From a virus (lineage: Duplodnaviria; Heunggongvirae; Uroviricota; Caudoviricetes), in the IMG/VR virus record IMGVR_UViG_2609459840_000012, positions 1 to 30,027 of that record: DNA of 30,027 nucleotides; one strand, 5' to 3'. The position numbers and the translations under genes are program-made. Positions within the stretch are counted from its first letter, which is position 1, and every line of letters begins with the position of its first letter. Under the pieces are notes generated by a model. The model made no database searches, was not told the origin of the DNA, and was given only the letters and a program-made list of their open reading frames with translations. Shown here piece after piece: positions 1 through 30,027 of this stretch.

Positions 1-552
1 TCATGGCGTTAACTCCCGTAATACAGCGTCCTCGGCAGTCCGGCGACGGTAATAAACTGCGTGAGCAGAATGTTCAGATATTCCAAACTTTTCGCCAATT
101 TCCCGGAATGACAGACGGCGTGGGTAATCGGAATCACGCAGCGCACGTATAAGACGTACATCATCATCAGATATGCGCGTGCCGGGGCGTAACTCTCCGC
201 ACTTTGTTAATCCAGCACCAATCATTCCTGCCCGACATCTGACAGAATCTTTATTACGTCCGAGATATTCTCCCATTTGCTGGCAGGTCATTGTTCTGGC
301 ATTTTTTCGAATAAACTTATCTTCATCAGGTGTAAATCTTGGGTGTTTATATTTCAGTAACTCCGGGTATGAACTGCGCAATACACCAGTCCGGTTATAT
401 ACAGCCCAGACAGTTCTTTTTATTCTGGCAGCAATATCCTTAACCGGGGTGGATGAATAAAGCGCAATCAGCAGCGCATCTTCTTCAGGTGTCCACGGAC
501 GGACATGAGCGGGGGCGCGACCTTTTCGCCCCATGGGTTGTAAAATCATCAT
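1..552 (-). CDS. Putative DNA-binding regulator of the Mu-like early operon (183 aa); possibly Mor-like
   Basis: Complete ORF (stop at 1-3), ATG at 552 directly after the upstream stop. Two N-terminal repeats of a W/F-TPE(D)ED...IA...R motif resembling GcrA/Myb-type helix-turn-helix, and a C-terminal segment (LSFREIGEKFGIS...AVYYRR) resembling sigma region 4 / Mor-C family HTH. Function inferred from motifs only. Confidence 0.5.
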   Translation of the reverse strand: MMILQPMGRKGRAPAHVRPWTPEEDALLIALYSSTPVKDIAARIKRTVWAVYNRTGVLRSSYPELLKYKHPRFTPDEDKFIRKNARTMTCQQMGEYLGRNKDSVRCRAGMIGAGLTKCGELRPGTRISDDDVRLIRALRDSDYPRRLSFREIGEKFGISEHSAHAVYYRRRTAEDAVLRELTP

Positions 553-555
553 ACA

Positions 556-1071
556 TCACCCCCTGACTCGCTTTTCAGCAGCATAAAACTCATCAGACAG
601 TATTTCGGTCATTTTCTGTTTTGCGGGTTTTACGCCGCACTGAAGGTAAATCACATCGTCAACGCAGAACCACTTCACAGGGCCAAACAGGATTGCCGAG
701 AAATCAATACCCAGCCAGAACAACAGCGCATCGGTTCTGGCATACGTGACGGGCGAATATTCACGCCACAGACTGTTCAGTTCATCAGAGGCAACACGCA
801 GGGTTTTAGGGATACGTGATGTGCGCGGTGTGCAGCTCCAGCCATTCGACGCAGTCGGTTTTCGCCATAAGTCGCGATGAAAAGGATATTTGTCCTCCGT
901 AAAACGCAGTCCCTTAAAGCAAAATCCACTGATACCGGATACAAATACCGACCGGCACGCAACATTCAGCACGGCCTCAAGGCGTTTTGCCTCATCCTTA
1001 ACTTTCTGGCAGTCCTGCTGGTATTTTTGCCACGCAGCCAGCGCGGAAGGGTTTGATGTTTTAAAGAACAT
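556..1071 (-). CDS. Hypothetical Mu-like early-region protein (171 aa)
   Basis: ORF in tight operon arrangement; its ATG overlaps the stop of the upstream gene (TAATG). No recognisable motif. Confidence 0.5.
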   Translation of the reverse strand: MFFKTSNPSALAAWQKYQQDCQKVKDEAKRLEAVLNVACRSVFVSGISGFCFKGLRFTEDKYPFHRDLWRKPTASNGWSCTPRTSRIPKTLRVASDELNSLWREYSPVTYARTDALLFWLGIDFSAILFGPVKWFCVDDVIYLQCGVKPAKQKMTEILSDEFYAAEKRVRG

Positions 1072-1604
1072 TACGCCACCTCCGCAGATATCCCGGCAGG
1101 CGCTGCTGTCCGGTCAACAATCAGGTAGCGCAGAACATGTTCAGTGATATTCCAGCCGCTTAAACCGCAGATAATGACGCCCAGGCGTATGTCGATATAC
1201 GCCATCACAAACTGGGGCACGCCTTCTTTCATGGCCTGCTCATCAACTTCAGCCACCACATAAACGGTTTCACAGGTCAGAACGCCCTGAGCAAATTCCC
1301 ACGCCATCGACGGAATATCATGCCCCTCAATCCATGGCAGGGATTTTCTGAAGCTGCACCACTGAACATCATCAGCCGCAGATTCCTGGCTGCATTTGCG
1401 ACGAACCGGCTGCACCGGGCGGGGGCGCGGAATATCATAAAAACCGTTACATTCCGTCAGCACGCCTGCATCAACCGCATCACGCAGAAAATAAACCATG
1501 GAGGATGGCGGCATATTCATTTTTTCAGCCAGTACACCGCAGGTCAGGCGGCCATAAATACGCAGCCAGTTTTTAACCCCTTCAAGCACTTTTGCATCAA
1601 TCAT
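1071..1604 (-). CDS. Hypothetical Mu-like early-region protein (177 aa)
   Basis: ORF with GGGGA Shine-Dalgarno 8 nt upstream of ATG at 1604; follows gam in the same operon. Confidence 0.5.
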   Translation of the reverse strand: MIDAKVLEGVKNWLRIYGRLTCGVLAEKMNMPPSSMVYFLRDAVDAGVLTECNGFYDIPRPRPVQPVRRKCSQESAADDVQWCSFRKSLPWIEGHDIPSMAWEFAQGVLTCETVYVVAEVDEQAMKEGVPQFVMAYIDIRLGVIICGLSGWNITEHVLRYLIVDRTAAPAGISAEVA

Positions 1605-1749
1605 GATTTATTTCCCCACCACATTATTAATGACGATATAAACGTATTTCATATTTCTTAACCCTTATTTTCTGTTTTCAGGCGCAAGCAGTCCCCTGAC
1701 GCGAGCGCCATAATTAAAATGAAGTGATATTTAATTGATTAATGCGGTG

Positions 1750-2280
1750 TTATTTATTCAGTCCGGCGTCCTGTTCAAAAGGCTCGACATAAAAACTTTC
1801 AGCGCCTTTATTCACCTTGATACCGGCAATGCCTTTCACAGCATCCGGCTCCGCCAGGACGGCTTCCTTGTTCACTTCCTCTTTCGTGCGGATGAAACGC
1901 TCAAGCCCCATACGGCGCAGCATTTCAATCACACCTTCCACATCACGGCTGACGCTGCATGATGGCGTTCCCAGCCGCCATGACACCGTTCCGGTGGTCA
2001 GATTGGCTGTTTTGGTTTTGCCGCCGTTCGTCAGCTCATCACGGTTGGTTTTGCACCAGTCCTGAATCCCTTTAAAAAGCACTTTGATTTGCTTTTTAAG
2101 ATTTTCAATCTGCGGCGTATAACGGGCGGTGATTTCTGCCACTTCGTCATTCATCGCCGTTTCCAGGCGCAGCGCCTCTCGCTGAATATCTCCCAGGGTG
2201 CGGATATCACGGCTGACTTCTTCCCGGGTCTGCGGTGCCGCCTCGGCTGCGGCCTTTAATTTTGTAACGCGTTTAGCCAT
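1750..2280 (-). CDS. gam: Gam-like host-nuclease inhibitor (Mu Gam family, 176 aa)
   Basis: Translation carries the motif NRDELTNGGKTKTANLTTGTVSWR and overall collinearity with Mu Gam as I recall it; AAGGA Shine-Dalgarno upstream of ATG at 2280. Confidence 0.85.
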   Translation of the reverse strand: MAKRVTKLKAAAEAAPQTREEVSRDIRTLGDIQREALRLETAMNDEVAEITARYTPQIENLKKQIKVLFKGIQDWCKTNRDELTNGGKTKTANLTTGTVSWRLGTPSCSVSRDVEGVIEMLRRMGLERFIRTKEEVNKEAVLAEPDAVKGIAGIKVNKGAESFYVEPFEQDAGLNK

Positions 2281-2291
2281 TTTGTTTTTCC

Positions 2292-2585
2292 TTATTGCAG
2301 TGTGCCTGATGCTTTATGCACGCGGTGGCGTTTAATGATGGCATCCGCTCCAAAAGACTGTGCAGATGCCTGAAATTCCGCTGAGAGAAACTGAATAATT
2401 GCAGGACTGTGATACTGGAGAATACTTGCATAAACGTCACAGAGTGACGTCGGCCTGTTATCCGTATCACGTTCTGTTTTCACATCCACTCCAATCTTTT
2501 CATGCACTTCAACACAGTCATTGCCTGCCAACTTTTCGTCATGCGAAACATGATTAAATTCAAAAATAACGCGTACTTTGCTCAT
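2292..2585 (-). CDS. Small early protein (97 aa), paralog-like N-terminus MSKVRVIFEF
   Basis: ATG at 2585 with CAGGGG Shine-Dalgarno; N-terminal 11 residues nearly identical to the adjacent upstream gene. The track's longer ORF start at 2612 is rejected for lack of a ribosome-binding site. Confidence 0.5.
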   Translation of the reverse strand: MSKVRVIFEFNHVSHDEKLAGNDCVEVHEKIGVDVKTERDTDNRPTSLCDVYASILQYHSPAIIQFLSAEFQASAQSFGADAIIKRHRVHKASGTLQ

Positions 2586-2589
2586 GGAA

Positions 2590-2862
2590 TTACCCCTGTT
2601 GATTAAATTCATTACCGTTAATAACCCCGGAAGCCATGCCTCTGTCTTTCATGAATGCACTGGCTTTCATTGCCACAAACTCTGCGAAGTTTCTGCTTTC
2701 TGCCAGCATAACCACCCCAAAAATCATGGCGGGTCCATTATCTTTCTTCTTTATTCCGGTTGAACGTATATCCAGACTTACCCCTCTGCGCGTGCTGCCA
2801 TCAGAGTTTTTATAGATAACATCTTCCTTATATTCGAAAATAATGCGTACGACTTTACTCAT
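2590..2862 (-). CDS. Small early protein (90 aa), N-terminus MSKVVRIIFEY
   Basis: ATG at 2862 preceded by GAGG; shares its N-terminal motif with the 2292-2585 gene. Confidence 0.5.
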   Translation of the reverse strand: MSKVVRIIFEYKEDVIYKNSDGSTRRGVSLDIRSTGIKKKDNGPAMIFGVVMLAESRNFAEFVAMKASAFMKDRGMASGVINGNEFNQQG

Positions 2863-3140
2863 CCTCTGGTCCTCGTTCTGTTTGGATAACTGACCCGGCG
2901 TCTAACCTCACGGCAGAACCGAATCATGGCATTAAAGGCTTCTTCCTCCGTCACCGCTTCCGGTATCCCCGGAACCAGTAACTGCTCCTGTTCATCACGT
3001 CCATGACGCGCCATAACCTCAATCACATGCCGTACCGTGGCAGGCTTTCCGGCAACTATCGGCAATGCACCTTCCGGCAGGACGTAACCAAACTCAATAA
3101 GACCACTCGACCACGCCCATGCAATGAGATTTTTTTTCAC
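2859..3140 (-). CDS. Small early protein (93 aa)
   Basis: GTG start at 3140 with strong GGGAGGTG Shine-Dalgarno; start overlaps the upstream stop (TGAGGTG). Confidence 0.45.
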   Translation of the reverse strand: MKKNLIAWAWSSGLIEFGYVLPEGALPIVAGKPATVRHVIEVMARHGRDEQEQLLVPGIPEAVTEEEAFNAMIRFCREVRRRVSYPNRTRTRG

Positions 3141-3141
3141 C

Positions 3142-3396
3142 TCACACCTCCCAGTAAACCGTGCAGCCGCTGATGCGGGTGGCCTTCACACGGCGGCGCA
3201 GGCCGTTGGTCTGTATGGTGATTTCAATTTCACCGGTTCCCTGCACGTTGCCTACCGGCGGCGTGGTTTTCAGTGCAAAACGTTGTGGGTAGCGCTTACT
3301 GCGTTCCAGTACCGCACCGGCAAGTTCGGTCAGACGGCGCGCGCTGTTCAGGGAGTCGAATAAATTCATTTTGTTACCGCAGGATTGCATATTCAT
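3142..3396 (-). CDS. Small early protein (84 aa)
   Basis: ORF 3142-3408; the second ATG (3396) is preferred because GAGGTG lies 5 nt upstream, while the first ATG has no ribosome-binding site. Confidence 0.4.
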   Translation of the reverse strand: MNMQSCGNKMNLFDSLNSARRLTELAGAVLERSKRYPQRFALKTTPPVGNVQGTGEIEITIQTNGLRRRVKATRISGCTVYWEV

Positions 3397-3408
3397 ATAA
3401 CACCTCAT

Positions 3409-3630
3409 TTAGCTGATTCGTTTTGCACCGATAAAACGACAAATATTGCTGTAAGCTTCTGTCGCACCTTCACGATCAAGTCCGGCAGATATCACCATTC
3501 TGGTGCGGTCATTAAATTCAAAAAGTAAATCGCCACATTCTTTATTTTCGGCCAATGAAATCACCTTCACGTTATCGAAATTCACCAGGTGAAAGCGTCC
3601 GTAAATATCAGGAATATTAAATGCAATCAT
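3409..3630 (-). CDS. Small early protein (73 aa) in the position of Mu kil
   Basis: ATG at 3630 with AGGTG Shine-Dalgarno, immediately after the B stop; size and position match Mu kil, but no sequence similarity is claimed. Confidence 0.45.
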   Translation of the reverse strand: MIAFNIPDIYGRFHLVNFDNVKVISLAENKECGDLLFEFNDRTRMVISAGLDREGATEAYSNICRFIGAKRIS

Positions 3631-3632
3631 AA

Positions 3633-4565
3633 TCACACCTGTGAGAGTAATTCAGGGTTGGTATAAACCTCTTTAAAGGCCGCATTAATATGTTTTTCTG
3701 TCAGCGCCGCGCCTTCACCGCTGGCGGTGAGCCACGCCTGGTTAAGCGTATGTGTCAGAACGCGTAACGCTCCCGGCTTTTCAGCGATAGCCTGCATGAC
3801 GGCCAGCTCGGCCTCACCACTGATCCCCCACGCCATGGCAATGGCCAGCACATCCGCCTTTTTGGCCTTGCGAAGTTGTTTTGTACGGGCAAGACGGCTG
3901 AACAGGCGCGATAAATCATCAAAGGCGCGGCGTCCACCCTTAAACAATCCGCGCGGGTTACCAATAAGCACCATCCCGATCCCCGTGGCGTCCTGAATTG
4001 CCCGGAGTTGCTCCAGACCGTCAATACCAAGATGATCCGCCTCATCCACAATCACCAGTCCACGCGTTCCCATCAGGCGACGGCGGATGGCGCGGGATAA
4101 TGCCCCTTTGTTCGCGCGGGTGTAATCAATCCCCAGCGCATCGGCCAGCTCCAGCAGACACTCCGTGACGCTGGAGTGCGCGGGTGACAGGGTGATCATC
4201 CAGGTGTTTGGTTGCTCCTGGCAGTAATTACGGGCGGTGGCCGTTTTACCCACCCCGGGCACGCCCACTATGACGTTAATACAGCCCATCAGGCGGACCG
4301 CCTGAAACAGCGCGCGCAGCTCCTGGACTGTCTGCGTTTCCACAAACTGCGGCGGCTCGGGCAGTGCGCTTTGTTTATTCCAGTTCTCATACCAGGAACG
4401 CAGGGAAGCAGCCACAGCAGCGTTATCGCCTTTATATTTTCCCTTACGGAAAGCCGATAATGTGCCGTCGGAAATTCCCGCCTCTCTGGCGATGGCATAC
4501 TGCGTCAGTACGCCGCCATCAATAAGTTCATCAATGGTCTTGATTACATCGTTAATATCAGTCAT
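3633..4565 (-). CDS. Mu B-like transposition ATPase / target DNA activator (310 aa)
   Basis: Walker A GVPGVGKT, Walker B VIVDEADHL, N-terminal HTH, and overall collinearity with Mu B (PEPPxFVETQTV, KKADV..IA.AW, KPGALR). Confidence 0.9.
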   Translation of the reverse strand: MTDINDVIKTIDELIDGGVLTQYAIAREAGISDGTLSAFRKGKYKGDNAAVAASLRSWYENWNKQSALPEPPQFVETQTVQELRALFQAVRLMGCINVIVGVPGVGKTATARNYCQEQPNTWMITLSPAHSSVTECLLELADALGIDYTRANKGALSRAIRRRLMGTRGLVIVDEADHLGIDGLEQLRAIQDATGIGMVLIGNPRGLFKGGRRAFDDLSRLFSRLARTKQLRKAKKADVLAIAMAWGISGEAELAVMQAIAEKPGALRVLTHTLNQAWLTASGEGAALTEKHINAAFKEVYTNPELLSQV

Positions 4566-4636
4566 ATTATTAACCTCTCATTTGATACCTTGTTTAATCA
4601 AATAACCTGAGTCGCCGCTCGGGTTATTTTTTTATT

Positions 4637-6724
4637 TCAGGCCAGCGGGTCATTTTCTTTTAATTTCGCTTCCAGCAACTGCAATCCCCGCTGGAAATTA
4701 CGCTCGTATTCTTCATCAGGTTCATCGTCAGCGACCGGTTGCTGAACGGTCACCGTATTACCCACAGGGCGGTATATGTTTTCCAGCCAGGGCTCCTGCG
4801 GCTTGTGCTCCAGCACGTTGACAACCTCATCCTCGGCATCACGGATTTTTTCCTCTGCGCGTTTACGCATGCCTTTAAGGCGCTGCTGCTGTTTGTAGTA
4901 TTCCGCGCTGACAGGGAAGGCTTCGCGTTTATTGCCGTCCCATACCGCCTCGCAAATCACGCTGCCATCCGGGCGGCGCACGGTAATTCGTTCGGCATCA
5001 TGAATGTCATAGCTGATAAGTACCTTACGGCCATGCTCGTCACGCAGCTCGGGCGCGTAGTAAATATTATTCAGCCAGCGTATTTCACAGCGTCTTACAG
5101 GGCGCTCCACCATCGGCCGGAACATATCCCGCAGTTCAACATCGGACAGCCATTCAATTTCCGTGTCCTCTTCCGCCAGGCGTTTTTTTCTGAACTCCGC
5201 CGGGCTGTAATGTTTACCGTTCGGCTTCATGGGTAATTCATCGTGCGGCCGGTTGTTGTACCACTCAACACCGTCACGAATGGCATCAATCAGTTCAGAC
5301 CAGGACGGTAAATCACGCATCGCTGACTGCTGCCGGGCGTTCAGCCGTTTGCCCTGTTGCAGGGCACTGAATGCCGAGCGTAAATCGCGGTTGGTTTTAC
5401 GTAACGTCTCGCGATCTGCTCCTTTCCCGAAATAGGTGCGGTATTTACGGGCTATGCGCATCGGTAATGTGCGGTTAAGCCGTTCGATAATGCCCCGTCC
5501 CTGCGGATTACCGGCAATCCCTGTCGGGTGATTAATCCCCAGTCGTGGCAGTATCCCCACAATCTCCTTATCCAGGACGTCGGCGGTTTCCCCGGAGCCA
5601 TTATCCGAGTAATACAGAAACGGTTTGCCATGATGGCGAATACCGTGCTGTATGGCACCGGCTACGGCGAAAACATTTTCAGCCAGGTCAAGGCTCCAGC
5701 CCACCACAAAGCGCGTGCCACCGTCGATAACAAAGGTCACTTCCGGTGCGAATGGCCGCCCGTGAACCGGGTGCGCGCATTTCAGCTTCATGCCGTGACC
5801 GTCACCAATCCAGACATAATTCACCGGCATTTTTGACCAGTCGCGGCGCGTGAATCCCTCAAGCTGGCGGTATTCACTGCCGGTAACCCGTCCTTTTTGT
5901 TTCACCACTTCCGGCAGTTTCTTCATTGCGCGGCGAATGGTGTCATAAGACGGCATGATATCGAGCATATAAGGCTCATCAGCGTGCCGGTGCTGCCATT
6001 CGGCAACAAAATCCTCGTAAGCCTCGGTCATTGGTCGGCCGTTTGACTGGCGATACTGCGCCAGAAATTCGGGCAACCAGTTAATATCTTCGGCTTTTAT
6101 TTCCTGGCGTTTACCTGGTGCCAGCAAAAGCAGGCGTTCAGCAGCGTTCTGTGCCTTATTAAAGGCCGCAATCCAGCGTTTCAGCGTGATTTCACTCAAC
6201 ACGCGACTGTTTCCCTTTCTGGCGTTCGCTATCTCAACCATTGCCACAATGCGCTCATCCAGTTGCGAGTGTGACAGGCGGTCAACGATGAACCGGATAG
6301 CTTTAGCGCAGCTGAAACCGGGTTGTTGCGTGAATTTCAGCACCTCACTGACGATCGCAATGCGTGCGTCTGCCACCTGGCGCTGGTTTTCAGTCAGGGC
6401 ATTGAGGCGTTCGACCATCAGTTGTGGTGATCCGCGATATGCCTCCACCGCATCAACCACGGCAGACGAGCGTCTGGCCTTTGTCACCACCGGAGCCGGT
6501 GATTCATCGGCTTTTTGCGTCATCAGTTGCAGGGCATAACGTTCGCGTAATGCCTGCTGTGTCACTTCAGGTAAACAGTCAATGCTGTATTCAAAACCTT
6601 TAGCGCCTTTCTTGCGGCGTCTGCTGGTTTCGCTGGTTGCATACTTCCTGATTGAATAGCGAACGCCTTGCTCCGTTCCCGGCATCCCCGGTAATCCAAC
6701 CAGTTCTTTGACTGAAGCAAACAT
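4637..6724 (-). CDS. Mu A-like DDE transposase (695 aa)
   Basis: Size, position between ner and B, N-terminal DNA-binding region, a central region with acidic residues consistent with a DDE catalytic core, and an acidic C-terminus; gene order ner-A-B is Mu-typical. Confidence 0.9.
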   Translation of the reverse strand: MFASVKELVGLPGMPGTEQGVRYSIRKYATSETSRRRKKGAKGFEYSIDCLPEVTQQALRERYALQLMTQKADESPAPVVTKARRSSAVVDAVEAYRGSPQLMVERLNALTENQRQVADARIAIVSEVLKFTQQPGFSCAKAIRFIVDRLSHSQLDERIVAMVEIANARKGNSRVLSEITLKRWIAAFNKAQNAAERLLLLAPGKRQEIKAEDINWLPEFLAQYRQSNGRPMTEAYEDFVAEWQHRHADEPYMLDIMPSYDTIRRAMKKLPEVVKQKGRVTGSEYRQLEGFTRRDWSKMPVNYVWIGDGHGMKLKCAHPVHGRPFAPEVTFVIDGGTRFVVGWSLDLAENVFAVAGAIQHGIRHHGKPFLYYSDNGSGETADVLDKEIVGILPRLGINHPTGIAGNPQGRGIIERLNRTLPMRIARKYRTYFGKGADRETLRKTNRDLRSAFSALQQGKRLNARQQSAMRDLPSWSELIDAIRDGVEWYNNRPHDELPMKPNGKHYSPAEFRKKRLAEEDTEIEWLSDVELRDMFRPMVERPVRRCEIRWLNNIYYAPELRDEHGRKVLISYDIHDAERITVRRPDGSVICEAVWDGNKREAFPVSAEYYKQQQRLKGMRKRAEEKIRDAEDEVVNVLEHKPQEPWLENIYRPVGNTVTVQQPVADDEPDEEYERNFQRGLQLLEAKLKENDPLA

Positions 6725-6726
6725 AA

Positions 6727-6957
6727 TTACGCGACCTTACGAATGTAGCGGCTGGGCCAAATCTCCTCGGGCGGCACCCCCAGGCATTCCGCGATAATCC
6801 CCTCATACTTGGGAACATGGCGGTATACCGCGTTGTACAGATTGTTCTGACCCACGCCAGCTTTACGGGCCAGCGCCCTCATGCTTCCTTCTCTGGCTCT
6901 GACTTCCCCCAAAATTCTTTGAGGATGCCAATCAGGCTTAACTTCATTTCTCGCCAT
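6727..6957 (-). CDS. ner: Ner-like DNA-binding regulator (76 aa)
   Basis: Translation MARNEVKPDWH...EIWPSRY matches the Mu Ner / Nlp family signature (DWH near the N-terminus, IWPSRY near the C-terminus). Stop lies 2 nt from the A start. Confidence 0.85.
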   Translation of the reverse strand: MARNEVKPDWHPQRILGEVRAREGSMRALARKAGVGQNNLYNAVYRHVPKYEGIIAECLGVPPEEIWPSRYIRKVA

Positions 6958-7141
6958 GATTCATCTATCCTAAAAAGTTACGAAATTTGATAACTAAACT
7001 TAGTTATCAAGTTTGATATAAGTATTGATCCACTTCTGCTTCATGTAAAGCAAAAAAACATCTTTCTTTTGTCTATTGTGGATCAATGGTTGCTGACAAC
7101 ACTAAAAGTTAATAATTTCAAATTGATAGGAAGAAAAGAAA
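6958..7141. promoter_or_regulatory. Divergent c / ner control region with operator-like inverted repeats
   Basis: 24-bp near-perfect palindrome TTGATAACTAA-AC-TTAGTTATCAA at 6987-7010; 10-bp inverted repeat ATTGATCCAC (7024-7033) / GTGGATCAAT (7078-7087); recurring TTGATA motifs. Candidate c promoter TTGCTG-17-TAATTT at 7090-7118. Confidence 0.5.
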
Positions 7142-7687
7142 ATGAACAAGCAAACAACAACATCTCTTTCTTTTCCTGGTGGTAGAAAAGAAAGCATTGC
7201 TGAGCGTCTGAAAAGGCTGATTGGCTCCCGCAGCGTCAGAGCTGCAGCAAGAGATTGGGGGCTTTCATTTTCAACACTAAACAATTATCTGTCTCGTGGC
7301 ACTGAGCCATCCTTAAGTGTCGCCCTTCAGATTGCGTCTATCGAAGGAGTAAGTGTTGAGTGGCTATGTGGATTCAGTGATGCATCACAAGTGAATCGGT
7401 GTGAGATCAAGGAAAATCAAGATGAAAGCAAGAAGATAATTATGACGATTATCAGCGCACTTGATGAAAAAGACTTAGAGCAGCTATCGAAAAATTTGGT
7501 TCTGAATGGAGCCAAGTACTTAGCTCGGTTGTTAGAGCCTGAAAATCAAGATCTAATCCGCTTAGAAGGAAGGAAAAGAATAGCTGCATTACAGCTTGAA
7601 GGTATGTCTGACGAACGCGTCAGAGAGATTTTGGAAGAAACTGAGAGAAGTCGCAAATCTAACGCGGTAGAACCAAAAGCGGGTTAA
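7142..7687 (+). CDS. Transposable-phage repressor c-like protein (181 aa)
   Basis: N-terminal CI-type HTH (SIAERLKRL...AAARDWGLSFSTLNNYL); C-terminal segment (LEGMSDERVREIL) resembles the Mu c C-terminal region; divergent from ner as in Mu; AGGAAG Shine-Dalgarno. Confidence 0.8.
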   Translation: MNKQTTTSLSFPGGRKESIAERLKRLIGSRSVRAAARDWGLSFSTLNNYLSRGTEPSLSVALQIASIEGVSVEWLCGFSDASQVNRCEIKENQDESKKIIMTIISALDEKDLEQLSKNLVLNGAKYLARLLEPENQDLIRLEGRKRIAALQLEGMSDERVREILEETERSRKSNAVEPKAG

Positions 7688-7761
7688 TAGCATTAGCCCG
7701 CATTTTGCACTATATCGAGTATTTCGCATTGTTTGGAACGCCTTAAAAGACTAAAACCACA

Positions 7762-7773
7762 GTATCAAATGAG
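7762..7773 (+). repeat. Mu A-type end-binding-site-like repeat (L3 position)
   Basis: GTATCAAATGAG; the reverse complement CTCATTTGATAC resembles the Mu att consensus core TTCAYTNNAARYRCGAAA. Confidence 0.5.
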
Positions 7774-7811
7774 TTGCCGATTTTATAATAAATGACTAAT
7801 TATTGCACAAT

Positions 7812-7824
7812 CGGTATCAAATAG
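7812..7824 (+). repeat. Mu A-type end-binding-site-like repeat (L2 position)
   Basis: CGGTATCAAATAG; same core as the copies at 7762 and 7907. Confidence 0.5.
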
Positions 7825-7906
7825 ACCTTATCCGCACATCTAGCCATCACCTGTTTTATTTCAGTATCTTACAGGTGATTTCACCTCCTTTCACTAAAAC
7901 CCTTGT

Positions 7907-7923
7907 CGGTATCAAATGATTCA
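7907..7923 (+). repeat. Terminal Mu A-type binding-site-like repeat (L1 position) with candidate terminus CA at 7922-7923
   Basis: CGGTATCAAATGATTCA; read inward from the end this is 5'-TGAAT-CATTTGATACCG, compared with Mu 5'-TGTAT-TGATTCACTTGAAGTACG. Confidence 0.5.
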
Positions 7924-16336: not shown

Positions 16337-17053
16337 ATGTCTGCTTTGTATGAACGTTCACAACTGACGCAGGTGATGATTTCATCTGCTCCGGCCACGG
16401 CTGAAACCATGGATAAGGCGGAGTATCTGCGCCTGGACTGCACCATCAAGGAAGTCCAGTTCACCGCCGGTCAGAAACAGGATATTGATGTGACCACGCT
16501 CTGCTCCACAGAGCAGGAGAACATCAACGGTCTGGGGGCGTCTTCCGAGATTTCCATGTCGGGTAATTTTTATCTGAATCAGGCCCAGAACGCCCTGCGT
16601 GATGCTTATGACAATGACGCGTTGTATGCGTTTAAGGTGCTGTTTCCGTCCGGTAAGGGCTTTAAATTCCTGGCGGAAGTGCGTCAGCACACCTGGTCAT
16701 CCGGTACCAACGGCGTGGTGGCTGCAACGTTCTCACTGCGTCTGAAAGGCAAACCGGTGTCCTTTGTGGTACCGCTGGCGTTTGTGAAAAATCTGGATAA
16801 GACACTTACCGTGAATACCGGTGCGCTGCTGACAATGTCAGTCAGTGCCAACGGGGGAACGCCGCCGTATAAATACGCCTGGAAGAAGGATGGTCAGCCG
16901 GTTGACGGGCAGACGACAGACACCTTCAGTAAGCCAGGTGCGCAGTCCGCTGATGCGGGGAAATATACCTGCGTGGTGACCGATTCGGCAGAGAAAGCAC
17001 AGAGTGTGACGTCTGTTGAATGCACCGTGACAGTGAGCGCAGCCGCCGGATAA
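16337..17053 (+). CDS. Major tail protein with C-terminal Ig-like domain (238 aa)
   Basis: ATG 16337 with AGGAGG Shine-Dalgarno (the track's TTG at 16319 is rejected); C-terminal Ig-like segment (TVNTGALLTMSVSANGGTPPYKYAWKKDGQPV...KYTCVVTD). Confidence 0.75.
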   Translation: MSALYERSQLTQVMISSAPATAETMDKAEYLRLDCTIKEVQFTAGQKQDIDVTTLCSTEQENINGLGASSEISMSGNFYLNQAQNALRDAYDNDALYAFKVLFPSGKGFKFLAEVRQHTWSSGTNGVVAATFSLRLKGKPVSFVVPLAFVKNLDKTLTVNTGALLTMSVSANGGTPPYKYAWKKDGQPVDGQTTDTFSKPGAQSADAGKYTCVVTDSAEKAQSVTSVECTVTVSAAAG

Positions 17054-17067
17054 GGGGATGGGTCATC

Positions 17068-17442
17068 ATGAAAAAGGATCTGAAAACGCTGGCGCTGGCC
17101 AGACTGTCAGGGTTTCGTCATAAAACGGTGAAGGTGCCGGAATGGGGTAATGTCAGCGTGGTGCTGCGGGAGCCTTCGGCAGAGGCCTGGTATCTGTGGC
17201 AGGAAGTGCTCAATGGTGATGGAGAGGATGACGATCCCCTGGGGGTGGGGGCAAAACCCCGCCGTAACCTGGAAGCGGATGTGACGCTGTTCTGCGATGT
17301 CCTGTGTGATACGGATCTGCAACGGGTGTTCACTCCGGACGACCGTGAGCAGGTGCTGGCCGTCTATGGTCCGGTACATGCCCGCTTGCTGCGTCAGGCA
17401 CTGGAACTGATCGCTGATGCAGAGTCGGCCAGAAAAAAGTAG
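17068..17442 (+). CDS. Tail assembly chaperone G-like (124 aa)
   Basis: ATG 17068 with GGGGA Shine-Dalgarno; acidic protein directly upstream of the tape measure gene; ends ...RKK-stop at a slippery heptamer. Confidence 0.7.
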   Translation: MKKDLKTLALARLSGFRHKTVKVPEWGNVSVVLREPSAEAWYLWQEVLNGDGEDDDPLGVGAKPRRNLEADVTLFCDVLCDTDLQRVFTPDDREQVLAVYGPVHARLLRQALELIADAESARKK

Positions 17443-17747
17443 CCCGCCCGGAAATTCGCTTTCTGATGCGACTTGCGCTCCGTCTGGGGCGCACCTTATC
17501 CGAACTGCGCCACAGCCTGAGTGCGAGCGAGGCGATGATGTGGATGGAGTTCGACAGGGTATCCCCGCTGGGTGATGAGCGCGGGGATATCCGTAATGCA
17601 CAGATCGTGAAAGCGGTTTTCGGGGCACAGGGGATGAATGTTGCACTGAAGGACGCCATGCTCTGCTGGGGCGAGGATGAGGATAAGCCGGAGGTGGATC
17701 CGTTTGCGGCGCTGGAAGACGCGCTGAGCTTTGCAGCACAGTCATGA
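17068..17747 (+). CDS. G-T fusion tail assembly chaperone made by -1 programmed frameshift at A AAA AAG (17433-17439), predicted 226 aa
   Basis: The -1 frame is open only from 17418 and runs to the TGA at 17745-17747; the slippery heptamer sits 1 nt before the G stop; the downstream frame encodes a T-like domain. Confidence 0.6.
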
Positions 17748-17756
17748 ATGATGAGA

Positions 17757-17776
17757 ACCGCTGAGGCGGTTTTTTT
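17757..17776 (+). terminator. Hairpin plus T7 (ACCGC-TGAG-GCGGT-TTTTTT) upstream of the tape measure gene
   Basis: 19 of 20 nt identical to the element at 10039-10058. Confidence 0.45.
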
Positions 17777-17794
17777 ACGCCCGGAGAAAGGTGA

Positions 17795-20700
17795 ATGGCG
17801 ACGTTACGTGAACTGATTATCAAAATTTCGGCAAATTCACAGTCATTCCAGTCGGAGATCCAGAGGGCGTCCCGTATGGGCAGTGAATATTACCGGACCC
17901 TGCAGAATGGCGGACGTCAGGCTGCTGCGGCAGCCAGGGAGCAGCGCCGGGCTCTGGCTGAGCTGAACAGCCAGTTGACGGAAATCCGCGCTTCAGCTGT
18001 CGGAATGACCGGTGCGTTTGCCGGTGCCTTTGCCACCGGACACCTGATTTCGCTGGCGGATGAATGGAGCTCCGTGAATGCCCGTCTGAAACAGGCGTCG
18101 CAGTCATCGGATGAATTTGCGTCATCACAGAAAGTGCTGATGGACATCAGCCAGCGGACAGGCACCGCATTTTCGGATAATGCGGCTCTGTTTGCCCGCT
18201 CTGCCGCCTCGATGCGTGAATATGGTTACAGTGCTGATGATGTACTGAAGGTGACGGAGGCCATTTCGACAGGGCTGAAAATTTCCGGTGCCAGTGCGGC
18301 AGAGGCGGGTTCGGTGATCACCCAGTTCAGCCAGGCGCTGGCACAGGGGGGGTTGCGCGGCGAGGAATTTAATTCTGTCAATGAAAGTGGGGACCGGATC
18401 ATTCGCGCACTGGCTGCAGGCATGGGCGTGGCCCGTAAGGATCTGAAGGCGATGGCGGACGATGGTCAACTGACGGCGGATAAAGTCGTTCCCGCGTTAA
18501 TCAGCCAGCTGGGGATATTGCGTGATGAATATGCAGCCATGCCGGAAACGGTTTCCGGTAGTATCACGAAGGTGGAAAACGCCTTTATGGCCTGGGTGGG
18601 CGGCGCGAATGAGGCCAGCGGAGCGACGAAAACGCTCTCCGGCGCGCTGAACGGTGTGGCCGGAAATATTGATACCGTGGCAACAGCTGCGGGTGTGCTG
18701 GTTGCTGTCGGGGTGGCCCGGTACTTTGGTAATCTGGCTTCCGGAGCGATGTCTGCCACGGCAGGACTTGTGACCGCTGCACGTAATGAAGTGGCACTGG
18801 CTGAGGCCCAGTTAAGGGGAACGCAGATTGCCACTGCGCGGGCAAGGGCAGCCGTGTACCGGGCTCAGCAGGCTGTGGCGGCAGCCCGCGGGACTGAGAT
18901 GCAGATTGCGGCAGAGGCCCGTCTGGCGGTCACACAGGAACGCCTGAACAGAAATATTGCTGCCAGAACCGCCGCCCAGAATGCGCTGAACAGTACAACG
19001 GCGGTGGGCTCACGTCTGATGAGCGGTGCGCTGGGACTGGTTGGCGGTATCCCCGGACTGGTCATGCTGGGTGCAGCAGCATGGTACACGCTGTACCAGA
19101 ATCAGGAGCAGGCCATGGAGTCTGCGCGCCAGTATGCACTGACGATTGATGAAATCGCGCATAAAACGCCGTCAATGTCTTTGCCTGAAGCCTCAGATAA
19201 TGAAGGACGAACACGGGAGGCGCTGACAGAGCAGAACCGGCTGATTGATGAGCAGGCCAGCCGGGTGAAATCCCTGCAGGAAAAAATCGCCGGGTATCAG
19301 TATGTGCTGGCTAATCCTGGCTGGACGACAGATAACGGCTTCATGATAAACCATCTGACATCGGTGAAAACTGTAACGGAAGGGCTTGCTCAGGCAACAG
19401 AGCAGCTTGCCGTTGAGCAGTCCCGTCTGGCACAGATGCAGGAAAAAGCGCAGTCCATTCAGGATGTGCTTGCCGGACTGGAAGAGCGCCGTGTTGTGTT
19501 AATTCGTCAGCAGGCAGCAGAGCAGAATAAAGCGTATCAGTCACTGCTGGTCATGAACGGCCAGCATACGGAATTCAACCGCCTGCTGGGGCTGGGTAAT
19601 GAACTGCTGCAACAGCGTCAGGGACTGGCGAGTGTACCGCTGCGACTGCCACAGGCCACTCTGGATGATAAACAGCAGAGCGCCCTGAATAACACAGAGC
19701 GTCAACTGGCCCTGTCCCGGCTGAAAGGGGAAGAAAAAGAGCGTGCCCGGCTGGGGTATGCGGCGGATGACCTTGGTCTGGTGGGGGATACGTATCAGGA
19801 GGCGAGGCAGCGTTACATCCGTAATTCGATGGAAGCCTGGCGCAATAATGAGGCGAATAAACCCAAATCCCGGGGCGGAAAATCTGAGACGGAAAAAGCG
19901 GAAGACAGTTTTTCCCGTCTGCTGAAGCAGCAGAAGGAACAACTGGCACTGGCAGGGAAGAATACAGAACTGGCGAAGCTGAAGTACCAGACCTCGCAGG
20001 GCGAGCTGAAAATCCTGACGGAGATACAGAAGCAGGAGCTGCTGCGCAATGCTGCCCTGATTGACCAGAAGAAAATCCGGGAGCAGTTACGGGCCCGGGA
20101 GGAGACCCTGAAAAATGATAATGCAGACGCAAGGGCATCAAATGACGCAGAGCTGCTGGGATACGGGCAGGGTGAGCGGATCCGAGAACGGATGCGGGAG
20201 CTGAAGCAGATTCGTGACGGCTACCGCCAGAAGGATGCGGACCTGCAGTCTCAGTATCAGACAGGGGATATCAGTGAGGATTTTTACAGACAGGCGCTGG
20301 CGCAGAATGCGCAGTATCTGAGTGAGCGCCTTAAAGACCAGGAGGCTTTTTATGCCGAATCGGATGCGCAGCGTGCTGACTGGCAGAAAGGGCTGCAGGA
20401 AGGGCTAAGTAACTGGGTGGACAGCGCATCAGATTACGCTTCACAGGCAGCACAGCTTGCGACAGACGGTATCTCAGGGATGGTGAATAACATCACGGAG
20501 ATGCTGAACGGAAATAAAGTGGAATGGCGCAGCTGGGCTGCATTAATCCTGCAGGAAATATCAAAAGTTCTTATGAATGCGGCCATTGTCAACGGCATTA
20601 AGATGGCGGCAAACAGTATGTCCGGTGCAGGAGGATTTTTCGGCAGTATAGGCAACTGGCTGGGTGGCGCGGTGGCAAATGCAAAAGGCGGCGTTTATAC

Positions 20701-21037
20701 CTCGGCAAACCTGAGTGCATACAGTAACAGTATTGTGGACACGCCCACGTACTTTGCCTTTGCAAAAGGGGCAGGGCTGATGGGGGAGGCCGGACCTGAA
20801 GCCATAATGCCTCTGACCCGGGCAGCGGATGGTTCACTCGGCGTGCGTGCGGTGGGCAGTATGAACGGCAGTGCGGGTCTGGTGTATTCCCCGGTGTACC
20901 ACATCGCCATTCAGAATGACGGCGCTAACGGGCAGATAGGGCCGGAAGCGGCGGGCACCCTTGTGCAACTGATTGACCAGCGGGGACAGGCGGTGATGTT
21001 ATCCATGCGTCGTGACGGAGGAATGCTGAGTGGATGA
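17795..21037 (+). CDS. Tail tape measure protein (1080 aa)
   Basis: Length, Ala/Gln-rich coiled-coil composition, hydrophobic Gly-rich segment, position after G/T. Confidence 0.9.
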   Translation: MATLRELIIKISANSQSFQSEIQRASRMGSEYYRTLQNGGRQAAAAAREQRRALAELNSQLTEIRASAVGMTGAFAGAFATGHLISLADEWSSVNARLKQASQSSDEFASSQKVLMDISQRTGTAFSDNAALFARSAASMREYGYSADDVLKVTEAISTGLKISGASAAEAGSVITQFSQALAQGGLRGEEFNSVNESGDRIIRALAAGMGVARKDLKAMADDGQLTADKVVPALISQLGILRDEYAAMPETVSGSITKVENAFMAWVGGANEASGATKTLSGALNGVAGNIDTVATAAGVLVAVGVARYFGNLASGAMSATAGLVTAARNEVALAEAQLRGTQIATARARAAVYRAQQAVAAARGTEMQIAAEARLAVTQERLNRNIAARTAAQNALNSTTAVGSRLMSGALGLVGGIPGLVMLGAAAWYTLYQNQEQAMESARQYALTIDEIAHKTPSMSLPEASDNEGRTREALTEQNRLIDEQASRVKSLQEKIAGYQYVLANPGWTTDNGFMINHLTSVKTVTEGLAQATEQLAVEQSRLAQMQEKAQSIQDVLAGLEERRVVLIRQQAAEQNKAYQSLLVMNGQHTEFNRLLGLGNELLQQRQGLASVPLRLPQATLDDKQQSALNNTERQLALSRLKGEEKERARLGYAADDLGLVGDTYQEARQRYIRNSMEAWRNNEANKPKSRGGKSETEKAEDSFSRLLKQQKEQLALAGKNTELAKLKYQTSQGELKILTEIQKQELLRNAALIDQKKIREQLRAREETLKNDNADARASNDAELLGYGQGERIRERMRELKQIRDGYRQKDADLQSQYQTGDISEDFYRQALAQNAQYLSERLKDQEAFYAESDAQRADWQKGLQEGLSNWVDSASDYASQAAQLATDGISGMVNNITEMLNGNKVEWRSWAALILQEISKVLMNAAIVNGIKMAANSMSGAGGFFGSIGNWLGGAVANAKGGVYTSANLSAYSNSIVDTPTYFAFAKGAGLMGEAGPEAIMPLTRAADGSLGVRAVGSMNGSAGLVYSPVYHIAIQNDGANGQIGPEAAGTLVQLIDQRGQAVMLSMRRDGGMLSG

Positions 21038-21371
21038 GATTAAGACCCTTCACTGGTGTCCCCGGGAAGGGATGCAGGTGACGGAGAAACCGTCGGTGGT
21101 GACGGTGAAGTTTGGCGACGGTTATCAGCAGCGTCGTCCGGCAGGACTGAATGCGCAACTGAAGACCTTTCAGGTGGTTTTTCGGGTGACAACGGATGCT
21201 GAGCGGGAGGCACTGTCCGCGTTTCTGTCATGGCATGGTGGTTACCGGGCTTTTTTGTGGAAGCCCCCGAAACATAACCGGACGGTCAGGGTGGTGTGCC
21301 GGGAGTGGAGTATTACGGATAACGCCCGGTACAGTGATTTCAGTTGCACGATAGAGCAGGTGGTGAACTGA
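21030..21371 (+). CDS. Minor tail protein, lambda M-like (113 aa)
   Basis: GTG start; motifs VKFGDGYQQRRPAGLNAQLKT and IEQVVN collinear with lambda gpM as I recall it. Confidence 0.85.
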   Translation: MDEIKTLHWCPREGMQVTEKPSVVTVKFGDGYQQRRPAGLNAQLKTFQVVFRVTTDAEREALSAFLSWHGGYRAFLWKPPKHNRTVRVVCREWSITDNARYSDFSCTIEQVVN

Positions 21372-22069
21372 TGCAGGATATTCATGAAGAAAGTCTTAAC
21401 GAGTCGGTTAAATCAGAGCAGTCACCGCGGGTGGTGCTCTGGGAAATTGACCTGACGGTGCAGGGCGGTGAGCGCTATTTTTTCTGCAATGAGCTGAATG
21501 AAAAAGGGGAGCCGGTGACCTGGCAGGGGCGGGAATATCAGGCATACCCGATTGACGGCAGCGGCTTTGAGATGAACGGAAAGGGCAGCAGTGCCCGCCC
21601 GTCGCTGACGGTGTCCAATCTGTTTGGTCTTGTCACCGGGATGGCGGAGGACCTGCAGAGTCTGGTGGGTGCCACGGTGGTCCGCCGCCGGGTGTATGCG
21701 CGTTTTCTGGATGCGGTGAATTTTGTGGCGGGCAATCCGGAAGCGGACCCGGAGCAGGAGCTGAGCGACCGCTGGGTGGTGGAGCAGTTATCAGAGCTGA
21801 CGGCCATGAAGGCCTCGTTTGTGCTGGCCACACCGACCGAGACGGACGGGGCGCTGTTTCCCGGTCGCATCATGCTGGCGAACACCTGTATGTGGACCTA
21901 CCGCTCTGATGAGTGTGGTTACACGGGCGGGGCGGTGGCGGATGAGTTCGATAAACCCACCACGGATATCCGTAAGGACAGATGCAGCAAGTGCATGCGC
22001 GGGTGTGAGCTGCGCGGCATGGTGGCTAATTTCGGCGGTTTCCTTTCCATTAATAAACTTTCGCAGTAA
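21371..22069 (+). CDS. Minor tail protein, lambda L-like (232 aa)
   Basis: Begins MQDIHEESLNE; motifs VVLWEIDLT, GERYFFCNE, CMWTYRSDECGYTG and ending GGFLSINKLSQ match lambda gpL including the cysteine cluster. Confidence 0.9.
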   Translation: MQDIHEESLNESVKSEQSPRVVLWEIDLTVQGGERYFFCNELNEKGEPVTWQGREYQAYPIDGSGFEMNGKGSSARPSLTVSNLFGLVTGMAEDLQSLVGATVVRRRVYARFLDAVNFVAGNPEADPEQELSDRWVVEQLSELTAMKASFVLATPTETDGALFPGRIMLANTCMWTYRSDECGYTGGAVADEFDKPTTDIRKDRCSKCMRGCELRGMVANFGGFLSINKLSQ

Positions 22070-22079
22070 ATCCCATTTT

Positions 22080-22823
22080 ATGACACAGACTGAATCAGCG
22101 ATTCTGGCGCATGCCCGGCGGTGTGCGCCTGCGGAGTCGTGCGGCTTCGTGATAAGCACGCCGGAGGGGGAGCGGTATATCCCTTGTGTGAATATTTCCG
22201 CAGAGCCGGAGGCGTATTTTCGTATCGCACCGGAAGACTGGCTGCGGGCAGAGATACAGGGGGAGATTGTGGCACTGGTCCACGGTCATCCCGGTGAGCT
22301 GCCCTGGCTGAGCGAGGCTGACCGGCGGCTGCAGATAAAAAGCGCACTGCCCTGGTGGCTGGTCTGCCGGGGGGAAATTCATAAATTCCGCTGTGTGCCA
22401 CATCTGACAGGACGGCGCTTTGAGCACGGGGTGACGGACTGTTACACGCTGTTCCGGGATGCATACCATCTGGCGGGAATTGATATGCCGGATTTTCATC
22501 GCGAGGATGACTGGTGGCGCAACGGCCAGAACCTGTACCTGGACAATATGGCAGTCACCGGCTTTTACCGGGTGCCCCTGTCCTCTGCACAGCCGGGCGA
22601 TATCCTGCTGTGCTGCTTCGGCGCATCGGTGGCTAATCATGCCGCCATTTACTGCGGCAACGGTGAACTGCTTCACCATATTCCTGAACAACTGAGTAAA
22701 CGGGAGAGGTATTCCGAAAAATGGCAACGACGAACGCATTCTGTCTGGCGTCACCGCCACTGGCACACATCTGCCTTCACGGGGATTTACAACGATTTGG
22801 CCGCCGCCTCAGCCTGTATGTGA
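22080..22823 (+). CDS. Tail assembly protein, lambda K-like (MPN/JAB plus NlpC/P60-type domains), 247 aa
   Basis: ATG 22080 (the track's upstream extension from 21819 is rejected); HGHPGE metalloprotease-type motif and a Cys/His hydrolase-type segment; overlaps the I gene by about 100 bp. Confidence 0.8.
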   Translation: MTQTESAILAHARRCAPAESCGFVISTPEGERYIPCVNISAEPEAYFRIAPEDWLRAEIQGEIVALVHGHPGELPWLSEADRRLQIKSALPWWLVCRGEIHKFRCVPHLTGRRFEHGVTDCYTLFRDAYHLAGIDMPDFHREDDWWRNGQNLYLDNMAVTGFYRVPLSSAQPGDILLCCFGASVANHAAIYCGNGELLHHIPEQLSKRERYSEKWQRRTHSVWRHRHWHTSAFTGIYNDLAAASACM

Positions 22824-23401
22824 ACACGGCAGCGGAAGCCATTCGCGCCCTGTCGATGCAGATGCCGGGCTTTCGCCTTCAGATGAACGAAGGCTGGTAC
22901 CAGATACGTATTGCCGGTGAAGACACGGCACCGGAGGTGGTGTACGCCCGCCTTCACGAACAGCTGGGTGAGGGAACGGTCATCCACATTGTGCCGCGAC
23001 TGGCCGGGGCCGGAAAGGGTGGACTGCAGATTGTGTTGGGGGCGGCAGCCATCGTGGGCTCTTTCTTCACGGCCGGAGGCTCGATGGCGTTATGGGGTAC
23101 AGCCCTGAGTGCCGGCGGTTTTTCTGCCACCACGATGCTGTTTTCACTGGGGGCCAGCATGATACTGGGTGGTGTGGCCCAGATGCTGGCCCCGAAGGCA
23201 AAAACACCGGAGTACAGGGCGACGGATAACGGCAAACAGAACACGTACTTTTCCTCGCTGGATAACATGATTGCCCAGGGGAACCCGATGCCGGTGCCTT
23301 ACGGGGAAATGCTGGTTGGCTCCCGCCGTATATCCCAGGACATCAGCACCCGTGATGAAGGCGGGGGCGGAAAGGTCGTGGTTATCGGGCGACAGGGATA
23401 A
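22721..23401 (+). CDS. Tail assembly protein, lambda I-like (226 aa)
   Basis: N-terminus CLHGDLQRFGRR and C-terminal DNGKQNTYFSSLDNM...YGEM.VGSR collinear with lambda gpI. Confidence 0.85.
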   Translation: MATTNAFCLASPPLAHICLHGDLQRFGRRLSLYVNTAAEAIRALSMQMPGFRLQMNEGWYQIRIAGEDTAPEVVYARLHEQLGEGTVIHIVPRLAGAGKGGLQIVLGAAAIVGSFFTAGGSMALWGTALSAGGFSATTMLFSLGASMILGGVAQMLAPKAKTPEYRATDNGKQNTYFSSLDNMIAQGNPMPVPYGEMLVGSRRISQDISTRDEGGGGKVVVIGRQG

Positions 23402-23641
23402 AACATAAAAAAATCCCGCAGTGATCGCGGAGCTGCGGGGACAGACAAATGAAGATCAATGTGAAGGAGTTGTTTTTGTTACTTGGGCAAAAAAACACTA
23501 ACGCAGCGAAATTATAAGCGCCACAGTCAGTGTGTGAAAATGTGAAGATATTCAGAAATTTTATTCCGTCATGACGCAGGCACCCGGTGAGGTGCCTGTT
23601 GTTTTTGTGAGTGAACAATTATCACGGTAAGAGGTGATGTA

Positions 23642-26600
23642 ATGGGCAAAGGTGGCGGCAGGGCGCACACACCGCGTGAGGCGAAAGACAATCTCAAATC
23701 CACGCAGATGATGAGCGTGATTGATGCGATTGGTGAGGGACCGATAGAAGGCCCGGTGAAAGGCCTGCAGAGTATTCTGGTGAACAAAACCCCGCTGACG
23801 GACACGGACGGTAATCCCGTGATACACGGTGTGACCGCGGTCTGGCGTGCCGGGGAGCAGGAGCAGACACCACCGGAAGGCTTTGAGTCCTCCGGCTCTG
23901 AAACTGTACTGGGTGTCGAAGTGACCAGGGCAAAACCGGTAACACGCACCATTACGTCAGCGAACATTGACCGCCTGCGGGTGACCTTCGGGGTGCAGTC
24001 ACTGGTGGAGACCACGTCAAAGGGTGACCGTAATCCGTCCTCTGTCCGTCTGCTGATTCAGTTACAGCGTAACGGTAACTGGGTGACAGAAAAGGATGTC
24101 ACCATTAACGGCAAGACCACCTCACAGTTCCTGGCCTCGGTGATTCTGGATAATCTGCCGCCCCGGCCCTTTAACATCCGGATGGTCAGGGAGACGGCGG
24201 ACAGCACCACGGACCAGCTGCAGAACAGAACGCTGTGGTCGTCATACACCGAAATCATCGATGTGAAACAGAGCTACCCGAACACGGCCATTGTGGGGCT
24301 GCAGGTGGATGCGGAGCAGTTCGGTGGCCAGCAGATGACGGTGAACTACCATATCCGCGGTCGCATCATCCAGGTGCCGTCAAACTACGACCCGGAAAAA
24401 CGCACTTACAGCGGTATCTGGGACGGCAGTCTGAAACCGGCATACAGCAACAATCCGGCCTGGTGCCTGTGGGACATGCTGACTCACCCGCGCTACGGCA
24501 TGGGAAAACGTCTGGGGGCGGCGGATGTGGACAAGTGGGCGCTGTATGCCATCGGGCAGTACTGTGACCAGCGTGTCCCGGATGGCTTCGGAGGGACAGA
24601 GCCGCGGATGACGTTTAATGCGTACCTGTCACAGCAGCGTAAGGCATGGGATGTGCTCTGCGATTTCTGCTCGGCGATGCGCTGTATGCCGGTATGGAAC
24701 GGCCAGACGCTGACGTTCGTTCAGGACCGCCCGTCGGATGTGGTGTGGCCGTACACCAACAGCGATGTGGTGGTGGATGATAACGGCGTGGGGTTCCGCT
24801 ACAGCTTCAGTGCCCTGAAGGACCGGCACACGGCGGTGGAGGTGAATTACACCGACCCGCAGAACGGCTGGCAGACCTCCACGGAACTGGTGGAAGACCC
24901 TGAAGCCATACTGCGCTACGGACGCAACCTGCTGAAGATGGATGCGTTCGGCTGTACCAGCCGCGGTCAGGCCCACCGTGCCGGGCTGTGGGTGATAAAG
25001 ACCGGACTGCTGGAAACGCAGACGGTGGATTTCACGCTCGGGTCACAGGGGCTGCGGCACACGCCCGGTGACATCATTGAAATCTGTGATAACGACTATG
25101 CCGGGACCCTGACCGGCGGACGTATCCTGTCCATTGATGCCGCCAGCCGCACCCTGACACTGGACCGTGAGGTGACGCTTCCGCAGACCGGTACCGCCAC
25201 GGTGAACCTGATTAACGGCAGCGGTAAGCCGGTGAGTGTGGACATCACGGCACAACCGGCCCCTGCCCGGATACAGGTCAGTGCCCTGCCTGATGGCGTG
25301 GCGACATACGGTGTGTGGGGACTCTCCCTGCCGTCACTGCGCCGTCGCCTGTTCCGCTGTGTCGCCATCCGGGAAAACACGGACGGCACCTTTGCCATCA
25401 CGGCGGTGCAGCACGTACCGGAAAAAGAAGCCATCGTGGATAACGGGGCCAGCTTTGAGCCGCAGTCAGGCACCCTGAACAGCGTTATCCCTCCGGCAGT
25501 GCAGCACCTCACGGTGGAGGTGAGTGCCTCAGACGGCCAGTATCTGGCGCAGGCGAAATGGGACACGCCGCGGGTGGTGAAAGGTGTGAGCTTCAGTCTG
25601 CGTCTGACCAGCGGAAGGGGGGATGACAGCCGCCTGGTGACCACCGCCATCACCGCAGACACGGCGCACCGTTTCAGTGGTCTGCCGCCCGGGGAATACA
25701 CCCTGACGGTCAGGGCGATTAACAGCTATGGCCAGCAGGGCGAACCTGCCACCACCACGTTCCGGATTGACGCCCCGGCAGCGCCTGCCACCATTGAACT
25801 GATACCGGGGTATTTTCAGATAACGGCGGTCCCGAAACTGGCTGTATATGACCCGACGGTACAGTTTGAATTCTGGTTTTCGGAACAGCAGATTGCGGAT
25901 ATCAGGCAGGTTGAAACCTCCGCCCGCTATCTTGGCACGGCGCTGTACTGGATAGCTGCCAGTATCAATATCAAACCGGGCCATGATTATTACTTTTATA
26001 TCCGCAGTGTGAACACCGTTGGCAAATCGGCATTTGTGGAGGCCGTCGGCCGGGCTAGCGATGATGCCGAAGGCTACCTGAATTTTTACAAAGAGCTGAT
26101 TAATAAAACACATCTCGGTAAAGAGCTGCTGGAAAACGCTGAACTGACGGAAGATAACGCCAGCAGACTGGAGGCGTTTTCGAAAGAGTGGAAAGACGCT
26201 AACGATAAATGGAATGCCATGTGGGGCGTCAGAATTGAGCAGACCGAAGACGGTAAGCATTATGTCGCGGGGCTTGGCCTCAGCATGGAGGACACGGAGG
26301 ACGGTAAACTGAGCCAGTTTCTGGTTGCCGCTAACCGTATCGCGTTTATTGACCCGGCAAACGGGAATGAAACGCCGATGTTTGTGGCGCAGGGCAATCA
26401 GATATTCATGAACGACGTGTTCCTGAAATACCTGACGGCTCCGACCATTACCAGCGGCGGTAATCCTCCGGCATTTTCCCTGACACCGGATGGGCGGCTG
26501 ACGGCGAAAAATGCCGATATCAGCGGTAACGTGAATGCGAACTCCGGGACGCTCAACAACGTCACGATTAACGAGAACTGTCGGGTTCTGGGAAAACTGT

Positions 26601-27031
26601 CCGCGAACCAGATTGAAGGCGATCTCGTTAAAACAGTGGGCAAAGCTTTCCCCCGGGACTCCCGTGCACCGGAACGGTGGCCATCAGGGACCATTACCGT
26701 CAGGGTTTATGACGATCAGCCGTTTGACCGGCAGATTGTTATTCCTGCGGTGGCATTCAGCGGCGCTAAACATGAGAGAGAGCATACTGATATTTACTCC
26801 TCATGCCGTCTGATAGTGCGGAAAAACGGTGCTGAAATTTATAACCGTACCGCGCTGGATAATACGCTGATTTACAGTGGCGTTATTGATATGCCTGCCG
26901 GTCACGGTCACATGACGCTGGAGTTTTCGGTGTCAGCATGGCTGGTAAATGACTGGTATCCCACAGCAAGTATCAGCGATTTGCTGGTTGTGGTGATGAA
27001 GAAAGCCACCGCAGGCATCAGTATCAGCTGA
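23642..27031 (+). CDS. Host specificity / central tail fibre protein, lambda J-like (1129 aa)
   Basis: Length and collinearity with lambda gpJ; C-terminus ...[14 protein letters not shown] resembles the lambda J receptor-binding end as recalled. Confidence 0.9.
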
Positions 27032-27050
27032 ATTTTATAACCCATATAAG

Positions 27051-27077
27051 GGCACCAGAAATGGTGCCTTTTTTATT
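27051..27077 (+). terminator. Intrinsic terminator after J (GGCACC-agaaat-GGTGCC + T6)
   Basis: Perfect 6-bp GC-rich stem followed by TTTTTTATT. Confidence 0.7.
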
Positions 27078-27098
27078 GCAGAAAAGCGAGAGGTAATT

Positions 27099-30027: not shown

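What the first reader, a model, noticed from the sequence alone, without database searches (positions are those of the whole stretch)
2292..3630. Five small early genes between B and gam, two with a shared N-terminus: candidate host-takeover or anti-defence cluster
Tightly coupled ORFs of 73-97 aa with good ribosome-binding sites fill the region corresponding to the Mu semi-essential early region. The genes at 2292-2585 and 2590-2862 both start MSKV(V)R(V/I)IFE and then diverge completely, suggesting duplication and diversification. I cannot place any of them in a known family from sequence alone, and the cluster ends at gam, a known anti-RecBCD gene, which is why counter-defence or host-manipulation roles are worth testing.
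Basis: inference. Interest (0 to 1): 0.6.

Follow-up and report, generated by a model that had tools for sequence, protein, structure and literature searches.

The report
Small early accessory genes, Mu-like prophage
These are five real, co-transcribed small genes in the semi-essential early region of a Mu-like E. coli prophage: one is a Kil host-killing homologue, one belongs to a widespread, mislabelled phage family, and three are fast-evolving orphans including a paralogue pair; nothing ties them to anti-defence, so the region is ordinary.

Summary
Five tightly packed minus-strand ORFs (73-97 aa) fill the gap between MuB (3633-4565) and Gam (1750-2280). All are intact in more than 200 E. 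coli genomes and under purifying selection (dN/dS 0.10-0.42).

The claim that none can be placed in a family is wrong.
- Gene 2 (3142-3396) is a Mu Kil-family protein (PF26843, phrog_2679).
- Gene 3 (2859-3140) belongs to a family of at least 546 clusters, found mostly in early operons of transposable phages. Its "host nuclease inhibitor" label comes from a 1-nt frameshift in the D3112 record that fuses gam to the next gene.
- Genes 4 and 5 are true paralogues. Profile-profile similarity covers about 65 columns, not only the N-terminus. A divergent relative has gene 5 but not gene 4.

Genes 1, 4 and 5 are AT-rich (39-44% GC against 52-56%), polymorphic and lineage-restricted. Kil and gene 3 are core-like.

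The interval is a mosaic of swappable cassettes: gene 3, gene 4 or kil is missing in some copies, and a Mu E7-like gene is inserted in others.

I found no link to any known anti-defence family, so host takeover is supported only through Kil. This is a new member of a known kind, of modest interest.

The parts
3409..3630 (-). w1: 73-aa soluble orphan protein, first gene after B (an alternative GTG start at 3636 gives 75 aa). Family phrog_3375.
   Evidence: ORF and SD (AGGTG, 5 nt). phrog_3375 at E 1e-43. No Pfam, NCBIfam or PADLOC hit. dN/dS 0.26. GC 39% against 52-56% for core genes. 18 natural variants. A 41%-identical homologue occupies the same position in the divergent Mu-like locus L134. 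Weak hit of the family profile to the PolD DP1 OB region, 6knb_A, E 4e-4, single hit only.
3142..3396 (-). w2: Kil-family protein, 84 aa, basic (pI 10.3). The longest ORF reading runs to 3408.
   Evidence: phrog_2679 at E 8e-46 and a cross-hit to Mu Kil's phrog_2743. Mu Kil reciprocally hits phrog_2679 at 9e-5. blastp to Mu Kil gives 33% over the C-terminal 39 aa, E 1e-4; shuffle z = 8.7; hhalign P 5.5e-5. The exact protein carries a precomputed PF26843 Kil_protein hit. PGAP names it 'Kil protein family'. dN/dS 0.18. GC 56%.
2859..3140 (-). w3: 93-aa member of a large uncharacterised family of phage early proteins (DMS3-12 / JBD69 gp14 / phrog_1518), mislabelled 'host nuclease inhibitor'.
2590..2862 (-). 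w4: 90-aa orphan (phrog_4107), paralogue of w5. Its start overlaps the w3 stop by 4 nt.
   Evidence: phrog_4107 at E 2e-54. Homologues found only in E. coli. hhalign to the w5 family gives 86.5%, P 4.6e-6, 65 columns. dN/dS 0.30. GC 42%. 20 variants. Absent from the divergent relative L134 and from L092.
2292..2585 (-). w5: 97-aa orphan (phrog_2230), paralogue of w4 and the most variable gene of the block. It has two allele classes about 60% identical.
   Evidence: phrog_2230 at E 2e-38. Mu E6 hits phrog_2230 only weakly, E 0.009. dN/dS 0.42 and two allele classes while gam stays 94-99% identical. 23 variants. A 27%-identical homologue lies immediately upstream of gam in L134, E 7e-7. The AF2 model is low confidence (pLDDT 57) and was used only for its secondary structure, a beta-hairpin plus two helices.
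3633..4565 (-). Upstream flank: MuB-like AAA+ transposition protein. Its stop is 2 nt from the w1 start.
   Evidence: PF09077 at 8e-25 and PF13401. 48% identity to Mu B.
1750..2280 (-). Downstream flank: Gam (Mu Gam-like DNA-end-binding protein), 11 nt after w5.
   Evidence: PF07352 at 5.5e-42. 57% identity to Mu Gam.

Best explanation
[quoted passage not shown] Its five small genes are translationally coupled. They are most likely transcribed with ner-A-B from the early promoter, so they would be made immediately on induction or infection. They encode small, soluble, single-domain proteins. I infer that they act by binding host or phage proteins, and that they are individually dispensable.

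They fall into two classes.

(i) Core-like genes with phage-typical GC:
- w2 is a Kil homologue. By homology it is predicted to kill the host and block cell elongation, giving spherical cells.
- w3 belongs to a very widespread family found in early operons, mostly of transposable phages. It is conserved across Escherichia, Pseudomonas and Burkholderia phages. That breadth suggests it acts on a conserved host component or on the phage's own DNA transactions.

(ii) AT-rich, polymorphic, lineage-restricted cassettes:
- w1.
- The paralogue pair w4/w5. Its invariant N-terminal strand (MSKV.R.IFE) probably forms a common structural or docking element, and the rest of the protein has diversified. A duplication of a w5-like ancestor most likely produced w4.

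Shown here: gene reality, operon packing, family memberships, paralogy, and cassette polymorphism. Inferred: co-transcription, Kil activity, the protein-binding mode, and the direction of the duplication.
For: Synteny with Mu: ner, A, B, five small genes, gam, gp11, gp12.

Packing and ribosome-binding sites, with no excess of internal promoters or terminators.

Purifying selection on all five genes.

Kil membership. Mu kil gives spherical cells and is unrelated to lambda or Rac kil (PMC3961180). Deleting the Mu SE region restores viability after MuBam infection (PMC3325207).

w3 family breadth and context. It has 546 clusters. It lies in early operons next to B, Gam, GemA or Mor in most contexts examined (L134-L138, L140, D3112/DMS3/JBD69), with exceptions L139 (an integrase-type temperate phage) and the podovirus BcepMigl.

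Two classes by GC, by variant number and by dN/dS.

w4/w5 paralogy, with controls. L134 has w1, Kil, w3 and w5 homologues but no w4.

Natural deletion and insertion variants among 35 related loci with both B and gam, 32 of them with both flanks complete. Of those 32: 20 have the same gene order as the window, 6 carry an E7-like insertion with w3 reduced to a fragment, 3 have w3 as a fragment only, 1 lacks kil, 1 lacks w3 and w4, and 1 has a fragmentary w5 match.

None of the proteins has a TM segment.
Against: No function was shown for any of the five. Kil homology to the characterised Mu protein is remote (33% over 39 residues) and the position differs (second gene after B, not first). No transcription data were available. 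The fold was confidently predicted only for w3. The w5 model is poor, and w1 and w4 were not modelled. High polymorphism and low GC in w1, w4 and w5 fit an arms-race (counter-defence) role equally well. The protein-binding mode is inferred from small size and the absence of enzymatic motifs only.
Confidence: 0.72

Rival explanations
1. One or more of the orphans (w1, w4, w5) would inhibit host anti-phage systems such as restriction, RecBCD-linked or abortive-infection systems. The w4/w5 duplication would then reflect diversification against different defence targets.
For: Early expression position next to gam. w1, w4 and w5 are AT-rich, lineage-restricted and highly polymorphic. w5 has two 60%-identical allele classes inside otherwise 94-99% identical flanks. 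The cassettes are individually dispensable. These are typical traits of phage accessory or anti-defence genes.
Against: No similarity to any known anti-defence family in Pfam, PHROGs or NCBIfam, and no PDB match. None is an acidic DNA mimic. dN/dS stays below 1 for all of them. Adjacency to gam is just conserved Mu gene order. The only 'nuclease inhibitor' annotation in the block, on w3, is an artefact. No dedicated anti-defence database or experiment was available.
Confidence: 0.18
2. The small proteins modulate the phage's own programme rather than the host. They would correspond to the genetically defined but unassigned Mu SEE functions: cim (control of immunity), arm (amplified replication) and sot. 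For example, they could tune transposition or replication, repressor activity or DNA-end handling. In that picture w3 would work together with Gam.
For: [quoted passage not shown] The GenBank Mu record equates kil with cim. w3 homologues lie immediately next to gam in DMS3, D3112, L015, L032 and L137/L138, and right after B in L135. w3 is strongly conserved (dN/dS 0.10) across hosts as different as Pseudomonas and E. coli.
Against: w3 was found in only 4 of 42 Gam-containing loci sampled. It is reduced to a fragment or absent in about a third of E. coli relatives that keep gam. It also occurs in phages of other types (BcepMigl, L139). Mu itself lacks w1, w3, w4 and w5, so they cannot be the classical cim, arm or sot genes.
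Confidence: 0.15
3. Some of the five are not functional genes. They would be chance ORFs or decaying remnants kept only by linkage.
For: Three have no detectable homologues outside close relatives. w3, w4 and kil are each missing in some copies. Frameshifted or fused variants exist in databases (P0031, P0050, P0059).
Against: All five are intact in 9 diverged copies with dN/dS 0.10-0.42 at pS 0.07-0.33. They have good SDs and operon packing. w1, kil, w3 and w5 homologues persist at 27-66% identity in the divergent relative L134, in the same order.
Confidence: 0.02

Closest known systems
Semi-essential early (SEE/SE) region of bacteriophage Mu (kil, E5, E6, E7, E8 between B and gam)
   Same: Same position, strand and number of genes (five) between B and gam. 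Small, tightly packed genes on the early operon. Contains a Kil homologue. Some relatives carry an E7-like 139-aa gene in the same interval. Non-essential accessory character.
   Different: Only kil is clearly shared with Mu, and here it is the second gene after B rather than the first. w1, w3, w4 and w5 have no significant match to Mu E5-E8. Mu E8's family (phrog_323) sits elsewhere in this phage, at 1-552.
Mu Kil (gp5; PF26843 Kil_protein, phrog_2743/2679)
   Same: Pfam and PHROG membership. Basic ~75-85-aa protein. Conserved C-terminal motif R-[IL]-x-G-C-x-[VI]-x-W. Lies on the early operon downstream of B.
   Different: Only about 33% identity, limited to the C-terminal half. Different PHROG subfamily. 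Preceded by an extra gene (w1). The PHROG description 'septation inhibition' is borrowed from the unrelated lambda Kil; Mu Kil is reported to cause spherical cells (PMC3961180). Activity was not tested here.
DMS3-12 / JBD69 gp14 / C-terminal part of the annotated D3112 'Gam' (phrog_1518)
   Same: 43-50% identity to w3 over about 75 residues. Same size. Early operon of transposable phages. Shared motifs W-x-SGLIEFG, P-x-GA, ARH, LLVPG-x-PEA.
   Different: In Pseudomonas phages the gene lies downstream of gam; here it lies two genes upstream. No experimental function is known. The 'host nuclease inhibitor' name comes from a 1-nt deletion in the D3112 record that fuses gam with this gene.
MbtH-like proteins (NRPS adenylation-domain partners)
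   Different: 9-14% identity. No MbtH Pfam hit. No Foldseek hit. No NRPS context. The extra C-terminal helix in w3 is absent from the match. This is resemblance of a small fold only.
Mu E6 (gp7, phrog_10252)
   Same: Similar size, N-terminal M-[AS]-K-V-x-[IV]-I-x-E strand, and a similar predicted pattern of strands followed by a long helix. Mu E6 hits w5's phrog_2230 at E 0.009. w4 vs E6 is co-linear over 66 columns.
   Different: Not significant: hhalign P 0.044 (w4) and 0.65 (w5), and jackhmmer does not connect them. Treat as an untested lead.

Membership tests
Mu Kil family (PF26843 / phrog_2679) - for w2 | Significant match to the family HMM | tested here: met
   phrog_2679 at E 7.8e-46. 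Precomputed PF26843 hit on the exact 84-aa protein. PGAP 'Kil protein family'. The local Pfam copy lacks this model.
Mu Kil family (PF26843 / phrog_2679) - for w2 | Detectable homology to the characterised Mu Kil protein | tested here: met
   blastp 33% over 39 aa, E 1e-4. Reciprocal PHROG cross-hits. Shuffle z 8.7. hhalign P 5.5e-5 against a background of P >= 0.009.
Mu Kil family (PF26843 / phrog_2679) - for w2 | Host killing with spherical cells on expression | not testable with these tools
   The phenotype is known for Mu kil only (PMC3961180).
Gam / 'host nuclease inhibitor' - for w3 | Sequence membership in Phage_Mu_Gam (PF07352) | tested here: not met
   No Pfam hit for w3 or for 10 family members. 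No BLAST similarity to Gam.
Gam / 'host nuclease inhibitor' - for w3 | The label rests on evidence for this protein | tested here: not met
   D3112 'gam' (266 aa) differs from DMS3 by a 1-nt deletion in a 99.3% identical alignment. The deletion destroys the conserved Gam C-terminus and reads into the next gene. DMS3 and JBD69 have two separate genes.
MbtH-like fold - for w3 | Fold match plus family signature and NRPS context | tested here: inconclusive
w4/w5 paralogue family | Profile-profile similarity above that of unrelated neighbours | tested here: met
   hhalign 86.5%, P 4.6e-6, 65 columns. The 34 control pairs give <= 4.6% and P >= 0.009. An earlier run gave 82% and 1e-5. Smith-Waterman shuffle p 0.003. 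jackhmmer does not link the two families.
w4/w5 paralogue family | Same three-dimensional fold | not tested
   Only w5 was modelled, at low confidence (pLDDT 57).
Mu E6 (gp7) family - for w4/w5 | Significant sequence or profile similarity | tested here: inconclusive
   E6 vs phrog_2230 at E 0.009. hhalign P 0.044 (w4) and 0.65 (w5). Shuffle p 0.04 and 0.54.
Mu semi-essential early region | Located between B and gam on the early strand of a Mu-like element, packed as an operon | tested here: met
Mu semi-essential early region | Genes dispensable for phage propagation | tested here: inconclusive
   Natural copies lack w3, w3+w4 or kil, but the viability of those prophages is unknown.
Known anti-defence proteins (Ocr/ArdA-type mimics, Acr, anti-RM and similar) | Match to a described anti-defence family, or a strongly acidic DNA-mimic composition | tested here: not met
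   No Pfam or NCBIfam hit and no such PHROG annotation. pI 5.7-10.3. No dedicated anti-defence library was available.
Known anti-defence proteins (Ocr/ArdA-type mimics, Acr, anti-RM and similar) | Relief of a defence system in vivo | not testable with these tools
   Needs plating assays.

The most novel reading that the evidence does not exclude
w4 and w5, and perhaps w1, would be members of a diversifying family of early phage effectors. An invariant N-terminal beta-strand (MSKV.R.IFE) would serve as a common docking or oligomerisation module. The variable remainder would set specificity for different host targets such as strain-specific defence proteins. The two 60%-identical w5 allele classes and the w4 duplication would then be footprints of an arms race. 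Mu E6 and similar 'M-A/S-K/R-V' proteins in other transposable phages (for example the 65-aa protein of L135) would be distant members of the same superfamily.
Probability: 0.12. Interest if true: 0.6.

Novelty: new member of a known kind. Interest (0 to 1): 0.3.

Why it matters
The Mu SEE region is a long-known block of unassigned early genes, and this locus is the version carried by hundreds of E. coli genomes, including O157:H7 strains. The analysis yields four practical points.

1. One gene is a Kil homologue, so the prophage probably carries a host-killing, cell-shape function.
2. The 'host nuclease inhibitor' name given to w3-like proteins in many phage and bacterial records is an annotation error that propagated from one frameshifted record. 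It should not be used to infer anti-RecBCD activity.
3. The w3 family (at least 546 clusters, no hit to any Pfam model, confident novel-looking small fold) is a well-defined target for functional work on transposable phages.
4. The AT-rich, polymorphic trio w1, w4 and w5 are the sensible candidates if someone wants to screen this prophage for host-interaction or counter-defence functions.

None of this changes current understanding of phage biology.

Tried and rejected
- Pfam, NCBIfam and PADLOC scans of all five gave no hits.
- PDB sequence searches for w3 (single sequence and profile), w4, w5 and kil gave nothing significant. ClpB/ClpC hits at E 0.07-1.4 were judged spurious.
- Word-indexed homologue searches for w4, w5 and w3 returned only close E. 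coli relatives.
- tblastn of w1, kil and w5 against 50,697 phage records found only two Stx phages carrying an inserted Mu-like element.
- IMG/VR scans with the w4 and w5 profiles returned only the same E. coli lineage.
- HMMs of w4 and w5 found nothing in 42 Gam-bearing loci from other bacteria.
- jackhmmer did not join w4, w5 and Mu E6.
- The AF2 model of w5 came out at low confidence, so I did not use it for fold search.
- Foldseek of the w3 model against BFVD and PDB gave nothing. The AFDB50 library was unavailable.
- A 'Rosetta-stone' reading of the D3112 Gam-w3 fusion was considered and rejected as a frameshift artefact.
- Longer w3-family members with extra N- or C-terminal regions have no Pfam domains that could hint at function.
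- Literature searches for the RefSeq accessions and for anti-defence work on Mu-like early genes found nothing.
- The Rfam scan of the window was empty.
Full report
**What is there.** The window carries the left part of a Mu-like prophage, transcribed leftwards on the minus strand. In order it reads: Ner-like protein (6727-6957), MuA transposase (4637-6724), MuB (3633-4565), five small ORFs, Gam (1750-2280), and Mu gp11-like and gp12-like proteins. The five ORFs are w1 3409-3630 (73 aa), w2 3142-3396 (84 aa), w3 2859-3140 (93 aa, GTG start), w4 2590-2862 (90 aa) and w5 2292-2585 (97 aa). Each has a Shine-Dalgarno sequence. Spacers run from -4 to +12 nt. The consensus scan shows no enrichment of promoters or terminators. 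The same DNA, at more than 80% identity, occurs in 233 of 5426 complete E. coli genomes, best match 98.6%. PGAP annotates exactly these five CDS there.

**Are they genes?** I compared nine diverged copies. All five reading frames are intact. The pooled Nei-Gojobori dN/dS values are 0.26 (w1), 0.18 (w2), 0.10 (w3), 0.30 (w4) and 0.42 (w5), against 0.03 for B and 0.06 for gam. Homologues of w1 (41%), w2 (66%), w3 (52%) and w5 (27%, E 7e-7) occur in the same order in a much more divergent Mu-like element, L134, where B is 64% and Gam 76% identical.

**Comparison with Mu.** Mu also has five genes between B and gam: kil, E5, E6, E7 and E8. Only one is clearly shared.

**w2 is a Kil homologue.**
- It hits phrog_2679 at 8e-46, with a cross-hit to Mu Kil's own phrog_2743. 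Mu Kil reciprocally hits phrog_2679.
- blastp gives 33% identity over the C-terminal 39 residues, with a shared R-[IL]-x-G-C-x-[VI]-x-W motif.
- A shuffle test gives z = 8.7.
- The exact protein carries a precomputed PF26843 Kil_protein hit.
- Mu kil expression is reported to give spherical cells, and Mu kil is unrelated to lambda and Rac kil (PMC3961180). The PHROG wording 'septation inhibition' is therefore a name-based carry-over.
- Deleting the Mu SE region restores host viability after MuBam infection (PMC3325207).

**w3 and its misleading label.** w3 belongs to phrog_1518, labelled 'host nuclease inhibitor'. I traced where that label comes from.
- tblastn finds w3 relatives in 75 phage records, mostly Pseudomonas Casadabanvirus.
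- In D3112 the match lies inside a 266-aa 'gam' CDS.
- Aligning D3112 with DMS3 (99.3% identical) shows a single-base deletion in D3112. It removes the conserved Gam C-terminus (…GIEDFAIVPFEAEVQ) and reads into the next gene, which starts with its own Met.
- DMS3 and JBD69 have two separate genes.

The label is therefore an artefact, and no evidence links w3 to nuclease inhibition.

**What the w3 family looks like.**
- Size: an exhaustive HMMER search finds 546 50%-identity clusters at E <= 1e-3.
- No Pfam family hits any member tested, including longer fused forms.
- Context: seven further loci and the phage records place it mostly in early operons of transposable phages. It is often, though not always, next to gam or B. 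It also occurs in an integrase-type temperate phage and a Burkholderia podovirus.
- Structure: AlphaFold2 with an 85-sequence alignment gives a confident model (pLDDT 88, pTM 0.77). It has three strands, a helix, two short strands and a long C-terminal helix.

**w4 and w5.** The shared N-terminus is real. It is invariant in 20 and 23 natural variants and differs at synonymous sites. The similarity goes beyond the N-terminus.
- With a w5 profile that includes the L134 homologue, hhalign aligns 65 columns at 86.5% probability, P 4.6e-6.
- In an all-against-all matrix of nine families or proteins (36 pairs), only this pair and Kil/Mu-Kil stand out. The other 34 pairs have P >= 0.009.
- A Smith-Waterman shuffle test gives p = 0.003.
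- jackhmmer does not join the two families, so the relationship is old.
- L134 has w5 but not w4, and one E. coli relative also lacks w4. This fits w4 arising by duplication of a w5-like gene.
- A link to Mu E6 is suggested by a weak PHROG hit (E 0.009) and a co-linear but non-significant alignment (P 0.044). It stays open.
- The AF2 model of w5 is poor (pLDDT 57). It gives only a secondary-structure sketch of a long beta-hairpin and two helices.

**Two classes of gene.** Kil and w3 have phage-typical GC (56% and 53%), few variants (6 and 7) and low dN/dS. In contrast, w1, w4 and w5 have 39-44% GC (GC3 35-44%), 18-23 variants and higher dN/dS. w5 exists as two allele classes about 60% identical, inside flanks that stay 94-99% identical.

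**The interval is a mosaic.** I surveyed 35 related IMG/VR loci that have both B and gam; both flanks are complete in 32.

| Architecture (32 loci with complete flanks) | Loci |
|---|---|
| Same gene order as the window, all genes complete | 20 |
| Mu E7-like 139-aa gene inserted between w1 and kil, w3 reduced to a fragment | 6 |
| w3 present only as a fragment | 3 |
| kil missing, w3 a fragment | 1 |
| w3 and w4 missing | 1 |
| Same gene order, but w5 match fragmentary | 1 |

The other three loci have incomplete B or gam. Two show the window's gene order and one shows the E7-like insertion. Counting all 35, w3 is a fragment or absent in 12.

**Function.** None of the five matches a known anti-defence or defence family. 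None is a strongly acidic mimic or a membrane protein. Host takeover is supported for Kil by homology. For the others, the best-supported statement is that they are small, soluble, dispensable early accessory proteins, and I infer that they act by binding partners. The counter-defence reading stays possible for the polymorphic trio (I give it about 0.18) but has no positive evidence. A role in the phage's own programme, especially w3 working with Gam or B, is a second rival at about 0.15.

**Verdict.** This is an ordinary but real SEE-region gene block and a new member of a known kind. The useful by-products are the Kil assignment, the correction of a propagated mis-annotation, the definition of a large uncharacterised w3 family with a confident fold model, and solid support for the w4/w5 paralogy. 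Interest 0.3.

Noticed in passing
window 7142-12013 and 23642-27031: The Mu-like prophage ends just right of its repressor gene (7142-7687, phrog_3037). It abuts a 5'-truncated lambdoid small-terminase ORF (7962-8354, which matches only positions 65-162 of phrog_641). After that come TerL, a head protein and, further on, tail protein J. The Mu-like element therefore appears to be inserted into, and to disrupt, the small terminase gene of a lambdoid prophage. This fits GenBank Stx-phage records annotated 'inserted Mu-like phage'.
   Followed up: partly
window 7762-7917 (+) and 4580-4588 (-): The 9-mer GTATCAAAT occurs three times in direct orientation within 160 nt at the prophage left end, and once just upstream of the B start. 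That makes 4 matches against 0.18 expected. The left-end copies are likely transposase binding (attL) sites.
   Followed up: partly
L003 (D3112, AY394005) 3976-4776 vs L005 (DMS3) 975-1776: The D3112 'gam' CDS (266 aa) is a fusion caused by a 1-nt deletion relative to DMS3. This record seems to be the source of the 'host nuclease inhibitor' name now attached to phrog_1518 and to many RefSeq proteins.
   Followed up: yes
window 3409-3630 (w1): A profile of w1 variants hits one PDB chain, 6knb_A (archaeal PolD small subunit DP1, residues 174-228, OB-domain region). The E-value is 4e-4, and the match includes the stretch D-[RK]-EGA-x-E-x-YS-x-I. No other DP1 structure is hit, so this is only a hint of an OB-like fold.
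   Followed up: partly
L050 1705-2124 (-); L134 2361-2780: Some E. coli relatives carry an extra 139-aa gene between w1 and kil. It is a distant homologue of Mu E7 (E 6e-5) and of the 139-aa gene of L134. Where it is present, w3 is reduced to a 70-nt remnant.
   Followed up: partly
P0031 (E. coli, 67 aa): This is a natural in-frame w4-w5 fusion. It has the first 49 residues of w4 joined at 'FG' to the last 18 of w5, apparently by a deletion between short repeats.
   Followed up: no
P0070, P0091, P0092, P0116, P0131, P0176; L043 5458-6114: One w3 subfamily carries a conserved ~70-aa N-terminal extension (I-x-VRY-x-GAY-x-TN ... AA-x-RLG-x-KL-x-GP) with no Pfam match. P0070 is a tandem duplication of the w3 domain.
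   Followed up: no
window 1605-1749: The window has only a 145-nt spacer between gam and the gp11-like gene. Most relatives carry a ~180-aa gene there, annotated DUF5420 in some.
   Followed up: no
window 1-552 (-) and L001 5494-5781: Mu E8, the last gene before gam in Mu, belongs to the same PHROG (phrog_323, SANT/Myb-like regulator) as the 183-aa protein at window 1-552, which lies downstream of gp12. Homologous accessory genes thus occupy different slots in the two phages.
   Followed up: no
L135 1442-1639: A 65-aa protein (MARVVISIEP...) lies in a distant transposable-phage early operon, two genes after a w3 homologue. It shares the M-A-[KR]-V-x-I-x-I-E N-terminus with Mu E6 (hhalign P 0.009, N-terminus only). 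This may be another member of an E6/w4/w5-like group.
   Followed up: partly

Follow-up and report, generated by a model that had tools for sequence, protein, structure and literature searches.

Which proteins read the repeats that lie between the repressor and ner genes of a transposable (Mu-like) E. coli prophage, and what does this short gap do? The gap measures 184 bp and lies inside the window, i.e., the whole stretch of 30,027 bp that was analyzed. As argued below, it is probably the lysis/lysogeny early control switch of the prophage, in which two separable sets of sites surround a leftward early promoter, Pe: those centered on a palindrome would serve Ner, and the two arms of a distant inverted repeat would serve the repressor. 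The kind of element is ordinary; for this phage group it is not described in the searchable literature, where no binding, transcription or immunity experiment on the group was found.

The genes that frame the region, and the nearby end of the prophage, are the following:

3633-4565, minus strand: MuB gene, after MuA on the same strand
4637-6724, minus strand: MuA gene, after ner on the same strand
6727-6957, minus strand: ner-like gene, 76 aa, first gene of the early (transposase) operon
6966-6971, minus strand: Shine-Dalgarno of ner, AGGATA, read from the sequence
7142-7687, plus strand: immunity repressor, 181 aa, with a probable CI/XRE-type helix-turn-helix, not of the Mu-c type
7762-7933, minus strand: prophage left end with three end repeats, the end being at 7933

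The earlier note had described the flanking genes as a divergent repressor and ner, and the database searches agree. The Ner homologue has the length (~75 aa), the fold and the conserved motifs (DWH..., IWPSRY) of its family: it matches Pfam HTH_35 with E=1e-21 and 77 bits (cut-off 25), aligns over residues 4-71 with the Mu Ner structure 1NEQ (E=3.7e-13), and matches the EnrR structure 7F9H with E=2.9e-11. Its Shine-Dalgarno block, TA(T/C)CCT(A/T)AAAAGTTA, is conserved across the family. The repressor matches PHROG 3037, "transcriptional repressor", with E=4.5e-60, and PHROGs 8 and 4 with E of ~1e-9. Its Pfam matches, HTH_3 (E=2e-4, 21.8 bits) and Phage_CI_repr (E=7e-3, 17.1 bits), fall under the curated cut-offs of 23 and 22, respectively; the repressor homologues of the related loci L002, L003 and L004 exceed one or both. 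The Pfam search gave no Peptidase_S24 match and no family in the C-terminal half of the repressor.

The order of these elements is that of a Mu-type left end, with divergent repressor and ner genes, then A and B, within ~1 kb of an end that bears repeats. These repeats read GTATCAAAT on the plus strand, at 7762-7770, 7814-7822 and 7909-7917, and the end is placed by matches in 12 E. coli genomes with differing flanking genes, all of which stop at 7933-7936. The control region lies ~800-975 bp inward of this end, and its G+C content is 27.7%, versus 54.9% across the window. The equivalence with Mu that the earlier note had drawn stands for the position, since a divergent control region does occupy the place of the Mu operators; it does not extend to the repressor, which appears to be of the CI/XRE type and has no similarity to residues 1-140 of MuA (BLASTP E=2.4). 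MuA itself keeps the Mu-type N-terminal DNA-binding domain (HTH_Tnp_Mu_1, 35.4 bits; cut-off 23.3).

Searching with the repressor as query yielded 71 loci, which contain 55 distinct intergenic regions. A divergent ner homologue lies 140-194 bp upstream of the repressor in all 71, with the same order of blocks, and the ~55 distinct regions share one fixed architecture. A Ner search of species-representative genomes found at least five distant loci, and these were left out of the comparison. Observed directly in this set were the features of the sequence, the extent to which they are conserved and the way they co-vary with the two genes. The phage group is common: a 1.45-kb query across the region has at least a partial match in 233 of 5426 complete E. 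coli genomes, with the ner-to-repressor stretch itself matching in far fewer. Members of the group insert into other prophages, including Stx phages, so that the moment at which a transposing mutagen turns active is set by this switch.

The promoter around which the sites are arranged is predicted as follows:

7021-7049, minus strand: early promoter Pe, with -35 TTTACA at 7049-7044, a 17-nt spacer and -10 AATACT at 7026-7021; predicted start ~7014

This is the only sigma-70-like match within 6700-8000, and its form is conserved. Of 53 related regions, 36 have TTTAC[AG]-17-AATACT at a fixed position, -119 to -124 relative to the repressor ATG, and nine, which are shorter, have TTGAxx-17-AATA[AC]T ~11 bp closer to the ATG; the other eight have no such match among their top two. 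In the annotated Pe of Mu, the -35 context (GCTTTACA) is the same and the spacer is likewise 17 nt long.

Between the predicted Pe start and ner, in the Pe leader, lies the first set of sites:

6987-7010, unstranded: 24-bp palindrome, TTGATAACTAA-AC-TTAGTTATCAA, with perfect 11-bp arms and a 2-nt center
6977-7020, unstranded: proposed Ner operator of four alternating half-sites, GTTAC (6977-6981), GATAAC (6989-6994), GTTATC (7003-7008) and GATATA (7015-7020)

Sequence reading and a repeat finder place the palindrome where the earlier note had put it. It extends to 15-nt arms at 93% identity (6983-7014), and it is the sole palindrome in the entire window with perfect arms of at least 9 bp and a spacer of at most 6; among 2000 random 184-bp sequences of the same composition, palindromes with 11-bp arms occurred at a frequency of 0.0005. 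It corresponds to the central pair of half-sites plus flanks. About 50 related regions repeat this four-site layout, (A)GTTAyCC-N4-5-GGATAAyCC-N5-7-GGTTATCC-N4-5-GGATAA.

Two comparisons bear on the protein that reads these half-sites. The core AAATTTGATAAC-N6-GTTATCAAGTTT is kept in the window and L001, in L002 and in L003, where Ner is identical and the three repressor alleles are mutually only ~40% identical; the homology of the window to L003 ends directly after the palindrome. Conversely, the sites on the ner side go with the sequence of Ner helix 3: QNNLYNAV is accompanied by TTGATAAC, PDTLKNAL or QDSLKNAL by CGGATAA(T/C)C, PSTLKNAL (L162) by ACTAAT/GCTAAG/GGTAAG, and SRDSLKSV (L116) by GGATAT, the Ner lineage of the window counting here as a single evolutionary event. 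Because the half-sites at 6977-7020 are unaffected by an exchange of repressor and vary with the recognition helix of Ner, the comparison suggests that the four of them, with the palindrome at their center, are the Ner operator.

The same comparisons weigh on the view that the palindrome is instead the main operator of the immunity repressor, lambda/P22-like, with the inverted-repeat arms secondary or irrelevant. It is by far the best dyad of the region, CI-type repressors usually bind palindromes, and a protein bound just downstream of the Pe start would also block transcription. Yet the palindrome is unchanged in L002 and L003, although their ~40% identical repressors differ in the DNA-binding region, and in L113, where the repressor helix-turn-helix is nearly that of the window, CGGATAA-type sites replace it. 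Furthermore, immunity alleles that shared one operator would not be distinct immunities. We therefore regard a repressor operator at the palindrome as very improbable.

A role in RNA was also considered, in which the palindrome would act mainly through a 5'-terminal stem-loop of the early transcript, stabilizing the ner-A-B mRNA or adjusting the translation of ner; this would be compatible with DNA binding. Given a Pe start at ~7014, the transcript opens with a 10-bp stem and a 4-nt loop, the folding energy of its 70-nt leader is -15.1 kcal/mol (z=-2.95 vs shuffles), and relatives also have central palindromes, of other sequence. In many of these, however, the halves are incompletely complementary (e.g., GGAGTAATCC / GGTTATCC), and the outer half-sites have no pairing partner, so that repeated protein half-sites fit better than a selected hairpin, and we consider a mainly RNA-based function quite unlikely.

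The separation of Ner from the transposase is more delicate, since ner is inherited together with the 5' end of gene A, and it consequently rests mainly on the window versus L113: the recognition helices of their transposase N-terminal domains are almost alike (GTEQGVRYSIRK vs GTAQGVRYSIRK), and their ner-side sites are different. L116 was tried as a second test of Ner versus MuA and set aside. Its MuA is 87% identical overall, with the homology joint at about codon 46 of A, and it cannot separate the two proteins because MuA residues 1-45 diverged along with ner. A search of viral contigs for TTGATAACN6GTTATCAA gave 94 loci, which are taken as chance matches because none has a ner or repressor homologue.

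The transposase enters the argument through a hexamer. The earlier note had pointed to repeated TTGATA half-sites echoing the core of the end repeats, and four copies are indeed found, three on the plus strand at 6987, 7013 and 7123 and one as TATCAA at 7005, versus 0.28 expected in the region; none of 5000 simulations reached four, and 19 are present in the 30 kb when both strands are counted. The palindrome accounts for two of the four, one in each arm. The echo is literal, as the hexamer stands in all three left-end repeats in the context (C/T)ATTTGATAC(C/T), and ATTTGATA is common to 6985-6992 and these repeats. The TTGATA/GATAAC repeats could accordingly be transposase sites, i.e., an enhancer for the MuA N-terminal domain or targets of the end-binding domains, all the more as MuA has an HTH_Tnp_Mu_1 domain, L116 inherited its ner-side sites together with ner and the first 45 codons of A, and Mu has its transpositional enhancer in the corresponding operator region (PMC3145075). 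Nevertheless, the hexamer does not co-vary with the transposase or the ends: L113, L114 and L004 share the end-repeat core and have CGGATAA-type sites beside ner, with no TTGATA there, L115 has the ner-side sites of L004 and different ends, and L113 parts from the window despite the shared MuA helix. In Mu, moreover, the ends and the enhancer are bound by different subdomains (PMC3362531), and for this reason a hexamer shared between them is not expected. This reading is, in our opinion, rather improbable.

The repeats of the control region are very probably protein-binding sites, as the earlier note had proposed for the repressor, Ner and transposase together; the sites of the first two can be separated by comparison, and the tie of TTGATA to the transposase is unsupported. 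The repressor sites and the promoter that may belong to them are listed here:

7024-7044, unstranded: proposed repressor operator at Pe that occupies its spacer, made up of the left arm ATTGATCCAC and a weak dyad partner, CTGCTTCAT, at 7036-7044
7078-7087, unstranded: right arm GTGGATCAAT, proposed second repressor site, adjoining the candidate repressor promoter
7090-7118, plus strand: candidate repressor promoter Pc, weak and uncertain, TTGCTG (7090-7095), 17 nt, TAATTT (7113-7118)
7111-7116, plus strand: alternative Pc -10, AATAAT

The arms form a perfect 10-bp inverted repeat, 7024-7033 and 7078-7087, with 44 nt between them and GATC at 7027 and 7081, which is the arrangement the earlier note had reported and the repeat finder recovered. 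A distant perfect inverted repeat of at least 10 bp occurs in 5.5% of random AT-rich 184-mers; the pair is weak taken alone, and its support comes from the comparative data. The dyad partner of the left arm was spotted by eye and matches at 5 of 9 positions in the window.

The left arm follows the repressor. GATCCAC after ATT is present in all eight distinct combinations of Ner helix and repressor helix-turn-helix that have a class-A repressor, defined by [ED]PSL[SN][VA], and in none of the 26 others (Fisher p=5.5e-8, with relatedness ignored). The class-A set includes L113, L125, L126, L158 and L162, which have other Ner types and MuA proteins only 37-74% identical, whereas prophages with the MuA of the window (95-100% identical) and another repressor have different bases at the arm. 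The predicted and conserved Pe thereby carries a repressor-class-specific sequence in its spacer. What varies with the repressor class are the bases following ATTGATC; ATTGATC itself is near-invariant in the family and overlaps the Pe -10 region, and its conservation could be due to the promoter rather than to the repressor. GATC is kept in the Pe spacer of 47 of 54 distinct regions, and through it Dam methylation could possibly influence the binding of the repressor or the activity of Pe. Because the arms follow the repressor class and not Ner, the family comparison suggests that they are the repressor operators.

For the right arm, one may ask whether only its partner is functional, as part of Pe and/or as a single repressor operator, with the right arm a product of chance or a historical duplicate. 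Chance would produce such a repeat in ~5% of AT-rich 184-mers, as noted above, and in the window the right site repeats no more than the first 9-10 bp of the left one, so that the right arm would be a half-site. Across 30 representatives, the Pe-spacer site resembles a second copy on the repressor side more closely than it resembles the corresponding region in phages of another class (Mann-Whitney p=6e-4); this second copy is individually significant (p<=0.01 vs shuffles) in nine and falls short of that level in 21. Nonetheless, full-length second copies of 16-19 nt are present in L129, L150 and L158, and the right arm is kept both in L001 (GTGGATCATT), 94% identical overall with its substitutions clustered outside the arms, and in the far more distant L113 (ATGTGGATCA), which combines a different Ner with a class-A repressor. 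A left arm functioning alone seems unlikely on this evidence. The two sites are 54 bp (5.1 turns) apart in the window and 26-72 bp apart in relatives; helical phasing was examined and dropped, as the family spacings have no consistent phase and are not always whole turns.

The candidate Pc is the best plus-strand match in a position-weight scan, at 4.5 bits, and across the family the same scan found no plus-strand promoter conserved at one position. Several relatives have, within the Ner sites, a distal candidate like that of Mu, TTACCC-18-GATAAT; it was rejected here, the -10 of the window being GATAAC, a poor match.

Three further blocks complete the map:

7062-7071, plus strand: CTTTCTTTTG, in nearly all relatives regardless of Ner or repressor type
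7116-7128, plus strand: TTTCAAATTGATA, degenerate copy of an IHF-core-like element, holding the fourth TTGATA
7133-7194, unstranded: cluster of the 9-mer CTTTCTTTT/AAAAGAAAG, with GAAAAGAAA at 7133-7141, CTTTCTTTTC at 7166-7175 and GAAAAGAAAG at 7185-7194

CTTTCTTTTG is the most conserved block of alignment A4; it stands at -80 from the repressor ATG, where an average region has 0.93 matches if up to one mismatch is allowed, and candidate roles are a transposase enhancer site or an upstream element of Pe. Copies of CTTTCTTTT/AAAAGAAAG are fixed in relatives at -80, -8, +11, +24 and +44 from the same ATG, with almost none elsewhere in the loci, and synonymous positions are frozen where the cluster enters the repressor gene. 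GAAAAGAAA doubles as the Shine-Dalgarno region of the repressor. A ribosome-binding-site block or hairpin was discarded as an account of the 9-mers, since the RNA of the window folds no better than shuffles (z=+1.09), and RNAalifold on 32 and 28 sequences found no conserved pairs between CTTTCTTTT and AAAAGAAAG in the repressor mRNA. The IHF core WATCAANNNNTTR lies at -26 to -30 from the ATG, exact in 17 of 53 regions and with one mismatch in another 16; the window has two mismatches. The right-arm sequence GATCAATGGTTG was also tried as an IHF core, and as ATCAA-TGGT-TGC it does not fit WATCAANNNNTTR.

That the conserved CTTTCTTTT cluster (7062-7194) is the enhancer is speculative. Under such a reading, the copies at 7062-7070, 7133-7141, 7166-7175 and 7185-7194 would form an array to which the transposase binds through its Mu-type N-terminal domain. 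The array would be inherited from a Mu-like ancestor, with the Mu-type repressor having given way to swappable CI-type repressors that brought operators of their own. The codons of the first 18 repressor residues would then be frozen because the array lies partly inside the repressor gene. We view this uncoupling of the transpositional enhancer from immunity as a tentative and somewhat doubtful proposal.

For the switch itself, we infer which protein goes with which sites, where the promoters start and in which direction autoregulation acts. Pe, starting near 7014, would drive ner, A and B. In the lysogen, the CI/XRE-type repressor would occupy the site in the Pe spacer, whose strong half is ATTGATCCAC, and bar RNA polymerase from Pe; it may also bind the second, half-site copy 54 bp away, just upstream of the candidate repressor promoter, and binding there would regulate its own synthesis, possibly through cooperation between the two sites. 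After induction, Ner would bind the four alternating GATAAC-type half-sites that begin just past the Pe start. In Mu and D108, Ner throttles early transcription, and on that model its binding would do so here. The comparison indicates two separately exchanged modules, ner plus its sites and the repressor plus its sites, and it yields a site-by-site map that is directly testable. The group also offers a natural test of whether the coupling of immunity and enhancer in Mu is essential, given that the repressor fold appears to differ here.

Mu is among the closest known systems. In both, the control region separates a leftmost repressor gene from ner-A-B, at ~0.8-1 kb from the left end; Pe has the -35 context and spacer length given above; a repressor site, as proposed here, lies over Pe; and the proposed Ner sites lie between the Pe start and ner, where the record of Mu annotates its Ner-binding region. 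T-rich motifs resembling CTTT(C)TTTT also occur in both, close to Pe and in the initial repressor codons, with an IHF-core-like element in between; Mu has TATCAACGCGTTA between two CTTTTY clusters, the motif CTTTT[CT] being our own reading of AF083977. The main difference is that the Mu repressor shares the DNA-binding domain of MuA and the two compete for sites, whereas the probable CI/XRE-type repressor described here is unrelated to MuA: the c proteins of Mu and D108 match HTH_Tnp_Mu_1 with E=5e-54 and E=4e-51, respectively, and that of the window matches only HTH_3 and Phage_CI_repr. As this repressor is not Mu-c-like, the shared operator/enhancer logic of Mu cannot apply by homology. In addition, the Ner half-sites are of the GATAAC type here and of the CTAAGT type in Mu, and the IHF-like element is degenerate in the window.

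D108 has a palindrome that is reported, in work of Kukolj and DuBow, to be the Ner footprint. It lies between ner and the early promoter and has 11-bp arms as well, CCGTGAGCTAC-N8-GTAGCTCACGG (GQ357916), and the Ner proteins are homologous. Its sequence is different, its spacer is 8 nt rather than the 2 nt of the window (GATAAC-N8-GTTATC if the cores alone are considered), and the window has two extra flanking half-sites. EnrR of Edwardsiella (PDB 7F9H/7F9I), a nucleoid-associated protein of the Ner family, has the same fold and a target of the kind proposed here, having been crystallized as two monomers on the AT-rich palindrome AATAAATNATTTATT (PMC9023278). That target differs in sequence, and EnrR, a global regulator encoded on the chromosome, acts against H-NS instead of serving as the early repressor of a phage.

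Finally, the arrangement recalls lambda, where CI, also a repressor of the CI helix-turn-helix type, acts at OR amid the divergent lytic and repressor promoters PR and PRM. Of the sites proposed here, one likewise overlaps the lytic promoter and the other adjoins the candidate promoter of the repressor, and a second small repressor would act on the same region, Cro in lambda and Ner here. Unlike CI, the repressor of the window has no peptidase S24 match in Pfam. Ner and this repressor appear to have sites of their own instead of shared operators with opposite preference, and the repressor would have one full site and one half-site where lambda has three similar palindromes.

The window contains, in reverse orientation, the leftmost 7.9 kb of a Mu-like prophage, whose genes are arranged as follows.

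Genes and left end of the Mu-like prophage
3633-4565, minus strand, MuB
4637-6724, minus strand, MuA
6727-6957, minus strand, Ner homologue
7142-7687, opposite strand to ner, repressor of 181 aa
Next ~245 bp after the repressor gene, left end with three end repeats, the element ending at 7933

This stretch is matched in 12 complete E. coli genomes, where the matches terminate at 7933-7936 amid different flanking genes, as expected of a transposing element. The prophage is nested within another one (junction 7933/7934, host prophage side 7934-30027), of which 7934-16000 has 95% identity with Stx-converting phages of the lambdoid kind (phage 2851, and phages with Stx1a and Stx2a); the insertion point is just upstream of terS/terL of Stx-type phages, and Mu-like insertions that resemble this nested arrangement are annotated in two Stx phage records, LC727881 and LC727895. 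The left end (7924-7933) reads 5′-TATAACCAGG in the window and in the related loci L001 and L003, and 5′-TGTAACCAGG in L002. The canonical terminal dinucleotide of Mu is TG, whereas the window-type end has TA, a form that recurs at many distinct places in chromosomes. Positions 7541-7686, toward the 3′ end of the repressor gene, have ~75% DNA identity to a "hypothetical protein" gene in ~120 E. coli genomes (O157:H7, O26, O111, O145), so that the repressor C-terminal domain seems to be common to another element.

The 184 bp between ner and the repressor gene (6958-7141) had been read in the earlier note as a divergent control region, a view that is right in outline and is here sharpened and in part corrected. 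All the features that it listed were found again, at the same positions, by sequence reading and with a repeat finder. The palindrome TTGATAACTAA-AC-TTAGTTATCAA (6987-7010) is the only one with perfect arms of at least 9 bp in 30 kb, with a chance probability of ~5e-4 for random DNA matching the base composition of the region, and the 10-bp inverted repeat ATTGATCCAC (7024-7033, left arm) / GTGGATCAAT (7078-7087, right arm) is exact and by itself marginal (P ~0.055 in random sequence). TTGATA has four copies where 0.28 would be expected, and is also found inside the three end repeats, (C/T)ATTTGATAC(C/T).

Relatives were defined as prophages and contigs encoding a repressor or Ner homologue, and came from complete E. 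coli genomes, phage records, IMG/VR, and metagenomes. A divergent ner homologue is present in 71/71 loci with a repressor homologue, and the 55 distinct intergenic regions, 140-194 bp long, have one block order in common.

Common block order, with ner at left
Block 1, ner ribosome-binding site
Block 2, four half-sites of alternating orientation
Block 3, AGTATTGATC
Block 4, ~10 variable bases
Block 5, CATGTAAAG
Block 6, A-rich stretch
Block 7, CTTTCTTTTG
Block 8, 40-60 variable bases
Block 9, an element that is often an IHF core match
Block 10, GGAAAAGAAA-ATG

The predicted leftward early promoter, Pe, corresponds to TTTACA-17-AATACT (7049-7021, minus strand), the sole sigma-70-like match within 6700-8000. 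Among 53 relatives, 36 have TTTAC[AG]-17-AATACT at the same aligned position and 9 further ones, with shorter regions, the variant TTGAxx-17-AATA[AC]T in the corresponding position; the -35 context (GCTTTACA) and the spacer length of 17 nt are shared with the annotated Pe of Mu. Transcription toward ner is predicted to start near 7014, and a transcript beginning there would open with a 10-bp stem-loop from the palindrome (6987-7014, minus strand); for the early leader the folding energy is -15.1 kcal/mol (z=-2.95).

Palindrome and inverted repeat had both been proposed as repressor, Ner, and transposase sites; the functional assignments, all of which we infer from conservation and co-variation, now divide them, the palindrome going to Ner and the arms to the repressor. 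An identical Ner (WP_001575658.1) is encoded by three types of E. coli prophage whose repressors are only ~40% identical, and AAATTTGATAAC-N6-GTTATCAAGTTT is kept in 3/3 of them; thus, the palindrome does not track the repressor. Homology of the window to L003 stops immediately past it. At the same place, the rest of the family has GTTATCC-N4-5-GGATAAYCC-N5-7-GGTTATCC-N4-5-GGATAA, and the window palindrome is an AT-rich form of the central pair of such a four-half-site array, keeping the family's start-to-start spacing of 14 bp. Across the family, the half-site varies with helix 3 of Ner, which in the structure of Mu Ner is the recognition helix, as PMC11960120 cites.

Ner helix 3 and half-site
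QNNLYNAV, TTGATAAC
PDTLKNAL or QDSLKNAL, CGGATAA(T/C)C
PSTLKNAL, ACTAAT, GCTAAG, or GGTAAG
SRDSLKSV, GGATAT

The related locus L113 has a MuA N-terminal domain recognition helix almost identical to that of the window, and different ner-side sites. The half-sites fall within the first ~40 bp of the predicted early transcript, where the Mu record has its annotated Ner-binding region and D108 a palindrome with 11-bp arms, and a crystallized Ner-family protein places two monomers on an AT-rich palindrome (PMC9023278). Taken together, the helix covariation, the L113 comparison, the position as in Mu and D108, and this crystal lead us to propose 6977-7020 as the Ner sites.

In L116 (LC727881, Mu_JNE082796; 806-1228 against window 6305-6724), MuA is ~98% identical to that of the window from residue 46 on and only ~50% over residues 1-45, which puts the homology joint inside gene A. 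The DNA-reading part of the MuA N-terminal domain thus moves as a single cassette together with ner, the intergenic region, and the repressor.

The hexamer shared with the end repeats is real, but it gives no indication of a common protein at both places: the core ATTTGATAC is present in L113, L114, and L004, whose ner-side sites lack TTGATA, and in L115 the end repeats differ and the ner-side sites are those of L004. In the window lineage the echo arises from the TT flank of the Ner half-site.

TTGATA copies
Copies 1 and 2, palindrome arms
Copy at 7013, proposed fourth Ner half-site
Copy at 7123, within a degenerate IHF-like element

The copy at 7123 could be a weak third repressor half-site (TTGATAGGA vs TTGATCCAC). 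L115 and L154 have ner and the intergenic region as in the Yersinia vB_YpM_5 type, end repeats TATTCAAGATA(A/G) in place of ATTTGATAC, and a MuA more diverged than that type (65% vs 74% identity to the window).

The bases directly after an invariant ATTGATC vary by repressor class, class A being that of the window, defined by helix-turn-helix residues.

Repressor residues and bases after ATTGATC
...EPSL[SN]VA... (class A), CAC
...EPSF.AM... and a few others, CAAAT
...PG[LV]DVV..., TACAAAAAG

When each distinct pairing of a Ner helix with a repressor helix-turn-helix is counted once (34 in all), GATCCAC occurs in class A in 8/8 and in other classes in 0/26 (Fisher p=5.5e-8, uncorrected for shared ancestry). 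These class-A cases span five other Ner types and MuA identities down to 33%, and prophages with the window's own MuA and another repressor have bases other than CAC. L113, which differs in Ner and Ner sites and has nearly the same repressor helix-turn-helix, contains both arms (TTGATCCACAT and ATGTGGATCA). Among 30 representatives, a second copy of the Pe-spacer sequence nearer the repressor gene is found more often in the same phage than in other-class phages (p=6e-4), is individually significant in 9, and reaches 16-19 nt in some relatives. Class covariation, the L113 arms, and the second copies together argue for the arms as repressor sites. The left arm occupies the 17-nt Pe spacer, where a bound protein would exclude RNA polymerase, and the right arm lies just upstream of the best plus-strand promoter candidate, a weak match at 7090-7118.

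The Pe-spacer GATC (7027-7030) is kept in 47/54 distinct related regions; among the 7 scored without it, L138 and L140 do have ATTGATC, but their shorter regions place it beyond the interval that was counted. Only 15 regions have a second GATC closer to the repressor gene (7081-7084 in the window). The Pe-spacer GATC could serve as an input for Dam methylation, or could just belong to the conserved operator half TTGATC.

The 9-mer CTTTCTTTT or its complement AAAAGAAAG has four copies in the window, at 7062, 7133, 7166, and 7186. In ~50 relatives its positions are fixed at -80, -8, +11, +24, and +44 relative to the start codon of the repressor, and it is almost absent elsewhere (~3 kb scanned per locus). 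Within codons 1-18 of the repressor gene, synonymous positions are frozen at the copies; the following counts are indicative only, since the sequences are not independent.

Codon choice at the 9-mer and same-gene baseline
T as third base of the codon preceding Phe, 42/43, baseline 31%
GAA for Glu, 38/38, baseline 57%
AGY for Ser, 36/36, baseline 39%

A conserved RNA structure accounting for the cluster was sought in the family and none was found. In Mu, clusters of CTTTT[CT] are found around Pe and over the first codons of c, separated by an IHF core, and D108 has a different repeated motif in the matching places. These parallels suggest a transposase enhancer array, an identification that we regard as possible, if rather unlikely.

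In Mu, the N-terminal subdomain of MuA binds the enhancer, the ends being left to other subdomains (PMC3362531), and the enhancer consists of two MuA-site clusters that flank an IHF site and overlap with the operators (PMC3145075). The repressors Mu c and D108 c match the Mu DNA-binding domain common with MuA (E=5e-54 and 4e-51), whereas in the profile search the window repressor and its relatives matched HTH_3 and Phage_CI_repr only. No similarity was found between the window repressor and MuA residues 1-140, so Mu's overlap of operator and enhancer cannot be reproduced here through repressor-transposase homology; the window MuA retains a Mu-type N-terminal domain (35.4 bits). The intergenic region of D108 contains TTTTGTCTCTATTGAAATCAC (880-910 in locus L180), which is close to window TTTTGTCTATTGTGGATCAAT (7067-7086), a likeness that hints at common ancestry of the region despite differently folded repressors. 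CI-type repressors are already known in other Mu-like phages, such as D3112. The region belongs to a well-known type of phage control element, as a member not previously characterised, and its notable feature is that the repressor appears to be of the CI type in a Mu-like phage, and not one with a domain homologous to MuA as in Mu.

Follow-up and report, generated by a model that had tools for sequence, protein, structure and literature searches.

The segment from 7759 to 7933 of the window (the whole 30,027-nt stretch of phage DNA analysed here) is, with a probability that we put at about 90%, attL, the left end of a Mu-type, Sp18-like transposable prophage that has transposed into the small-terminase gene terS of a lambdoid prophage. 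The transposable-phage end that an earlier, sequence-only reading had proposed is upheld by the genes, by the boundary and by the repeats found at both ends of the element, and it can be specified as the left, repressor-proximal end of a Mu-type prophage. The components of this end are as follows, with nt positions counted inward from the terminus.

7759-7771, minus strand: L3 repeat CATTTGATACTGT, nt 163-175; innermost conserved attL element
7811-7823, minus strand: L2 repeat TATTTGATACCGA, nt 111-123; invariant in a three-way attL alignment
7845-7903, no strand: invariant L1-L2 spacer block, nt 31-89, holding the inverted repeat; candidate pac or architectural region
7906-7918, minus strand: L1, terminal candidate transposase site CATTTGATACCGA, nt 16-28
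7930-7933, minus strand: TATA with which the left end of the prophage terminates; the element's final base is 7933, and the inward reading is 5'-TATAACCAGGTGAATCATTTGATACCGA
7934-7937, no strand: predicted GTTT copy of the target-site duplication, derived from the 4-bp duplications at five other insertions
7934-8354, plus strand: 3' part of the lambdoid terS, the gene being cut 143 nt past its start codon

Element boundary, host prophage and early genes

A megablast search with positions 6900-9000 splits cleanly, Mu-like matches stopping at 7933 and lambdoid matches starting at 7934. Matches to 94 phage records (Stx and lambdoid phages) and to more than 1,000 E. coli genomes are confined to the terS and terL side, from 7934 to the right; in other E. 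coli genomes the match, of 99.5-100% identity, ends at 7933, beyond which unrelated genes adjoin it. The megablast matches also identify a morphogenesis module of lambdoid, Stx-phage-like type on the right-hand side of the repeats, where the GC content rises from 0.40 to about 0.58. The Mu-like DNA runs to 7933, where the window reads ...TTCACCTGGTTATA (in summary form ...CCTGGTTATA). In the intact lambdoid relative GCTTGC is followed directly by GTTTATAGCCC, and it is at GTTTATAGCCC that the window joins; the intact terS, a gene of 187 codons, occupies 1358-1921 of the lambdoid locus L002, which the window matches from 1501 on. A search of 5,426 complete E. coli genomes gave no instance of the window's own junction, within terS of a lambdoid prophage, and because of this absence we regard the insertion as a private and presumably recent transposition.

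Over all of its 7,933 nt, the Mu-like part of the window is 98.1-98.6% identical to full-length E. coli prophages. Three full-length copies of the window type were read, inserted in bcsA (L001), in a P2 capsid gene (L004) and at citD-citE (L005); the transposase of the first is 99.9% identical to that of the window. All three start with TATAACCAGGTGAATCATTTGATACCGA... and finish with ...TCGGTATCAAAAAAATCGCCGCGCTATA, and in each of them the TATAACC end abuts unrelated host DNA. Across other genomes, the same left end adjoins bcsA, the P2 capsid gene, the citD-citE junction, a Stx phage and an HNH gene, so that, with the window included, it lies next to unrelated DNA in six places, as the boundary of an element does.

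The Mu-like prophage occupies positions 1-7933 of the window in reversed orientation, and its early region comprises the following features.

7679-7701: terminator-like hairpin by the repressor gene, read from the sequence
7142-7687, plus strand: repressor, 181 aa; weak HTH_3 match (21.8 bits, cut-off 23); transcribed towards the end, like Mu c
6958-7141, no strand: region between the repressor and ner-like genes; palindrome with 15-nt arms, and several TTGATA/TTGATC copies
6727-6957, minus strand: ner-like gene, 76 aa; Pfam HTH_35, E = 1e-21
4637-6724, minus strand: transposase A, 695 aa, MuA-type DDE; Pfam HTH_Tnp_Mu_1 and Mu-transpos_C
3633-4565, minus strand: B protein, 310 aa, MuB-type AAA+ target-capture ATPase; Phage-MuB_C (E = 8e-25) and AAA_22

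This order, with the repressor gene pointing towards the end and a divergent series of ner-like, A and B genes, is the left-end layout of Mu in reverse and that of the early region of a MuA/MuB phage. An identical repressor protein carries the RefSeq label 'transcriptional regulator'. Transposase A is 23% identical to MuA over its full length; its residues D308 and D374 align with D269 and D336 of MuA, a match to retroviral integrase cores takes in residues 362-424, E414 among them, and spans D374 to E414, and residues 2-62 match the solved N-terminal domain of MuA (1tns). By analogy with Mu, the intergenic region 6958-7141 is a candidate for the operators and the transposition enhancer.

Inverted repeats at both ends and the predicted transposase sites

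Counting of the motif places GTATCAAA on the plus strand at 7762, 7814 and 7909, precisely where the sequence-only reading had seen it. These three copies, all in the same orientation, are packed into 156 bp with repeat-to-repeat spacings of 52 and 95 bp, and the 30-kb window holds four copies where 0.72 are expected. Of the extended 12-mer TCGGTATCAAAT, the copies at 7811 and 7906 are identical, and the one at 7759 agrees at 10 of 12 positions; the family consensus of the sites is (T)CATTTGATACYGA. In an alignment of attL from the window and from two copies with a different repressor module, similarity is kept as far as the inner edge of L3 (nt 175) and drops sharply beyond it.

The fourth copy of GTATCAAA lies on the minus strand at 4581. 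We considered it as a further site (4577-4588, minus strand, between A and B), since 12 nt are identical to L3; it is absent from the bcsA and P2 capsid copies, and we treat it as either dispensable or a chance occurrence. Away from the ends of the 38-kb element, TTGATAC occurs five times against an expectation of about 4.6, a figure from our own arithmetic that takes only sequence length into account, and a conserved internal TTTGATACCGA near the genome centre falls within the major head gene.

The right end of the window's own copy lies outside the window and was read in near-identical copies only. There, three copies of the motif are present, inverted relative to those of the left end. The counterpart motif to be sought at the opposite end of the element is thus found, in full-length copies that are 98-100% identical to the window part. 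Counted from each terminus, TTGATAC starts at the following nucleotides.

Window type (L001): left 19, 114, 166; right 19, 41, 76
Mu_JNE122137 (L006): left 19, 114, 166; right 19, 41, 76
Klebsiella phage Kp4866-3: left 19, 89, 131; right 19, 41, 75

Each end hence carries several repeats that are inverted between the ends, the terminal TTGATAC starts at nt 19 at both ends in all three elements, and no TTGATAC in reverse orientation was found within 333 bp of either end.

Comparison with relatives ties the motif to the enzyme. In Mu_JNE122137, the Mu-like insert in the Stx phage LC727895, the transposase is 93.7% identical to that of the window and the site positions are identical; in the Yersinia phage vB_YpM_5 (transposase 82% identical) the motif is the same and the right-end spacings are 22 and 35 bp; and Kp4866-3, with a transposase of 57% identity, keeps the site architecture at both ends. 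In a Shigella/E. coli relative (L012) whose transposase is 74% identical, another motif, TTCAAGATAA, occupies matching positions in three copies, at intervals of 71 and 52 bp. Because this transposase goes with a different motif, the loci compared indicate that the site co-varies with the enzyme; the genome-contig scan with the transposase, from which this covariation was read, yielded two loci only.

The attL of Mu carries the MuA sites L1, L2 and L3 (Craigie, Mizuuchi and Mizuuchi 1984, summarised in PMC3145075), and each Mu end has three such sites with differing spacings and HU on the L1-L2 spacer (PMC3145075). Virion DNA of Mu carries a host segment of about 50 bp at its left end (PMC5557969). 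Anchored on CGAAA, the Mu sites lie at nt 22, 127 and 167 on the left and at 22 and 44 on the right, where an inverted R3 is also present. The relation to the MuA consensus TGNTTCAYTNNAARYRCGAAAR that had been proposed for the repeats survives in part: the 5' half of the site, TCATTTGA, fits TCAYTNNA of Mu, but the CGA half is shifted one base closer and the AARYR part is mismatched, and the relation of the repeat to the Mu consensus is accordingly plausible but unproven. The proposed Mu-like spacing likewise holds for the span from L1 to L3 (147 bp, compared with 145 bp in Mu), but not for the distances of the sites from the terminus, which had been given as about 1, 99 and 150 bp and are all 10 bp short; the 13 nt of each site occupy nt 16-28, 111-123 and 163-175, respectively.

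On the model of Mu, we infer that the CATTTGATACYGA repeats L1, L2 and L3 would be bound by the MuA-type transposase encoded at 4637-6724, as would R1-R3, their inverted copies at the far end outside the window. Transposase subunits on these six sites would pair both ends into a transpososome, which would cut at the terminal ...TA-3' (7933) and, together with the MuB-type ATPase, would insert these ends into target DNA at cuts staggered by 4 bp.

The L1-L2 spacer and other readings of the end

The 9-bp inverted repeat that had been noticed at 7846-7879 is present and perfect (ATCACCTGT/ACAGGTGAT, arms 7846-7854 and 7871-7879; nt 55-88 from the terminus), and it folds much better than shuffled sequence (fold z-score -4.6). 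It lies within a 59-nt block, nt 31-89, that shows no substitution between the window type and the type represented by Mu_JNE122137 and L003; the adjoining 18 nt (nt 90-107) show seven differences. The core of its arms, CACCTG, has no copy in the right-end sequences read, and the L1-L2 spacer with its inverted repeat is specific to the left end. A role of the inverted repeat as a terminator was rejected, as no T-run follows the stem on either strand.

Mu, vB_YpM_5, Kp4866-3 and the Shigella relative have a different common block in this spacer, CCGGGAGGA..TGGAT..CGGGAT. We take pac of Mu to lie at about nt 32-54, coinciding with this shared Mu-like block; these coordinates reportedly go back to Groenen and van de Putte in 1985 and to Harel et al. 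in 1990. The window-type TerS is 57% identical to gp27 of Mu. Phage vB_YpM_5 is a mosaic in this respect: its transposase and sites are of the window type, its TerS is 99% identical to Mu gp27, its spacer is Mu-like, and its L1-L2 and L2-L3 distances (104 and 42 bp) are Mu-like as well. Among the relatives compared, the spacer type thus tracks TerS and not the transposase, and it is for this reason that we read the spacer and its inverted repeat as a putative packaging region. That they form the pac recognition region for the small terminase of this lineage, rather than a bend site for a host factor, is a tentative proposal to which we give somewhat less than an even chance; it is built on one natural mosaic (vB_YpM_5), two sublineages and the placement of Mu pac at about nt 32-54.

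Alternatively, the spacer at 7845-7903 might be purely architectural, a bendable or HU-bound stretch that sets the geometry between L1 and L2 and plays no part in packaging. HU does bind and bend the L1-L2 spacer of Mu (PMC3145075), and the L1-L2 distances vary among the relatives (95, 70, 71, 104 and 105 bp) as they would in a flexible linker. Neither the invariance of 59 nt beside a variable stretch nor the tracking of the small-terminase type in a mosaic phage would be expected of a nonspecific linker, however, and we consider an exclusively architectural spacer unlikely, if still a serious contender. Bending of the spacer by an HU-type protein could coexist with the proposed packaging role; the two are not mutually exclusive.

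As to the repeats themselves, they might be operator-type sites for the repressor or the Ner-like protein that silence or insulate the end of the prophage. Between the repressor and ner-like genes, TTGATA and TTGATC motifs lie clustered with a palindrome that includes TTTGATAA, so that a regulator recognising a TTGATA-like core may indeed exist. Operators would not, however, be expected to recur at both ends in inverted orientation, with exactly equidistant terminal copies and an R1-R2 spacing of 22 bp as in Mu; moreover, the motif changes together with the transposase in the Shigella/E. coli relative and stays unchanged in L003 and Mu_JNE122137 despite their different repressor region. This makes an operator function of the repeats very improbable, and we retain their reading as transposase sites.

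Less probable still is an element that ends at 7923, as the sequence-only reading had it, with a TG...CA terminus, a Mu-like terminal pentamer, sites at about 1, 99 and 150 bp and the inverted repeat serving as an IHF or HU bend site. A CA dinucleotide is present at 7922-7923, and HU binding to the Mu L1-L2 spacer (PMC3145075) lends the bend site some precedent. The 10 bp at 7924-7933, however, accompany the element at at least five other insertion sites, and neither the lambdoid target in its intact form nor the unoccupied citD-citE site contains them. Junction mapping, carried out here by comparison with intact phages and with other insertions, places the terminus 10 bp further out, at 7933; with the terminus there, the TG...CA rule and the 5-bp flank both fail, since the CA at 7922-7923 is internal, the ends are TA...TA, and TGAAT is not the terminal pentamer. 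The bend site fares no better: the IHF consensus WATCAANNNNTTR has no match anywhere in the window, and HU binding is sequence-nonspecific, hence unfit to explain a perfectly conserved inverted repeat. Judged from these sequence comparisons, an end at 7923 is already contradicted. The repeats were also considered as IHF sites, their core TATCAA resembling the IHF core, and were rejected in this role because most copies are without the TTR part.

A chance cluster in AT-rich intergenic DNA, for which the 40% GC content of the region and the shortness of the core might speak, is already excluded by the comparative data, given the excess of copies over expectation, the packing of three of them in one orientation, the identity of the extended 12-mer at L1 and L2, and the retention of the sites in relatives down to 57% transposase identity.

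Termini, target duplications and relation to known phages

Target duplications of 4 bp flank five independent insertions (GACG, CGCC, CATG, AGAG and CTCC), the element thus being found in many unrelated targets, each time with a short direct duplication. When the citD-citE flanks are joined with a single CATG, the empty site is obtained at 300 of 300 bases, as present in more than 5,000 E. coli genomes. For LC727895, the depositors had already annotated the boundaries and the 4-bp duplication in GenBank. We tried a duplication of 5 bp by counting the outer T as target; it works in L001 and L004 and fails in L005, L006, L003/L016 and the window target. The Mu-like 5-bp flank rule that had been suggested for this end does not apply, the duplication being 4 bp in all five insertions examined. 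It is predicted that the other junction of the window's copy, outside the window, should read ...GAGGTGCTTGCGTTT followed directly by TATAGCGCGGCGATTTTTTTGATACC (in longer form, ...GAGGTGCTTGCGTTT followed by TATAGCGCGGCGATTTTTTTGATACCGATTTGC...).

At the right end, every E. coli copy whose boundary is set by a duplication finishes with ...TATA-3', and the terminal sequence of the right end of Kp4866-3 is TATAGCGCG, common to the E. coli copies. At the left, elements of the window type begin with 5'-TATA and those of the L006 and L003 type with 5'-TGTA. Compared with canonical Mu, the termini are consequently not TG...CA (TATAACC...GCGCTATA here, TGTAACC...GCGCTATA in L006 and L003), and the duplication is 4 bp throughout instead of 5 bp. 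CA termini are thought to be essential for Mu-type cleavage; the element in the window has TA. A survey published in 2021 stated that all Mu- and B3-like phages and prophages known until then have conserved TG-CA ends, cited integration scars only of 5 bp (Mu) and 6 bp (B3), and called the TA-TA ends of Leptospira prophages unusual (PMC8705779). Those prophages share TA terminal dinucleotides in an otherwise Mu/B3-like element with the window type, but they have a B3/Tn552-family transposase and 6-bp duplications, whereas the family in the window has a MuA-type transposase and 4-bp duplications (PMC8705779). Our literature search found no paper on the 4-bp duplication and TA peculiarity or on the fine anatomy of the sites. 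The TA ends and the 4-bp duplication are a real but modest peculiarity of the Sp18-type family. A broader proposal is that the Sp18-like lineage of E. coli operates with TA-3' on the right, TA or TG on the left and a 4-bp stagger, together with an attL spacer that is an exchangeable pac module travelling with the small terminase; in its entirety, this has in our view a chance just short of even.

The likeness to Mu lies in the plan of the end rather than in its sequence. As in Mu, the end lies by the repressor gene, three directly repeated sites on the left face three on the right, the terminal site keeps a fixed distance from each terminus, and a long spacer separates L1 from L2; the R1-R2 spacing of 22 bp is identical, the L1-L3 spans are 147 and 145 bp, the half-site TCATTTGA fits TCAYTNNA, and A and B carry Mu-specific domains. 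Unlike in Mu, the core of the site is TTTGATACYGA instead of ...AARYRCGAAA and its distance from the terminus is greater by about 4-5 bp; the spacings L1-L2 and L2-L3 measure 95 and 52 bp in the window compared with 105 and 40 bp in Mu; R3 has the direct orientation in the window type and the inverted one in Mu; the termini are TA instead of CA, and the target duplication is 4 bp instead of 5 bp. The repressor, with its weak HTH_3 (XRE-type) match, is not of the Mu c type, the spacer sequence is unrelated, and the proteins lack close similarity, with 23% identity between the transposase and MuA and 57% between TerS and gp27.

Much closer is Mu_JNE122137, a Sp18-type element in the Stx1a phage LC727895, which matches the window in its transposase (93.7% identity) and TerS (97.4%), in nt 1-175 of attL (about 90%), and in its site positions, inverted repeat and right end; it differs in its left terminus (TGTAACC compared with TATAACC in the window) and in its repressor module. 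High identity and the same ends place the window element among the Sp18-type prophages by way of Mu_JNE122137, whose link to Sp18 has been described (PMC10132054); Sakai Sp18 itself lies outside the present comparison. The Mu-like myoviruses vB_YpM_5, described among other Yersinia phages (PMC10434027), and Kp4866-3 are alike in their TTTGATAC sites at both ends and in their right-end spacings of 22 and 34-35 bp, but have Mu-like L1-L2 spacers without the 9-bp inverted repeat. Sp18-type Mu-like prophages are common in STEC (PMC10132054, PMC2669165) and are there often inserted in other prophages (PMC10132054), as is the element in the window.

The repeats are almost certainly transposase sites at the left end of this prophage and, except for the TA ends and the 4-bp duplication, an ordinary feature of the known Sp18-type phage family, and the basic picture of how transposable phages work is unchanged by these findings. 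The lambdoid prophage with its split small-terminase gene can probably not package its own DNA. Prophage finders often miss the ends of Sp18-type prophages. Base-exact ends, site positions and a site consensus are now at hand for these prophages, which are common in E. coli and STEC. A MuA relative with TA ends and a 4-bp stagger offers a natural variant with which the choice of the cleavage site and the target spacing may be probed, and ends of the window type could serve as an orthogonal mini-Mu tool. If the proposed lineage geometry is true, and if no paper describes the 4-bp duplication and the TA ends, then these prophages would show a variant transpososome geometry that has gone unrecognised although the host is well studied.

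Repressor type and repeats in the early region

Two sequence features of the early region of the Mu-like prophage resemble, or repeat, the predicted transposase-binding (att) sites at its left end:
Window 6976-7128: motifs between the repressor and ner-like genes (palindrome, TTGATA/TTGATC copies and inverted repeat)
Window 4577-4588, - strand: fourth copy of the att site, GTATCAAATGAG, the same as left-end site L3 over 12 nt

The repressor/ner-like intergenic region holds a palindrome with 15-nt arms (AAATTTGATAACTAA/TTAGTTATCAAGTTT), further copies of TTGATA or TTGATC, and a 10-bp inverted repeat (ATTGATCCAC/GTGGATCAAT). A core within this region is similar to the att-site core TTTGATAC, and we regard these intergenic motifs as candidate operators or a candidate transposition enhancer. 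The repressor itself (window 7142-7687) matches the XRE-type family HTH_3 weakly (21.8 bits vs a cut-off of 23), and no match of this protein to HTH_Tnp_Mu_1, the Mu DNA-binding domain family carried by the transposase, was reported. Should the repressor indeed be of a type other than Mu c, the arrangement in Mu whereby repressor and transposase use common operator and enhancer sites may, by analogy, not hold here. The fourth site copy precedes the start codon of the MuB-type ATPase gene, B, by about 10 nt. It is present in the Mu-like phage of LC727895, an Stx1a phage record, and missing from the prophage copies L001 and L004 of other E. coli genomes, in which the intergenic region between the transposase gene A and B differs from that of the window.

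Prophage ends and the interrupted lambdoid prophage

L001 40804-40845: R3 hairpin, right end of the full-length prophage
Window 7934-30027: lambdoid (Stx-phage-like) prophage

Several of the Mu-like prophage copies are degraded. In L001, ISKpn26 has inserted (L001 10935-11915); from L004 (32.8 kb) and from L005 (23.5 kb), large stretches of the head and tail genes are deleted. Despite this internal degradation, both ends are intact in all three. At the right end of L001, directly downstream of a mom-like gene, a terminator-like hairpin with a TTTTT run after it (GCGCCGAT...ATCGGCG) holds R3 in its loop.

In the window, the Mu-like insertion splits the small-terminase gene of the lambdoid prophage (7934-8354) 143 nt past its start codon; this prophage is probably packaging-defective. 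A search of 5,426 complete E. coli genomes found no copy of the Mu-like/small-terminase junction.

Sites and transposases among relatives

L010 1070-1410: right-left end join, Yersinia phage vB_YpM_5 (MT374853)
L012 1740-1890: three TTCAAGATAA repeats, Shigella flexneri CP182556; likewise in L013

Phage vB_YpM_5 is a mosaic, its transposase and sites being of the window type, its small terminase of the Mu type (99% identical) and its attL spacer Mu-like. In its 'circular' record, about 80 bp of non-phage sequence bridges the right and left ends. In the relative L012, whose transposase is 74% identical, TTCAAGATAA repeats spaced by 71 and 52 bp replace TTTGATAC. This joint divergence of repeats and transposase is a case of co-evolution between the sites and the transposase.
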